A DNA stretch of 64,000 bases from Pseudomonadota bacterium. GTDB lineage: Bacteria > Pseudomonadota > Gammaproteobacteria > Burkholderiales > Thiobacillaceae. The translations under genes and the position numbers were made by a program. This document shows positions 1-64,000 of the stretch, one piece after another. The stretch covers positions 19,054 through 83,053 of the forward strand of contig JBFMHC010000015.1 of NCBI GenBank assembly GCA_040751755.1. Reading direction: 5' to 3'. Numbering within the stretch: the first letter of the stretch is position 1; each line of letters opens with the position of its first letter. Below the pieces are notes generated by a model. It worked only from the letters and a program-made list of their open reading frames with translations, did no database searches and was not told the DNA's origin.

Positions 1-387
1 CAGCGCCACGCCGGGCAGGCGCCGGTGAGCGTGTTCTACCAGGTCTGGCATCAGCCGCTGCTGACCGTGGGCGGCGGCCAGATCATCAACGAGGCGATCC
101 GCCTGTGCGGCGGCCGCAACGTGTTCGAGGCGCTGCCCGGCCTCGCCCCCGCGGTTAGTGTCGAGGCGGTGCTCGCCGCCGACCCCGAGGCCATCGTCGC
201 CAGCGGCATGGGGCGCGACACGCCGGTCGGCCTGGAAGGCTGGCGTCGCTGGACGAGGCTGAAGGCGGTGGCGCGGGGCAATCTGTTCTTCGTGCCGGCA
301 GACCTGATGCAACGCGCCTCGCCGCGCCTGCTCGACGGCGCGGAACGGCTCTGCCGGCACCTCGACACGGCACGCGCGCGGCGCTGA
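1..387 (+). CDS. btuF: periplasmic cobalamin-binding protein, C-terminal part (5' end lies left of the window)
   Basis: Frame 1 is open from base 1 to the TGA at 385-387. The tail (VFYQVW..LCGGRNVF..PEAIVASG..FFVPADLMQRASPRLL) matches the C-terminal lobe of BtuF-type binding proteins. It is convergent with a riboswitch-controlled TonB receptor/FecCD/ATPase operon. Confidence 0.75.
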   Translation, partial: QRHAGQAPVSVFYQVWHQPLLTVGGGQIINEAIRLCGGRNVFEALPGLAPAVSVEAVLAADPEAIVASGMGRDTPVGLEGWRRWTRLKAVARGNLFFVPADLMQRASPRLLDGAERLCRHLDTARARR

Positions 388-392
388 GCCTC

Positions 393-1166
393 TCATTCCG
401 GCCACTCCGGCACGAACCAGCGCCCCTCGCCGTCGCGCAGCTCACGCAGAGGATGGCCGTAGAGGCGGCCGAGTGCGGCGGCGTCCAGCACCTCGGCGCA
501 GGGACCCAGGGCATGCGTGCCATCGTCATAGAGCAGCAGGGCCTGGTCGCAATAGCGCGCCGCCAGGTTGACGTCATGCAGGACCATCACCACGGCCGCC
601 CCCTCCGCGCGCGCGCGCCGGCCGAACAGCTCCAGGACCGCCAGCTGGTGGTTGAGGTCGAGGTGCGCCAGGGGTTCGTCGAGCAGGTACAGATCGGGCC
701 GCTGCGCCAGCAGGGCGGCGAGCGCCACGCGCTGCCGCTCGCCGCCCGAGAGGGTGTGCAGGCCGCGCGCCTCCAGCCCGGCCAGCCCCACCTCCGCCAG
801 CGCCTCGCGCGCCAGGGCCACGTCCGCCTCGCCCTCCCAGTCCCAGCGCGAGAGGTGGGGATGGCGCCCCGCCAGGACGGTCTCCATCACGCTCGCGGCG
901 AAGGCGTCGCCCACGTGCTGCGGCAGCAGGCCGCGCCGCCGCGCCGCGCGGCGCGGGCCCAGCTCGGCATAGGTGGCGCCGCGCAGCAGGACCTCGCCCG
1001 CCGCCGGCGCCGCCAGGCCGGCCAGGGTGTGCAGCAGGGTGGTCTTGCCCACACCGTTGCGCCCCAGGATGGCGAGGCGCGCGCCCGGCCCGAGGGCGAG
1101 ATCGAGCCCGCGCACCACCTGGCGGCCAGCGATGGCGACGGACAAGGCGCGCGTCGCCAGGATCAC
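393..1166 (-). CDS. btuD: ABC importer ATP-binding protein (B12/FecE type)
   Basis: Walker A GRNGVGKT, signature LSGGERQR, Walker B LYLLDEP. The GTG at 1166 overlaps the permease stop (GTGA). The rest of the 573-aa track ORF is an Arg/Gly/Ala-rich read-through overlapping the permease in another frame. Confidence 0.85.
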   Translation of the reverse strand: MILATRALSVAIAGRQVVRGLDLALGPGARLAILGRNGVGKTTLLHTLAGLAAPAAGEVLLRGATYAELGPRRAARRRGLLPQHVGDAFAASVMETVLAGRHPHLSRWDWEGEADVALAREALAEVGLAGLEARGLHTLSGGERQRVALAALLAQRPDLYLLDEPLAHLDLNHQLAVLELFGRRARAEGAAVVMVLHDVNLAARYCDQALLLYDDGTHALGPCAEVLDAAALGRLYGHPLRELRDGEGRWFVPEWPE

Positions 1167-2158
1167 GCCTGCCCCCCCCGCGGCGCGCGCGCCATCAGGA
1201 ACAGGAACACCGGTACGCCGAGCAAGGCCGTGAGCACGCCCACCGGCAGCTGCTGCGGCGCCACGAGGACGCGCGCCAGGGTGTCGGCGAGCACCAGCAA
1301 TGCCCCGCCCGCCAGCGCCGCGGCGGGCAGCAGCAGGCGTTGGTCGTTGCCCAGCGCCAGGCGTACCAGGTGCGGCACCACCAGGCCGACGAAGCCGACG
1401 CTGCCGACGCTGGTGACGGCGGCGGCGGTGAGCAGCGAGGCGAGGAAGTAGAGCAGCAGGCGCAGGCGCGCGACGTCGGCGCCCAGGGTGGCGGCGAGCA
1501 GGGGGCCGCGCGTGAGCAGATTGAGATCGCGCGCGAAGTACAGGGCCACGGCGAGGCCGGCGCCCAGGACCGCGAGCACGGGCAGGGGGTCGCCGGCCTG
1601 CGCCGCGTCGCCCATCAGCCAGAACAACATGCCGCGCAGCTGCCGCTCCGGCGCGAGCGAGAGCATGAGCGCCACTGCCGCGCCGCAGCCGGCGGCGACG
1701 ATCACACCGGTGAGCAGAAGGCGCGACTGCGCCCAGCTGCCGTCGCCGCGCGCAAGGCCGAACACCAGGGCCATCGCCGCGAGGGCGCCGAGGAAGGCCG
1801 CCGCCTGCATGCCCAGGACGGCGCCGGCGCCCAGCAGCATGGCCGCCAGCGCCCCCACCGCGGCGCCGCCGGAGATCCCCAGGACGTAGGGATCGGCGAG
1901 CGGGTTGCGCAGCAGGATCTGCATCAGCGCGCCAGCTAGGGCGAGCAGGCCGCCGCCGGCGAAGGCCGCGAGGGCGCGCGGCAGGCGCAGGCCCAGCACC
2001 ACCTCGCGCGCCATGGCGTCGCCGCCGCCGAGCAGCACCGCCCACACCTCCGCCGGGGCGAGGGCGAGGCTGCCGGCGGCCAGCGCCGCCAGCACGCCGG
2101 CCGCCGCCAGGCACAGCAGCAGGGCCAGGACGAGCAGGGCGCGGCGTCTGCCCGGCAT
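1163..2158 (-). CDS. btuC: FecCD-family ABC permease (B12 importer)
   Basis: 331 aa and multi-pass hydrophobic. Typical FecCD blocks are present (LLRNPLADPYVLGISGGAA, GVLTALLGVPVFLFLM). It lies between the TonB receptor and the ATPase. Confidence 0.85.
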   Translation of the reverse strand: MPGRRRALLVLALLLCLAAAGVLAALAAGSLALAPAEVWAVLLGGGDAMAREVVLGLRLPRALAAFAGGGLLALAGALMQILLRNPLADPYVLGISGGAAVGALAAMLLGAGAVLGMQAAAFLGALAAMALVFGLARGDGSWAQSRLLLTGVIVAAGCGAAVALMLSLAPERQLRGMLFWLMGDAAQAGDPLPVLAVLGAGLAVALYFARDLNLLTRGPLLAATLGADVARLRLLLYFLASLLTAAAVTSVGSVGFVGLVVPHLVRLALGNDQRLLLPAAALAGGALLVLADTLARVLVAPQQLPVGVLTALLGVPVFLFLMARAPRGGQA

Positions 2159-2162
2159 GGGG

Positions 2163-4079
2163 TTAGAAGACCGCCTTCACACCCACACGCCAGTTGCGGG
2201 TGAAGTTCACCGGATAAACGACATCGTCGAGGATCCAAAGCCCGTTCTTGTGCTCGAACAGGTTCTCCACACTGGCGAACCACTCCAGATTGCGATGGCG
2301 ATAGCGATAGGCGACATCCGTGGACTGGTAGGCGGCCTGCTTCTGCGCGTTGTTGTTGTCGAAATCCTCTGCCGCCCATGCGGTGCTGCGCCAGGCATGG
2401 GTCAGGTTCAGGCTGGCATTCTTGCTGGGCGAATACGCCAGGCCGAGGACGACGCCATGCCGAGACACGCCCGGCAAGTCCTTGCCGTTGTAGGAGCCGC
2501 CACCTGAATCCTCGCGGTCGATGATGGCGCGCGTGTAGGTGTAGTTGAGAGAACCGCTCAAGACCTCCGAGATCCGCCACGTGTCCTGCATCTCCAGGCC
2601 GTACTTGTGCGACTTGTCGATATTGGTGTTGTAACTGGTCGCCCAGTTGCCGGTGCTGTAGTAGTAGATCTCGTTCTTCAGCTTGCCGTAGAAGACGTCG
2701 GCCTTGAAGCGATTCCGCGCGTCGACATGGTTCACCCCGAGGTTGAGGGTGCGGCTGCGCGCCGGCTGAATGAAGGCATTGAAGGAACCGTAGGTGAAGA
2801 AGCGGTCGATGTCCGGTGCCTGGAAGGCCTGGTTGTAGTTCGCGAACACGGACAGTCGATCATCCAGTTGGCGATTCACCCCCACATCCCAGGCCGTGAG
2901 ATCGTGGCGGGCATGCAACGCTGTGCCACTGTTGGGCACGTATGCGTATTCGACCCGCTCCGTACGCGCTCCCGCGGAGAGGGTGAGGCGATCCTGGCGG
3001 TACTGCCCCTGTGCATACCAGCCGGTATTGGTCTTGCTGGTCCGGTCGAAGGAACCGATACGGGTGCCATCGAAGGTCTGCACGCCTGCGGTCAGGTCGA
3101 GCGCCTGACCACGGTACTGCAAGGCCAGATCATCAACGCTGTAGTCGTAATTCGACAGGGATGAGTACGAAACATAGTTGGACAGCTTGTCCTCATTGCT
3201 GTGGCGGGCGCTGAGCTTGAGCGTCTTGCTCAGCTCAAGCTCAGCCCCGAGCAGCCAAACGTCGCTGGCGAATTTCTGGTACGTGTAGGTATTGCCGCCG
3301 TTCTGCGCCGGGTTAGTGTGGAACGCCGCCTGGCTCAGCGCGCCAGGGTAGCGGGTATCGATGCGCGTGCTGGCCGCTTCCAGATCCAGCTTCAGCCGCT
3401 CGACCGGACGCAGGCCGAGGCCACCGCGCCAGGTACGGTTGCTCGCCGCGTCACGATGGCCGGTCACATCCGGATCGCTGTAGCCATCCAGGCCCTGGTA
3501 CTCCGCGCTGGCCGACACGTCCACGCGTTCTCCCGCCGCGCCCGCGCTCACCGTCGCGCCCCGCATGCCATGGTTGCCCGCCGCGATCTGCACGGCCACG
3601 CCGGTATGTTGGCGGGTATAGATCTGGATGGAACCGGCGGTGGCGCCGTCGCCGAACATGACCGACCCGCTGCCACGCGTGATCTCGATGCGCTCGATGT
3701 CGCCAAGCGGGATTGCACCAAGCAGTTGCGGTGCCATGTCGATGTTGTTGAGGCGCCGCCCGTCCAGGGTGACGACGATATTCTGATAACCGTCGCCGAT
3801 GCCGTAGCCACGCATATCGATCTTGGGCGTGAAGCGATTGCCGTAGCTGGGCATCACCACGACGGAGGTGTGCTGCGCCAGATAGTCGTACACGGTGGTG
3901 GCGGCGGATTTCTCGATCTGCCTGCGCGTGTGCACCTCGGAGGCATAGGGCGCGGCGATATCCGCAGTCGGGACACGCGTCGCGGTGACGACGATCTCGT
4001 CGAGCAGGGTGGGGTCTTGCGCCTGGACAGGCAGGCTGAAGAGGCCGGCGATGAGCGCGGCCAGGGGGGTGCGTTGCAT
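2163..4079 (-). CDS. btuB: TonB-dependent outer-membrane receptor (cobalamin type)
   Basis: The ATG at 4079 gives the signal peptide MQRTPLAALIAGLFSLPVQA and the TonB box DEIVVTATR. The beta-barrel ends ...VGVKAVF. A cobalamin riboswitch lies directly upstream. The 85 codons upstream in the track ORF cover the riboswitch. Confidence 0.9.
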   Translation of the reverse strand: MQRTPLAALIAGLFSLPVQAQDPTLLDEIVVTATRVPTADIAAPYASEVHTRRQIEKSAATTVYDYLAQHTSVVVMPSYGNRFTPKIDMRGYGIGDGYQNIVVTLDGRRLNNIDMAPQLLGAIPLGDIERIEITRGSGSVMFGDGATAGSIQIYTRQHTGVAVQIAAGNHGMRGATVSAGAAGERVDVSASAEYQGLDGYSDPDVTGHRDAASNRTWRGGLGLRPVERLKLDLEAASTRIDTRYPGALSQAAFHTNPAQNGGNTYTYQKFASDVWLLGAELELSKTLKLSARHSNEDKLSNYVSYSSLSNYDYSVDDLALQYRGQALDLTAGVQTFDGTRIGSFDRTSKTNTGWYAQGQYRQDRLTLSAGARTERVEYAYVPNSGTALHARHDLTAWDVGVNRQLDDRLSVFANYNQAFQAPDIDRFFTYGSFNAFIQPARSRTLNLGVNHVDARNRFKADVFYGKLKNEIYYYSTGNWATSYNTNIDKSHKYGLEMQDTWRISEVLSGSLNYTYTRAIIDREDSGGGSYNGKDLPGVSRHGVVLGLAYSPSKNASLNLTHAWRSTAWAAEDFDNNNAQKQAAYQSTDVAYRYRHRNLEWFASVENLFEHKNGLWILDDVVYPVNFTRNWRVGVKAVF

Positions 4080-4124
4080 GGAGGGGGGTCCTTTTTCGTT
4101 CCCAGCGTCCCCGCAGGGAAGGCC

Positions 4125-4188
4125 AAAAAAAGCGGGCCGAAAAAGGTTGTCGCAACCGGTTTCTCCGTAACCGCCTCCCGCGGCCCGC
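4125..4188 (-). terminator. putative riboswitch expression-platform terminator
   Basis: On the minus strand, GCGGGCCG (4188-4181) pairs with CGGCCCGC (4139-4132), with small internal hairpins such as GGTTG-CGA-CAACC. A run of 7 U follows (4131-4125), about 45 nt before the btuB ATG. Confidence 0.5.
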
Positions 4189-4189
4189 A

Positions 4190-4375
4190 TCCTGCCGCAG
4201 GCCGGTCTCCGGGCTCGCGCCTGGGGCCGTTCGACCCCGGTCTTCCGCCTTCCCGTCCGAGGACAGTGGCCAGTGGAGGACCTTTGAGCGCTTACCGTTG
4301 CGGGGGCAGCACAGGCATTGGGGGATTCCCGCACCTGTTTCCCGTTTCACCCCTCCTGCGAGGGGCACCTGAAGC
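4190..4375 (-). promoter_or_regulatory. cobalamin (AdoCbl) riboswitch
   Basis: The minus strand reads GGTGAAACGGGAAACAGGTGCGGGAATCCCC (4351-4321), GCTGCCCCCGCAACGGTAAG (4310-4291), the B12 box CCACTGGCCACTG (4276-4264) and AGCCCGGAGACCGGCCTGC (about 4215-4195). These are the conserved cores of the cobalamin riboswitch. It sits 5' of a TonB receptor. Confidence 0.9.
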
Positions 4376-4405
4376 GGGCGGGATTGTAGCCGATGCGCGG
4401 CGGGC

Positions 4406-4966
4406 TTACTCGACGGCGTGGCGCACGCCGCCATGCTTCACGGCGTACTGGATCTTCTTCAGATCGCCCACGGTGTCCACCGAGCAGAGGTAGTGGAAGA
4501 ACAGTTCGCGCTGGTGGCTGGTGGCCTGGCGCACCGGGATGGGCTCCCATTTCGCATAGCGGTTGCGCGACCATGTGCCGCCACCCTTGCCGTCCGCGTG
4601 GCCGAAGGCGTAGAGCTTGCGCTCGCCGGTCTCGCAGCGCATGCCCTCGAAGCTCACGGTCTCGGCGCCGGCGGGGCTCCTGATCAGCATGCTGTAGCGC
4701 GCCACGCCGTCGCCACCGAGGTTGATGGAGTTGAAGTCGATGTAATAGCGGTTGCTGGCAGTGGGAGAGACCGTGAACTCGACCAGGTCGCCCGCCTTCG
4801 GATAGGGCGGCAGCTGCGCCTGGATCTCCTGCCACGCCTTGGTGTTCTCGTCGAAGTCGTATTCGAAGTTGCCCATCTTGTAACTGTCTCCCCAGACCGT
4901 GGCCTGGGAATCGGCGAAGGCGGGGGTGCCCAACAGGCAGACGAGGATGGCGGTGAGGTAACGCAT
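4406..4966 (-). CDS. CNP1-like family secreted/lipoprotein
   Basis: The ATG at 4966 gives the signal peptide MRYLTAILVCLLGTPAFA. The body (YYIDFNSINLGGDGVARYSMLIRSPAGAETVSFEGMRCETGERKLYAF) resembles CNP1-like proteins. Confidence 0.65.
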   Translation of the reverse strand: MRYLTAILVCLLGTPAFADSQATVWGDSYKMGNFEYDFDENTKAWQEIQAQLPPYPKAGDLVEFTVSPTASNRYYIDFNSINLGGDGVARYSMLIRSPAGAETVSFEGMRCETGERKLYAFGHADGKGGGTWSRNRYAKWEPIPVRQATSHQRELFFHYLCSVDTVGDLKKIQYAVKHGGVRHAVE

Positions 4967-5012
4967 GCGGGTCTCCGGAACAGGCACGCATGATAGCGCG
5001 CCCGCCCGGCGC

Positions 5013-5594
5013 TCAGTCCAGGTCGCCCGCCAGGGAATCACGCACCGCGGCCGGCACCTGCACTGCCACCGCGTACTCGGCGTGGTCGATGCCGGCGGCG
5101 ATGCCTGCCCCCGCCTTCACCGCCGCGCGCATCGCCGGCGTCAGCTCGAAGCGCATGAAGTGGATGGAGGCGGTCTTGTCCTGGGCGCTGCGGTCGAGGT
5201 CCTCGTTGCACACGGGGCGGACCTTGTCGAAGCCGTCCACCCGCACCCACACCGCCTCCTCGATGCCGATCAGGCGCGCCAGGGCGGCGCGGCGCTCACG
5301 CTCGTCCGGATACTCCACCATGAAGGTGGCCTTCCAGTTGCCGCCGTCCGGGATCAGCGGGTTGTAGACGTCCAGCTCCTCCTGTATCGGCTCCGGCTCG
5401 AACATGCGTTCCAGGCGCAGCATCTCCTGCACCTGGTACTGCATGGTCAGCGCGTCCTCGAAGTAGAGCGCGGCGTGCTCGCCGAGGGCGACGCGGCGGT
5501 TCTTCTTGTGGGCGATGACGCGGGCGCGGAACTCGGGGCGCACGCGTGCGTATTGCTCCAGGCTGTAGAGGCTTTCGTGGCTCAGCTTTTCCAT
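5013..5594 (-). CDS. DUF3501 family protein
   Basis: 193 aa. MEKLSHESLYSLEQYARVRPEFRARVIAHKKNRRVALGEH... is typical of DUF3501. It is 11 nt downstream of the Fe-S protein gene. Confidence 0.7.
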   Translation of the reverse strand: MEKLSHESLYSLEQYARVRPEFRARVIAHKKNRRVALGEHAALYFEDALTMQYQVQEMLRLERMFEPEPIQEELDVYNPLIPDGGNWKATFMVEYPDERERRAALARLIGIEEAVWVRVDGFDKVRPVCNEDLDRSAQDKTASIHFMRFELTPAMRAAVKAGAGIAAGIDHAEYAVAVQVPAAVRDSLAGDLD

Positions 5595-5605
5595 GTCGTG
5601 CTCCG

Positions 5606-6940
5606 TCAGATGCCGTAGGCCCTGCGCAGCAGGGTGATGGGGTGTTCCGGCCGGCTGCCGTCGCCTCGCGCATGGGCGATGTGGTGACCGGCCATGGCGC
5701 AGTCGCTGCCGTAGTGGTCCGGCTTTGCCTGATTCACCCGGTTCACCACGGGCTTCACGATCTTCATGGCGTACTGGTGGAACTCCTTCTTCACCGCATA
5801 GGTGCCGTCGTGGCCGGAACAGCGCTCGATGAACTCGATCTCCGTACCGGGTACCAGGGACAGGGTCTCCTTGGTCTTGGGGCCGATGTTCTGCACGCGC
5901 TGGTGGCAGGCGGCGTGATAGGCCACCTTGCCCAGCGGCTGCTTGAAGTCGGTATTCAGCTTACCCGCCTTGTAGCGCAGCATCAGGTACTCGAAGGGGT
6001 CGTAGAAGGCCTCCTTCACCTTACGCACGTCCGGGTCGTCGGGGAACATGAGCGGCAGTTCCTGCTTGAACATGAGCACGCAGGAGGGGATCAGGGCGGT
6101 GAGGTCCCAGCCCTCGTCCACCAGCCTGGCCAGGACGGGAATATTGGCCTCCTTGGCCTGGCGCACGGACTCCAGGTCGCCCAGTTCCAGCTTGGGCATA
6201 CCGCAGCAGCGCTCCTTCTCCGCCAGGGTGACGGGGATGCCGTTGTGCTCGAATACCGCCGCCAGGTCCTCGCCGGGCCCGGGTTCGTTGCGGTTCATGT
6301 AGCAGGTGGCGAACAGGGCGATCTTGCCCTTGGTCTCGCCCGCAGCCTCGCCGGGGGTGGCAGCGGGCAGCTTCTTCAGGCGGCTGCGCAGGGGATGGCT
6401 GGAAAACTCGGGCAGCCAGGCCTCGGCGGAAATTTCCGCCACGGCTTCCAGGGCCTTGCGCGCCGGGCCGACCCGGTTCACCGCGTTGACCACCTGCGCC
6501 ACCACGGGAATGCCGGCGAAGGCGCCGACCGCGTCGGTGCTGGTCAGCACCTTGTCGCGCAGCCTGGCGCCGTGATTCTTGAAGTGCACCGCCTTGGCAC
6601 GCAGCATCAGGTGCGGAAAGTCGAGGTTCCACTCGTGCGGTGGCACGTAGGGACACTTGGTCATGTAGCAGAGGTCGCAGAGGTAGCAGTGCTCGACCAC
6701 CTTCCAGTAATCCGTCTTCGCGACCCCCTCGACCTCCATGGACGCGGAGGCGTCCACCAGGTCGAACAGGGTGGGAAAGGACTGGCACAGCGACACGCAG
6801 CGGCGGCAGCCGTGGCAGATGTCGAACACCCGTTCCATCTCCTGGAACAGGGCGGCCTCATCGTGGAAATCGGGGTTTTGCCAATCGAGCGGGTGGCGGG
6901 TGGGGGCTTCCAGGTTGCCTTCGCGGATCGGGGTGGCCAT
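5606..6940 (-). CDS. HdrD/GlpC-like (Fe-S)-binding protein with CCG domains
   Basis: ATG at 6940. There are two 4Fe-4S motifs ([24 protein letters not shown]) and two CCG-type motifs ([15 protein letters not shown]). The upstream 107 codons of the track ORF run through an intergenic repeat and the rubrerythrin gene. Confidence 0.8.
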
Positions 6941-6985
6941 GTCGGGTCCTTGATTCGAGATCGGTTGGACAAGGGCGGCGGCGCC

Positions 6986-7034
6986 GCCCTCACCCTTTGC
7001 CTGGCCCTCCCCCCTCGAGGGGGAGGGGGAGAAC
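6986..7034. repeat. GC-hairpin + GGGTGAGGG repeat, intergenic copy (reverse orientation)
   Basis: CCCTCACCC (6987-6995), then a 9-nt spacer, then an imperfect C-rich/G-rich hairpin CCCTCCCCCCTCGAGGGGGAGGGGG (7005-7029). Same family as the copies at 18011-18052 and 27049-27164. Confidence 0.7.
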
Positions 7035-7035
7035 A

Positions 7036-7455
7036 TCAGGAGCCCAGTTCGTTCAGGGCCTTCTGATAGCGGTTGGCGTGCGAGCGCTCGGCCTTGGCCA
7101 GGGTCTCGAACCAGTCGGCGATCTCGTCGAAGCCTTCCTCGCGCGCGTCCTTGGCCATGCCCGGGTACATGTCGGTGTACTCGTGGGTCTCGCCGGCGAC
7201 GGCGGTCTTCAGGTTGTCGGCGGTGGCGCCGAAGGGCATGCCGGTGGCGGGATCGCCGCACTGCTCCAGATACTCCAGGTGGCCGTGCGCGTGGCCGGTC
7301 TCGCCCTCGGCGGTGGAACGGAACAGGGCGGCCACGTCGTTGTAGCCCTCGACGTCGGCCTTGGAGGCGAAGTACAGGTAACGGCGGTTGGCCTGCGACT
7401 CGCCCGCGAACGCGGCCTTCAGGTGGGCCTCGGTTTTGGAACCTTTCAGTTGCAT
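7036..7455 (-). CDS. rubrerythrin-family diiron protein without rubredoxin domain
   Basis: ATG at 7455 preceded by AGGAGG. 139 aa with paired E...ExxH motifs (AGES, EGETGH, AGETHE, AERSH). It has only one Cys, so there is no C-terminal rubredoxin CxxC pair. Confidence 0.85.
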
Positions 7456-7484
7456 GGTGGCACTCCTCCTTGTGTGGTCAGGGA

Positions 7485-7506
7485 CAATCACCCCGGGGGG
7501 TGATTG
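7485..7506. promoter_or_regulatory. 10-bp-arm palindrome in the rubrerythrin leader
   Basis: CAATCACCCC-GG-GGGGTGATTG, 30-50 nt upstream of the rubrerythrin ATG. Confidence 0.4.
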
Positions 7507-7541
7507 CATTCTTGGAAGGGCCGGCGGCTTTGTGAAATATG

Positions 7542-7568
7542 TTTTGGCTATGGGATCCATAGCCAAAA
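7542..7568. promoter_or_regulatory. 27-bp perfect palindrome (candidate operator)
   Basis: TTTTGGCTATGG-GAT-CCATAGCCAAAA with 12-bp perfect arms. It lies about 90-110 nt upstream of the rubrerythrin start and 18 nt after the DedA stop. No U-tract follows the stem on either strand. Confidence 0.4.
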
Positions 7569-7585
7569 ACTAACGCGTCGTGCCC

Positions 7586-8227
7586 TCAGGCGGCGGCGCG
7601 GCGGTGGCGCAGGAACTCGAGGAGGCCCGGCAGGACGGAGAGGAAGACGATGCCCAGGATCACCAGGGACAGGTTGTTCTTGACCACGGCGAGGTTGCCG
7701 AAGAAGTAGCCCGCCGGCACCAGCAGGCCCACCCACAGCAGGGCCCCCAGCACGGAGAAGGCGAGGAAACGCGCGTAGGTCAGGCGACCGATGCCGCAGA
7801 CGAAGGGCACGAAGGTGCGCACCAGCGGCACGAAGCGGGCGATGATGATGGCCTTCGGGCCATGCCGCTCCATGAAGGCGTGGGTGCGGTCCAGGTTCTC
7901 GCGCTTGAGGAAGCGGCTGCCCTCGAACTGGAACACCTTGGGGCCGAGGAAGCGGCCGATCCAGTAGTTGACGTTGTCGCCGCACAGCGCCGCGACGATC
8001 AGCACCCCCGAGAGCACCACCGGGTCCATGCCGCCCGCCGCCGCCACCGCCCCGGCCACGAACAGCAGGGAATCGCCCGGCAGGAAGGGCGTCACGACGA
8101 AGCCCGTCTCCATGAAGATGATGGCGAACAGGATGGCGTAGACCCACACGCCGTAGCTCTGCACCAGCAGGGCGAGATGCTTGTCCAGGTGCAGGACGAT
8201 GTCGACGAACTGGGCGAGCAGCTCCAT
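7586..8227 (-). CDS. DedA family inner-membrane protein
   Basis: ATG at 8227. The sequence FMETGFVVTPFLPGDSLLFVAG ... NVNYWIGRFLG ... IIIARFVPLVRTFVPFVCG is a DedA/SNARE-associated signature. Confidence 0.85.
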   Translation of the reverse strand: MELLAQFVDIVLHLDKHLALLVQSYGVWVYAILFAIIFMETGFVVTPFLPGDSLLFVAGAVAAAGGMDPVVLSGVLIVAALCGDNVNYWIGRFLGPKVFQFEGSRFLKRENLDRTHAFMERHGPKAIIIARFVPLVRTFVPFVCGIGRLTYARFLAFSVLGALLWVGLLVPAGYFFGNLAVVKNNLSLVILGIVFLSVLPGLLEFLRHRRAAA

Positions 8228-8241
8228 GGGGCGGCGTCCGC

Positions 8242-9123
8242 TCAGCGCCGCAACGTCATGCGATAGACCTTGCCCTCCATCATGCCCGGCACCCAGAGCT
8301 TGCCCTGGTCGTCGAGGCAGATGTCGGCGGGGCCGGCGATCGGCAGCTTGTCGTTGGCGACGCCGATCTGGCCGGTGCGGGTGTCCAGCACCTGCAGCAG
8401 GCCGGCGGGCTCGAACTTCACCCAGTTGGAGACCAGCCAGCGGTTGGCGCCGATGTCCACGACGCCGTCGAAGTAGCCGGCCGGCTCGGGCTTGTACTCC
8501 TTGTCCAGCTTCGCGGACATGCCCTCCAGGCGGAAGGTCTTGACCGCACCGTTGGCCTGGCCGTCGGTGCCCCACTCGACGACGATCAGGCGGCTGCCCA
8601 TGCGCTTGAGGCCGTTGGGGCCCTTGAGCGGGGTGTCGAAGGCCAGCTCGGCATACTTCTTCGCCATCAGGTCGATGCTGAACACCTTGTTGAGGTCGGT
8701 GGCGGAAACCAGGAGGGTGCGGTTGTCGTGGCGCGCCAGGGCGTTGAGGAAGCGGGCGCCGGTGGCCGAGAGGTCGAGGTCGAACACCTGCTTGCCGTCG
8801 CGCACGCGGAAACCCAGCACGCGGTCGATGTCCGCCACGTAGACCACGCCCTGCAGGACCAGCAGGCCCTTGGGGCCGTTCAGCTTGTCGGCCCAGCGCA
8901 GGGCCTTGACGTTGCCCTGGCGGTCCAGGCGCGAGATGAAGCCGTCGCCGTCCTTCTCCATGGGCTCCAGCTTCACGCCCAGGTTGGAGACGAACACGTC
9001 GTCCCCCGCCACCGCCACGCTCTCGGGCGAGGCGAAGCCGGGGATGGCGCGGTCGACGATGACGTTGGCCGCGGCGGCGGCGGTGCTGAAGGCACAGGCG
9101 GCAAGCAGGGCGATGAGACGCAT
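8242..9123 (-). CDS. secreted beta-propeller-like protein (SMP-30/NHL-like), function unknown
   Basis: The ATG at 9123 gives the signal peptide MRLIALLAACAFSTAAAAA. There are repeated strand-rich segments with PxG/VAD motifs. The family assignment is only approximate. Confidence 0.5.
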   Translation of the reverse strand: MRLIALLAACAFSTAAAAANVIVDRAIPGFASPESVAVAGDDVFVSNLGVKLEPMEKDGDGFISRLDRQGNVKALRWADKLNGPKGLLVLQGVVYVADIDRVLGFRVRDGKQVFDLDLSATGARFLNALARHDNRTLLVSATDLNKVFSIDLMAKKYAELAFDTPLKGPNGLKRMGSRLIVVEWGTDGQANGAVKTFRLEGMSAKLDKEYKPEPAGYFDGVVDIGANRWLVSNWVKFEPAGLLQVLDTRTGQIGVANDKLPIAGPADICLDDQGKLWVPGMMEGKVYRMTLRR

Positions 9124-9143
9124 GACGGACTCCCGGAAAAAGG

Positions 9144-10079
9144 TCAGACCATGGCGCCGGACTCGGGCTTCACCGGCTTGATGAAGTCCTCGCGCGAGAC
9201 CCCCAGCCACATGGTGATGGGGCTGGCCACCAGCACGGAGGAATAGGTGCCCACGGCGATGCCGATGATCAGGCAGAGGGCGAAGCCGTACAGCACCTCG
9301 CCGCCGAGGAACAGCATCGCCAGCACCATCAGCGAGGTGGTGCCGCTGGTGATGACGGTACGCGACAGGGTGGCGGTCTTGGCGTTGTCCATGATCGCCG
9401 CGACGTCGGTCATGCGGGTCTTCTTGAAGTTCTCGCGGATCCGGTCGAACACCACCACGGTGTCGTTGACGGAGTAGCCGAGGATGGCCAGCACCGCCGC
9501 CAGGACGGTGAGCGAGAACTCCCACTGGAACAGCGACCAGACGCCGAGGACGATGAAGATGTCGTGCGCGGTGGCGAAGATGGCACCCGCTGCCATGCGC
9601 CACTCGAAGCGCAGCGCCAGATAGACGGCGATACCGAGGGACACCACCAGCAGGGCCAGGGAACCGTCCTCGAGCAGTTCCTTGCCGACCTGCGGGCCGA
9701 CGAACTCGACGCGGCGCAGCTGCACCGAGGGATCGGCCACCTTGAGGATCCCCAGCACCTTCTCGGAGAGCTGCGCGGAGGTGACGCCCGCCTTCACCGG
9801 CAGGCGCACCAGCACCTCGCTGGCGGTGCCGAAGTTCTGCACCTGGGCGTCGGCATGGCCGGCGCGCGCCAGGGTCTCGCGAATCCCGTGCACGTCGGCC
9901 GCCTTGCCGGGATAGCCGATCTCCATCACCGTGCCGCCGGTGAAGTCGACACCCAGGTTCAGGCCCTTGGTGGCGAGCAGGGCGATGGAGGCGACGATGA
10001 AGGCGACAGAGAAGAAGATGGTGCTGCGCGCGAAGCGCATGAAGGGGATGTCGCGCTTGAGATGGAACAGTTCGATCAT
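9144..10079 (-). CDS. secF: protein translocase subunit SecF
   Basis: 311 aa. The sequence GLNLGVDFTGGT... LAILGYSVNDTVVVFDRIRE is typical of SecF. It lies directly downstream of secD. Confidence 0.95.
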   Translation of the reverse strand: MIELFHLKRDIPFMRFARSTIFFSVAFIVASIALLATKGLNLGVDFTGGTVMEIGYPGKAADVHGIRETLARAGHADAQVQNFGTASEVLVRLPVKAGVTSAQLSEKVLGILKVADPSVQLRRVEFVGPQVGKELLEDGSLALLVVSLGIAVYLALRFEWRMAAGAIFATAHDIFIVLGVWSLFQWEFSLTVLAAVLAILGYSVNDTVVVFDRIRENFKKTRMTDVAAIMDNAKTATLSRTVITSGTTSLMVLAMLFLGGEVLYGFALCLIIGIAVGTYSSVLVASPITMWLGVSREDFIKPVKPESGAMV

Positions 10080-10090
10080 GACTTGCGCCC

Positions 10091-11920
10091 TCAGATGGAG
10101 ACCTTGGTCAGGCGCTTGGCCCGGCCGTAGGTGAGGTTGACCATGGCGCGCGACACCGTCACGGCGCTGAACATGGAGGTCAGGATGCCCAGGCAGAGCA
10201 CCACCGCGAAACCGCGCACCGGGCCGGAGCCGAGCCAGAACAGGGCGATGCCGGCGATCAGGGTGGTGATGTTGGAGTCCAGGATGGTGTCCCAGGCGCG
10301 TTCGTAGCCGGCAGCCAGCGCGGCCTGCGGCGACATGCCGTTGCGCAGTTCCTCGCGGATGCGCTCGGCGATGATGACGTTCGCGTCGATGGCCATGCCG
10401 AGCGTCAGGGCGATACCGGCGATGCCCGGCAGGGTCAGGGTCGCCTGCAGCATCGACAGCAGCGCCACCAGCAGGAACATGTTGGTGGCCAGGGCCAGCA
10501 CGGAGATGAGGCCGAAGAACTGGTAGTACACCACCATGAAGACCATGATCAGCGCAAAACCGATGAGGGTGGAGTTGAAGCCCTTCTCGATGTTGTCCGC
10601 GCCCAGGCTGGGGCCGACGGTGCGCTCCTCGACGATCTCCATGGGCGCGGCCAGGGCGCCGGCGCGCAGCAGCAGGGCGACGTCGGAGGCCTCCTGCGGC
10701 GAGTCCATGCCGGTGATCTGCACACGGCCGCCGCCGATCTCCTCGCGGATCACCGGCGCGGTGATCACCTCGCTCTTGCCCTTCTCGATGAGCAGGATGG
10801 CCATGCGCTTGCCCACGTTCTCGCGCGTCACGTCCTTGAAGATGCGCGCGCCGCGGCCGTCCAGGTTGACGTGCACGGCGGCCTGGCTGGACTGGCTGTC
10901 GAAGCCGGGCTGCGCGTCGGTGATGTACTCGCCGGTCAGCACCACCTCGCGCTTGAGCAGCAGCGGCATGCCGTTGCGCTCATAGAAGACCTCGTCGCCG
11001 AACGGCACCTGGCCGGCCAGGGCGGCCTGCACCTGGGTGGGGTCCTGCATGCGCTCCTCGTCCACCATGCGCACCTCCAGGGTGGCGGTGCGGCCGAGGA
11101 TCTCCTTCGCCTTGGCGGTGTCCTGCACGCCCGGCAGCTGCACCACCACACGGTCGATGCCCTGCTGCTGGATCACCGGCTCGGCCACGCCCAGCTCGTT
11201 GACGCGGTTGCGCAGGGTGGTGAGGTTCTGCTGCAGGGCGAACTCCTGGGTCTTCACCTGCGCCTGCTTGCTCAGGGTGGCGTTGAGGCTGTACTCCTCG
11301 CCGCTCTGGCCGTCCGCCAGCACCAGCTCGGGATAGGCCTCCTCCACCGCCTTGCGCGCCTCGTCCCGCTGCGCGGCGTCGCGGAACTTCACGTACACCG
11401 CGTCCTTCTCGCGGCCGATGCCGACGTAGCGCACCTTCTTCTCGCGCAGCAGGGAGCGGATGTCGCCCTGGTAGCGCTCCGCCGTCTTCTCCAGGGCCTT
11501 GGGCATGTCCACCTGCAGCAGGAAGTGCACCCCGCCGCGCAGGTCCAGGCCCAGGTACATGGGCAGGGCGCCGATCGAGGTGAGCCAGGCCGGCGAGGCG
11601 GGCAGGAGGTTGAGCGCCACCGTGTAGCCCTGGCCGAGGCTCGCCTGCAGCAGGTCCTTGGCCTTGATCTGGGTGTCGGTATCGGCGAAGCGGGCCTTGA
11701 TGCTGTGACCGTCCAGGGCCACGCCCTGCGTGGCCACGCCACCGCCGCGCAAGGCGGACTCGACGCGCTGCATGAGGGCCGTGTCGACCTTCTCGGTGGT
11801 ACGCACCGGCGTCACCTGCACCGCCGGCACCTCGCCGTAGAAGTTGGGCAGGGTGTAGAGAAAGGCGACGAGCAGGGCCGCGCCGACGACGAGGTATTTC
11901 CAGAAGGGATAGCGATTCAT
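10091..11920 (-). CDS. secD: protein translocase subunit SecD
   Basis: 609 aa. MNRYPFWKYLVVGAALLVAFLYTLPNFYG... and the C-terminal SecD/F membrane domain (GIAGIALTLGMAIDANVIIAERIREE). Confidence 0.95.
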   Translation of the reverse strand: MNRYPFWKYLVVGAALLVAFLYTLPNFYGEVPAVQVTPVRTTEKVDTALMQRVESALRGGGVATQGVALDGHSIKARFADTDTQIKAKDLLQASLGQGYTVALNLLPASPAWLTSIGALPMYLGLDLRGGVHFLLQVDMPKALEKTAERYQGDIRSLLREKKVRYVGIGREKDAVYVKFRDAAQRDEARKAVEEAYPELVLADGQSGEEYSLNATLSKQAQVKTQEFALQQNLTTLRNRVNELGVAEPVIQQQGIDRVVVQLPGVQDTAKAKEILGRTATLEVRMVDEERMQDPTQVQAALAGQVPFGDEVFYERNGMPLLLKREVVLTGEYITDAQPGFDSQSSQAAVHVNLDGRGARIFKDVTRENVGKRMAILLIEKGKSEVITAPVIREEIGGGRVQITGMDSPQEASDVALLLRAGALAAPMEIVEERTVGPSLGADNIEKGFNSTLIGFALIMVFMVVYYQFFGLISVLALATNMFLLVALLSMLQATLTLPGIAGIALTLGMAIDANVIIAERIREELRNGMSPQAALAAGYERAWDTILDSNITTLIAGIALFWLGSGPVRGFAVVLCLGILTSMFSAVTVSRAMVNLTYGRAKRLTKVSI

Positions 11921-11995
11921 GGCTTCGTGAGGCGAGAGGAGTGGGGCGTGAGACGGAAGGGCGCGGGGGAGTCACCCCCCCTCACGCCTTGCGCC

Positions 11996-12316
11996 TCACA
12001 GATCCTTGATCGTGCCCTTGGGCAGCACGGCCTGCACGGCGGCGCGCTGGAAGATGGTCTCGGTGCCACCGCCGATGTCCAGGGTGATGTATTGCTCGCT
12101 GACCTTCACCACCTTGCCGAGCTGGCCGCCCGAGGTGACCACCTCGTCGCCCTTCTGGATGCCTTCCTGCATCTTCTTCTGGTCCTTGGCGCGCTTCATC
12201 TGCGGGCGGATGATGAGGAAGTAGAACAGCACGAACAGGATCACCAGGGGCAGGAAGCCCATGATCGGGTCGGGCTGCTGGGCGGGGTCGGCGGCGTGGG
12301 CGGGGGAGATCAGCAT
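11996..12316 (-). CDS. yajC: preprotein translocase subunit YajC
   Basis: ATG at 12316. 106 aa with FLPLVILFVLFYFLIIRPQMKRAKDQKKM...GDEVVTSGG. It lies upstream of secDF. Confidence 0.9.
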   Translation of the reverse strand: MLISPAHAADPAQQPDPIMGFLPLVILFVLFYFLIIRPQMKRAKDQKKMQEGIQKGDEVVTSGGQLGKVVKVSEQYITLDIGGGTETIFQRAAVQAVLPKGTIKDL

Positions 12317-12366
12317 GATGGGGGCATTCAAGGGTGGATAAAACCGGTGCATTTTAACTGGGTATT

Positions 12367-14046
12367 GTGCAAGCCGTGTTTCCGCCCGTCTTAGAATGGC
12401 CGGCATCTCCCCCCTCCCCCGATCCCGTGCAGCATTCCGCTCCCCGCCCCGCCCCCGCCGAGAAGGTCTCCTGGCGGGTCCTGCTCGCCTATGCCCTGGC
12501 CAGCCTGGTTCTGGACGCGGCGAGCAACCCGCAGACCGTGCTGCCGCTGGCGCTGGCACCCTGGACGCCGCCGATCGGCCTGTCGCTCGCCATCCTGCTG
12601 CTGTACGGCGCGCGCTACGCGCCCTGGCTGATTGCCATCACCTTCCTCATCGGCATGCCGGTCTACGGCCTGCCGGACGCCTGGCTGGGGGCCCTGTGGG
12701 CCTCCACCCTGCTGATGCTCGGCCTGCTGGCGCTCAGCACCTGGCTCAAGCACGGCCTGCGGATCGACGCGCGGCTGTCCAGCCAGCGCGACCTGTCCTG
12801 GTTCCTGCTCGCCGCCGTGCTGGCGGCCTGGCTGGACGCCGGGGTGCACGTGTTCTCGCGCAGCCCCGAGGCCGCGCCGCACGTCTGGGCCTGGCTCGCC
12901 GACCTGGTCAACTACTGGGTCGGCGCGCTGATCCGCATCCTCATCGTCACGCCCCTGGTGCTGGTGCACGCGGACCGCGACTGGGCGGCCCTGCTCGCCT
13001 GGCGGCCGAGCCGCCAGGTGGTGCTGCAGGGCCTCGCCATCGTCCTCGCCCTGGCGGTGATCTTCGGCCTCAAATACACGGACGAGTTCAAGTTCTTCTA
13101 CCTGCTGTTCCTGCCCCTCATCTGGGTCTGCATGCACCACGGCATCCAGGGCGCCACCGTCGCCCTCGCCTTCACGCACATCGGCCTCAACGCGATCCTG
13201 GAATGGCGCGGCCTGCGCTCGGTGGCGGTGGTGGAGTTCCAGATGCTGATGCTGGGCCTGGCGATCACCGGCCTGTTCCTCGGCATGACCGTGACGGCGC
13301 GCCGCGCGGCGGAGGAGAAGCTGCACCGCCGCGAGGCGGAGCTGAACCAGGCCATGCGCCTGGCGGCCGCCGGCGAGATGACGCAGGCGCTCGCGCACGA
13401 GCTGAACCAGCCGCTCTCCGCCCTCACCAACTACGCCCGCGCCGCCCGCGCCATGCTCGCCGAGCCGGGCGAGCATGCGGCGCTGCTGGGCGAGACCCTG
13501 GAGAAAATCGACCGCGAGTCCAGCCGCGCCGGCCAGGTGGTGCGCCGACTGCGCGAGTTCTTCCGCGGCGGCGGCCTGCGCCTGGAGCGCATCGGCGTCG
13601 CCGAGTTGATCGAGGAGGGCCTGGCGCCCGCACGGCGGCGCGCGGAGCGCAGCGGCATCCAGATCGACGTCTCGCCCCTGGACGGCCTGCCCGCCCTCAA
13701 GGCGGACCGCGTGCAGATCGGCACGGTGCTGCACAACCTGCTCATCAACGCCATCGAGTCCTTCGAACAGCCCCAGGCCCTGCCGCTCGACGAACGTCAC
13801 ATCTCGATCAGCGTCGCGCGCGGCGATGCGCGGCAGCTGCGTTTCTGCGTGCAGGACAACGGCCCGGGCATCGCCACGGAGCTGCGCGAGCGCCTGTTCG
13901 ACTCCTTCGTCACCAGCAAGCCGGAAGGCATGGGTCTCGGCCTGGCGATCAGCCGCACCCTGGTCGAGGCGCACGGCGGTGAGTTATGGTTGGACAGTCC
14001 CTTTCCCACCCGTTTCTGCTTCACGCTGCCCCTGACCCATGTCTGA
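12367..14046 (+). CDS. membrane sensor histidine kinase (multi-pass N-terminal sensor, MASE1-like; FixL-type HisKA)
   Basis: About 300 aa of hydrophobic helices, then the H-box AHELNQPLSAL and HATPase N/G boxes (HNLLINAIES, DNGPGI, GMGLGLAI). The GTG start at 12367 is uncertain. Confidence 0.8.
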   Translation: MQAVFPPVLEWPASPPSPDPVQHSAPRPAPAEKVSWRVLLAYALASLVLDAASNPQTVLPLALAPWTPPIGLSLAILLLYGARYAPWLIAITFLIGMPVYGLPDAWLGALWASTLLMLGLLALSTWLKHGLRIDARLSSQRDLSWFLLAAVLAAWLDAGVHVFSRSPEAAPHVWAWLADLVNYWVGALIRILIVTPLVLVHADRDWAALLAWRPSRQVVLQGLAIVLALAVIFGLKYTDEFKFFYLLFLPLIWVCMHHGIQGATVALAFTHIGLNAILEWRGLRSVAVVEFQMLMLGLAITGLFLGMTVTARRAAEEKLHRREAELNQAMRLAAAGEMTQALAHELNQPLSALTNYARAARAMLAEPGEHAALLGETLEKIDRESSRAGQVVRRLREFFRGGGLRLERIGVAELIEEGLAPARRRAERSGIQIDVSPLDGLPALKADRVQIGTVLHNLLINAIESFEQPQALPLDERHISISVARGDARQLRFCVQDNGPGIATELRERLFDSFVTSKPEGMGLGLAISRTLVEAHGGELWLDSPFPTRFCFTLPLTHV

Positions 14047-14653
14047 ACCGCAGATCTACATCGTCGACGACGACGAGGCGGTGCGCGATTCGCTCGCCCT
14101 CATGCTCAACTTCCGCGGCTGGCGCTGCCGCGCCTTCGCCAGCGCCGAGGCCTGCCTGGAGGCCTGGCAGGCGGACTGGCGCGGCTGCCTGCTGCTCGAC
14201 CTGCGCATGGGCGGCATGGACGGCCTGGCCCTGCAGGGCGAGCTGGAGGCACGCGGCTCGCGCCTGCCCATCGTCTTCCTCACCGGCCATGGCGACATCG
14301 CCCAGGCGCGCGCGGCGCTCAAGGCCGGCGCCGTCGACTTCCTGGAGAAGCCCTACGCCGAGGCGGCGCTGATCGACGCCGTGCGCGAGGCCATGGCACG
14401 CGACGCACGCCAGTCCGCCGAGCAGGCGCAATCCGAGGAGATCGGCGCGCGCATGGCGCGCCTCTCGGAACGCGAACGCCAGGTCATGGACCTGACCGTG
14501 GCGGGCAAGCCCAACCGCGAGATCGCCGCCCTGCTGGAGATCAGCCCGCGCACCGTCGAGGTGTTCAAGGCGCGCATGATGGAGAAGATGCAGGCGCGCA
14601 GCCTGCCGGAGCTGGTGCGCATGGTGTTGAGCAGCGGCACGCGGGAGGGGTGA
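14039..14653 (+). CDS. FixJ/LuxR-family response regulator
   Basis: Receiver domain (IVDDDEAVRDS, LLLDLRMGGMDG, LTGHGD, K in LEKP) plus a LuxR HTH (LSERERQVMDL..GKPNREIAALLEISPRTVEVFKARMMEKM). It overlaps the kinase by 8 nt. Confidence 0.9.
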   Translation: MSEPQIYIVDDDEAVRDSLALMLNFRGWRCRAFASAEACLEAWQADWRGCLLLDLRMGGMDGLALQGELEARGSRLPIVFLTGHGDIAQARAALKAGAVDFLEKPYAEAALIDAVREAMARDARQSAEQAQSEEIGARMARLSERERQVMDLTVAGKPNREIAALLEISPRTVEVFKARMMEKMQARSLPELVRMVLSSGTREG

Positions 14654-14734
14654 CCCCCCACGAAGGGTGTATGGCCTCCCCTTACGGGCGGCAGCCAATG
14701 CCGGCGGCACGCGTGGGCGTCGAGAATCCGTTCC

Positions 14735-15316
14735 ATGCGAAACGCCAAATTCACCTCTCACGGCATGGACCGACAAGAAGACCCCTCCGTCACTCTCGCC
14801 TGGCGCAGGGAGACGATCCGCGGCGCGCTCAAGCTGTTCCGCGTCACCATGGATGCCGTGCGCCGCCACGCCGAGTGGACCGAGGCCCATCTGGGGCTGA
14901 CCCCCGCCCAGCTGTGGGCCATCTGGGAACTCCGGCAATCGCCCGGCCTGCGCGTGGTCGACCTGGCGAAGCTGATGGCGGTGCACCGCCTCACCGCCGA
15001 AGGACTGCTGCAGGGCCTGATGGCCGGCGGCCTGGTGGTCTGCCGCGGCGAGGACGACGCCCCGCCGGTCCACCACTTCCTCTCCGAGGCGGGGCAGCGG
15101 GTCGCCGACAAGCTGCCGGAACACGGCCAGGGCGTGCTCAAGGCCGCGCTCGAACAGCTGCCGGATGTCGCCCTGGAGCAGCTCGTCAGCGCCATGCGCC
15201 CGGTGGTCGAAAGCCTGCCCATGCGGGAGGACCGCGCCGCGCTGCAGCCGATGGGCGACCTGCTCAGGCAGCACGGCCTCGCGCATTTCGACGTACGCAA
15301 ACGTTCAGGGGCCTAA
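14735..15316 (+). CDS. MarR-family transcriptional regulator
   Basis: A winged-helix core is present (LTPAQLWAIWELRQSPGLRVVDLAKLMAVHRLTAEGLLQGLMAGGLVV). The start could instead be the internal Met at 14765. Confidence 0.6.
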   Translation: MRNAKFTSHGMDRQEDPSVTLAWRRETIRGALKLFRVTMDAVRRHAEWTEAHLGLTPAQLWAIWELRQSPGLRVVDLAKLMAVHRLTAEGLLQGLMAGGLVVCRGEDDAPPVHHFLSEAGQRVADKLPEHGQGVLKAALEQLPDVALEQLVSAMRPVVESLPMREDRAALQPMGDLLRQHGLAHFDVRKRSGA

Positions 15317-15318
15317 CC

Positions 15319-15996
15319 ATGCAAGCCCAGATCGATCTCTTCCTCGCCTCGCTGCAGACGGCCTGGACACAGGTCGCGCTGTTCCTGCCCAAGCTGTTCG
15401 CCGCCCTGCTGCTGCTGTCGGCCGGCTGGCTGCTGGCGCGCCTGCTGCGGGCGGCCGTCAGGCGCATGCTGGATACGCTGGGCTTCCGCCGCATCGCCGA
15501 ACGCTCCGGCCTGGAGGCCCTGCTCAGGCAAGGCGGCGTGGAGATCTCCCTGGCCGGCATCATCGCCGGCGTCGTGTACTGGATGGTCCTGCTCGTCGTC
15601 ACGGTCTCCGTCGCCAACAGCCTGGGGCTCGACAGCGTGGCCGCGCTGTTCAACCGCATCGCCCTCTACCTACCGCACGTCGTCATCGCGGTCCTCATCC
15701 TGATCTTCGGCACCCTGCTGGCGCGCTTCATGAACCGCGCGACCTTCGCCTGGCTGCACGGACTGAAGGTACCGGCCGCGCTGACCATCAGCACGGGGGT
15801 GGAATACGCCGTGCAGGTCTTCGCCCTGTTCATCGCCCTGGAGCAGCTGGCCATCGGCACCCAGCTGCTGACCATCGCCTTCGCCATCCTGTTCGGCGGC
15901 ATCGTCTTCGCCCTGGCCCTCGCCTTCGGCCTGGGGGGCCAGACCTGGGCGGCCGAGCGGCTGAAGGCCTGGTCAAAGGCAGGCACAGGCGAATAA
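15319..15996 (+). CDS. membrane protein with conserved-TM-helix repeats (MscS-N-terminal-like)
   Basis: ATG at 15319, 3 nt after the MarR stop. 225 aa with four or more hydrophobic helices and a repeated pattern (FLPKLFAALLLL.., YLPHVVIAVLILIFG..). Confidence 0.6.
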   Translation: MQAQIDLFLASLQTAWTQVALFLPKLFAALLLLSAGWLLARLLRAAVRRMLDTLGFRRIAERSGLEALLRQGGVEISLAGIIAGVVYWMVLLVVTVSVANSLGLDSVAALFNRIALYLPHVVIAVLILIFGTLLARFMNRATFAWLHGLKVPAALTISTGVEYAVQVFALFIALEQLAIGTQLLTIAFAILFGGIVFALALAFGLGGQTWAAERLKAWSKAGTGE

Positions 15997-16137
15997 GGGC
16001 TTCCCTTACGTTACCCCACACATTACAGACAGGTTGTCGCTCCCTAATATCCATCTTGAGCATGTTTCATGTCGTCTCCGGCGCGCCGGCTTGCCGGCGT
16101 GGAGCAAAGGACGATCGCAAGCGATTGCGATATTCAT

Positions 16138-16165
16138 ACAGGTGACCCAGGTCACCTGTTTTTTT
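16138..16165 (+). terminator. rho-independent terminator
   Basis: ACAGGTGAC-CCAG-GTCACCTGT (perfect 9-bp stem) followed by TTTTTT. Confidence 0.8.
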
Positions 16166-16193
16166 GTCTGCTCACCGAGTGTCTGAGCGCACC

Positions 16194-19078
<2,885 letters not shown>

Positions 19079-19081
19079 GGC

Positions 19082-20773
19082 TTAAAAGTCGTTGCGGTTG
19101 CGCTTCGGGCCGTTGTGGCTGCGCTCGCCCCAGCTGTTGCCCTTCTTCCAGGCCGGCTTGTCCTGCGCCTGGCTGGCCCAGGTGTTGCCGTTGACGTCCG
19201 GGCGTTGGCGCTCCGGCTTGGGCATGACGTTGCCGTTCACCTCCGGACGCGCACGCTCCGGCTTGCCCCAGGTATTGCCGTTGACCTCGCCGCGGGCACG
19301 CTCGCCGCGCCCGCCCTCCGGACGCGACCAGGCGTTGTTGAAGCCGCCACGCTCGCCCGGACGGGATTCACCGCGATTCCCCTCGCCGCGGTTCCAGTTG
19401 CCACCTGCGCGGTTGCCGTCGCGGTTGCCATCACGGTTGCCGTCGCGGTTGAAGCGGCCCTCGCCGGGGCGCCCCTCACCCTTCCATCCACCGTAGCCCG
19501 CGCCATAGCCGGTCCCTTCGGGCTTGCGGCCGAAGCCGGAAGGCTGGCCGGCGCGCGGCCTGCCCTGCCATTCGCCGCGCGGCTTGCCCTTCCAGTCCGA
19601 GCTGGACTTGCGGCGCGGCTCGTGGTCGATGCGCGCCTTCGGCTCCAGGCCGGGGACCACGTCGATCTGGATCTTCTCGCCGGTGTAGCGCTCGATATCG
19701 CGCACCAGGCCGCGCTCCTTGCCGTGCACCAGGGTGAAGGCGATACCGGCACGGCCGGCGCGGCCGGTGCGACCGATGCGGTGCACGTAGTCCTCGGCCT
19801 GGCGCGGGATGTCGAAGTTGATGACGTGGCTGATGCCGGCCACGTCGATGCCGCGCGCGGCCACGTCGGTGGCCACCAGCACGCGCGTCTGGCCATCGCG
19901 CAGGCGCTGCAGGGTGCGGTTGCGTTTGTGCTGCGGCATGTCGCCGTGCAGGGCGGCGGCCGTGTACCCCTGCTCGAGCAGGCTCTCGGACAGTTCCTCG
20001 GCGCTGCGCTTGGTGGAGGTGAACACCACCGCCTGGGTCAGGCCCGCGTCGCGCAGCAGATGGTCGAGCAGGCGCTGCTTGTGGCCCATGTCGTCGACGA
20101 ACAGCAGGCGCTGGTCGATGTTGGCCTTGTGCTCGGCCTGGGTCACCACCTCGATGCGCTGCGGATCGCGCGTCATCTCGCGCGCCAGCTGGCCGACGGT
20201 GCCGTCCAGGGTGGCGGAGAACAACAGGGTCTGGCGCGACTCGGGGGTGCGGCCGACGATGTTCTCGATGTCCTCGATGAAGCCCATGTCGAGCATGCGG
20301 TCGGCCTCGTCCAGCACCAGCACCTCGAGGCGCGAGAAGTCGATGCGGCCGCGCTCCAGGTGGTCGATGAGACGGCCGGGGGTGGCGATCATCACCTCGG
20401 GGTTGGCCTTGAGGGCCTGGAACTGCGGGCCGAACGGCGCGCCGCCGACCAGGCAGGCGGTGCGCAGGCGCTTCAGGCCCTTGCCGTAGATGCGCGCCTG
20501 CTTCTCCACCTGCAGGGCCAGCTCGCGCGTGGGGCACAGCACCAGCAGGCGAGGACCGTTGCCGGGGAGCGTGGAGGGCTCGGCCAGCCGGTGCAGGCTG
20601 GGCAGCAGGAAGGCGGCGGTCTTGCCGCTGCCGGTGTGGCTGGAGACCAGCAGGTCCTGGCCGGCGATGGCGGCGGGGACCGACTGGCTTTGCACCTGGG
20701 TGGGGGTTTCGTAGCCCGCGGCCTCCACGGCGGAGAGAACGAGGGGATTCAGACCGAGTTCAGCAAAAGACAT
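19082..20773 (-). CDS. rhlE: DEAD-box ATP-dependent RNA helicase with a repetitive Arg/Gly/Asn-rich C-terminal tail
   Basis: ATG at 20773. Q-motif, GSGKT, DEAD (VLDEAD), SAT and HRIGRTGRAG are present. The N-terminus MSFAELGLNPLVLSAV resembles RhlE. The tail from about residue 400 is low-complexity. Confidence 0.9.
   Translation of the reverse strand: MSFAELGLNPLVLSAVEAAGYETPTQVQSQSVPAAIAGQDLLVSSHTGSGKTAAFLLPSLHRLAEPSTLPGNGPRLLVLCPTRELALQVEKQARIYGKGLKRLRTACLVGGAPFGPQFQALKANPEVMIATPGRLIDHLERGRIDFSRLEVLVLDEADRMLDMGFIEDIENIVGRTPESRQTLLFSATLDGTVGQLAREMTRDPQRIEVVTQAEHKANIDQRLLFVDDMGHKQRLLDHLLRDAGLTQAVVFTSTKRSAEELSESLLEQGYTAAALHGDMPQHKRNRTLQRLRDGQTRVLVATDVAARGIDVAGISHVINFDIPRQAEDYVHRIGRTGRAGRAGIAFTLVHGKERGLVRDIERYTGEKIQIDVVPGLEPKARIDHEPRRKSSSDWKGKPRGEWQGRPRAGQPSGFGRKPEGTGYGAGYGGWKGEGRPGEGRFNRDGNRDGNRDGNRAGGNWNRGEGNRGESRPGERGGFNNAWSRPEGGRGERARGEVNGNTWGKPERARPEVNGNVMPKPERQRPDVNGNTWASQAQDKPAWKKGNSWGERSHNGPKRNRNDF
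19178..19312. repeat. 3 x 45-nt tandem coding repeat in the helicase tail
   Basis: Units start at 19178, 19223 and 19268 (CCAGGTGTTGCCGTTGACGTCCGG...). On the minus strand they encode ER(A/Q)R(G/P)(E/D)VNGN(T/V)(W/M). Confidence 0.85.
19409..19456. repeat. 4 x 12-nt tandem coding repeat in the helicase tail
   Basis: GCGGTTGCCGTC / GCGGTTGCCATC / ACGGTTGCCGTC / GCGGTTGAAGCG. They encode NRDGNRDGNRDGNR on the minus strand. Confidence 0.85.
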
Positions 20774-21087
20774 GCAATACCTTTCCTTCAGGCGTCCCGT
20801 GACGGGAAACGCCGACCCAGCGCCCAATCGGTGGGCGCAAACAATGAAGCGCGCTGGGAGGGACTCCGGGGCGTCGCTCGCGAAACATCGGCGCCAACCG
20901 AATATCGCGATACCGGAACTGCTGGATCAGGAGAGGTCGGGGACGATGGGGCTGTGAAAACAGTCCCGTGGGCTTATGAATCCGGCGTTGAAAAAACCGG
21001 GGAAGCCGACCACTGCGTTGCACAACTGGCGCGCATTGTAGCGGAAGCCGCTTATAAGCGTTTGATTATTTTCGCCAAGCTTTCGTA

Positions 21088-22116
21088 CTACGGCGCCCGC
21101 TCGATGAGCATGGCGTCGCCATAGCTGAAGAAGCGGTAGCGCGAGGCCACGGCATGGGCGTAGGCGCGGCGCAGCAGCTCCGTACCGCCGAAGGCGGAGA
21201 CCAGCATGAGCAGGGTGGAGCGGGGCAGGTGGAAGTTGGTGATCAGGCGCTCCACCACGCGGAAGCGGTAGCCGGGGGTGATGAAGATGTCGGTCTCCGC
21301 CTCGCCCGCGCGCAGCTCGCCGGCCTGCGCCGCCGATTCGAGAGCGCGCAGCGAGGTGGTGCCGACCGCGCAGACGCGCCCGCCGCGCGCGCGCGCCGCC
21401 GCCACCGCCGCGACCGTGGCTTCCGGTATGGCGTAGCGCTCGGTGTGCATCTTGTGCTCGGCCACGTGCTCCACGCGCACCGGCAGGAAGGTGCCGGCGC
21501 CCACGTGCAGGGTGACGAAGGCGGTGGCCACGCCCATCGCCGCCAGGTGATCGAGCATCGCCTGGTCGAAGTGCAGGCCGGCGGTGGGCGCGGCGACGGC
21601 GCCCGGGTCGCGCGCATAGACGGTCTGGTAGCGCGCGTCGTCGTCGGCCTCCGCGCCCCTGTCCATATAGGGCGGCAGAGGCACCTCGCCGCAGCGCTCC
21701 AGCCACTCCAGGACGGTGTGCGCGGGGTCGAAGGCGACGCGGAACAGGTCGTCCTCGCGGCCCAGCACCAGGGCGTCCAGGCAGCCTGCGAAGCGCACCA
21801 CCGAGCCCGCCTTGGGCGACTTGCTGGCGCGCATGAACAGCAGCGCCTCGCGCTCCGACAGCACCCGCTCAACCAGGGCCTCGACCTTGCCGCCGCTGGC
21901 CTTCTCGCCGCGCAGGCGCGCCTTGATCACGCGCGTGTCGTTGAACACCAGCAGGTCGCCGGCGCGGAACAGGGAGGGCAGCTCGGCGAACAGACGGTCC
22001 TCGAACGCACCACGCGGCCCGTCGACGTGCAGCAGGCGGCTGGCCGTGCGCTCGGCCAGGGGGTAGCGGGCGATCAATTCGTCCGGCAGGGCGAAATCGA
22101 AGTCACTGGTCTTCAT
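21088..22116 (-). CDS. queA: S-adenosylmethionine:tRNA ribosyltransferase-isomerase
   Basis: 342 aa. [29 protein letters not shown] ... TAGLHF ... [12 protein letters not shown] ... [11 protein letters not shown] ... [17 protein letters not shown]. Confidence 0.95.
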
Positions 22117-22128
22117 GGGGGCGCGATA

Positions 22129-22158
22129 TTGCCCGGATTTCGCTTATTCCGCGATAAT
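22129..22158 (+). promoter_or_regulatory. candidate sigma70 promoter for tRNA-Leu
   Basis: TTGCCC, then 18 nt, then GATAAT, followed by a GC-rich discriminator (GCGCGACCGCG). It lies 14 nt before the tRNA 5' end. Confidence 0.45.
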
Positions 22159-22172
22159 GCGCGACCGCGTTT

Positions 22173-22259
22173 GCCCGGGTGGCGGAATCGGTAGACGCAG
22201 TGGATTCAAAATCCACCGCCAGAGATGGCGTGCCGGTTCGAGTCCGGCCCCGGGCACCA
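22173..22259 (+). tRNA. tRNA-Leu (anticodon CAA)
   Basis: Acceptor GCCCGGG/CCCGGGC, anticodon arm GTGGA-TTCAAAA-TCCAC, long variable arm, T-arm GCCGG-TTCGAGT-CCGGC, encoded CCA. Confidence 0.95.
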
Positions 22260-22289
22260 GCACATCCACCCCCTCAGGCATGGCCGATC

Positions 22290-23000
22290 ATGTCCTTCGT
22301 CCTTGAATCCCTCCGCCGCGCGGCGGGCGATCTGTTCATGCCGCGCATCCTCGCCGTCGTATTCCTGCCGATGCTCGCGGCCCTGCTGCTCTGGGGGGCC
22401 CTCGCATGGGGGTTCGGCGCGTCCTGGCTCGCGCACATGCAGGGCCTCCTCGGCGAGGTGCCGTGGCCCGACTGGATGCTCGGCGTCGCCGGCGTGGCCG
22501 CCTATGCCCTGCTGGCCCTCCTGCTGATTCCGGCGATCTACGTCACCGCCCTGTTCATCACCGCCCTGGTGTTCATGCCCCTGCTGGTCGAGGTGGTGAG
22601 CGGCAAGCACCACCCCGCGCTGGCGCGCATGCACGGCGGCAGCCTGATCGGCAGCGTCGCCAACGGCGCGTACGCCCTCGCCTTGTATCTGCTGCTGTGG
22701 CTGCTGACCCTGCCGTTCTGGCTGCTGGGGCCGTTCGGCGCGGCGCTCCCGGTCCTGCTCAACGCCTGGCTGAACCAGCGCCTGTTCCTCTACGACGCCC
22801 TCGCGGAGCACGCCTCGGCCGAGGAATTGCGACACCTGCGGCGCGAGGGCGGCTGGCCCCTGTACCTGCTCGCGGCCCTCCTGGGCCTGCTGCATTTCGT
22901 GCCGCTGCTCAACCTGCTCGCCCCCGTTTACATGGGCCTCGCCTTCACCCACTATGGCCTCGCCAGGCTGGCTCAATACCGTGAAGGGGGCACTGCATGA
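22290..23000 (+). CDS. EI24/CysZ-like family membrane protein
   Basis: ATG at 22290. 236 aa with about 5 helices. The motifs LNAWLNQRLFLYDALAEHAS and HFVPLLNLLAPVYMGLAFTHY resemble EI24-domain proteins. The upstream part of the track ORF overlaps the tRNA. Confidence 0.6.
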   Translation: MSFVLESLRRAAGDLFMPRILAVVFLPMLAALLLWGALAWGFGASWLAHMQGLLGEVPWPDWMLGVAGVAAYALLALLLIPAIYVTALFITALVFMPLLVEVVSGKHHPALARMHGGSLIGSVANGAYALALYLLLWLLTLPFWLLGPFGAALPVLLNAWLNQRLFLYDALAEHASAEELRHLRREGGWPLYLLAALLGLLHFVPLLNLLAPVYMGLAFTHYGLARLAQYREGGTA

Positions 23001-23377
23001 TCCACGGCATCGGCACGGACATCGTCTCGGTGCGGCGCATCGACGAGCTGCACGCGCGCTTCGGCGGCAAGCTGGCCGAGCGCATCCTGGCGCCGGAGGA
23101 ACAGGAGGAGTACGCGCGGGCAGGCGACCGCAACACCTTCCTCGCCAAGCGCTTCGCCGCCAAGGAGGCGTTCGCCAAGGCGGCGGGCACGGGCATGCGC
23201 TCGCCCGTGCACTTCCCCGCCATCCGCGTCACCCACGACCCGCTCGGCCGCCCCGGCATCGCCTGCGCGGCGGAGCTCGCCGCCTGGCTGGCCGGGCGCG
23301 GCATCGGCGCCGCGCACCTGAGCCTGAGCGACGAGCGCGACTACGCCGTCGCCTTCGTCATATTGGAGAAAGCATGA
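22997..23377 (+). CDS. acpS: holo-[acyl-carrier-protein] synthase
   Basis: MIHGIGTDIVSVRRI...RFAAKEAFAKA..., 126 aa. This is the canonical AcpS. Confidence 0.95.
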   Translation: MIHGIGTDIVSVRRIDELHARFGGKLAERILAPEEQEEYARAGDRNTFLAKRFAAKEAFAKAAGTGMRSPVHFPAIRVTHDPLGRPGIACAAELAAWLAGRGIGAAHLSLSDERDYAVAFVILEKA

Positions 23378-24489
23378 CCGCTGCACCGCACGCCCTTCCC
23401 GTCGCCGCGCACCTGCCGCTGGGCCCGGTGATGGCCGACGTCGCCGGCCTCGAGCTGACGCAGGAGGAACGCGAGCGCCTGCTGCACCCGTCGGTGGGCG
23501 GCGTGATCCTGTTCAAGCGCAACTACGACAACCCGGCGCAGCTTGCCGCCCTGTGCCGCGAGATCCATGCCCTGCGCAGCCCGCACCTGCTGATCGCGGT
23601 GGACCACGAGGGCGGGCGGGTGCAGCGCTTCCGCGAGGGCTTCACACCGATCCCGCCGATGCGCGCGATCGGCGAGGTCTGGGACGACCACCCGCAGCGC
23701 GCGCGCCGCCTGGCGCGCGACGCCGGCTACGTGATCGGCGCCGAGTTGCGCGCCGCGGGCGTGGACTTCAGCTTCGCGCCGGTGCTGGACCTCGACTACG
23801 GCAGCAGCGGCGTGATCGGCAACCGCGCCTTCCACCGCAACGCCCAGGCGGTGGGGGAACTGGCGCACGCCCTGGTGCTGGGCCTGCACGAGGCGGGCAT
23901 GAGCGCGGTGGGCAAGCACTTCCCCGGCCACGGCTTCGTCGCCGCCGATTCGCACCTGGCGGTGCCGGTGGACGAGCGCGGCCTGGCCGACATGGAGTTC
24001 TCCGACCTGCTGCCGTTCCGCCAGCTGATCGACCTGGGCCTGGCCGGCATCATGCCCGCGCACGTCATCTACCCGCGGGTGGACGACAAGCCGGCGGGCT
24101 TCTCGCACCGCTGGCTGACCGAGATCCTGCGCGGCGAGTACGGCTTCGAGGGGGTGATCTTCAGCGACGACCTGACCATGGAGGGCGCGAGCGTGGCCGG
24201 CGGCATCACCGAACGCGCCATCGCCGCCCTGCAGGCCGGCTGCGACATGGTGCTGGTGTGCAACCGCCCGGACCTCGCGGACACCCTGCTGGCGCGCCTG
24301 CACTGGCCGCTGCCGCCGACCTCGCTGATCCGCCTGGCGCGCATGCACGGCCGCCCGCACCCGCCGAAGCGCACCGCCCTGCTGGAGAGCCCGCGCTTCG
24401 CCGCCGCGCTGCGCCACCTCGGCGGCCTCGGCGAGACCAGCGCTGAGCTCGCCCTCAACGACCCCACCAACACCTGCGGGAAGCAGTGA
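23374..24489 (+). CDS. nagZ: beta-N-acetylhexosaminidase (peptidoglycan recycling)
   Basis: The ATG at 23374 overlaps the acpS stop (ATGA). GH3 motifs are present: GGVILFKRN, IAVDHEGGRVQRF, KHFPGHG, IFSDDLTM. Confidence 0.9.
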   Translation: MTAAPHALPVAAHLPLGPVMADVAGLELTQEERERLLHPSVGGVILFKRNYDNPAQLAALCREIHALRSPHLLIAVDHEGGRVQRFREGFTPIPPMRAIGEVWDDHPQRARRLARDAGYVIGAELRAAGVDFSFAPVLDLDYGSSGVIGNRAFHRNAQAVGELAHALVLGLHEAGMSAVGKHFPGHGFVAADSHLAVPVDERGLADMEFSDLLPFRQLIDLGLAGIMPAHVIYPRVDDKPAGFSHRWLTEILRGEYGFEGVIFSDDLTMEGASVAGGITERAIAALQAGCDMVLVCNRPDLADTLLARLHWPLPPTSLIRLARMHGRPHPPKRTALLESPRFAAALRHLGGLGETSAELALNDPTNTCGKQ

Positions 24490-25379
24490 TGTCCCTCTCC
24501 GTCGATCGCGGCACCACCCACGTACAGCACCACGTCGGCCACGACCATGGCGGCTCCGCCCTGGTCAAGGCCCTGTTCTTCACCCTCGGCTTCGCCGTCA
24601 TCGAGGCCGTGGCCGGCGTCTGGTCCGGCTCGCTCGCCCTGCTCTCCGACGCCGGACACATGGTCACCGACAGCATGGCCCTCGGGCTCGCCGCCCTCGC
24701 CGCCTGGCTGGCGCGCCGGCCGCCGTCGAACCGCCTCACCTACGGCCTGGTGCGCCTGGAGATTCTCGCGGCCCTGGTCAACAGCCTCGCCATGCTGGGC
24801 CTGATCACCTTCATCGTCGTCGAGGCCGTCGAGCGCCTGAGCCAGCCGCAGCCGGTGATGGGCGGCACGGTCATGGTGGTCGCCCTGATCGGCCTCCTGG
24901 TCAACCTCGCCGTGGCCTGGCTGCTGCACCACGGCGGCGACAGCCTCAACACCCGCGCCGCCTTCATGCACGTGCTGGGCGACCTGCTCGGCTCCATCGC
25001 CGCCCTGGTGGCGGGCGCGGTGATCTGGTTCACCGGCTACACCCCCATCGACCCCATCCTCTCCATGGTGGTGGCGGTCCTGATCCTGGTCTCCGCCAGC
25101 CGCCTGCTGTGGGAGAGCCTGCACGTGCTGATGGAAGGCGTGCCGCCGCATATCCAGCTGGAGGCGGTGGCGCAGGACATGGCCGAGGTGCCTGGCGTGT
25201 ATGTGGTGCACGATCTGCACGTCTGGACCCTGTCGTCCGGGCAGATCGCACTCTCCGCGCACCTGGAGCTCAACTCCTTCGACGACTGGGACCGCATCCT
25301 GCGCGCCACGCGCCAGCGCCTCGACGAGCGCCACGGCATCCGCCACGTCACCCTGCAACCCGAACTGAGACACCCATGA
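24486..25379 (+). CDS. cation diffusion facilitator (Zn/Co/Cd efflux) transporter
   Basis: His-rich N-terminus, then SLALLSDAGHMVTDS and HVLGDLLGS, which is the CDF signature. The start (GTG 24486 or ATG 24489) overlaps the nagZ stop. Confidence 0.9.
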   Translation: MMSLSVDRGTTHVQHHVGHDHGGSALVKALFFTLGFAVIEAVAGVWSGSLALLSDAGHMVTDSMALGLAALAAWLARRPPSNRLTYGLVRLEILAALVNSLAMLGLITFIVVEAVERLSQPQPVMGGTVMVVALIGLLVNLAVAWLLHHGGDSLNTRAAFMHVLGDLLGSIAALVAGAVIWFTGYTPIDPILSMVVAVLILVSASRLLWESLHVLMEGVPPHIQLEAVAQDMAEVPGVYVVHDLHVWTLSSGQIALSAHLELNSFDDWDRILRATRQRLDERHGIRHVTLQPELRHP

Positions 25380-26542
25380 ACCGCCGCCGCCCCCACGCCC
25401 GCCACCGACTCTCCCGCGACGCCGAGCGCCTGATCTGGCTCGCGCGCGGCCTCGCCGATTCCGGCAGCCGCCAGGAAGACGCCTACTGGGAGACCGAGCT
25501 GAACGGCCTGATCGCCAAGCTGCTGCAGGCCGACGACGACGACGCCCTCAACCTCGCGCTCGACCGCCTCAACGAGGCCACGCCGCCCACCCGCGCCTAC
25601 GAGGAACTCGCCGACCTGATCGAGGCCGCCTGCGAGGGCAGCCAGGCCGGCGACACCGCGCGCCTGTTCATCGCCCTGCCGGTGCTGGCATGGTCGCGCT
25701 ACGCCATCCCCACGCGCGCCATCCCCGCCGCCACCCTCGACGCCCTGCGCGCGCAGCTCGGCGCGCACGTCCTGGCGGACGGCGCGCGCGTGCACTTCGC
25801 CGACTACCTGTTCAGCCCCGACCAGCTGCCGCAGGGCTACGCCGCCACGCGCCAGCTCGCCGCCGAGCTGTGGCAGGCCGCCGCCGCCGGACGCGATCTC
25901 AAGGTGCCGGCCGCGCACTTGCCCGAGAGCCAGACCTTCGTCTCCGACGTGCGCTACCTGCTCGGCGTGGTGCAGGCCCCGGCCGGTGCGCCGCTGTTCC
26001 GCTGGAACGAGGTGGACGGCAGCCGCGAACAGGCCCTCGCCGCCTGGCGCGAGCAGGGCGGCGCCAACCTGCAGAAGCTGCTCACCGGCTGCGCCTACGA
26101 GCTGCTGCTGCCCGACGCCTACTTCGCCGCCTGGCGCCACGCCGACCAGGAGACCCGGCCGTTCTCGCTCAAGGCGGCGGTGGCCTACCTGCACACCCTG
26201 TTCGGCGTGCCGGTGTCGCACCTGCGCGCCGCCGCCGCACCCTATTACGACCGCGGCCTCGTCGAGTGGCGCATCGGCTTCAGCGTGCACGGCTCCGACC
26301 AGGTGGTGCACGGCGTCACCTGGCCGCTGCTCGGCCAGGACGACGAGTCCACGGACATCGCCGGGCAGATCGAGGCCATCCTCAAGGAGGCCGGCATGAG
26401 CGAGGTGACGTTCCTGGACACGCGCATGCCGCTGGAATATTGCGACGACTGCGGCGCCCCCCTGTTCCCCAGCAAGGAAGCGGAAAACGTGCACGCAGAG
26501 CTGCCGGAGGACATGCAGGAAGCCCCCGCGCACCTGCACTGA
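25376..26542 (+). CDS. DUF2863 family protein
   Basis: The ATG at 25376 overlaps the CDF stop. 388 aa (LSRDAERLIWLARGLADSGSRQEDAYWE... ending with the CDDCG motif). The family assignment is from memory. Confidence 0.6.
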   Translation: MNRRRPHARHRLSRDAERLIWLARGLADSGSRQEDAYWETELNGLIAKLLQADDDDALNLALDRLNEATPPTRAYEELADLIEAACEGSQAGDTARLFIALPVLAWSRYAIPTRAIPAATLDALRAQLGAHVLADGARVHFADYLFSPDQLPQGYAATRQLAAELWQAAAAGRDLKVPAAHLPESQTFVSDVRYLLGVVQAPAGAPLFRWNEVDGSREQALAAWREQGGANLQKLLTGCAYELLLPDAYFAAWRHADQETRPFSLKAAVAYLHTLFGVPVSHLRAAAAPYYDRGLVEWRIGFSVHGSDQVVHGVTWPLLGQDDESTDIAGQIEAILKEAGMSEVTFLDTRMPLEYCDDCGAPLFPSKEAENVHAELPEDMQEAPAHLH

Positions 26543-26547
26543 CGCGC

Positions 26548-27276
26548 ATGTCCCTGACCGACTGCACCGACTGCCCGCGCCTCGCCGCCTTCCTCGCCGA
26601 GGCGCGCGCCGCGCGGCCCGACTACTTCTGCCGCCCGGTGCCGGCCTTCGGCGACGCCGCGCCGCGCCTGCTGATCGTCGGCCTGGCGCCCGGCTTCCAC
26701 GGCGCCAACCGCAGCGGCCGGCCGTTCACCGGCGACTACGCGGGCGTGCTGCTGTACGAGACCCTGCACGCCTTCGGCTATGCCAGCCGGCCGGTCTCCA
26801 GCAGCGCCGACGACGGCCTGGAACTCATCGGCTGCCGCATCACCAACGCGGTGAAGTGCGTGCCGCCGGAGAATAAGCCGGAGACCGGCGAGATCCGCCA
26901 GTGCAACGGCTACCTCAAATCGGAATTGCAGGCCCTGCCCGCCGACGCGGCCATCCTCGCCCTCGGCCAGATCGCCCACAAGGCGGTGCTGATGGCCCTG
27001 GGGCTGAAGCAGGGCGCCTACGTCTTCGGCCACGGCGCGGCACACCTGCTCCCTCTCCCACCGGGAGAGGGCCGGGGTGAGGGAACAACGCCTGATCGCG
27101 CGGAACCGCAAAGACAACCGCGGCTCCCTCACCCCCAGCCCCTCCCCCGGGGGGGGAGGGGAGCAGGTATACGCCTGTACGACAGCTACCACTGCTCGCG
27201 CTACAACACCCAGACCAGGCGCCTCACGCCGGAGATGTTCCGCGCCGTCTTTCAACGCATCCGAGAGGAAAACTAG
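26548..27276 (+). CDS. uracil-DNA glycosylase superfamily protein (family 4/5-like) carrying a repeat-encoded insert
   Basis: Motif A is LLIVGLAPGFHGANRSGRPFTGD and motif B is DSYHCSRYNTQTRRLT. About 40 extra codons between FGHGAAH and GIRLYDSYH are encoded by the repeat at 27049-27164. Confidence 0.8.
   Translation: MSLTDCTDCPRLAAFLAEARAARPDYFCRPVPAFGDAAPRLLIVGLAPGFHGANRSGRPFTGDYAGVLLYETLHAFGYASRPVSSSADDGLELIGCRITNAVKCVPPENKPETGEIRQCNGYLKSELQALPADAAILALGQIAHKAVLMALGLKQGAYVFGHGAAHLLPLPPGEGRGEGTTPDRAEPQRQPRLPHPQPLPRGGRGAGIRLYDSYHCSRYNTQTRRLTPEMFRAVFQRIREEN
27049..27164. repeat. inverted doublet of the GC-hairpin + GGGTGAGGG repeat (MITE/REP-doublet-like)
   Basis: Left half: CCCTCTCCC-ACC-GGGAGAGGG (27051-27071) plus GGGGTGAGGGA (27074-27084). 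A spacer of about 40 nt follows. Right half: TCCCTCACCCC (27125-27135) plus CCCCTCCCCC-GGG-GGGGGAGGGG (27139-27161). Confidence 0.8.
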
Positions 27277-27465
27277 ATGCCCGTCATCACCATCAAGCTC
27301 GCCGGCAGCCTGACGCGCGACCAGAAGAAGAAGATCGCCGAGGAGATCACCGAGACCATGGAGCGCCACGCCCTCAAGCCGCGGCGCTACACCTATATCG
27401 CCTTCGAGGAGCTGCCGGACGAGAACTGGGCGATCGCCGGCCAGCTGCTGGACGAGGAAGACTGA
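27277..27465 (+). CDS. 4-oxalocrotonate tautomerase family enzyme
   Basis: 62 aa, MPVITIKLAG...; Pro-1 follows the Met and the beta-alpha-beta size is right. The start abuts the UDG stop (TAGATG). Confidence 0.85.
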   Translation: MPVITIKLAGSLTRDQKKKIAEEITETMERHALKPRRYTYIAFEELPDENWAIAGQLLDEED

Positions 27466-27477
27466 CGCACTGAACAC

Positions 27478-29283
27478 GTGGCCGAAGCCGCCTTCGACGC
27501 CAAGGCCTTCCTGGCCACCCTGCCCGGCCTTCCCGGGGTCTACCGCATGCTCGGCGAGGGCGGCGCGGTGCTCTACGTGGGCAAGGCCAAGGACCTGAAG
27601 AAGCGGGTCTCCAGCTACTTCCAGAAGACCGACCTCTCGCCGCGCATCCGCCACATGGTGGCGCGCATCCAGGACATCCAGATCACCGTCACCCGCACCG
27701 AGGCCGAGGCCCTGCTGCTGGAGAACAACCTGATCAAGGGCCTGGCGCCCAAGTACAACATCCTGTTCCGGGACGACAAGTCCTACCCCTACCTGCTGCT
27801 CTCGGGCCACGAATACCCAAGACTTGGCTTCTTCCGCGGCACGCCGGACAAGCGCCACCGCGTGTTCGGCCCCTTCCCCAACTCGCTGGCGGTGCGCGAG
27901 AGCATCCAGATCCTGCAGAAGGTGTTCCGCCTGCGCACCTGCGAGGACACGGTGTTCAGCAACCGCTCCCGCCCCTGCCTGCTGCACCAGATCAAGCGCT
28001 GCAGCGGACCCTGCGTGGGCCTGGTGAGCGCCGGGGACTACGCGCGCGACGTCGAGGACGCGCTCCTGTTCCTGCAGGGCAAGGACAGCGAGGTGATCGA
28101 TGCGCTCACCGCGCGCATGAACGCCGCCGCCGAGGCGTGGCAGTTCGAGGCGGCGGCCTTCTGGCGCGACCAGATCAACGCCCTGGCCAAGGTGCGCGCG
28201 CAGCAGTTCGTGGAGAGCCGCTCCGCGCAGGACGCGGACATCGTCGCCGCCGTCCTGGCGGGCGGCGTTGCCTGCGTCTACCTGGTGATGGTGCGCGGCG
28301 GGCGCAACCTGGGCGGGCGCGCCTTCTTCCCCGCCCATGCCGAGGGCGCGGACGCCGCCAGCCTGCTCGAGGCCTTCGCCGGCCAGCACTACGAGGGCCG
28401 CCCCATTCCCGCCACGCTGATCCTCAACGAGGAGGTGGAGGGCCTCGCGGACTGGCTCTCGGAACAGGCGGAGCGGCGCGTGCAGGTCGTCACCCGGCCG
28501 CAGGGCGAGCGCCGCGTCTGGCTGGAGATGGCGGAGAAGAACGCGCAACTGGCCCTGGCCACGCGCGAGGGCCAGCGCGAGAACCAGAACGCGCGCCTGG
28601 CCGCCCTCAACGAGGCCCTGGGCGAGGAAGGAGGCATCGCCCGCATCGAGTGCTTCGACGTCAGCCACACCATGGGCGAGGCGACGGTGGTGTCGTGCGT
28701 GGTGTTCGACCAGGGCGCCATGCAGTCGGGCGAATACCGGCGCTACAACGTTTCGGGCATCACCCCCGGCGACGACTACGCCGCCATGCGCGACGCCCTC
28801 TCGCGCCGCTACGGCAAGCTCGCCGCCGGCGAGGGCAGGCTGCCCGACCTGCTGCTGATCGACGGCGGCAAGGGGCAGTTGCACATGGCCGTCGACGTGC
28901 TGTCGGAACTGGGGCTGGGCAACCTGCCCATGGTCGGCGTGGCCAAGGGCGTGGAACGCAAGCCCGGCATGGAACAGCTGTTCCTGCCCGGCGAGGTGGA
29001 GCCGCTGCGCCTGCCCGCCGACCACCCCGCCCTGCACCTGATCCAACAGGTGCGCGACGAGGCGCACCGCTTCGCCATCACCGGCCACCGCGCGCGCCGC
29101 GGCAAGGCACGCACCCAATCGAGCCTGGAGGACATCCCCGGCATCGGCGCGAAGCGGCGGCAGAAGCTGCTGCAGGCCTTCGGCGGCCTGCGCGGCGTGG
29201 TCGACGCGGGCGTGGAGGAATTGGCACAGGTGGAGGGGATCAGCCGCGATCTCGCCGAGCGCATCTATCGTGAGCTGCATTAA
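27478..29283 (+). CDS. uvrC: excinuclease ABC subunit C
   Basis: GIY-YIG domain ([29 protein letters not shown]), UVR domain, and the C-terminal (HhH)2 [19 protein letters not shown] start. Confidence 0.95.
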
Positions 29284-29301
29284 GCCCATTAAGATCACGA
29301 C

Positions 29302-29883
29302 ATGCCCTTCAACCTGCCCAACACCCTGACCTGGCTGCGCATCGCCCTGATCCCGCTGTTCGTGGCGGTGTTCTACCTGCCCGACGGCTGGGTGCCCGCG
29401 CACGCCATCAACCTCACCGCCACCGCGCTGTTCCTGCTCGCCTCGGTGACGGACTGGCTGGACGGCTGGCTGGCGCGGCGCCTGAACCAGATGTCGGCGT
29501 TCGGCGCCTTCCTCGACCCGGTCGCCGACAAGCTCATGGTGGCAGCGGCCCTGATCGTGCTGGTGGACCTCAACCGCGCCAGCGTCGACGTCGCCCTCAT
29601 CATCATCGGCCGCGAGATCGCCATCACCGCGCTGCGCGAGTGGATGGCGCGCGTCGGCCAGGCCAAGGAGGTGGCGGTGGCCTTCATCGGCAAGCTCAAG
29701 ACCACCGCGCAGATGATCGCCATCACCCTGCTGCTCTACCACGACCCCATCCTCGGCTGGCCGCACACCTTCATCGTCGGCCGCTGGCTGCTCTACCTGG
29801 CCGCCGCGCTGACCCTTTGGTCGATGGCGCACTACCTGTTCATGGCCTGGAAGACCCTGAAAAACCAGCCCGCGGGGAGTTGA
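29302..29883 (+). CDS. pgsA: CDP-diacylglycerol--glycerol-3-phosphate 3-phosphatidyltransferase
   Basis: NLPNTLTWLRIALIP... DWLDGWLARRLNQMSAFGAFLDPVADK is the CDP-alcohol phosphatidyltransferase motif. The uvrC-pgsA-tRNA(Gly,Cys) synteny matches E. coli. Confidence 0.95.
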   Translation: MPFNLPNTLTWLRIALIPLFVAVFYLPDGWVPAHAINLTATALFLLASVTDWLDGWLARRLNQMSAFGAFLDPVADKLMVAAALIVLVDLNRASVDVALIIIGREIAITALREWMARVGQAKEVAVAFIGKLKTTAQMIAITLLLYHDPILGWPHTFIVGRWLLYLAAALTLWSMAHYLFMAWKTLKNQPAGS

Positions 29884-29908
29884 CATGCCCCGGGGGCATG
29901 GTCATAAT
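29880..29908 (+). promoter_or_regulatory. near-consensus sigma70 promoter for the tRNA-Gly/tRNA-Cys unit
   Basis: TTGACA (29880-29885, overlapping the pgsA stop), then 17 nt, then CATAAT (29903-29908). It lies 16 nt before tRNA-Gly. Confidence 0.6.
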
Positions 29909-29924
29909 GCGCCTCCACTTCGAC

Positions 29925-30000
29925 GCGGGAATAGCTCAGTTGGTAGAGCGCAACCTTGCCAAGGTTGAGGTCGCGAGTTCGAGCCTCGTTTCCCGCTCCA
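29925..30000 (+). tRNA. tRNA-Gly (anticodon GCC)
   Basis: GCGGGAATAGCTCAGTTGGTAGAGC..CAACC-TTGCCAA-GGTTG..GCGAGTTCGAGCCTCGTTTCCCGCTCCA. Confidence 0.95.
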
Positions 30001-30066
30001 GTCAAAAATGGGGAAAGCCAAAAGCTTTCCCCAAATGCTTTCAAGGCACCGGTTTCTAAGACGCAC

Positions 30067-30140
30067 GGCGCGTTAGCAAAGCGGTTATGCAGCGGATTGC
30101 AAATCCGTTTAGGTCGGTTCGACTCCGGCACGCGCCTCCA
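30067..30140 (+). tRNA. tRNA-Cys (anticodon GCA)
   Basis: GGCGCGTTAGCAAAGCGGTTATGC..GCGGA-TTGCAAA-TCCGT..GGTCGGTTCGACTCCGGCACGCGCCTCCA. Confidence 0.95.
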
Positions 30141-30154
30141 CCCCCCCATACCGA

Positions 30155-30186
30155 AAAGCCCGCGCTGACGCGGGCTTTTTCTTTTC
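30155..30186 (+). terminator. rho-independent terminator after the tRNA unit
   Basis: AAAAGCCCGCG-CTGA-CGCGGGCTTTTTCTTTT. Confidence 0.8.
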
Positions 30187-30196
30187 TCCGGCCGCT

Positions 30197-30226
30197 CTTG
30201 AAAACCCCTGTAGGCGCCCCTACCAT
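30197..30226 (+). promoter_or_regulatory. sigma32-type heat-shock promoter of groESL
   Basis: TCTCCGGCCGCTCTTGAAA (-35 CTTGAAA at 30197-30203), then 13 nt, then CCCCTACCAT (30217-30226). The consensus is CTTGAAA-N13/14-CCCCATNT. Confidence 0.6.
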
Positions 30227-30252
30227 TGGCACTCGCCAGGGATGAGTGCTAA
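30226..30252 (+). promoter_or_regulatory. CIRCE operator (HrcA site)
   Basis: TTGGCACTC-GCCAGGGAT-GAGTGCTAA against the consensus TTAGCACTC-N9-GAGTGCTAA (one mismatch). It lies about 50 nt upstream of groES. Confidence 0.85.
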
Positions 30253-30304
30253 CACACATCCCGATGGACCCCTGTTTTCACACGGATTCCTTTAGGAGGA
30301 AAGC

Positions 30305-30595
30305 ATGAAAATCCGTCCGTTGCATGACCGCGTCATCGTCAAGCGCATGGAAGAAGAGCGCAAGACCGCTTCCGGCATCGTGATCCCCGACACCGCCACC
30401 GAAAAACCCGATCAAGGCGAGGTCGTGGCCGTGGGCCCCGGCAAGCGTGACGACAGCGGCAAGCTGATCGCCATGGATGTGAAGGTGGGCGACCGCGTGT
30501 TGTTCGGCAAGTACGCCGGCCAGACCGTCAAGGTCGAAGGCAACGAACTCCTCGTCATGCGCGAGGAAGACATCATGGGCGTCGTCGAGAAGTAA
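30305..30595 (+). CDS. groES: co-chaperonin GroES
   Basis: [31 protein letters not shown]..., 96 aa. Confidence 0.98.
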
Positions 30596-30632
30596 TTCTC
30601 CGCCCCACTACGAACCCGAATCCAAGGAGTAA

Positions 30633-32282
<1,650 letters not shown>

Positions 32283-32326
32283 TCCGGAATCCCGCCGAAC
32301 GGACCGGCCTGCCCGGTCCGACACGC

Positions 32327-32352
32327 AAAACCCCGCCGCGGCGGGGTTTTTT
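32327..32352 (+). terminator. rho-independent terminator after groEL
   Basis: AAAACCCCGCCGCGGCGGGGTTTTTT. Confidence 0.85.
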
Positions 32353-32427
32353 CATGCCCCGGCCAAACCACGGTCTGGAGTACGGGGCCAGCCGTTATAA
32401 TTCCGCCGCTAAACACGTGTTGCCGCC

Positions 32428-34164
32428 ATGACCGCCTATTCCGACCCCAAATCCCATCTCGTCGCCCTGTTCCAGACCGCCGTCAGCCAGATCGCGCCCG
32501 AGGCGCGACTGGCGATCGACCTGGACCGGCCGAAGCAGGCCAGCCACGGCGACTTCGCCTGCAACGCGGCGATGCAGCTCGCCAAGTCCATGAAGCGCAA
32601 CCCGCGCGAGGTGGCGCAGGCCCTGCTGGACGCCCTGCCTGCAAGCGCGATGGTGGCGAAGGCGGAGATCGCCGGCCCCGGCTTCATCAACGTGTTCCTC
32701 AAACCCGCCGCCTGGCAGGCCCTGGCCCCGCACGTGCTGCGGGCCGGCGCCGGCTTCGGGCGCCTCGACCTGGGCAAGGGCGAGAAGATCCAGGTGGAGT
32801 TCGTCTCCGCCAACCCCACCGGCCCGCTGCACGTGGGCCACGGCCGCGGCGCGGCCTTCGGCGCCAGCCTCGCCAACGTGCTGGAGGCGGCCGGCTACGA
32901 CGTGCACCGGGAGTATTACGTCAACGACGCGGGCCGGCAGATGGACATCCTCGCCGTCTCCACCTGGTTGCGCTACCTGGAGCTGTGCAACGAGTTCGTG
33001 CCCTTCCCCGGCAACGCCTACCAGGGCGGCTACGTGCGCACCATGGCCGACAGCATCTACGCCCTGCACGGCGAGCGCTACAAGCGCAGCGCCGCCGAGG
33101 TCACGCACAAGGTGCCGGACGCCGCCAGCCAGCCCGAGGAGCACCTCGACGCCCTGATCGCAAACGCCAAGCAGCTGCTCGGCGCGGACTACGGCTACAT
33201 CCACGGCACCGCCCTGGAGGAGCAACTGGGCGACGGCCGCAACGACCTGACCGAGTTCGGCGTGGTGTTCGACACCTGGTTCTCGGAGAAGACCCTGCAC
33301 GAGTCCGGCATGATCGACCGCGCCGTGGAGGCCCTGCAGAGGCACGGCCACCTCTACGAACAGGATGGCGCCCTGTGGTTCCGCTCCACCGGCTTCGGTG
33401 ACGAGAAGGACCGCGTGGTGCGGCGCGACAACGGCATCTACACCTACTTCGCCGCCGACATCGCCTACCACCTGAACAAGTTCGAGCGCGGCTTCTCGCG
33501 CGTCATCGACGTCTGGGGCGCCGACCACCACGGCTACATCCCGCGTGTGAAGGGCGCGCTCACCGCCGCCGGCATGGACGCGGAGCGCCTGGTGGTCGCC
33601 CTGGTGCAGTTCGCGGTGCTCTACCGCAACGGCCAGAAGGCCTCCATGTCCACCCGCGCCGGCGAGTACGTGACCCTGCGCGACCTGCGCGCCGAGGTGG
33701 GCAACGACGCCGCGCGCTTCTTCTACGTGCTGCGCAAGTCCGACCAGCATCTGGACTTCGACCTCGACCTGGCGAAGAGCCAGAGCAACGACAACCCGGT
33801 GTACTACATCCAGTACGCCCACGCCCGCGTCTCCAGCGTGCTCAACAGCTGGGGTGGCCTGGAGGCGGACCTGCTGGACGCCGACGTGGCCCGCCTGGAA
33901 CACCCGCAGGAGATCGCGCTGCTCAAGCGCCTGGCCGAATATCCCGAGATCGTCGCCGCCGCGGCACGCGACTACGCCCCGCACCTGGTCGCCTACTACC
34001 TCAAGGACCTCGCCGCCGACCTGCACGGCCTGTACGTCGCCTGCCAGTTCCTGGTGGAGGATGAAGCGCTGAAGAACGCGCGCCTGCTGCTGATCGCCGC
34101 CACCCGCCAGGTCCTGCGCGAGGGCCTGCGCATGCTGGGCGTCTCCGCGCCGGAGAAGATGTAA
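32428..34164 (+). CDS. argS: arginine--tRNA ligase
   Basis: 578 aa. HIGH-type motif SANPTGPLHVGHGR, the MSTR motif (KASMSTRAGE) and the C-terminal anticodon-binding DALR domain. Confidence 0.95.
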   Translation: MTAYSDPKSHLVALFQTAVSQIAPEARLAIDLDRPKQASHGDFACNAAMQLAKSMKRNPREVAQALLDALPASAMVAKAEIAGPGFINVFLKPAAWQALAPHVLRAGAGFGRLDLGKGEKIQVEFVSANPTGPLHVGHGRGAAFGASLANVLEAAGYDVHREYYVNDAGRQMDILAVSTWLRYLELCNEFVPFPGNAYQGGYVRTMADSIYALHGERYKRSAAEVTHKVPDAASQPEEHLDALIANAKQLLGADYGYIHGTALEEQLGDGRNDLTEFGVVFDTWFSEKTLHESGMIDRAVEALQRHGHLYEQDGALWFRSTGFGDEKDRVVRRDNGIYTYFAADIAYHLNKFERGFSRVIDVWGADHHGYIPRVKGALTAAGMDAERLVVALVQFAVLYRNGQKASMSTRAGEYVTLRDLRAEVGNDAARFFYVLRKSDQHLDFDLDLAKSQSNDNPVYYIQYAHARVSSVLNSWGGLEADLLDADVARLEHPQEIALLKRLAEYPEIVAAAARDYAPHLVAYYLKDLAADLHGLYVACQFLVEDEALKNARLLLIAATRQVLREGLRMLGVSAPEKM

Positions 34165-34168
34165 CCCG

Positions 34169-34831
34169 ATGGGGCGACGCGAAGGCAAGCCGGCCCGGCG
34201 CGATGCCGGCCAAGCCGCCCGCAAGGGGGGTGGCATGTTCACCGGCCTGTTGATCGGCCTCGGCATCGGCATGGCCACGGCGGCCGCACTGGCCTGGTAC
34301 TTCAACATGGGCAGCGCCTCGCTCAAGCCGGTGGAGGCCAGACCCGAGCCGCCCAAGGCCACCCCGCCCGCCCGCCAGGCCGAAGCGCCGAGGAGTGAAG
34401 CGACGCAAGCGGCCGAAGTGGCCGAGGCACCGGCGCCGGCCACGCAGCCCCCCGCCCCGCAGGCCAGGCCGAAAGCCGCACCGCCCACGCAAGCCGCCGC
34501 CGCGCCGAAGCCGCGCATCAACTACACCTTCTACGGCATCCTGCCCGGCGACGAACCCGCCACCCCGGTCGAGCCCGCGCCGTCCAAGGAGACCTGGTGG
34601 CTGCAGGTGGCCGCCCTGAGCGACCGGGCGAAGGCCGAACAGATCCGCGCCAAGCTGGTCATGCTCAACCTGCGCGCCAGCACGCAGAAGATCGACAACA
34701 AGGGTCAACCGCTCTATCGCATCCGCGTTGGTCCCTACAAGCGTGAGGACGACGCCTTCGGCGACCTGGACACGCTCAGCGAGAACAATTTCTACGCACG
34801 CCTTCTCAAAGACACCGGCAATTCACAGTAA
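34169..34831 (+). CDS. SPOR-domain cell-division protein (FtsN-like)
   Basis: Basic N-terminus, one TM helix (MFTGLLIGLGIGMATAAALAWYF), an Ala/Pro-rich linker, and a C-terminal SPOR domain (WWLQVAALSDRAKAEQIRAKL...YRIRVGPY). Confidence 0.8.
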   Translation: MGRREGKPARRDAGQAARKGGGMFTGLLIGLGIGMATAAALAWYFNMGSASLKPVEARPEPPKATPPARQAEAPRSEATQAAEVAEAPAPATQPPAPQARPKAAPPTQAAAAPKPRINYTFYGILPGDEPATPVEPAPSKETWWLQVAALSDRAKAEQIRAKLVMLNLRASTQKIDNKGQPLYRIRVGPYKREDDAFGDLDTLSENNFYARLLKDTGNSQ

Positions 34832-34841
34832 GGAGCCTTCC

Positions 34842-35483
34842 ATGCGCAAGCTTGTCGCCGCCCTCGGCCTGACCCTGCCGCTGCTCGTCGGCACCCCCAC
34901 CGCCTCTGCCGTCGATGCCGGCATCGACTACCTCGAGGTCAGCCCCAAACAGCGCACCGACGTCAAACCGCAGCAGGTCGAGGTGCTGGAATTCTTCTGG
35001 TATCGCTGCCCCCACTACTACAAACTCGAGCCGGAGCTCAACGCCTGGGCCAAAAAGCTGCCCGCCAACGTGGTGCTGCGGCGCGTGCCCGGCATCCTCA
35101 ACGACAGCTGGGTGCCCCTGACCAAGGCCTACTACGCGCTGGAGGCGGTCGGCCTGGTGGAGAAACTGCACGGCGAGGCATTCAAGGCCATCCACGAGCA
35201 GGGCATCGACCTCAACAACCCGCAGGTCTTCCTCGACTGGGCCGCCGGCAAGGGCGCGGATCGCAAGCAGTTGGAGGCCGCCTACAACTCCTTCGGCGTC
35301 AACAGCAAGGTCATGCGCGCCAAGCAGTTGACGCAGGCCTACAAGCTCACCGGCGTGCCCGGCTTCGCCGTCGACGGCAAGTACACCACCTCCGCCTACA
35401 TGACCGGCAGCCACGCCAAGCTGTTCGAGGCCCTGGACGAGCTCATCGCCAAGGAACTCAAGGCGAAGGGCCAGAAACGCTGA
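34842..35483 (+). CDS. dsbA: DsbA-family thioredoxin-fold protein with a CPHY (not CPHC) active-site motif
   Basis: AAGGAG RBS, signal peptide MRKLVAALGLTLPLLVGTPTASA, FFWYRCPHYYKLEP, and the cis-Pro loop TGVPGFAV. The only Cys in the protein is C56. Confidence 0.8.
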   Translation: MRKLVAALGLTLPLLVGTPTASAVDAGIDYLEVSPKQRTDVKPQQVEVLEFFWYRCPHYYKLEPELNAWAKKLPANVVLRRVPGILNDSWVPLTKAYYALEAVGLVEKLHGEAFKAIHEQGIDLNNPQVFLDWAAGKGADRKQLEAAYNSFGVNSKVMRAKQLTQAYKLTGVPGFAVDGKYTTSAYMTGSHAKLFEALDELIAKELKAKGQKR

Positions 35484-35491
35484 CCCTCCCC

Positions 35492-35576
35492 GCCCGGATG
35501 GTGAAATTGGTAGACACAAGGGACTTAAAATCCCTCGGCGCAAGCCGTACCGGTTCGATCCCGGTTCCGGGCACCA
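35492..35576 (+). tRNA. tRNA-Leu (anticodon TAA)
   Basis: GCCCGGA acceptor, AGGGA-CTTAAAA-TCCCT anticodon arm, long variable arm, ACCGG-TTCGATC-CCGGT T-arm, CCA encoded. Confidence 0.95.
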
Positions 35577-35603
35577 CCCGATAGTCCAACCGCCCGCCCG
35601 CGC

Positions 35604-36158
35604 TCAGAACGACGGCGGGCTGCAGGAACTGACCAAAGTGCAGGGCTGCGCGCCGACGGTGCGGAAGCGGTGCGGCTGGCGGCTGTTGAAGTAGTAGGCG
35701 TCGCCGGGGCCGAGGATGCGGGTCAGCTCGCCCACCGTCACCTCCAGCTGGCCGCTCAGGATCACCCCGCCCTCCTCGCCCTCGTGGCGCAGCATCAGGG
35801 TGCCGGTGTCGGCACCCGGCTCGTAACGCTCGAACAATATCTGCAGCACGTGACCGAGGCGCGCCGCGCCGATCTGGCGGTAGGAGATGCCCTCGCCGCC
35901 GCTGATCTCGGTGAGGTCGGCGGCGCGGTAGAAGACCTCGCTCTCGGCCGGCGGCAGCTCATCCGAGAAGAACTCCGCCAGGGTCATGGGGATGCCGGCG
36001 AGGATGCGCTTCAGGGCGCTCACCGAGGGGCTGGTCCGCCCGGATTCGATCAGCGAGATGGTGGCGTGCGCCACCCCCGCGCGTTTCGCCAGGGCGCGCT
36101 GCGACAGCTGATGGCGCAGGCGCACCAGGCGCAGCCGGAACCCCACTTCCTGATCCAT
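35604..36158 (-). CDS. XRE-HTH + cupin transcriptional regulator (PuuR-like)
   Basis: The N-terminal HTH_3 is LRLVRLRHQLSQRALAKRAGVAHATISLIESGRTSPSVSALKRIL and the C-terminal cupin is HEGEEGGVILSGQLEVTVG...GDAYYF....PHRF. It is divergent from the transaminase/mmsA pair. Confidence 0.8.
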   Translation of the reverse strand: MDQEVGFRLRLVRLRHQLSQRALAKRAGVAHATISLIESGRTSPSVSALKRILAGIPMTLAEFFSDELPPAESEVFYRAADLTEISGGEGISYRQIGAARLGHVLQILFERYEPGADTGTLMLRHEGEEGGVILSGQLEVTVGELTRILGPGDAYYFNSRQPHRFRTVGAQPCTLVSSCSPPSF

Positions 36159-36312
36159 GTTCGACCCCGTTTGTTAATGGCGTTAAACATTCAATAACAC
36201 TCGCGCCGGCGACTCAAGCAGAAACATGGGGTTAAGCCGCGCGAGATACAGACTTGACTGCAATTCCTGAACGTTCCGACACTGCCAGCCGTCATCGCAC
36301 CCGGAGCGCCCC

Positions 36313-39257
<2,945 letters not shown>

Positions 39258-39263
39258 GGGGGG

Positions 39264-39294
39264 CACTTCCTGCCCGCTTTGGGGGCAGGAAGTG
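39264..39294. other. 12-bp perfect hairpin between convergent operons
   Basis: CACTTCCTGCCC-GCTTTGG-GGGCAGGAAGTG, 7 nt after the mmsA stop. There is no U-tract on either side, so its terminator function is uncertain. Confidence 0.4.
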
Positions 39295-39339
39295 GGGCAA
39301 GTTCACTTTATGGCTTCAGCACGCCTTGAATTCGAGGTT

Positions 39340-39792
39340 TCAGTTTTCAATGCGTTTGCTGTAGGCAAGGAAAAGATCATCCCTGACCCATCCCAAGGAT
39401 TCGTAGACGGCCTGTGCGGGAAGATTTGTCCGGGCCGTCGTGAGGTCCATCCTGGCCATGCCGTGCTCGGTGGCAATCCGCTCGGCAGCGTGCAGCAGGA
39501 CTTTGGCGACACCTGAACGTCTGGCTTCCTGGATCACGAACAAATCGTAAAGCGCATAGATCGGCTTTGCCTCGACGGAGCAGAAGCTGGGATACAGCTG
39601 GCAGAAACCGTTCACCCGCCCGGTTTCGTCCGCGGACAGGACGATGACAGACTCGTTGTTCTGGATGCGGTCGCGGATAAACCGTGTGGCCAAGTCCAGG
39701 TTCGGTGGTTGTTCATAGAACTGCCGGTACGCATCGAAGAGTTGCGCAATGACATCGAGGTCATCCATCCCTGCGACTCGGGCCGTGTTCAT
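39340..39792 (-). CDS. GNAT family N-acetyltransferase (low-GC islet)
   Basis: ATG at 39792, 150 aa. The acetyl-CoA motif A region is LFVIQEARRSGVAKVLLHAAERIATEHG, followed by NLPAQAVYESLGW. Local G+C is visibly below the flanks. Confidence 0.8.
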   Translation of the reverse strand: MNTARVAGMDDLDVIAQLFDAYRQFYEQPPNLDLATRFIRDRIQNNESVIVLSADETGRVNGFCQLYPSFCSVEAKPIYALYDLFVIQEARRSGVAKVLLHAAERIATEHGMARMDLTTARTNLPAQAVYESLGWVRDDLFLAYSKRIEN

Positions 39793-39835
39793 GATGAACT
39801 GCTGTCGCTGTCGCCCACGATATTCGTCGGCCCGG

Positions 39836-40105
39836 TTACTCGCCGAACTCTTCCGTCGTGCGGACGGCCTGGGGACATTGCTCATCCAGGGAATGACGGT
39901 ATCTGATGCAACCGCGCATGAACTGCGGCCAGTCCGGCACCTCCGGAACCTGCATCGTTTTCTCGGGAAGCAACGCCCACAGGTCCGGATGGTGCCAGCA
40001 CAGATCGTGGCCAGTACAGTCCCGATGCGCACGAATCCCCGCCCGGAGTCTTTTGATCTCGTCGATCAATTGCTCGCGGGACATCTCATCAATATCGTCA
40101 TCCAT
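39836..40105 (-). CDS. small hypothetical protein (89 aa, Cys/His-rich)
   Basis: ATG at 40105 with an AAGGAGG RBS 6 nt upstream. MDDDIDEMSREQLIDEIKRLRAGIRAHRDCTGHDLCWHHPDLW...GCIRYRHSLDEQC. I recognise no family. Confidence 0.5.
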   Translation of the reverse strand: MDDDIDEMSREQLIDEIKRLRAGIRAHRDCTGHDLCWHHPDLWALLPEKTMQVPEVPDWPQFMRGCIRYRHSLDEQCPQAVRTTEEFGE

Positions 40106-40142
40106 GTTCGGGCCCTCCTTTGTCGACACCGGTTCGCCGGCC

Positions 40143-40475
40143 TCAATCAATCGCGCTGCCGGACCACAGATTGATCACCAGCACCCCTGCCAGGATCAGC
40201 CCGATGCCGATGATCGCCGGGGTATCCAGGCTCTGCTTGAAGTAGAAGAAGCCGATCAGTGCGAGGAGGACGATGCCCACGCCCGACCACACGGCGTAGA
40301 CGATGCCGACCGGGATGGTACGCAGGGTGAGCGAGAGCAGGTAGAAGGACACCGCGTAGCTCACCACCACCACCAGCGAGGGCAACAGGCGCGTGAAGCC
40401 CTCGGCGGACTTGAGGGCGCTGGTGCCGATCACCTCGGTGACGATGGCGATGCCCAGGTAGAGCCAGTTGTGCAT
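40143..40475 (-). CDS. SMR-family (EmrE/MdtJI-like) small multidrug/polyamine exporter
   Basis: ATG at 40475, 110 aa, four helices. The essential Glu14 sits in IVTEVIGTSALK, and the W-G motif is VYAVWSGVG. Confidence 0.85.
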   Translation of the reverse strand: MHNWLYLGIAIVTEVIGTSALKSAEGFTRLLPSLVVVVSYAVSFYLLSLTLRTIPVGIVYAVWSGVGIVLLALIGFFYFKQSLDTPAIIGIGLILAGVLVINLWSGSAID

Positions 40476-40486
40476 GGCGGGCGGCG

Positions 40487-41857
40487 TCAGGGCCAGGTGA
40501 GGTAGCGCCGGTATTCCCAGTCGCTCACCGAGCGGCAGTAGTCCACCCACTCCGGGCGCTTGGTGGCGAGGAACTCGGCGACGAAGTCGGCGCCGATCGC
40601 CTCGCCCAGCGCAGCATCGGCCGCCAGGGCGTCCAGGGCCTCGCCCAGGGTCTGCGGCAGGGTGGCCACACCGCGCTCGGCGAAGTGTTCCTCCGGCCAC
40701 TCGTACAGGTCCTCGTCGATCGGCGCCGGGGCCTGCAGGCCCTGCTCCACGCCATCGAGCATGGCGGCGATGGCGGAGGCGAGCGCCAGGTAGATGTTGC
40801 AGCTGCCGTCGGTGAGCCGGAACTCGATGCGCCCGCCGGTGACGCGCGCCACCGTGGTGCGGTTGTTGTCGCCCCAGGCGATGTGCGCGGGCGCCCAGGT
40901 GGTGCCGGAGAGCGAGCGCCCCACCACCAGGCGCTTGTAGGAGTTGACGCTGGGGGCGTGCAGGGCGGCCAGGGCCGGGCCGTGCGCGAGCAGGCCGGCG
41001 ATGCACTGGCGGCCGGTTTCCGACAGACCGTGGGAGTCGGTCTGGTCGGCCATCACCGCGCGGCCGTCCCGGTCGCTCAGGGACAGGTGCATGTGCAGGC
41101 CGCTGCCCGGCCGGTCGGCGAAGGGCTTGGGCATCAGGCTGAACAGCAGCCCCGCCTCCTCGGCGATGTGGTGCGCCGCCATCTTGAACAGGATGAAGCG
41201 GTCCGCCGCCGTGAGGGCGTCGGCGTAGTGGTAGTTGAGCTCGTACTGGCCGCTGGCGTCCTCGTGGTCGATCTGGAACACGTCGAAGCCGCAGGCGTCC
41301 AGGCCCTGCTCCATGCGCCGCAGCACCTCGCGCACGCGCGCCATCGCCTTGAGGTCGTAGGAGGGCTTGTCCAGGCCGTCCTGCGCGTCGCTCGGCACCG
41401 GGCGGCCCATCCCGTCCTGGTGGACGAGGAAGAACTCCGGCTCGATGCCGACGTTGAGGGTCCAGCCTCGCTGGGCCAGGCGCGCGATCTGGCGCTTCAA
41501 CAGGCGGCGCGAGCAGCGGCCGAAGGGCTCGCCCGCGACCACGCCGTCGCAGGCGATGCGCGCGTAGCCCGGCATCCATGGCAGGGCCTGCAGGGTGTCG
41601 AGGTCGCCGCGCCCGTAGAACTCGGAGCTCGCGCCATTGCGCGGCAGGCCCAGGCCCCAGATGGACGGGCCGGCGAAACCGACGCCCGCGCCGACGATGT
41701 CGTCGAGGTGGGCGAGCGGGATGTACTTGCCCTTGGCCGAGCCGTGGATGTCCACGAACTGGGCGATCACCGTGTGCACGCCGGCCTCTGCGAGACGCTG
41801 GCGCGCGGCCTCGACCGCCTGGGCGAAGGGCTGCATGGCGGCAGTGGGAGCATTCAT
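40487..41857 (-). CDS. glutamine synthetase family protein (gamma-glutamyl-amine synthetase-like, second paralogue)
   Basis: 456 aa. GIEPEFFL, DHEDASGQYELNY, KPFADRPGSGLHMHLSL, NSYKRL, and a R..E..R.D motif region. The start is 1 nt after the gabT stop. Confidence 0.8.
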   Translation of the reverse strand: MNAPTAAMQPFAQAVEAARQRLAEAGVHTVIAQFVDIHGSAKGKYIPLAHLDDIVGAGVGFAGPSIWGLGLPRNGASSEFYGRGDLDTLQALPWMPGYARIACDGVVAGEPFGRCSRRLLKRQIARLAQRGWTLNVGIEPEFFLVHQDGMGRPVPSDAQDGLDKPSYDLKAMARVREVLRRMEQGLDACGFDVFQIDHEDASGQYELNYHYADALTAADRFILFKMAAHHIAEEAGLLFSLMPKPFADRPGSGLHMHLSLSDRDGRAVMADQTDSHGLSETGRQCIAGLLAHGPALAALHAPSVNSYKRLVVGRSLSGTTWAPAHIAWGDNNRTTVARVTGGRIEFRLTDGSCNIYLALASAIAAMLDGVEQGLQAPAPIDEDLYEWPEEHFAERGVATLPQTLGEALDALAADAALGEAIGADFVAEFLATKRPEWVDYCRSVSDWEYRRYLTWP

Positions 41858-41858
41858 G

Positions 41859-43148
41859 TCAGGCCTTGGCGAGGGCGCGGTCGAGGATGGCCAGGGCCTC
41901 GTCGAACACCGCGTCCTCGGTGGTTAGGGGGTAGAGGAAGCGCACCACGTTGCCGTACACGCCGCAGGTGAGCAGGATCAGGCCCTCCTCCAGGGCGGCC
42001 TGCTGCACGCGCTTCACGGCCTCGGGCGAGGGCTCGCCGGTGGCAGGGTCGAAGAACTCCGCCGCCACCATGGAGCCGAGGCCGCGCACCTCCTTCAGCG
42101 CCGGCACCTGGGCCTGGGCGGCCTTGAGACGGGCGATGAGCCGCTCGCCCAGCACGTTGGAGCGCTCGACCAGGCCCTCCTTGAGGATCACGTCGATCAC
42201 CGCGTGCGCGGCGGCGATGGCGAGGGGGTTGCCGGCGTAGGTGCCACCCAGGCCGCCGGGGGCCGGGCCGTCCATGACCTCCGCCTTGCCGCACACGGCC
42301 GACAAAGTCATGCCGCCGGCCATGCTCTTGGCCAGGGTCATGATGTCCGGCAGGACGTCGTAATGCTCGGCGGCGAACAGCCTGCCGGTGCGGCCGAAGC
42401 CAGTCTGCACCTCGTCGTAGATCAGCAGGATGCCGTGCTCGTCGCAGGTCTGGCGCAAGGCACGCATCAGCTCCGGCGGCGCCACGTAGAAGCCGCCCTC
42501 GCCCTGCACCGGCTCGACGATGATGGCGGCGACGCGCTTGGGATCGACGTCCGCCTTGAACAGGGCCTGCAGGCCGTGCAGCGCGTCCTCGACGCTGACG
42601 CCGTGCACCGGCATCGGGAACGGCAGGTGGTAGATCTCCGCCGGGAAGGGGCCGAAGCCAACCTTGTAGGGCACCACCTTGCCGGTGAGCGCGCAGCCCA
42701 TCATGGTGCGGCCGTGGAAACCGCCGGAGAAGGCGATGATGCCGGAGCGGCCGGTGCTGGCGCGGGCGATCTTGATCGCGTTCTCCACCGCCTCGGCGCC
42801 GCTGGAGAAGAAGGCGGTCTTCTTCGCGTAGTCGCCGGGGGTAAGGGCGTTGATGCGCTCGGCCAGGCTGACGTAGCTCTCATACGGCAGCACCTGGTAG
42901 CAGGTGTGGGTGAAGCGCTGCAACTGCTCCTCGACGGCCGCGACCAGGGCCGGGTGGCGGTGGCCGGTGTTGAGCACGGCGATGCCGCCGGCGAAGTCGA
43001 TGTAGCGCCGCCCCTCCACGTCCCAGACCTCGGCGTTCTCGGCGCGGTCGATGAAGAAGCTGGCCATCACGCCGATGCCGCGCGGGGTGGCGGCGAGGCG
43101 GCGCTGGTGCAGGTCGGCGTTGCTGGGCTGTCCGGTTTTTGCATTCAT
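41859..43148 (-). CDS. gabT: 4-aminobutyrate--2-oxoglutarate transaminase
   Basis: ATG at 43148 with an AAGGAA RBS, 429 aa. GIAVLNTGHRHP, FFSSGAEAVENAIK, IYDEVQTGFGRTG, and the PLP Lys in TLAKSMAGG. Confidence 0.9.
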   Translation of the reverse strand: MNAKTGQPSNADLHQRRLAATPRGIGVMASFFIDRAENAEVWDVEGRRYIDFAGGIAVLNTGHRHPALVAAVEEQLQRFTHTCYQVLPYESYVSLAERINALTPGDYAKKTAFFSSGAEAVENAIKIARASTGRSGIIAFSGGFHGRTMMGCALTGKVVPYKVGFGPFPAEIYHLPFPMPVHGVSVEDALHGLQALFKADVDPKRVAAIIVEPVQGEGGFYVAPPELMRALRQTCDEHGILLIYDEVQTGFGRTGRLFAAEHYDVLPDIMTLAKSMAGGMTLSAVCGKAEVMDGPAPGGLGGTYAGNPLAIAAAHAVIDVILKEGLVERSNVLGERLIARLKAAQAQVPALKEVRGLGSMVAAEFFDPATGEPSPEAVKRVQQAALEEGLILLTCGVYGNVVRFLYPLTTEDAVFDEALAILDRALAKA

Positions 43149-43171
43149 GATGCGATTCCTTGCTCGGCGCC

Positions 43172-44674
43172 TTACTTGAGGCGGATCCAGGTGGTCTTCA
43201 GTTCGGTGTACTTGTCGAAGGCGTGCAGCGATTTGTCGCGCCCGTTGCCCGACTGCTTGAAGCCGCCGAACGGCACGGTGATGTCGTCCTCGTCGTAGCT
43301 GTTGACGTGCACGGTGCCGGCGCGCAGGGCGCGCGCCACCAGGTGGGCCCGGGAGATGTCGCGCGTCCACACCGCGGCGGCGAGGCCGTAGTTCGTGTCG
43401 TTGGCGATGCGGATGGCCTCTTCCTGGGTGTCGAAGGCGATGATCGACAGCACCGGGCCGAAGATCTCCTCGCAGGCGATGGTCATGTCGTTGGTCACGT
43501 CGGCGAAGATGGTCGGCGCCACGTAGTAGCCGCCCGATTCGGGACGCATCTGCATGCCGCCGCAGCACAGGCGCGCGCCCTGCCGCTTGCCGCTCTCGAT
43601 GTAGCGCAGCACGTTCTCCATCTGGCCCTGGTCGACCAGGGCGCCCATGGCGGTGTCCGGGTCGAGCGGGTCGCCGGGGGTGTGCCGGGGCGAGTACTGC
43701 TTCAGCTTCTCGACGAACGCGTCGTGGATGGACCGCTCCACCAGCAGGCGCGAGGGCGCGTTGCAGCTCTCGCCCTGGTTGTAGAAGATGGAACCGGCCG
43801 CCGCCGCCACCGCCTGGTCCAGGTCCGGGCAGTCGGCGAACACGATGTTGGGGGACTTGCCGCCCAGCTCGCACCAGGCGCGCTTGAGGTTGCTCTCGCC
43901 GGCCATGATCTGGATCCGCTTGCCCACGGCGGTGGAGCCGGTGAAGGCGATGCAGTCCACGTCCATGTGCAGGGCCAGGGGCGAGCCCGCCTCCGGGCCG
44001 AAGCCGGGTACCACGTTGAGCACGCCGGCGGGGATGCCCGCCTCCAGCGCCAGGTCGCCCAGGCGCAGGGCGGTGAGCGGCGACTTCTCCGAGGGCTTGA
44101 GCACCACGCTGTTGCCGGCGGCCAGGGCCGGGGCGATCTTCCACGAGGCCATCAGCAGCGGGTAGTTCCAGGGCACCACGGCCCCCACCACGCCGATCGG
44201 CTCGCGCGTGACCAGGGCCAGGGTGTGGTCCGGGGTCGGCGCGATCTCGTCGTAGATCTTGTCGACCGCCTCGCCGAACCAGCGCAGGGTGTTGGCGGTG
44301 GCGGGCACGTCGGTGCTCAGGCTGGCGCCGATCGGCTTGCCCATGTCCAGGGTCTCCAGCAGGGCCAGCTCCTCGCGGTTCGCCAGCACCAGATCGGCGA
44401 AGCGGATCAGGGCCTGCTTGCGCTCGCGCGGCGACTGGCCGGCCCAGCGGCGGTCCGCGAAGGCGGCGCGCGCGGCGGCAACCGCGCGGTCCACGTCGGC
44501 GGCCTGGCAGCGCGCCACGTCGGCGAGCTTGCGCCCGTCCACGGGCGACAGGCACTCGAAGGTACCGCCGTCGGCGGCGTCGACGCGCCGGCCGTCGATC
44601 AGCGCGCGCCCGTCGATACGCACGGCGGCGGCGCGTTCATGCCATCCGGTCTTGGTCATTTCCGTCATGGTCAT
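43172..44674 (-). CDS. NAD-dependent aldehyde dehydrogenase (gamma-glutamyl-gamma-aminobutyraldehyde DH, PuuC-like)
   Basis: ATG at 44674, 500 aa. VVPWNYPLLMASWKIAPALAAGNSVVLKPSE, ELGGKSP, catalytic Cys in NQGESCNA, and EEIFGPV. Confidence 0.8.
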   Translation of the reverse strand: MTMTEMTKTGWHERAAAVRIDGRALIDGRRVDAADGGTFECLSPVDGRKLADVARCQAADVDRAVAAARAAFADRRWAGQSPRERKQALIRFADLVLANREELALLETLDMGKPIGASLSTDVPATANTLRWFGEAVDKIYDEIAPTPDHTLALVTREPIGVVGAVVPWNYPLLMASWKIAPALAAGNSVVLKPSEKSPLTALRLGDLALEAGIPAGVLNVVPGFGPEAGSPLALHMDVDCIAFTGSTAVGKRIQIMAGESNLKRAWCELGGKSPNIVFADCPDLDQAVAAAAGSIFYNQGESCNAPSRLLVERSIHDAFVEKLKQYSPRHTPGDPLDPDTAMGALVDQGQMENVLRYIESGKRQGARLCCGGMQMRPESGGYYVAPTIFADVTNDMTIACEEIFGPVLSIIAFDTQEEAIRIANDTNYGLAAAVWTRDISRAHLVARALRAGTVHVNSYDEDDITVPFGGFKQSGNGRDKSLHAFDKYTELKTTWIRLK

Positions 44675-44700
44675 TTCCTCACTCTCACATCGCGCCCGGC

Positions 44701-46161
44701 TTACAGCCCGGCCATGGCGACGTACTTGATCTCCAGGTATTCGTCGATGCCGTGGTGCGAGCCCTCGCGCCCCAGGCCGGACTGCTTGACGCCGCCGAAC
44801 GGCGCCACCTCGTTCGAGATGATCCCGGTGTTCACACCCACCATGCCGTACTCCAGGGCCTCGGCGACGCGCCAGATGCGGCCGATGTCGCGGCTGTAGA
44901 AGTAGGAGGCGAGGCCGAACTCGGTGCGGTTGGCCAGCTCGATCACCTCCTCGTCGGTCCTGAAGCGGAACAGCGGTGCCACCGGGCCGAAGGTCTCCTC
45001 GCGGAACACCATGGCATCCGGGCTCACGTCCGCCAGCACGGTCGGCTCGTAGAAGGTGCCGCCGAGGGCGTGGCGCCTGCCGCCCGCCACCAGCCGGGCG
45101 CCCTTGGCGACGGCGTCGGCGACGTGGCTCTCCACCTTGGCCAGGGCCGCGTCGTCGATCAGCGGGCCCTGCGTCACGCCCTCGCTGAAGCCGTCGCCCA
45201 CCTGTAGCTGGCCGACGCGCGCCGCCAGCCGCTCGGCGAAGGCGTCGAAGATGCCGTCCTGCACGAACAGGCGGTTGGCGCACACGCAGGTCTGGCCGGC
45301 GTTGCGGTACTTGCTGGCGATGGCGCCCTCGACCGCCGCGTCCAGGTCGGCGTCGTCGAAGACGATGAAGGGGGCGTTGCCGCCCAGCTCCAGCGACAGC
45401 TTCTTGATGGTGTCGGCGCTCTGGCGCATGAGGATGCGCCCCACCTCGGTGGAGCCGGTGAAGGAGAGCTTGGTCACCACCGGGCTGGCGCAGATGGCGC
45501 CGCCGATCTCGCGCGCGTCGCCGGTGATCACCTGGAACACGCCGCCGGGGATGCCGGCCTCCTCCGCCAACACGGCGAGGGCGAGCGCGGACAGGGGCGT
45601 CTGCTCCGCAGGCTTGACGATCATGGCGCAGCCCGCGGCCAGGGCCGGCGCGGCCTTGCGCGTGATCATGGCGGTGGGGAAGTTCCACGGCGTGATCGCG
45701 GCGGTGACGCCGATGGGCTGCTTCAGCACCACCAGGCGGCGGTCGACGGTCGGCGCGGGGATGACCTCGCCGTACACGCGCTTCGCCTCCTCGGCGAACC
45801 ACTCGATGAAGCTGGCGCCGTAGGCGATCTCGCCGCGTGCCTCGGCCAGCGGCTTGCCTTGTTCTACGGTGAGGATGCGGGCCAGGTCCTCCTGGTGCTG
45901 CATCATCAACGCAAACCACTGCTTCAGGCGCGCCGAGCGCTCCTTGGCGGCGAGCGCGCGCCACTGTTTCTGCGCCACGGCGGCGGCGGCGATGGCGCGC
46001 TCGGTCTCGGCCCTGCCCATGAGCGGGGCCTCGGCCACGGTCTCGCCGGTGGCGGGGTTGCGGACCGTGATGACGGCGCCGGAATCGGCGCCCGCCCATT
46101 GCCCGGCGAGCCAGGCGGCACCCGGCCGGATCAGCGCGGGGTGGTTCAACTGAAGAGACAT
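44701..46161 (-). CDS. gabD: succinate-semialdehyde dehydrogenase
   Basis: 486 aa. [53 protein letters not shown], and [13 protein letters not shown]. Confidence 0.9.
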
Positions 46162-46240
46162 GGAAACTCCGGGATGAGGCTGCCTTGGAACGAGCGGCTC
46201 GACGCGTCACCCCGGCCTGCGCCGGAATGACGCAGCCGCC

Positions 46241-47686
46241 TTAGAAGCTGAGCACGGTCGAGACGCCGAACATGTGGTTGTTCTTCTTGTAGCTGCCGTC
46301 GTCGACGTAATAGAACACCGGGATGTCGGCATGGTCGATGCGGTACTCGGCCTTCAGCATCACGTTGGTGGTGAGCGCGTAGTTCACGCCCAGGGACAGC
46401 GTGGTGCGGTTGGCGCCGTTGATCGAGGTGCCGGGCGTCCACGCGGCGGCGTCGGCGGCGGTGGGGCCGAAGCCGTTGCGGTAGTCGCCGGCGGCGAGCT
46501 GCGTGGCCACCGTATCGTCGCAGACGGCGGGCGCGAGCGGATCGGCCGCCGCCGAGTCGATACAGTTGAACGCCGTGCCGATGGTGCCGCCGCCGTGCTT
46601 GCTGTTGTTCAGGTAGTCCAGGCGCCCGATGGCCTCGAAGCGCGGCGTGAGTTTGTAGCCCAGCAGGGTGGAGAAGCCCTTCCAGGTGGCATCGCCGCCG
46701 TCGAAGGCGTTGTTCTTCCACTTGCCGACGCTCAGCTGGCCCATCCAGCTGAGGTCGCCGCGGATGAAGTAGGCATCGAACTCGAACATGTCGAGGCGGT
46801 TGTCGTCCAGCTCGCCGTGCTGGCCGGCGAAGCCGAAGCCCTGGAACTCGCCCTTCGAGTAGTCGACGCGGTAGCTCAGCATCGGGTTGGTCTCGCTGTC
46901 CGGGTGGCTGGCCTTGTTCATGTTGCCGATCATGGCGCGCGTCCACCACTTGCCGCGCGTCACGTCCACGCCCGCGCCGGTGTAGAAGGACGGCAGGGTG
47001 AAGTCGAACAGCAGGTTGTGGGTGATGAGCTTGTTCTGGTGGCCGAAGTAGTACTCGTAGCCGCTCCAGTCGGGCATCTGGCCGGCGATGAAGCGGGTGT
47101 TCGAGTCGGTGATGGGCATCGACATCGAGGCCTCGTGCACGATGGAGCCGAGGTTGAAGCCCGAGCTGGCGCTCTTGTGCGGCGCCAGGGCGAGACGCAG
47201 CTTGGTGCCGCCCTCCAGCTCCTTGTCGAACTGCAGCAGGGCCTGGCCGAAGTAGGAGTTGTCGTAGGCGTAGACCTCGTTGCCGTCGCGGCCGTCGAAG
47301 TTGTTGAGGAAGTTGAAGCCGGCGCTGTCGCGCGCCTTGTTGTAGATGAAGGTCGGGTCGATCATGCCGCTGATCTGCAGGTCCTTCATGCCGAGGGCCT
47401 CGTTCTGGTCCTCCATGCTCTCGACCTTGACACGGATGCGGTTGAACTCGGCGCGCTGCTCCTCACTGTCCGCCGCCGCGGCCTGCACCGCCTCCACCTT
47501 GGCGACGGCCTGCTCCACCAATGCGGTCAGCTGCTTGATCTGGGTTTCCAGCTGCTCGATGCGCTGGCGCATCTGCTCCGGCGTCTCCTCCGCATGGGCC
47601 GGCAGAACCCCGCCGCAGGCCAGTGCCACGGCCAGAACGCTCAGTTTGGGCAGGCTCGACAACTTCCCTTCCTTCTTCTGCTTCAT
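46241..47686 (-). CDS. DUF3138-like outer-membrane protein (porin candidate with N-terminal coiled coil)
   Basis: ATG at 47686 behind AAGGAGAG, and a signal peptide ending AHA. A heptad-like segment of about 70 aa (MRQRIEQLETQIKQLTALVEQAVAKVEAV...) is followed by alternating-strand sequence ending ...VSTVLSF. Confidence 0.65.
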   Translation of the reverse strand: MKQKKEGKLSSLPKLSVLAVALACGGVLPAHAEETPEQMRQRIEQLETQIKQLTALVEQAVAKVEAVQAAAADSEEQRAEFNRIRVKVESMEDQNEALGMKDLQISGMIDPTFIYNKARDSAGFNFLNNFDGRDGNEVYAYDNSYFGQALLQFDKELEGGTKLRLALAPHKSASSGFNLGSIVHEASMSMPITDSNTRFIAGQMPDWSGYEYYFGHQNKLITHNLLFDFTLPSFYTGAGVDVTRGKWWTRAMIGNMNKASHPDSETNPMLSYRVDYSKGEFQGFGFAGQHGELDDNRLDMFEFDAYFIRGDLSWMGQLSVGKWKNNAFDGGDATWKGFSTLLGYKLTPRFEAIGRLDYLNNSKHGGGTIGTAFNCIDSAAADPLAPAVCDDTVATQLAAGDYRNGFGPTAADAAAWTPGTSINGANRTTLSLGVNYALTTNVMLKAEYRIDHADIPVFYYVDDGSYKKNNHMFGVSTVLSF

Positions 47687-47740
47687 CTTTCTCTCCTTGT
47701 GAGGCACAGCATACGAACACGCATACAGCTTCCGGACTTG

Positions 47741-48580
47741 CTACGGGTGGTTACCTGACTGGGCATAGGCCTCGGCCATCTCGCGCTGGCGTCTTCGCTC
47801 CGCCCGCGCCTGATAGATGCTCGACGCGACCACCGCCACCGTGACCACGGCGATGGTCACCGCCGCGACCGCGTTGATGGAGGGGTTCAGGCCCAGCCTG
47901 GCGCGCGAGAAGATGACGATGGGCAGGGTCGTGGACCCCGGACCCGAGAGGAAGGCGGACAGCACCACGTCGTCGAACGACAGGGTGAAGGTGAGCAGGA
48001 AGGCCGAGACCAGCGAGGGCGCGATCAGCGGCAGGGTCACCAGGGCGAACACCTGCCAGGGCTTGCAGCCGAGGTCCATGGCCGCCTCCTCCAGGCGCGT
48101 GTCGAACTCGCGCAGGCGCGACATCACCACCACCGCGGCGTAGGCGGTGCCCAGCAGGGCGTGGCCGAGCAGGATGGTGAGCAGGCCGCGCTCCGGGAAG
48201 CCGAGCCAGCGCTGGATCGAGACCAGCAGCAGCAGCAGCGACAGGCCGACGATCACCTCCGGCATCACCAGCGGTGCGTTGGCCATGGAGGACAACAGGG
48301 TGCGCCCCGGGAACTTGCGGTAGCGCACCAGGGCGAAGGCGGTGAGGGTGCCGAACACCACCGAGAGCGCGCCACTCAGCAGGGCCACCTTGAGCGAGAG
48401 GATGAGGCCGGCGATCACCTCGCGGTCCTCCAGCAGCGCCGCGTACCACTGCAGGGTGAACTCGGACCACACCGTGACCAGCGGCGAGGCGTTGAAGGAG
48501 TAGACCACCAGGGTGACGATGGGGATGTAGAGGAAGACGTAGACCCCCAGCATCCAGGCCTTGCCGAAGAGCTTGTTCAT
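47741..48580 (-). CDS. potI: putrescine ABC transporter permease
   Basis: ATG at 48580, overlapping the potH stop by 4 nt. 279 aa with the EAA loop LEEAAMDLGCKPWQVFALVTLP. Confidence 0.9.
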   Translation of the reverse strand: MNKLFGKAWMLGVYVFLYIPIVTLVVYSFNASPLVTVWSEFTLQWYAALLEDREVIAGLILSLKVALLSGALSVVFGTLTAFALVRYRKFPGRTLLSSMANAPLVMPEVIVGLSLLLLLVSIQRWLGFPERGLLTILLGHALLGTAYAAVVVMSRLREFDTRLEEAAMDLGCKPWQVFALVTLPLIAPSLVSAFLLTFTLSFDDVVLSAFLSGPGSTTLPIVIFSRARLGLNPSINAVAAVTIAVVTVAVVASSIYQARAERRRQREMAEAYAQSGNHP

Positions 48581-49485
48581 GCCTGCCCCTCCTTGGCGTT
48601 CTCGTCCTGGTACCTGTTGAAGACCGCCATCGGCACCAGGATCAGCAGGATCATGACGATGGTCACCGCCGAGGCCATGGGCCAGTCGTTGTTGCTGAAG
48701 AACTCGTCCCACAGCACGCGCCCGATCATCAGGGTCTCCGGCCCGCCCAGCAGTTCCGGGATCACGTACTCGCCCACCGCGGGGATGAACACCAGCAGCG
48801 AGCCGGCGATGATGCCGCGCCGGGACAGCGGCACGGTGACCAGCCAGAAGGTCTTCCACGGGCTCGCACCCAGGTCGGCGGCGGCCTCCAGCAGGCGCAC
48901 GTCCAGCTTCACCAGGTTGGCGTAGAGCGGCAGGATCATGAACGGCAGGTAGGCGTAGACCATGCCGAGCGTGAGCGAGAACGGCGTGTTCATCATCGCC
49001 AGCGGCGTGTCGATCACGCCCAGGGTCAGGAGCGCGCCGTTGACCAGGCCGTTGCCGGCGAGCAGCGCCTTCCAGGCGTAGATGCGCAGCAGGAAGGAAG
49101 TCCAGAACGGCAGCATCACCAGCATCAGCAGCATGGGCCGCAGGTGCGCCGGCGAGCGCGCCATGAAATAGGCAAAGGGGTAGCCGAGCAGCAGACACCA
49201 GAAGGTGGTGATGGCGGCGAACTTGAGCGAGGACAGGTAGGTCTCGGCGTACAGCGGGTCCTCGCTGATGAACAGGTAGTTGCCGAAGTTCAGCTTCAGC
49301 GTCAGCACGCCGTCCGCCCACTGCCACAGGCTGGCGACCGAGGCGATCTCCATCTCCGAGAGGCTGAAGTTGAGGACGATCAGCAGCGGCGCGGCGGAGA
49401 GCAGGAACAGCCACAGCATCGGCACGCCGATCACCAGGTGGCGGCCGCGCGGCAGGCTCAGTCGGGAAAGGAAGGCGCCAGGCAT
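48577..49485 (-). CDS. potH: putrescine ABC transporter permease
   Basis: ATG at 49485. 302 aa with the EAA loop LLEAAADLGASPWKTFWLVTVP. Confidence 0.9.
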   Translation of the reverse strand: MPGAFLSRLSLPRGRHLVIGVPMLWLFLLSAAPLLIVLNFSLSEMEIASVASLWQWADGVLTLKLNFGNYLFISEDPLYAETYLSSLKFAAITTFWCLLLGYPFAYFMARSPAHLRPMLLMLVMLPFWTSFLLRIYAWKALLAGNGLVNGALLTLGVIDTPLAMMNTPFSLTLGMVYAYLPFMILPLYANLVKLDVRLLEAAADLGASPWKTFWLVTVPLSRRGIIAGSLLVFIPAVGEYVIPELLGGPETLMIGRVLWDEFFSNNDWPMASAVTIVMILLILVPMAVFNRYQDENAKEGQA

Positions 49486-49496
49486 CTCGTGTCCCG

Positions 49497-50609
49497 TCAC
49501 TGCGTCAGCACGACCATGGCGTCGCGGCTCCAGTGCGCGTAGACGCGGTCGCCCCAGGTCAGGTCGTTGCCGCCGTGGCGGCTGATGTTGGGCTGCTGCA
49601 CCTTCAGCGTCATGCCGCTGGCGAGCTTGAGGTGATAGGTGGTGTGGGCGCCGAAATAGGCGAGATCGGCGATCTCGCCGGCGCACCAGTTGTGCGGCTT
49701 GTCCGGCTGCTGGCGCGACAGGTGGATCTTCTCCGGGCGCAGCGCCACCCCCACCGCCATGCCGGCGGTGCCGGTGATGCCGTGGCCGACGTAATGCACG
49801 CACTCCGGGCAGCGCACCGTGCAGTGGTCCGCCTCGTCCTCCTCCACCTCGCCCTCGAAGATGTTCACGTTGCCGATGAAGTCGGCGACCATGCGGCTGT
49901 TCGGCGTCTCGTAGATCTCGTCCGGCGTGCCGACCTGGAGGAAATAGCCCTCGCTCATCACGGCGATGCGCGAGGCCATGGTCATCGCCTCCTCCTGGTC
50001 GTGGGTGACCAGGACGCAGGTCACGCCCACCTCCTCGATGATGTTGACCAGCTCCAGCTGCGTGCTCTCGCGCAGTTTCTTGTCGAGGGCGCCGAGTGGC
50101 TCGTCCAGCAGCAGGAGCTGCGGGCGCTTCGCCAGGCTGCGCGCCAGGGCGACCCGCTGCTGCTGGCCCCCCGAGAGCTGATGCGGCTTGCGCTTGGCGA
50201 ACTTGCTGAGCTGCACCAGCTTGAGCTTGGACTCGACCCGTTCCGCCAGCTCGTCGCCGGACATGCCGTCGCGGCGCAGTCCGAAGGCAACGTTGTCCCA
50301 GACGTTGAGATGCGGGAACAGGGCATAGGACTGGAACATCATGTTGATCGGCCGCTGGTAGGGCGGCAGGTCGGTGATGTCCTTGCCGGCGAGGAAGATG
50401 CGCCCGCCGGTCGGCGTCTCGAAGCCCGCGAGCATGCGCAACAGAGTGGATTTGCCGCACCCGGAGCTGCCCAGCAGGGCGAAGATCTCGCCCTTGGCGA
50501 CCGTCAGGGACACGTTGTCCACCGCCCGCACCGTGCCATCGAACACCTTCGTCAGCCCTTCGATGCGCAGCAGGTCCTCCTGGACCTTGCCGTCCATTGC
50601 CACTGCCAT
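49497..50609 (-). CDS. potG: putrescine ABC transporter ATP-binding protein
   Basis: Walker A GSSGCGKST, LSGGQQQRVALAR, LLLLDEP, plus a C-terminal TOBE-like domain. Confidence 0.9.
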   Translation of the reverse strand: MAVAMDGKVQEDLLRIEGLTKVFDGTVRAVDNVSLTVAKGEIFALLGSSGCGKSTLLRMLAGFETPTGGRIFLAGKDITDLPPYQRPINMMFQSYALFPHLNVWDNVAFGLRRDGMSGDELAERVESKLKLVQLSKFAKRKPHQLSGGQQQRVALARSLAKRPQLLLLDEPLGALDKKLRESTQLELVNIIEEVGVTCVLVTHDQEEAMTMASRIAVMSEGYFLQVGTPDEIYETPNSRMVADFIGNVNIFEGEVEEDEADHCTVRCPECVHYVGHGITGTAGMAVGVALRPEKIHLSRQQPDKPHNWCAGEIADLAYFGAHTTYHLKLASGMTLKVQQPNISRHGGNDLTWGDRVYAHWSRDAMVVLTQ

Positions 50610-50652
50610 TCCTATCTCCTGAGAGGGTTGTCGCCTCCCGCACCGCGGGAAG

Positions 50653-50675
50653 CGCCCCGCCGCGCCGGCGGGGCG
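50653..50675 (-). other. intercistronic GC hairpin between potF and potG
   Basis: CGCCCCGCCG-CGC-CGGCGGGGCG (10-bp stem), 14 nt after the potF stop. A second small hairpin follows. There is no U-tract. Confidence 0.5.
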
Positions 50676-50688
50676 GGACGAAGGGGGA

Positions 50689-51807
50689 TTACAGGCCGGT
50701 CTTGAAGCGCGTGTAGAGGCGCGTCATGGTGCGGCGGATGTCGTTGTTGACGGCGTCCGGTGCGGCCATCTTCTTCTTGTCCTCATCCGAGAGGTACACG
50801 GTCTTGTTGCTCGCCACATGCGGCTTCACGAACTTGCTCGCCTCCTTGTTGGGGTTGGCGTAGAACACCTTGTTGGTGAGCGCGGCGTGTACCTCCGGAC
50901 GCAGGATGTAGTTGATGAACTTGTGCGCGTTCTCCGGGTGCGGCGCGTCGACCGGGATGGCCATGGTGTCGAAGAACAGGATGCCGCCGTTCTTCGGGAT
51001 CAGCGCCTCGATCCGCTGCCCGGACTTGTTGTCGATGGCGCGCTGGCGGGCGATGTTGATGTCGCCGGACCAGCCCAGGGCGACGCAGATCGAGCCGTTC
51101 GCCATGTCGTTGATGTAGCCGGAGGAGGAGAACAGGGTCACGTAGGGGCGGATCTTCGCCAGTACGTTGTAGGCCGCGTTGTAGTCAGACACGGTCTTGC
51201 TGTAGGGCGGTTTGCCCAGATAGTGCAGGGCCGCAGGCAGGACCTCGGAGGGCGAATCGAGGAAGGACACGCCGCAGGACTTCAAACGCGAGATGTATGC
51301 GGGGTTGAAGACCAGTTCCCATACGTTGTCGGGCATCGGCACGTCGCCCAGGGCCTTCTTCACCTTGTCGACGTTGATGCCGACGGTGGTGTAGCCCCAC
51401 AGCCAGGTCACCAGGTACTTGTTGCCCGGGTCCAGCTTGCCGAGCTGCGCGAGCACGCCGGGATCCAGGTTCTTCCAGTTGGGCAGCTGACCCTTGTCCA
51501 GCTTCTGCAGCAGGCCGCCGTCGATCTGGATCTTGCCCCAGTGCGAGGAGGGCACGACGATGTCGTAACCGGTCTTGCCCGCCACCAGCTTGGCATGCAG
51601 GATCTCGTTGCTGTCGAAGTTGTCGTATCGCACCTTGATGCCGGTCTCCTTCTCGAAGTTGGCGATGGTGTCCGGCGCGATGTAGTCCGACCAGTTGTAG
51701 ACGTTGAGGACCTTCTCCTCGTCGGCCCAGGCGGCGGAGGCGAAGCCAGCGGTGATAGCGACGGCGGCGAGCGCCCCAGTCAGACCCTTCTTGAACGGCG
51801 ATGTCAT
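50689..51807 (-). CDS. potF: putrescine-binding periplasmic protein
   Basis: Signal peptide ...GFASAAWA, then EKVLNVYNWSDYIAPDTIANFEKETGIKVRYDNFDSNE..., which is typical of PotF/SpuD. Confidence 0.9.
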   Translation of the reverse strand: MTSPFKKGLTGALAAVAITAGFASAAWADEEKVLNVYNWSDYIAPDTIANFEKETGIKVRYDNFDSNEILHAKLVAGKTGYDIVVPSSHWGKIQIDGGLLQKLDKGQLPNWKNLDPGVLAQLGKLDPGNKYLVTWLWGYTTVGINVDKVKKALGDVPMPDNVWELVFNPAYISRLKSCGVSFLDSPSEVLPAALHYLGKPPYSKTVSDYNAAYNVLAKIRPYVTLFSSSGYINDMANGSICVALGWSGDINIARQRAIDNKSGQRIEALIPKNGGILFFDTMAIPVDAPHPENAHKFINYILRPEVHAALTNKVFYANPNKEASKFVKPHVASNKTVYLSDEDKKKMAAPDAVNNDIRRTMTRLYTRFKTGL

Positions 51808-51917
51808 ACCCAGTTCTCCTAATCAACGAGACAATCGAGAAAACCCAACACCTGCAACTGCTTGGAATGTCGCTTCTTGCGTCACGACCGCGTCCATCCT
51901 AGTGACCCACCTCCCGC

Positions 51918-53321
51918 TCAGGCAACCGCAAGCGCGGGGGTATCAACGTCCAGCCAGCCGCGCTCGCGCACCTCGTCGAGCGTGGCATCGAGGCAGACGC
52001 GAATGCGCCGCATCAGCTCGTCGATATCGGCCTCGGTGCACACCAGGGGCGGGGCGATGATCATGCGGTCGCCCACCGCGCGCATGATCAGGCCGTTGCG
52101 GAAGCAATGGTCGCGGCACAACATGCCCACCTCGAGGGCCGGATCGAAGGCCACGTGCCTCGCCTTGTCCTTCATCAGCACCAGCCCGCCAACCATGCCG
52201 CAGGTCTCCGCGCCCGCCACCAGCGGATGCTCGTTGAGCGCGGCGAACTGCCGCGCCAGATAGGGGCCGGTCTCCTCCCTGACCCGCCGCACCAGGTCCT
52301 CGCGCTCGATCACGTCGAGGTTGGCGAGCGCCACCGCGCAGGCCACCGGATGGCCGGAATAGGTATAGCCGTGGTTGAACTCGCCGCCCTGCTCGATCAA
52401 CACCTCGGCGACGCGCTTGCCGACCACCACGCCGCCCAGCGGCACGTAACCGGAGGTCACGCCCTTGGCGAAGGTCATGAGGTCGGGCCGTGCGCCCATC
52501 AGCTCGGAGCCGAACCAGGTGCCGAGCCGGCCGAAGCCGCAGATCACCTCGTCGCAGATCAGCAGGATGCCGTACTTGTCGCAGATGCGCTGGATCTCCG
52601 GCCAGTAGGTCCTGGGCGGGATGATCACGCCGCCGGCGCCCTGCACCGGCTCGCCGATGAAGGCGGCGACCTTGTCCGCGCCGACCTCCAGGATCTTGGC
52701 CTCCAGCCAGCCCGCCGCCTCGATGCCGAAGGCGTCGCGGTCCATGTCCGGCGCGAGGCCGAAGTGGTAGGGCTGCTCGATGTGGACGATGCCGGGGATC
52801 GGCAGGCCGCCCTGGGCGTGCATGTAGGACATGCCGCCGAGCGAGGCGCCGCACATCGTCGAGCCGTGGTAGGCGTTCTTGCGGCTGATGATGACGCTGC
52901 GTTCCGGCTGGCCGAGCGTGGCCCAGTAGTGCCGCACCATGCGCACGATGGTGTCGTTCGACTCGGAACCGGAGGTGCCGAAGAACACGTGCGAGAAGCG
53001 CTCGCCGGCGAGGCCGACGATGCGCTCGGCGAGCCGCGCCGCCGGCACGTTGGTGGTCTTGAAGAAGCTGTTGTAGTAGGGCAGCGTCTCCATCTGCCGC
53101 GTCGCCGCCTCGATCAGCTCGCGGCGGCCATAGCCGACGTTGACGCACCACAGGCCGGACATGCCATCGAGGATCTGGTGCCCTTCCGAATCCCAGACGT
53201 AGATCCCCTCGGCCTTGGTGATGACGCGCGCGCCGATGCCGGCCAGCGACTTGTGGTCGGTGAAGGGGTGCAGGTAGTGCGCCGAATCCAGCGCCTGGAC
53301 TTGTTGGGTGGTGAGGGCCAT
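51918..53321 (-). CDS. spuC: class-III aminotransferase, putrescine--pyruvate transaminase-like
   Basis: ATG at 53321, 467 aa. HYLHPFTDHK, GLWCVNVGYGR, FFGTSGSESNDT, ICDEVICGFGRLG, and the PLP Lys in TFAKGVTSG. Confidence 0.8.
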   Translation of the reverse strand: MALTTQQVQALDSAHYLHPFTDHKSLAGIGARVITKAEGIYVWDSEGHQILDGMSGLWCVNVGYGRRELIEAATRQMETLPYYNSFFKTTNVPAARLAERIVGLAGERFSHVFFGTSGSESNDTIVRMVRHYWATLGQPERSVIISRKNAYHGSTMCGASLGGMSYMHAQGGLPIPGIVHIEQPYHFGLAPDMDRDAFGIEAAGWLEAKILEVGADKVAAFIGEPVQGAGGVIIPPRTYWPEIQRICDKYGILLICDEVICGFGRLGTWFGSELMGARPDLMTFAKGVTSGYVPLGGVVVGKRVAEVLIEQGGEFNHGYTYSGHPVACAVALANLDVIEREDLVRRVREETGPYLARQFAALNEHPLVAGAETCGMVGGLVLMKDKARHVAFDPALEVGMLCRDHCFRNGLIMRAVGDRMIIAPPLVCTEADIDELMRRIRVCLDATLDEVRERGWLDVDTPALAVA

Positions 53322-53353
53322 TTCGCTCTCCTCTCTGCGGCTCGTTATATGGA

Positions 53354-54724
53354 TCAGACGTGCATCAGCAGATGCTCGCGTTCCCAGGGACTGATCACGC
53401 GCATGAACTCCTCGTGCTCGGTCTCCTTCACCGCCGTGTAGACGTCGATGAAGTTCTTGCCCAGCACGTCGTGCAGCGGCGTGGCCGCCTCCAGCAGGCG
53501 CAGCGCCTCGGAGAGGCCGCGCGGCAGCTGGTAGTTGGAGTCGTAGGCGCTGCCGGTGGTGACCTCGCTCGGGTGCAGTTTCTCGACGATGCCGAGGTAG
53601 CCGCAGGCGAGGGTCACGGCCATCGCCAGGTAGGGGTTGGCGTCCGCGCCCACCACGCGGTTCTCGACGCGACGCGCCTCCGGATCGGAGAGCGGCACGC
53701 GGATGCCCACGGTGCGGTTGTCGTAGCCCCACTCGATGTTGATCGGCGCGGCGCCGTGGCGCACCACGCGGCGGTAGGAGTTCACATAGGGCGCGAGGAT
53801 CGCCATCGCCGAGGGCAGGTACTTCTGCAGGCCGGCGATGTAGTTCAGGAACAGCGGCGACTCGCTGCCGTCCGGGTTGCTGAAGATGTTCTGACCGGTC
53901 TTCACGTCCACCACGCTCTGGTGGATGTGCATGGCGGACCCCGGTTCGTTGGTCATCGGCTTGGCCATGAAGGTGGCGTACATGTCGTGGCGCAGGGCCG
54001 CCTCGCGCAGGGTGCGCTTGAAGAAGAACACCTTGTCCGCCAGCACCATCGGGTCGTCATGCAGGAAGTTGATCTCCATCTGGCCGGCGCCGAACTCGTG
54101 GATCAGCGTGTCCAGCTCCAGCTCCATGGTGTCGCAGTAGTCGTAGATGTCCTCGAACAGCGGGTCGAACTCATTCACCGCGTCGATGCTGTACAACTGG
54201 CGGCTGGTCTCGGAACGGCCGCTGCGGCCCACAGGCGGCACCAGCGGCTGGTTCGGATCGGTGTTGCGCGCCAGCAGGTAGAACTCCAGTTCCGGCGCGA
54301 CGATCGGCTGCCAGCCCATGTTGGCGTACAGCTCGGAGACGCGGCGCAGCACGTTGCGCGGCGCGAAGTCCACAGCGCGGCCGTCGTGGAAGAAGCAGTC
54401 CATGATCACCTGCGCCGTCGGGTCCACCGCCCAGGGCACCAGGCGCACCGTCGTGGGGTCGGGGGTGAGCACCATGTCGCGGTCGGTGAAGCCGAACACG
54501 TTGTCGTAGCCTTCGTGGCCCTCCGGCGACTCGCCGGTCACGGTCACGCCCAGCACCGCCTCGGGCAGGCGCATGGCCCGCTCGGCGGTGAACTTCTCGC
54601 GCGGCAGGATCTTGCCGCGCGCCACCCCGGTGAGGTCGGGGACCAGGCATTCGATCTCGGTGACGCGCTTCTCGGTCAGCCAGTTCTCCATGTCGGTATG
54701 GGAAAAGTTCTTGTGCTCGGACAT
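53354..54724 (-). CDS. puuA: gamma-glutamylputrescine synthetase (GS family)
   Basis: The preferred ATG is at 54724 (GGAGA lies 5 nt upstream); the alternative is 54736. APELEFYL, HEFGAGQMEINF, KPMTNEPGSAMHIHQS, NSYRR, and NRVVGADANPY. Confidence 0.85.
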   Translation of the reverse strand: MSEHKNFSHTDMENWLTEKRVTEIECLVPDLTGVARGKILPREKFTAERAMRLPEAVLGVTVTGESPEGHEGYDNVFGFTDRDMVLTPDPTTVRLVPWAVDPTAQVIMDCFFHDGRAVDFAPRNVLRRVSELYANMGWQPIVAPELEFYLLARNTDPNQPLVPPVGRSGRSETSRQLYSIDAVNEFDPLFEDIYDYCDTMELELDTLIHEFGAGQMEINFLHDDPMVLADKVFFFKRTLREAALRHDMYATFMAKPMTNEPGSAMHIHQSVVDVKTGQNIFSNPDGSESPLFLNYIAGLQKYLPSAMAILAPYVNSYRRVVRHGAAPINIEWGYDNRTVGIRVPLSDPEARRVENRVVGADANPYLAMAVTLACGYLGIVEKLHPSEVTTGSAYDSNYQLPRGLSEALRLLEAATPLHDVLGKNFIDVYTAVKETEHEEFMRVISPWEREHLLMHV

Positions 54725-54750
54725 TCGTGTCTCCATTGCTTATGTTTTTC

Positions 54751-55521
54751 TCAGCTTGCTGCTCGTCCCCGCGCCACCCGCGCCCGACAGGCATCGCCGA
54801 AGGCGCGGAAGAGCGCGAGATAAGGGGGGGTGTCGAGGACCTTCCATTCGGGGTGCCACTGCACCGCGAGGGCGAAGGCCGGCGCATCGGCGACGCTGAC
54901 CGCCTCGACCAGGCCGTCGGGCGCATGGGCCTCCGCCACCAGGCCGCCGGCCAGACGGTCGATGCCCTGGCCGTGCAGGGAATTGACCATGAACTCGCGC
55001 GCGCCGGTGATGCGCTCCAGCATGCCGCCCGCCACCGTGCGCACCGGGTGCACCTGCGCGTACTGGCCATCGAGCGGCAAGTCGCCGTCCTCGCGGTGAT
55101 CGGCGTGGGCGCCGGTCTCGTGCACCGCCTGATGCAGGCTGCCGCCGAACGCCACGTTGATCTCCTGGAAGCCGCGGCAGATGCCGAGCAGGGGGATGCC
55201 GGCGGAGACGGCGGCGCGAATCAGGCCGAGGGTCAGACCGTCGCGCTCCGGGTCCAGGGGCAGCGCGGGGTTGCGCACCTCCTGGCCGAAGTGCGAGGGG
55301 TGCACGTTGGAGACCGCACCAGGCAGGAGGATGCCGTCGGCGATACCGAGCAGCGCGTCGATGTCGCTCGCCGAGCCCAGGGCGGGGACGATCAGGGGCA
55401 GCGCCTGCGCCGCCTGTACCACGGCATTGACGTATTTGTGCCCCGCCACGTGGAAGGGGTGATCGCCGATCTGCCTGTGGTCCGCCGGCAGCAGGACCAC
55501 CGGGGTACGAAACTCTGTCAT
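54751..55521 (-). CDS. puuD: gamma-glutamyl-gamma-aminobutyrate hydrolase (C26 class-I amidotransferase)
   Basis: The preferred ATG is at 55521 (MTEFRTPVV...). The nucleophile elbow is GICRGFQ and the catalytic His-Glu is in QWHPEW. Confidence 0.85.
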   Translation of the reverse strand: MTEFRTPVVLLPADHRQIGDHPFHVAGHKYVNAVVQAAQALPLIVPALGSASDIDALLGIADGILLPGAVSNVHPSHFGQEVRNPALPLDPERDGLTLGLIRAAVSAGIPLLGICRGFQEINVAFGGSLHQAVHETGAHADHREDGDLPLDGQYAQVHPVRTVAGGMLERITGAREFMVNSLHGQGIDRLAGGLVAEAHAPDGLVEAVSVADAPAFALAVQWHPEWKVLDTPPYLALFRAFGDACRARVARGRAAS

Positions 55522-55781
55522 TTGCACACCTGGAACCATTGCAACAGGTTCATGGCCTCCCGGGTAATTGGCACCATCGAGAAACCAAAACCGACTCTTT
55601 CAAACATACACTTCAAAGACGCCAAGAGAAACCGCAAAAAAACAATAACATCATGTTTTTCATGATTATTTTCTTGCGCCATCGACCGGCTTGGGGCTAT
55701 TCTTCTCCCCGATTGGCGTCTATACAAGAGCCATTTTGATTAATTCATTGGTACCACTCGCAGACCACACGGACGGACATC

Positions 55782-57278
55782 GTGGACTCACTGACCATCG
55801 CCGAATGGCTGGCGACCGAACTCCGGCAGGGCCGCTTCCCGCAACGCATGCCGGCACACCGCCGGGTATACGAGGCGATCCGCCGCGCCATCGCCAGCCA
55901 CCACCTCACCCCCGGCACCCGCCTGCCCTCCACGCGCAGCCTCGCCGACGCCCTCGGCATGTCGCGCAACACCCTGCTGGCGGCCTTCGAGCAGCTGCTG
56001 GACGAAGGCTACGTGGTCTCGCGCACGGGCAGCGGCACGCACGTCGCCTCCACCCCGCCTGAGGACTTCGACGCAGCACCGGACGACGCGGCAGGCGGCG
56101 AGCCCAACCAGGACAGGCCGGCGATCGGCCTGTCGCGGCGCGGCACGGTGGCGGTGGGCAGGCCCGACGGCCCAAGCTACGAGGTGCAGCCGTTCGCGCC
56201 CGGCGAGGACGACTTCTCCGCCTTCCCCACGCAGTTGTGGCGTCGCCTGCTCAACCGCCAGTGGCGCGACCCGCAGCCCGCGCATCTGGACTACGGCCAC
56301 GCCGGCGGCCATCTGCCGCTGCGCCGCGCCATCGCCAACTACCTGCGCATGTCGCGCGCGGTGAACCTGACCGTGGAGCAGGTCATCATCACCTCCGGCA
56401 CGCAGCAGTCCATCGACCTGTGCGCGCGCCTGCTCACCGACCACGGCGACCGCGTATGGGTGGAGAACCCCTGCTACTGGGGGGCGCGCCGCGTGCTCGA
56501 GGTGAACGGCCTCGACCTCTACCCGGTGGCGGTGGACGACGAGGGCATGGCCCCCGGCTACGAGGACTTCCGCAACGCGCCGCGCCTGATCTACACCACG
56601 CCCTCGCACCAGTACCCCAAGGGCGTGGTGATGAGCTACGGCCGGCGCCGACTGCTGCTCGACTACGCCGCCAGCAAGGAGGCGTGGATCCTCGAGGACG
56701 ACTACGACAGCGAGTTCCGCTTCGAAGGCCGGCCGCTCTCCTCCCTGCAGGGCATGGACCAGAACGGCCGCGTGCTCTACCTGGGCACCTTCTCCAAGGT
56801 CATGTATCCGGGCATCAAACTGGGCTACCTGGTGGTGCCACCCAGCCTGGCGGAGAGCTTCAAGCGCGGCCTCTACGAGCTGCAGCGGCCGGGCCAGGTG
56901 GTCATCCAGGCGGCGCTCGCCGAGTTCATCGAGGAGGGCCACTTCGCCAGCCACATCCGCCGCCTGCGCCAGATCTACGCCGAACGGCGGCGCCTGCTGC
57001 AGAAGGCGCTGGCCCCCGTCACCCGGGTCGGCGCGCGCCTGCCGCCGGCGGGCTCCGGCCTGCACCTGCTGGTGCAGCTGCCACCGGGCTGCGATGACAT
57101 CCGCGTCGCCGAACTGGCGGCCGAACAGGGCCTGCGCGTCTATCCCCTGTCCTGCTACGGAGTCGGCGAACGGCGAGAGAAGGGACTGATCGTCGGCTAC
57201 GCCTACGCGGCGAGCGAGCGCATCGCGCCCTACGGCCGCATCCTCGCGGACGTGATCCAGGCGGCGTTGAGCCACTGA
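55782..57278 (+). CDS. MocR/GabR-type regulator (GntR wHTH fused to a fold-type-I aminotransferase-like domain)
   Basis: GTG start. The wHTH is LPSTRSLADALGMSRNTLLAAFEQLLDEGYVVSRTGSGTHV. The AAT-like domain has the PLP Lys motif TFSKVMYPGIKLGY. Confidence 0.85.
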   Translation: MDSLTIAEWLATELRQGRFPQRMPAHRRVYEAIRRAIASHHLTPGTRLPSTRSLADALGMSRNTLLAAFEQLLDEGYVVSRTGSGTHVASTPPEDFDAAPDDAAGGEPNQDRPAIGLSRRGTVAVGRPDGPSYEVQPFAPGEDDFSAFPTQLWRRLLNRQWRDPQPAHLDYGHAGGHLPLRRAIANYLRMSRAVNLTVEQVIITSGTQQSIDLCARLLTDHGDRVWVENPCYWGARRVLEVNGLDLYPVAVDDEGMAPGYEDFRNAPRLIYTTPSHQYPKGVVMSYGRRRLLLDYAASKEAWILEDDYDSEFRFEGRPLSSLQGMDQNGRVLYLGTFSKVMYPGIKLGYLVVPPSLAESFKRGLYELQRPGQVVIQAALAEFIEEGHFASHIRRLRQIYAERRRLLQKALAPVTRVGARLPPAGSGLHLLVQLPPGCDDIRVAELAAEQGLRVYPLSCYGVGERREKGLIVGYAYAASERIAPYGRILADVIQAALSH

Positions 57279-57418
57279 TCTCCGCCACCTCGCTCATCAC
57301 GCCCCCCCCAAACAGGCGGTTAATTAAATTACCCTGTACTGATATAACATCGGCCTTGCCGGCGCCAAAAACAAGAACCGAACGCATCGTTCAATCAGCC
57401 CGGCTGAGGAGACCTCCC

Positions 57419-59089
57419 ATGAAAGAGCCTTTCAAGGTTGCGTTGATCAGCAGCCTGGAGACCGCGAACGCCCTGGAAGCGGCCCTGGCGCATGCCGATG
57501 CGCGGGCGACGTTTCTGCTGCACGCCGCCGACTCAGCGGCAGACCTGAAACGACTGCCCGGGCAACCTGCCTGGGATCTCATCCTCAGCGACCTGGAACG
57601 CCCGGGCTATAGCGCCCTGGACCTCACCGGCCCCGACGGCGACCCGCACGCACCCATCGTCCTCATCGCCGGCAGCGGCCCCGACGAACTTGCCGCGCAA
57701 TGCCTGCAAGCCGGCCTGGGCCCCTTCCTCCCCCTGGACGACGCGCATCTCGCCCGCCTGCCCGCACTGCTGCGCGCCTTTATCGAGCATGACCGCCGGG
57801 AATCCGCGCGCTGCCGGGCGGAAACCCGCCTGCGCGAGAGCGAGGAGCGCTACCAGGACATCTTCGACAGCACCAGCGACCTGGTGCAGTGCGTCGCCCC
57901 GGACGGCACCTTCCTCTACACCAACCGAACCTGGCGGGACACACTCGGCTACACGCAGGATGAGATCGCGCGCCTGCGCCTGACCGACATCCTGCACCCG
58001 GACAGCATGATCTGCTGCCAGGACCGCTTCCAGCGCCTGATGGGCGGGGAGTCGCTGGCCTGCATCGAATTCATGTTCAGGGCCAAGTCCGGCGAGACGG
58101 TCCACCTGCACGGCGATTGCGGTTCGATCGTGCGCAACGGCGAGACCATCTACACGCGCGGCATCTTCCGCAACATCACCGACACCGTGCGGGCCGAAGC
58201 CGCTTTGCGGGCCAGCGAGGCCCGCTACCAGAGGCTCTACGACATCGCCCCGGACGTGTATGCCCTGCTCAACCCGCTCGGCGAGATCCTCTCCATCAAC
58301 CGCACGGGCGCCCAGCTCCTCGGCTACGACGTGGACGAACTGGTCGGCGAATCGGCGGCCAAGCTGATCCACCCGGCCGACCAGGCGGGCGTGTTCGCCT
58401 ACATCGAGCGTCAGTTCGCCGCCCCCACCCGCGACGACGGCATCGAATACCGCAAACTTCGCAAGGACGGCACGGTCTTCTGGGTCCACCAGCGCGTCAC
58501 CCTGGAGGCCGGCGGCCCGGAACCGCGCATGCTGGTGGTGTGCCGGGACGTGAACGAACGAGTCAAGCTGCGCGAGCAACTCTCCTACCAGGCCACCCAC
58601 GACACGCTCACCAACCTGATCAACCGCCGCGAGTTCGAACAGCGCCTGCACCGGCTGCTCACGGGCGCGGTCGACAAGCAGGAGCAGCATGCCCTGTGTT
58701 TCCTGGACCTGGACCGCTTCAAGGCCATCAACGATTCCTGCGGCCACATCGCCGGCGACGAGCTGTTGCGCCAGATCGCCGCCCTCATGGACGGCCAGAT
58801 GCGCTCCCGCGACACCCTGGCGCGGCTGGGCGGCGACGAATTCGCCATCCTCATGGAGCACTGCCCGGTCACCAAGGCCGTGCAGCTGGCCGAACAGATC
58901 CGCGCCTCGCTCGAACACTTCGTATTCCACTGGCGTGACCAGCGCTTCTCCCTCGGCGTCAGCATCGGTGTCGTCCCCGTCGTCGCCGGCCAGGGTGTCA
59001 TCGACACCCTGAGCCGTGCCGATGCCGCCTGCTACGCCGCCAAGCGGGCCGGCCGCAACCGCATCCACGCCGAGGCGCTGGCGGCCTAG
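57419..59089 (+). CDS. diguanylate cyclase: degenerate receiver-like domain + 2 PAS + GGDEF
   Basis: ATG at 57419 behind GAGGAG. Two PAS repeats (ERYQDIFDSTSDLV..., ARYQRLYDIAPDVY...). The active site is RLGGDEF, with the I-site RSRD 5 residues upstream. Confidence 0.85.
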   Translation: MKEPFKVALISSLETANALEAALAHADARATFLLHAADSAADLKRLPGQPAWDLILSDLERPGYSALDLTGPDGDPHAPIVLIAGSGPDELAAQCLQAGLGPFLPLDDAHLARLPALLRAFIEHDRRESARCRAETRLRESEERYQDIFDSTSDLVQCVAPDGTFLYTNRTWRDTLGYTQDEIARLRLTDILHPDSMICCQDRFQRLMGGESLACIEFMFRAKSGETVHLHGDCGSIVRNGETIYTRGIFRNITDTVRAEAALRASEARYQRLYDIAPDVYALLNPLGEILSINRTGAQLLGYDVDELVGESAAKLIHPADQAGVFAYIERQFAAPTRDDGIEYRKLRKDGTVFWVHQRVTLEAGGPEPRMLVVCRDVNERVKLREQLSYQATHDTLTNLINRREFEQRLHRLLTGAVDKQEQHALCFLDLDRFKAINDSCGHIAGDELLRQIAALMDGQMRSRDTLARLGGDEFAILMEHCPVTKAVQLAEQIRASLEHFVFHWRDQRFSLGVSIGVVPVVAGQGVIDTLSRADAACYAAKRAGRNRIHAEALAA

Positions 59090-59105
59090 ACAGGCCCGGC
59101 CACGC

Positions 59106-60407
59106 CTAGCCCAGCGCGTCGCGCAGGCGGTACCAGGCCATGCCCAGCACCAGCGCCGGGGTGCGCAGCAGGCGCCCGCCCGGGAAGTCGTGGTGCGGGA
59201 TGCGCGCCATCAGGTCGAGCCGCTCCGCCTGCCCGGCGATCGCCTCCGCCGCCAGCCGCCCTGCCATGCCGGTGAGCGCCACGCCGTGGCCGGAGAAGCC
59301 CTGCAGGTAGTAGACGTTGGGCGCGACGCGGCCGAAGTCCGGGGCGCGGTTCATGGTGATGTCGACGAAGCCGCCCCAGGCGTATTCCACCTTCACCCCC
59401 GCGAGCTGCGGGAACACCAGGGCCATGCGCTTCTGCATGTCCGACTTGAGGTTGGGCGGGGTCATGGTGCTGTAGCTGACGCGGCCGCCGAACAGCATGC
59501 GGTGGTCGGCGGAGAAGCGGAAATAGTCGAGCACGAAGTTCGAGTCGCACACCGCCGAGCCGGAAGGGATGAGGCGCGCCACCCGCTCCGGGTCGATGGG
59601 CTCGGTGCCGACGATGTAGGTGCCCACCGGCATGATGCGCCGCGCCAGGGCCGGCGCCAGTTTGGGCGCCACCTCCGGCAGATACATGTTGCCGGCCAGC
59701 ACCACGTAGCGCGCCTTCACGCTGCCGAGGTCGGTGCGCAGCACGGCCGGCTCGTCCCGCGTCATGGAGCGCACCGGCGACTGCGCGAAGATGCGCACGC
59801 CCAGGCCCTCGGCGGCACGCGCCAGGCCAAGGGTGTAGTTGAGCGGGTGGAGGTGGCCGGAACGCGGATCGTGGTAGCCGCTGTGGAAGCGCGGGCTGTC
59901 GATCCAGTCGCGCAGCCGGTGCGGCTCGATCCACTGCGCCGCGTAGTCGTAGCGCCGCGCCATGTCCTCGTGCCACTCGCGCAGCGCCGCGCCCTTGCGC
60001 GCGCCCACGGCGACGCCGAGGAAACCGTCCTTCAGGTCGCAGTCGATGGCGAACTCCCTGACCCGCTCGCGCACCAGATCGAGCGCCTCCAGGGTGATGT
60101 CCCAGGCCTGGCGCGCGGCGTCGAGGCCCAGCGCCTTCTCGATCACCGCCTGCTCGCAGGCGAGACCGGCGATGATCTGCCCGCCGTTGCGGCCGCTCGC
60201 GCCCCAGCCCACGGTCTCCGCCTCCAGCACCACCACGGAGTAGCCGCGCCGCGCCAGCTCGATGGCCGCGGACAGGCCAGCCAGGCCGCCGCCCACCACG
60301 CACACGTCGGCGGTCGCGTCGCCCTGCAGGCGCGGGTGATCGGGCCGCGCGTTGGCGCTGGCGGTGTAGTAGGAGTTGTGGGTCAGCTTCTGTTCGCAGG
60401 CCAGCAT
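59106..60407 (-). CDS. puuB: FAD-dependent oxidoreductase (gamma-glutamylputrescine oxidase-like)
   Basis: The preferred ATG is at 60407. The dinucleotide fold is DVCVVGGGLAGLSAAIELARRG, followed by a DAO-family body. Confidence 0.75.
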   Translation of the reverse strand: MLACEQKLTHNSYYTASANARPDHPRLQGDATADVCVVGGGLAGLSAAIELARRGYSVVVLEAETVGWGASGRNGGQIIAGLACEQAVIEKALGLDAARQAWDITLEALDLVRERVREFAIDCDLKDGFLGVAVGARKGAALREWHEDMARRYDYAAQWIEPHRLRDWIDSPRFHSGYHDPRSGHLHPLNYTLGLARAAEGLGVRIFAQSPVRSMTRDEPAVLRTDLGSVKARYVVLAGNMYLPEVAPKLAPALARRIMPVGTYIVGTEPIDPERVARLIPSGSAVCDSNFVLDYFRFSADHRMLFGGRVSYSTMTPPNLKSDMQKRMALVFPQLAGVKVEYAWGGFVDITMNRAPDFGRVAPNVYYLQGFSGHGVALTGMAGRLAAEAIAGQAERLDLMARIPHHDFPGGRLLRTPALVLGMAWYRLRDALG

Positions 60408-60420
60408 GGACTCGTTTCCT

Positions 60421-61383
60421 TCACTTGTCGGCACGCGCGGCGTCACGCGCCGCGATCCGCCCGCACAGCCAGGTCCAGACCAGGGTCGCCGCCGCGTTGC
60501 TGGTCAGCTCGGCATGGTCGTAGGGCGGCGCCACCTCGGTCAGGTCCATGCCCACCCAGTTCAGGTCGTGCCAGGCCTCCAGCAGGGTCATCGCCTGCGC
60601 GCTGGTGAGGCCGCCCGGTTCCGGCGTGCCGGTGCCCGGGGCGAAGGCCGGGTCGAGGGCGTCGATGTCGAAGGTCAGGTAGAGCGGCGGGTTGCCCGCC
60701 CCGGCCATGCGCGCACGCACCTCGTCGATCACGTCCTGCAGCGCCGCGCCGTCGCGGCCGCGCAGCTCGCGCCCGGTGTAGATGCGGCCACCCTGCTCGT
60801 TCACGTACTCGCGCGCCTCGCGCACGCCGGAGGAGCGGATGCCCACCTGCACGAAGGCCTCCGGCACCACCAGCCCCTCGGTGAAGGCCTCGTACACCCA
60901 GGTGCCGTGCCCGGAGGGCTCGCCGAAGTGGTCCACCCAGGTGTCGCAATGCGCGTCGAAGTGGATGCAGGCCAGAGGCTGGCCGTAGTGGGCGCGGTAG
61001 GCGCGCAGCAGCGGCAGGGTGATGGAGTGGTCGCCGCCCAGCCAGACCATCTCGTGGCGGCCGATCAGCGCGGCGGCCTGCGGCATCAGCGCCGCGCGCA
61101 TGGCCTCCAGGCCGGTGTTGGGCAACGGCAGGTCGCCCAGGTCGGCCATCAAATCGAGCGGCGTGGTGTCGAACCAGGGGTGCGTGGCGTCGCACAGCAT
61201 GCGGCTGGCCTGGCGGATCGCCCCCGGCCCCATGCGCGCGCCGGGGCGGTTGGTGACGCTGCCGTCCCAGTTCACGCCGGCCACGGCGAAGGGCCGGCCG
61301 GAGCTCGCGGCGTCCGGCGCGTCGGGGGTGATCGGCAGGCCGAGGAAGCCGCCCGCGGACAGATAGGCAAAGGTGTGGTTCAT
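60421..61383 (-). CDS. speB: agmatinase / ureohydrolase family enzyme
   Basis: ATG at 61383, 320 aa. The Mn ligand blocks are GGDHSIT, HFDAHCD, and LTFDIDALDPAFAPGTGTPEPGG. Confidence 0.8.
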   Translation of the reverse strand: MNHTFAYLSAGGFLGLPITPDAPDAASSGRPFAVAGVNWDGSVTNRPGARMGPGAIRQASRMLCDATHPWFDTTPLDLMADLGDLPLPNTGLEAMRAALMPQAAALIGRHEMVWLGGDHSITLPLLRAYRAHYGQPLACIHFDAHCDTWVDHFGEPSGHGTWVYEAFTEGLVVPEAFVQVGIRSSGVREAREYVNEQGGRIYTGRELRGRDGAALQDVIDEVRARMAGAGNPPLYLTFDIDALDPAFAPGTGTPEPGGLTSAQAMTLLEAWHDLNWVGMDLTEVAPPYDHAELTSNAAATLVWTWLCGRIAARDAARADK

Positions 61384-61472
61384 GGCATCGCTCGTCTCGG
61401 GCAATTCGGCGGTTCGGCCAGGGTGTTGGAAAGCGCGAACGGGTTTGATTAGGATACTAACCCAGCCAATGG

Positions 61473-61527
61473 CCCACTTAATAAGACCACTTTGCACAAA
61501 AACAATGGAGCCACTTTGGCAAAAACC
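61473..61527. promoter_or_regulatory. direct CCACTT(T) repeats in the speB / transaminase divergent region
   Basis: CCCACTTAATAAG (61473), ACCACTTTGCACAAAAAC (61486) and GCCACTTTGGCAAAAACC (61510). The last two share about 15 of 17 positions, 24 bp apart. Confidence 0.35.
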
Positions 61528-61563
61528 AGGCAGCCATCTCAACCGACCCGACAAGGCCTCCCC

Positions 61564-62940
61564 ATGCCCACGCGCCAGCCGACCCCCGACGCCCTGCGCC
61601 AGAACGCCCAAGCCATGCTGGAACGGGAGCGCCAGCGCTACCGCGAACTGCACCCCGCCTCGGCGCGGCTCGCGGAACAATCGAGCCGCCACTTCCTCTA
61701 CGGCGTCCCCCTGCACTGGATGAACGACTGGGGCACGCCGACGCCACTGTTCGTGCGCGAGGCGCGGGGCGCGCGCTTCACCTGCGTGGACGGCCTCGAC
61801 TACGCGGACTTCTGCCTCGGCGACACCGGCGCCATGTTCGGCCACGGCCCCGAACCGGTGGCGCGCGCCCTGGAACGCCAGGCGCGGCGCGGCTTCACCG
61901 CCATGCTGCCGGGCGAGCTGACGCCCGATGCCGGCGCCGCCCTGGCCGAGCACTTCGGCCTGCCCTGCTGGCAGCTCGCCGCCACCGCCACCGACGCCAA
62001 CCGCTTCGTGCTGCGCTGGGCGCGCGCGGTGACGGGCCGGCGCAAGCTCCTGGTGTTCGACGGCTGCTACCACGGCACCGTCGACGACACCCTGGTGGAC
62101 GTGGTGGACGGCCACACCGTCAGCCGCGCCAGCCTGCTCGGCCAGGTCGCCGACCTGGGCCTGTCCACCGTGGCCGTGCCCTTCAACGACCTGGCTGCCG
62201 TGGAACATGAGCTGGCCACCGGCGAGGTCGCCTGCCTGCTCACCGAACCCGCGCTCACCAACTGCGGCATGGTGCCGGCACAACCCGGCTTCATCGAGGG
62301 CCTGCACGAGCTGACGCGCCGCCACGGCACCCTGCTGGCGCTGGACGAGACCCACACGATCTCCAGCGGACGCGGCGGCTGGGCGCGGCAGAACGGCGTC
62401 GAGCCGGACTTCCTCGTGGTCGGCAAGCCCATCGCCGGTGGCCTGCCCGCCGCCGCCTACGGCTTCGGCGCCGACCTCGCGGCGCGCATGCAGGCCGCCA
62501 AGGACGCCGCGCCGCCAGGCCACTCCGGCATCGGCACCACCCTGTCCGGCAACCTGCTGACCCTGGCGACCCTGCACGCCACCCTCACCGAGGTCGCCAC
62601 GGAGGCGGCCTACGCGCACATGCTGGCGCTCGCCGCGAAGCTGGAGGATGGCCTCGACGCCGCACTGCGCCGGCACGGCCTGCCCTGGTGCGTCACCCGC
62701 CTCGGCGCGCGTCTGGAACTGCAGTTCTGCGCCACCGCCCCGCGCAACGCCGAGGAAGCCCGCGCCGCCCAGGACGACACCCTGGAAGGCGCGATCCACC
62801 TCCACCTGCTCAACCGCGGCGTGCTGCTCACGCCCTTCCACAACATGATGCTGGTGTGCCCGGCGACCACGCAGGCGGAGGTGGAAAGGCTTCTGGGGGT
62901 GTTCGCGGAGTGTCTGGAAGCGCTCGCCCCGTCTGCCTGA
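61564..62940 (+). CDS. class-III aminotransferase (glutamate-1-semialdehyde aminomutase-like), substrate unknown
   Basis: The preferred ATG is at 61564 (the track ORF starts at TTG 61492). DFCLGDTGAMFGHG, ALDETHT, and the PLP Lys in LVVGKPIAGGLP. Confidence 0.75.
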   Translation: MPTRQPTPDALRQNAQAMLERERQRYRELHPASARLAEQSSRHFLYGVPLHWMNDWGTPTPLFVREARGARFTCVDGLDYADFCLGDTGAMFGHGPEPVARALERQARRGFTAMLPGELTPDAGAALAEHFGLPCWQLAATATDANRFVLRWARAVTGRRKLLVFDGCYHGTVDDTLVDVVDGHTVSRASLLGQVADLGLSTVAVPFNDLAAVEHELATGEVACLLTEPALTNCGMVPAQPGFIEGLHELTRRHGTLLALDETHTISSGRGGWARQNGVEPDFLVVGKPIAGGLPAAAYGFGADLAARMQAAKDAAPPGHSGIGTTLSGNLLTLATLHATLTEVATEAAYAHMLALAAKLEDGLDAALRRHGLPWCVTRLGARLELQFCATAPRNAEEARAAQDDTLEGAIHLHLLNRGVLLTPFHNMMLVCPATTQAEVERLLGVFAECLEALAPSA

Positions 62941-63204
62941 GGGCATGAGGCAGGGCCACCGTTGCCACATCCCCCGCGGCGGCGTGGCCACGGAAAGCGA
63001 CATACATGGCCGAAGGTGGCGCCGGCGAATCCGCAACACTGGGCCCACCCTCCACGTCATTACACCCTAGTAGTTTCCAACTACCCGCCCGGATGAGGCA
63101 GACTGCATGACCATAAGCAACGCAGGGTCGGCATGCGGGATCGCCAACCTTGCAGAGAATGACCGCTTGGGCCGCCGCGAGGCTCATCGTGATGGGTAGG
63201 TCGA

Positions 63205-64000
63205 ATGACACTCGAAAAGAAGTTGTTGCTGACCCTCGGGGTCGTTATGGGGCTGGGGCTGCTCGTCTTCCAGTACGGGATGTATGGCTACGCCCAACGG
63301 CAGGTCGAACAGGAACTGCTGAATTCCGCGGAGCACGTCCGCAACACCCTGATGGCGACACGGCGGGTCTACCAACACCAGTTCATCGACAGCGGCCTGC
63401 CGCTTACCGACAAGACGCTGGGCTTCCTGCCCGCGCACGCCATGCACAAGATTTCCAGGGATTTCACGAACTGGGACAAATCCGGGTTCAGCTTCAACAA
63501 TGTGTCGGACCATCCGCGAAACCCCGCCAACCAGGCGGATGCGATCGAGCTGGAGGCAATGGCGGATTTCCGCGCCCATCCCAAGCATGAACGCCGCTTT
63601 GTCAGCTACACCACGCCGGAAGGCCAGAATTACTACCACTATGCCCGCCCGATCTGGGTGGAGCCGTACTGCCTGACCTGCCATGGCGCCAAGGCCACGG
63701 CGCCCGAGACGATCAGGGCGAGATACGACACGGCCTTCGAGTACAAGGTGGGCGACCTGCGCGGCATCCTGAGCATCAAGATCCCCGCGCACACGCTGGA
63801 AAGACAGGTGCTCCAGATGTTCCTCGCGCAGCTGGCCTGGACCGTCGCCCTGCTCGCATTCCTCGGCATCGGCATCGTCTGGGTCGTCAAACGTCACGTC
63901 ATCGCGCCACTCGGCCTGCTGAACAAGGCGATCGACATGTTGGCCGCGGGGGGCATGGAGCGTCCCGTCCCCAGCCTGCCGGGGGAGTTCGACAAGATCG
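63205..64000 (+). CDS. signal-transduction protein, N-terminal part: TM + DUF3365 (c-type-heme CxxCH) sensor + TM + HAMP (3' end outside window)
   Basis: Absent from the ORF track because it has no stop. The ATG at 63205 follows an in-frame TGA at 63190-63192, and the frame stays open to 64000. The sequence is MTLEKKLLLTLGVVMGLGLLVF...YYHYARPIWVEPYCLTCHG...LRGILSIKIP...(TM)...VKRHVIAPLGLLNKAIDMLAAG. Confidence 0.7.
   Translation, partial: MTLEKKLLLTLGVVMGLGLLVFQYGMYGYAQRQVEQELLNSAEHVRNTLMATRRVYQHQFIDSGLPLTDKTLGFLPAHAMHKISRDFTNWDKSGFSFNNVSDHPRNPANQADAIELEAMADFRAHPKHERRFVSYTTPEGQNYYHYARPIWVEPYCLTCHGAKATAPETIRARYDTAFEYKVGDLRGILSIKIPAHTLERQVLQMFLAQLAWTVALLAFLGIGIVWVVKRHVIAPLGLLNKAIDMLAAGGMERPVPSLPGEFDKI

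Follow-up and report, generated by a model that had tools for sequence, protein, structure and literature searches.

A uracil-DNA glycosylase gene of family 5 (UDGb) carries, at 27044-27168 of the window (the whole 64-kb stretch of DNA analysed here), an inverted repeat pair that was very probably copied, as a BoxC/PIT/TMECO-type element, into the codons of a turn of the enzyme, where it would be a tolerated passenger at a hot spot of turnover. The repeat family and the occurrence of in-frame palindromic inserts are already known; the coding location of this family and the recurrent use of one site are new.

Results

The element is an inverted doublet of GC-rich hairpins, as the preliminary description had it; all of its features were re-read from the sequence, were recovered by repeat search and stand far above chance, and the translation quoted for it proved correct. 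A 9-bp stem with a 3-nt loop at 27051-27071 (CCCTCTCCC-ACC-GGGAGAGGG) is followed by GGGGTGAGGGA at 27074-27084, whose exact reverse complement TCCCTCACCCC lies at 27125-27135, ahead of a 10-bp stem at 27139-27161 (CCCCTCCCCC-GGG-GGGGGAGGGG). The limits of the whole doublet (27044-27168, no strand assigned) were drawn from its outer inverted arms (27044-27065 and 27147-27168, 22 nt, 77% complementary by repeat search), from folding and from the alignment of empty and filled sites. Unit A (27051-27083, + strand), located by the published motif pattern, consists in order of a C-rich arm, the loop ACC, a G-rich arm, the loop CCG and the third strand GGGTGAGGG. Unit B (27126-27161, - strand), read from the sequence and returned by a hairpin-plus-third-strand scan, is a 10-nt-stem variant (CCCCTCCCCC / GGGGGAGGGG) with the third strand GGGGGTGAGGG. 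The 40-nt spacer between them (27085-27124, no strand) includes TTPDRAEPQRQPR in translation.

As a single strand, the doublet is predicted to form one hairpin of ~45 bp in which 27044-27084 pairs with 27125-27168, with a minimum free energy of -90.5 kcal/mol as RNA (z = -7.1) and of -46.5 kcal/mol as DNA (z = -6.4); these ViennaRNA foldings cover the hairpins and the long hairpin, not triplexes. By sequence reading, the G-rich half of each unit contains four G-tracts, and stop codons are present in only one of the six reading frames of a repeat unit. Within the 64-kb window GGGTGAGGG occurs five times against 1.1 expected, a number reached in 0/100 shuffles, the full published pattern matches once (Unit A) against 0.00 expected, and the relaxed hairpin-plus-third-strand scan returns four units against 0.05 in shuffles. 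An Rfam search of 26900-27300 at a permissive threshold returned no family, only sub-threshold miRNA-like hairpin matches, and a second copy of the UDG doublet with its spacer was not found in these 64 kb of the genome. An assembly artefact was considered and rejected, the same insert being present in an independent sample (L001).

BoxC/PIT/TM motifs are abundant, linked to genome instability and described as intergenic; as isolated single-stranded DNA they are reported, by CD and NMR, to adopt a stable triplex. Earlier work on BoxC/PIT/TMECO reportedly includes that on BoxC in E. coli in the 1990s and that of Hoyne, Maher and co-workers in 2000; we know of no transposase for these motifs, and of no accepted function or spreading mechanism. 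By its sequence, the UDG element is a pair of these BoxC/PIT/TMECO intrastrand triplex motifs, a family already named. Unit A matches the published pattern CCCTCNCCC-N3-6-GGGNGAGGG-N3-GGGNGAGGG exactly (Holder, 2015; PMC4666352), the likeness extending base for base to the CCG second loop of 'type B'. Unit B falls outside the strict pattern because its second loop has 5 nt rather than 3, and units B, C and D (the latter two are described below) are taken as variants since their stem and loop lengths (10-nt stems, a longer second loop) fail it. By inspection, all nine triads of Unit A, formed by GGGAGAGGG against the reversed GGGTGAGGG, are allowed in the purine motif (G·G:C, A·A:T, T·A:T), while units B and C have one mismatched triad each and resemble the 'mm' types of Holder's Table 1 (PMC4666352). 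As in BoxC/PIT/TMECO, the C-rich arm, the G-rich arm and the G-rich third strand could come together as a purine-motif triplex.

The manner of occurrence is likewise that of the known family, of which 3610 copies have been reported in 262 proteobacterial genomes, single and as inverted pairs, at unstable loci where deletion is frequent and pairs collapse to hairpins, with no link to mobile elements (Holder, 2015; PMC4666352). Here too the motif is interspersed and multi-copy, single and in an inverted pair (four units, one pair, 64 kb), its loci appear unstable and subject to collapse (as in L004, below), and no target-site duplication was seen, nor is a transposase known to accompany it. The difference lies in location: all 23 copies in E. 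coli (K-12) are intergenic, a property of E. coli outside the motif definition (Holder, 2015; PMC4666352), whereas two of the three loci here, UDG and tgt, lie within ORFs and in frame. The preliminary description had called the architecture MITE/REP-doublet-like, and an inverted doublet of an interspersed palindromic repeat it is, but the named family is BoxC/PIT/TMECO and the element has neither a target-site duplication nor a GTAG/CGTC tag. A MITE was rejected: inverted ends are present, but no direct repeat flanks either possible boundary. A REP of the GTAG/CGTC kind was also rejected, units A, B and D having neither tetranucleotide at the palindrome end; a GTAG 3 nt upstream of unit C, absent from the other units, looks like chance.

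Unit C (18012-18048, + strand) was identified by the scan and by protein comparison in frame within tgt (ORF 17402-18595, - strand), and differs from Unit B in the loop only. It lies within a 28-residue Tgt insert (residues 177-204, without counterpart in E. coli Tgt 10fb) which the Pfam TGT domain spans. Unit D (6987-7028, - strand), returned by the hairpin-plus-third-strand scan, is intergenic, 8 nt past the stop codon closing a rubrerythrin-like ORF (7036-7566, - strand) and ahead of the ATG (6940) of the following gene. The four units occupy three loci. A further GGGTGAGGG at 19473 has no hairpin partner and was taken as chance. The preliminary description had proposed a search for more copies of the motif in the same genome; units C and D, both within the window, are such copies.

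Beyond this genome, the same paired architecture was found at more than 119 loci in genome contigs, a minimum, among the matches listed; these matches extend to Planctomycetota, Chloroflexota, Myxococcota and Armatimonadota, well past the 262 genomes of Proteobacteria in the earlier report. In other phyla in-frame pairs occur in ValRS, IleRS, Lpd, E2 and M20 amidohydrolase genes. The ValRS insert of L101 starts with the same peptide; L101 is a different organism, since its G+C content differs (61% against 68%) and no other 20-mers of note are shared. A single conserved mobile element with a shared spacer was rejected, the spacers of the window and L001 being unlike 127 doublet spacers from other genomes when set against shuffled controls; Cupriavidus and one Planctomycetota MAG do have spacer families particular to their lineage.

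The host gene (26548-27276, + strand) encodes a UDGb-type uracil-DNA glycosylase of 242 aa. As had been described, the ORF belongs to the UDG superfamily (Pfam UDG PF03167, 1.7e-25) and stays open through the element without a frame break. Its best PDB sequence match is T. thermophilus UDGb (2d3y, 6.4e-48), which is also the best fold match of its model (target-normalised TM-score 0.77, 43% identity), and the protein is identical to P0001 of a Pseudomonadota MAG, named uracil-DNA glycosylase at NCBI. A GLAPG-type motif 1 is kept (GLAPG, residues 45-49), with no family-4 Glu. In alignment A1 there is no variation at C6, C9, C104, C119, N109, H215 (the His of motif 2) or GLAPG, all of which have aligned counterparts in Thermus UDGb; the four Cys (C6/C9/C104/C119) are those of the [4Fe-4S] cluster, while Asn109 and His215 align with residues that we take to be catalytic in TthUDGb (Asn120, His190). 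The motif DSYHCSRYNTQT and the C-terminal helix, both downstream of the insert, are conserved. The preliminary description had raised the case of a functional gene that stops short of the insert; this gene runs past it. The UDG stop codon directly abuts the start codon of a conserved downstream tautomerase gene. The gene cluster is UDG-tautomerase-uvrC.

Relative to the empty-site orthologue, the insert amounts to 36 codons (108 nt) net; it is real, though shorter than the about 40 extra codons first estimated. The alignment set its borders and brought out no target-site duplication. The insertion point lies between P and the following x of the UDGb beta-hairpin turn H-x-L-P-x-G, and the 10-15 nt flanking the doublet on each side co-vary with the presence of the insert. 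Thermus UDGb (2D3Y) has no insert at the site (HYPLPGGRHLL), the window protein having 36 extra residues where the Thermus turn is PLPGG; this crystal structure and most orthologues agree with the short loop that the preliminary description expected here. The encoded segment, rich in Pro, Gly, Glu and Arg, precedes the catalytic His motif by eight residues. The structural check that had been suggested gave a low-confidence loop, residues 174-203 of the AlphaFold model having a pLDDT below 50 between the strands 165-168 and 208-213.

Among the closest sequences, the window and L001 are filled, L001 carrying on a 3-kb contig a segment equal to that of the window in length and similar in sequence, while L002 (Thiobacillus sp.) is the empty-site orthologue. 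Sample ERZ27248703 contains both the filled L001 and an empty allele, L003. Units occur at the same turn in 33 of 120 orthologues, with intact units at the same UDG site in L126, L205, L207 and L208. Bootstrapped NJ trees gave 13-17 parsimony gains or losses at the turn, an approximate number since the trees, built on 200 columns, have weak resolution; the filled P0002 pairs with the empty P0012 rather than with the window protein. Orientation and reading frame are the same in all filled alleles. These alleles differ in stem variant (CCCTCTCCC vs CCCCTCCCC), and their inserts, which close relatives lack, span 4 to about 40 residues; in L004 the turn holds the short form LPLPPGEG, probably a collapsed hairpin. 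Over the whole gene L001 groups with the empty L002 (57 informative sites vs 13), whereas in the 15 nt flanking the insert it groups with the window (7 vs 2), which looks, from these site patterns, like local acquisition or a conversion tract. A metagenome scan of UDG relatives, in which about 70 of the 80 orthologues are empty, brought out the background state and did little to enlarge the set of filled alleles. The end of contig L162 falls exactly at the insertion site, which at most suggests an assembly break at a repeat, but contig L197 ends a few bases past the same point, in an empty site.

Core dN/dS was 0.24 for window-L001, 0.20 for L001-L002 and 0.31 for window-L002, values that are pairwise between lineages and do not describe the window lineage alone; the insert, in the window-L001 comparison, gave 0.77. 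In the same pair Unit A is identical at 36/37 nt and hairpin B at 22/23, whereas core third positions are 66% identical and 23/40 nt agree in the gap-free spacer, the peptide of which (TTPDRAEPQRQPR vs ATADQGQPRRRAP) is not conserved. These dN/dS values indicate that the UDG gene is under purifying selection and not dead. As far as the aligned codons tell, the comparison shows that the insert peptide drifts almost neutrally and that the repeat units are far better conserved than synonymous sites. We infer that the element is a passenger at the nucleic-acid level, tolerated by the protein, and not a domesticated loop; what is maintained would be a DNA (or RNA) structure, or the units may be homogenised against other copies in the genome. 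Of the outcomes that the preliminary description had offered, tolerance as a protein loop fits the data (purifying selection on the core, kept catalytic and Fe-S residues, a drifting insert). Silent inactivation is contradicted by the core dN/dS of 0.2-0.3 and by the intact motifs past the insert, and domestication finds no support because the insert peptide, at a dN/dS of 0.77, evolves almost neutrally.

Discussion

The reading that we consider very probable holds that the pair was copied into the codons of the beta-hairpin turn, between P and x of H-x-L-P-x-G, and that this turn is a hot spot with fast turnover. Two things would favour gains: the native codons CTN-CCN...GGN are similar to the base of the repeat stem, a similarity forced by L-P...G, and the turn appears, by strand topology and not by coordinates, to sit at the sheet end that is remote from the active site. 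Slippage across the palindrome may account for losses, with collapsed hairpins like that of L004 as what remains. A further step, for which we hold out only tentative expectation, would make the UDGb turn a preferred target, with BoxC/TM motifs spreading transposase-free by structure- or microhomology-directed copying into CTS-CCN...GGN 'proto-sites'.

The patchy distribution could also stem from one ancient insertion, of a single unit or a pair, in an ancestor of these Betaproteobacteria, inherited vertically and followed by repeated precise losses and partial decay. The deepest NJ clades are almost all filled, orientation and frame are common to the filled alleles, the window and L001 spacers align gap-free (23/40), and frequent deletion of the motif has been reported (Holder, 2015; PMC4666352), all of which such a history would explain. 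It is nevertheless rather unlikely: the site is empty in Thermus UDGb and in about 70 of 80 more distant orthologues, loss alone would have to account for 24-33 separate empty clades, motifs are still intact in lineages close to saturation at synonymous sites, the alleles differ in stem variant (CCCTCTCCC vs CCCCTCCCC), and L001 joins the window only near the insert. That the repeat grew in situ, the turn codons CCN CTN CCN GGN GGN (a C-run/G-run palindrome) expanding by fold-back or slipped synthesis, strikes us as highly improbable. Unit B and the tgt copy differ only in the loop, and Unit A matches a motif common to E. coli and many phyla down to the third strand GGGTGAGGG, which is not the product expected of fold-back synthesis; the C-run then G-run DNA that would encode the Thermus PLPGG and the common LPGG/LPDG turns is what this growth would start from, but the short forms such as LPLPPGEG in L004, which could pass for its intermediates, are collapse products in the terms of Holder (2015; PMC4666352).

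Three further explanations concern what the insert does to the gene. For a domesticated loop, in which the 36 Pro/Gly-rich residues would be kept for a function such as a partner-binding or DNA-contacting arm, speak the preserved frame in two lineages at a dS of 0.56 and the many orthologues that keep some insert; yet insert dN/dS is 0.77 against 0.24 in the core, the spacer peptide (TTPDRAEPQRQPR vs ATADQGQPRRRAP) is unconserved, lengths run from 4 to about 40 with close relatives lacking the insert, model pLDDT is below 50, and conservation tracks the nucleotide repeat and not the codons, which leaves it very unlikely. An effect at the nucleic-acid level, in which the UDG-tautomerase-uvrC cluster would be modulated in its translation, mRNA stability or replication by an mRNA hairpin or by DNA prone to form a triplex, hairpin or G-quadruplex, accords with repeat arms conserved far above synonymous sites, a very stable fold (z = -7.1) and four G-tracts per G-rich half. 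We still judge it unlikely, as close relatives have the same gene order without the insert, earlier studies in E. coli detected neither promoter or terminator function nor regulatory activity of these motifs, and no triplex that was stable in vivo, and gene conversion with other copies could yield the same conservation. A pseudogene, the glycosylase having been silently inactivated and the open frame being a leftover, is scarcely credible given a core dN/dS of 0.2-0.3 in comparisons that include filled alleles, the conservation of DSYHCSRYNTQT and the C-terminal helix past the insert, the wide occurrence of filled alleles in frame and the stop codon abutting the start of the conserved tautomerase gene, even though 36 residues are inserted eight residues before the catalytic His motif and open frames persist easily at 68% G+C.

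A tolerated passenger in coding DNA has parallels in other palindromic repeats. REP/REPIN elements are also short palindromes whose inverted dimers form one long hairpin (Di Nocera et al., 2013, PMC3733652; Bertels and Rainey, 2011, PMC3116915), as the two inverted units do here (-90.5 kcal/mol). Intragenic REP dimers encode 20-30 residues (Di Nocera et al., 2013; PMC3733652), and their hosts are often DNA-repair, tRNA-synthetase or tRNA-modification genes (PMC3733652), much like UDG and tgt in this window and ValRS and IleRS elsewhere. REPs near the same site of recB in two Xanthomonas species (PMC3733652) set a precedent for recurrent sites. REP/RAYT systems are lineage-specific, whereas the triplex-motif family spans many phyla. 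The RPE of Rickettsia, in the passages that PMC3733652 devotes to them, are similar in being in-frame palindromic repeats of housekeeping genes whose products appear functional, with the peptide as an add-on loop, a likeness of function; they would be an unrelated sequence family, restricted to Rickettsia, and no triplex-type third strand is described for them.

With the present loci, the motif is found in frame in essential or repair genes as well (UDG, tgt, ValRS, IleRS, Lpd, E2), and related bacteria have, by an approximate count, gained or lost the repeat at the UDGb turn on more than a dozen occasions. Natural pairs of filled and empty alleles are thereby available for asking how a protein copes with such an insert, and the turn is a defined site at which the coming and going of the repeat can be followed. 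Repeat-encoded peptides rich in P and G should be annotated as loops and not as novel domains or errors. If the turn were indeed a preferred target, the orientation- and frame-specific reoccupation of one codon-defined site, empty and filled among close relatives, would offer the first tractable system for how a 30-year-old orphan repeat family propagates and is deleted.

The G/C-rich Doublet and Its Repeat Family

The preliminary description placed two facing hairpins and an inverted block at 27049-27164, in frame within a UDG gene, and both points were confirmed. The hairpin CCCTCTCCC-ACC-GGGAGAGGG (27051-27071) is followed by GGGGTGAGGGA at 27074-27084, while the exact reverse complement of this block, TCCCTCACCCC (27125-27135), is followed by the hairpin CCCCTCCCCC-GGG-GGGGGAGGGG (27139-27161). 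The ORF (26548-27276; Pfam UDG, 1.7e-25) stays open across the doublet. A repeat search recovered both perfect hairpins, together with extra outer inverted arms at 27044-27065 and 27147-27168. When folded as single-stranded RNA, the complete doublet forms one long hairpin (-90.5 kcal/mol, z = -7.1), and DNA folding gave -46.5 kcal/mol (z = -6.4).

Scanning for a C-rich/G-rich hairpin followed by a G-rich third block returned four units in 64 kb, versus 0.05 in shuffles. Units A (27051-27083, + strand) and B (27126-27161, - strand) form the doublet, unit C (18012-18048, +) is inside tgt and unit D (6987-7028, -) is intergenic; the last two bear out, within the window, that the motif has further copies in this genome. 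Units B and C both read GCTCCCCTCCCCC-nnn-GGGGGAGGGG-CT-GGGGGTGAGGGA, the loop being their sole difference. Unit D is located 8 nt past the stop of a rubrerythrin-like ORF (7036-7566, -) and 47 nt ahead of the ATG of the next gene (6940), the classical position for such repeats. The sequence GGGTGAGGG occurs five times in the window (1.1 expected); its occurrence at 19473, close to a 12-nt tandem repeat (CGCGGTTGCCGT, 3.7 copies, 19408-19451) in a G/C-rich, coding-looking stretch, lacks a partner for a hairpin and seems fortuitous.

The E. coli BoxC repeat was found again as the PIT element and later as the TMECO "intrastrand triplex motif" (TM), with the pattern CCCTCNCCC-N3-6-GGGNGAGGG-N3-GGGNGAGGG (Holder et al., 2015; PMC4666352). 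Unit A fits this pattern exactly (0.00 expected), with CCG as second loop ("type B"), and by inspection 9/9 of its triads are permitted in a purine-motif triplex; the remaining units, B, C, and D, are longer-stemmed variants. No Rfam family matched the doublet. By sequence it belongs to BoxC/PIT/TM, a known family without a known mobilising enzyme; with that specification, the earlier idea of a tolerated selfish palindrome was essentially right. The family counts 3610 copies across 262 proteobacterial genomes, and all 23 copies of E. coli K-12 are intergenic, five occurring as inverted pairs. Triplexes were seen in vitro on single strands and none was detected in vivo, neither promoter or terminator activity nor a tie to mobile elements was found, and the loci are markedly unstable, with inverted pairs prone to collapsing into one hairpin (PMC4666352).

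Insertion in the UDG Gene

The UDG gene is flanked in the window by a DUF2863 gene, a 4-oxalocrotonate-tautomerase-like gene and uvrC. Betaproteobacteria-like contigs share the order DUF2863 - UDG - 62-aa tautomerase, and uvrC follows either immediately or a few genes later (window 25376-29283 compared with L002, L004, L205, L206, L208, and L209; the L208 locus is short and showed no uvrC). The window has no gap between the UDG stop TAG and the tautomerase ATG (27274-27279), an arrangement suggestive of co-translation.

The nearest solved structure by sequence match, Thermus thermophilus UDGb (2D3Y, 6.4e-48), runs FRHGAHYPLPGGRHLLASYH and has no counterpart to residues 169-206 of the window protein, and most of the best 120 orthologues measure 208-216 aa. 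The empty site of a Thiobacillus sp. orthologue (L002) reads CAT GCA CTG CCT TCA GGC CAT AGG CTG, versus CAC CTG CTC CCT [108 nt] GCA GGT ATA CGC CTG in the window, a net gain of 36 codons. The doublet is thus an insertion in a family-5 UDG. Its borders, which the preliminary description proposed to define by such an alignment, are indistinct, as the native CTG-CC...CAGG is similar to the element ends CTGCTCCC...GGGAGCAGG, and the target-site duplication sought there is absent. MITE and REP/RAYT elements were considered; the doublet lacks a target-site duplication as well as the GTAG or CGTC tag that defines GTAG/CGTC REPs, and was therefore filed under neither.

Silent inactivation of the gene, as once suggested, is unsupported. 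Core dN/dS (Nei-Gojobori) is 0.24 between the window and the filled metagenome contig L001, 0.20 between L001 and L002, and 0.31 between the window and L002, and Asn109, His215, and the four cysteines that align with the Fe-S ligands of Thermus do not vary; these values and residues argue that the gene is alive. In an AlphaFold2 model (mean pLDDT 76), whose best fold match is again 2D3Y, residues 174-203 have pLDDT < 50 and are modeled as a loop between strands 165-168 and 208-213. At its C-terminal end, strand 208-213 leads into the catalytic HCSRYN motif; the turn preceding this strand would therefore lie across the sheet from the active site.

L001 has this doublet too, in an identical position. 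Between it and the window, unit A is identical at 36/37 positions and hairpin B at 22/23; the spacer is identical at 23/40, core third positions show only 66% identity, and insert dN/dS is 0.77. The insert is accordingly conserved as DNA rather than as peptide, and a "domesticated" loop finds no support. Either selection on nucleic-acid structure or homogenisation of units against other genomic copies could be responsible.

The UDG Turn as a Recurrent Site

Inserts of 4 to about 40 residues occur at exactly the same turn in 33 of the 120 orthologues. All 33 open with a C-rich arm read LP(S/L)P, followed by G-rich codons ending GEG, and hence share orientation and frame. DNA recovered for five of them (L126, L205, L207, L208, and L210) contains intact or lightly decayed units with differing stem variants. 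In P0014-type UDGs (L004, 3514-3545) there is a bare hairpin with a 12-bp stem, GCTCCCTCTCCC-CCC-GGGAGAGGGAGC, encoding LPLPPGEG, which matches the collapse of inverted pairs described for E. coli. A Sulfuritortus-type UDG (P0023; L208 2004-2075) has a unit at this turn with the third strand GGGGTGAGGGAAAA present twice, and its close relative P0074 (L209) has an empty site. One metagenome contig with a 71%-identical UDG (L162, 2120-2133) stops exactly at the insertion site (HGHAHTL), which may be an assembly break at the repeat.

NJ trees were built with the insert masked; under Fitch parsimony they require 13-17 state changes over 12 bootstraps, and the filled protein P0002 pairs with the empty P0012 and P0026, not with the window protein. 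Unselected UDG loci totalling ~370 kb contained just two units, one of which is in the UDG turn. These data favour a hot spot with repeated turnover. The pattern could be composed of many gains, or of one ancient gain and many losses, or it could reflect lateral conversion. In agreement with the trees, a comparison of window 26548-27276, L001 2142-2900, and L002 3001-3651 at three-way informative sites groups L001 with the empty L002 over the gene's 5' portion (57:13:21) and with the window within 15 nt either side of the insert (7:2:1); this shift points to an inserted or converted tract of ~130 nt, acquired locally. In the last ~60 nt L001 follows neither, and the gene looks mosaic, suggesting recombination among related lineages.

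In-frame Copies and Distribution in Other Genomes

Unit C is in frame in tgt (tRNA-guanine transglycosylase; 17402-18595, -), inside a 28-residue segment (Tgt residues 177-204) that E. coli Tgt lacks and across which the Pfam TGT domain continues. Among the matches listed, 127 doublets from other genomes were searched for in-frame pairs by their flanking Pfam domains. Inverted pairs were found in frame in ValRS, between the catalytic and anticodon-binding domains (L101, 7046-7183; beginning LPLPPGEGRGEGTT, with the same peptide start as the UDG insert), in IleRS of Sphingomonas (L067, 282-381), in the lipoyl-E3 linker of Dyella Lpd (L078, 1673-1791), in a linker of an E2 acyltransferase (L059, 7319-7418), in an OHCU-decarboxylase/M20 amidohydrolase (L107, 5122-5221), and in a Planctomycetota HZS_alpha-domain protein (L114, 5104-5205). 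A unit can be read without a stop codon in five of its six frames, which makes in-frame survival easy.

When 185,579 species genomes were scanned for GGGGTGAGGG-N28-55-CCCTCACCCC, at least 119 loci matched. In nearly all of the matches listed, a CCCTCTCCC-loop-GGGAGAGGG hairpin flanks the pair at either outer end, and the source genomes belong to Alpha-, Beta-, and Gammaproteobacteria, Planctomycetota, Chloroflexota, Myxococcota, Geomonas, and Armatimonadota. Spacers are unrelated from genome to genome and alike within some lineages (Cupriavidus, one Planctomycetota MAG). In a Pirellulales MAG (L026) the whole doublet, spacer included, stands in tandem (5152-5213 and 5278-5339, 126-nt period) upstream of a radical-SAM/KamA-like ORF, with further unit-like sequence still more upstream.

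Rickettsia RPEs and GTAG/CGTC REPs are established precedents for in-frame palindromic repeats; many intragenic REPs reside in repair, tRNA-synthetase, and tRNA-modification genes, a dimer contributes 20-30 residues, and in two Xanthomonas species recB has REPs at approximately one position (Di Nocera et al., 2013; PMC3733652). Our literature search, including PMC4666352, found no report of BoxC/PIT/TM inside coding sequence or at a recurrent site. This makes for a modest novelty, since both the repeat and the type of context were already known. What is new is the recurrent, codon-defined UDG site and the cross-phylum in-frame copies, which are useful leads on the gain and loss of the orphan BoxC/PIT/TM family.
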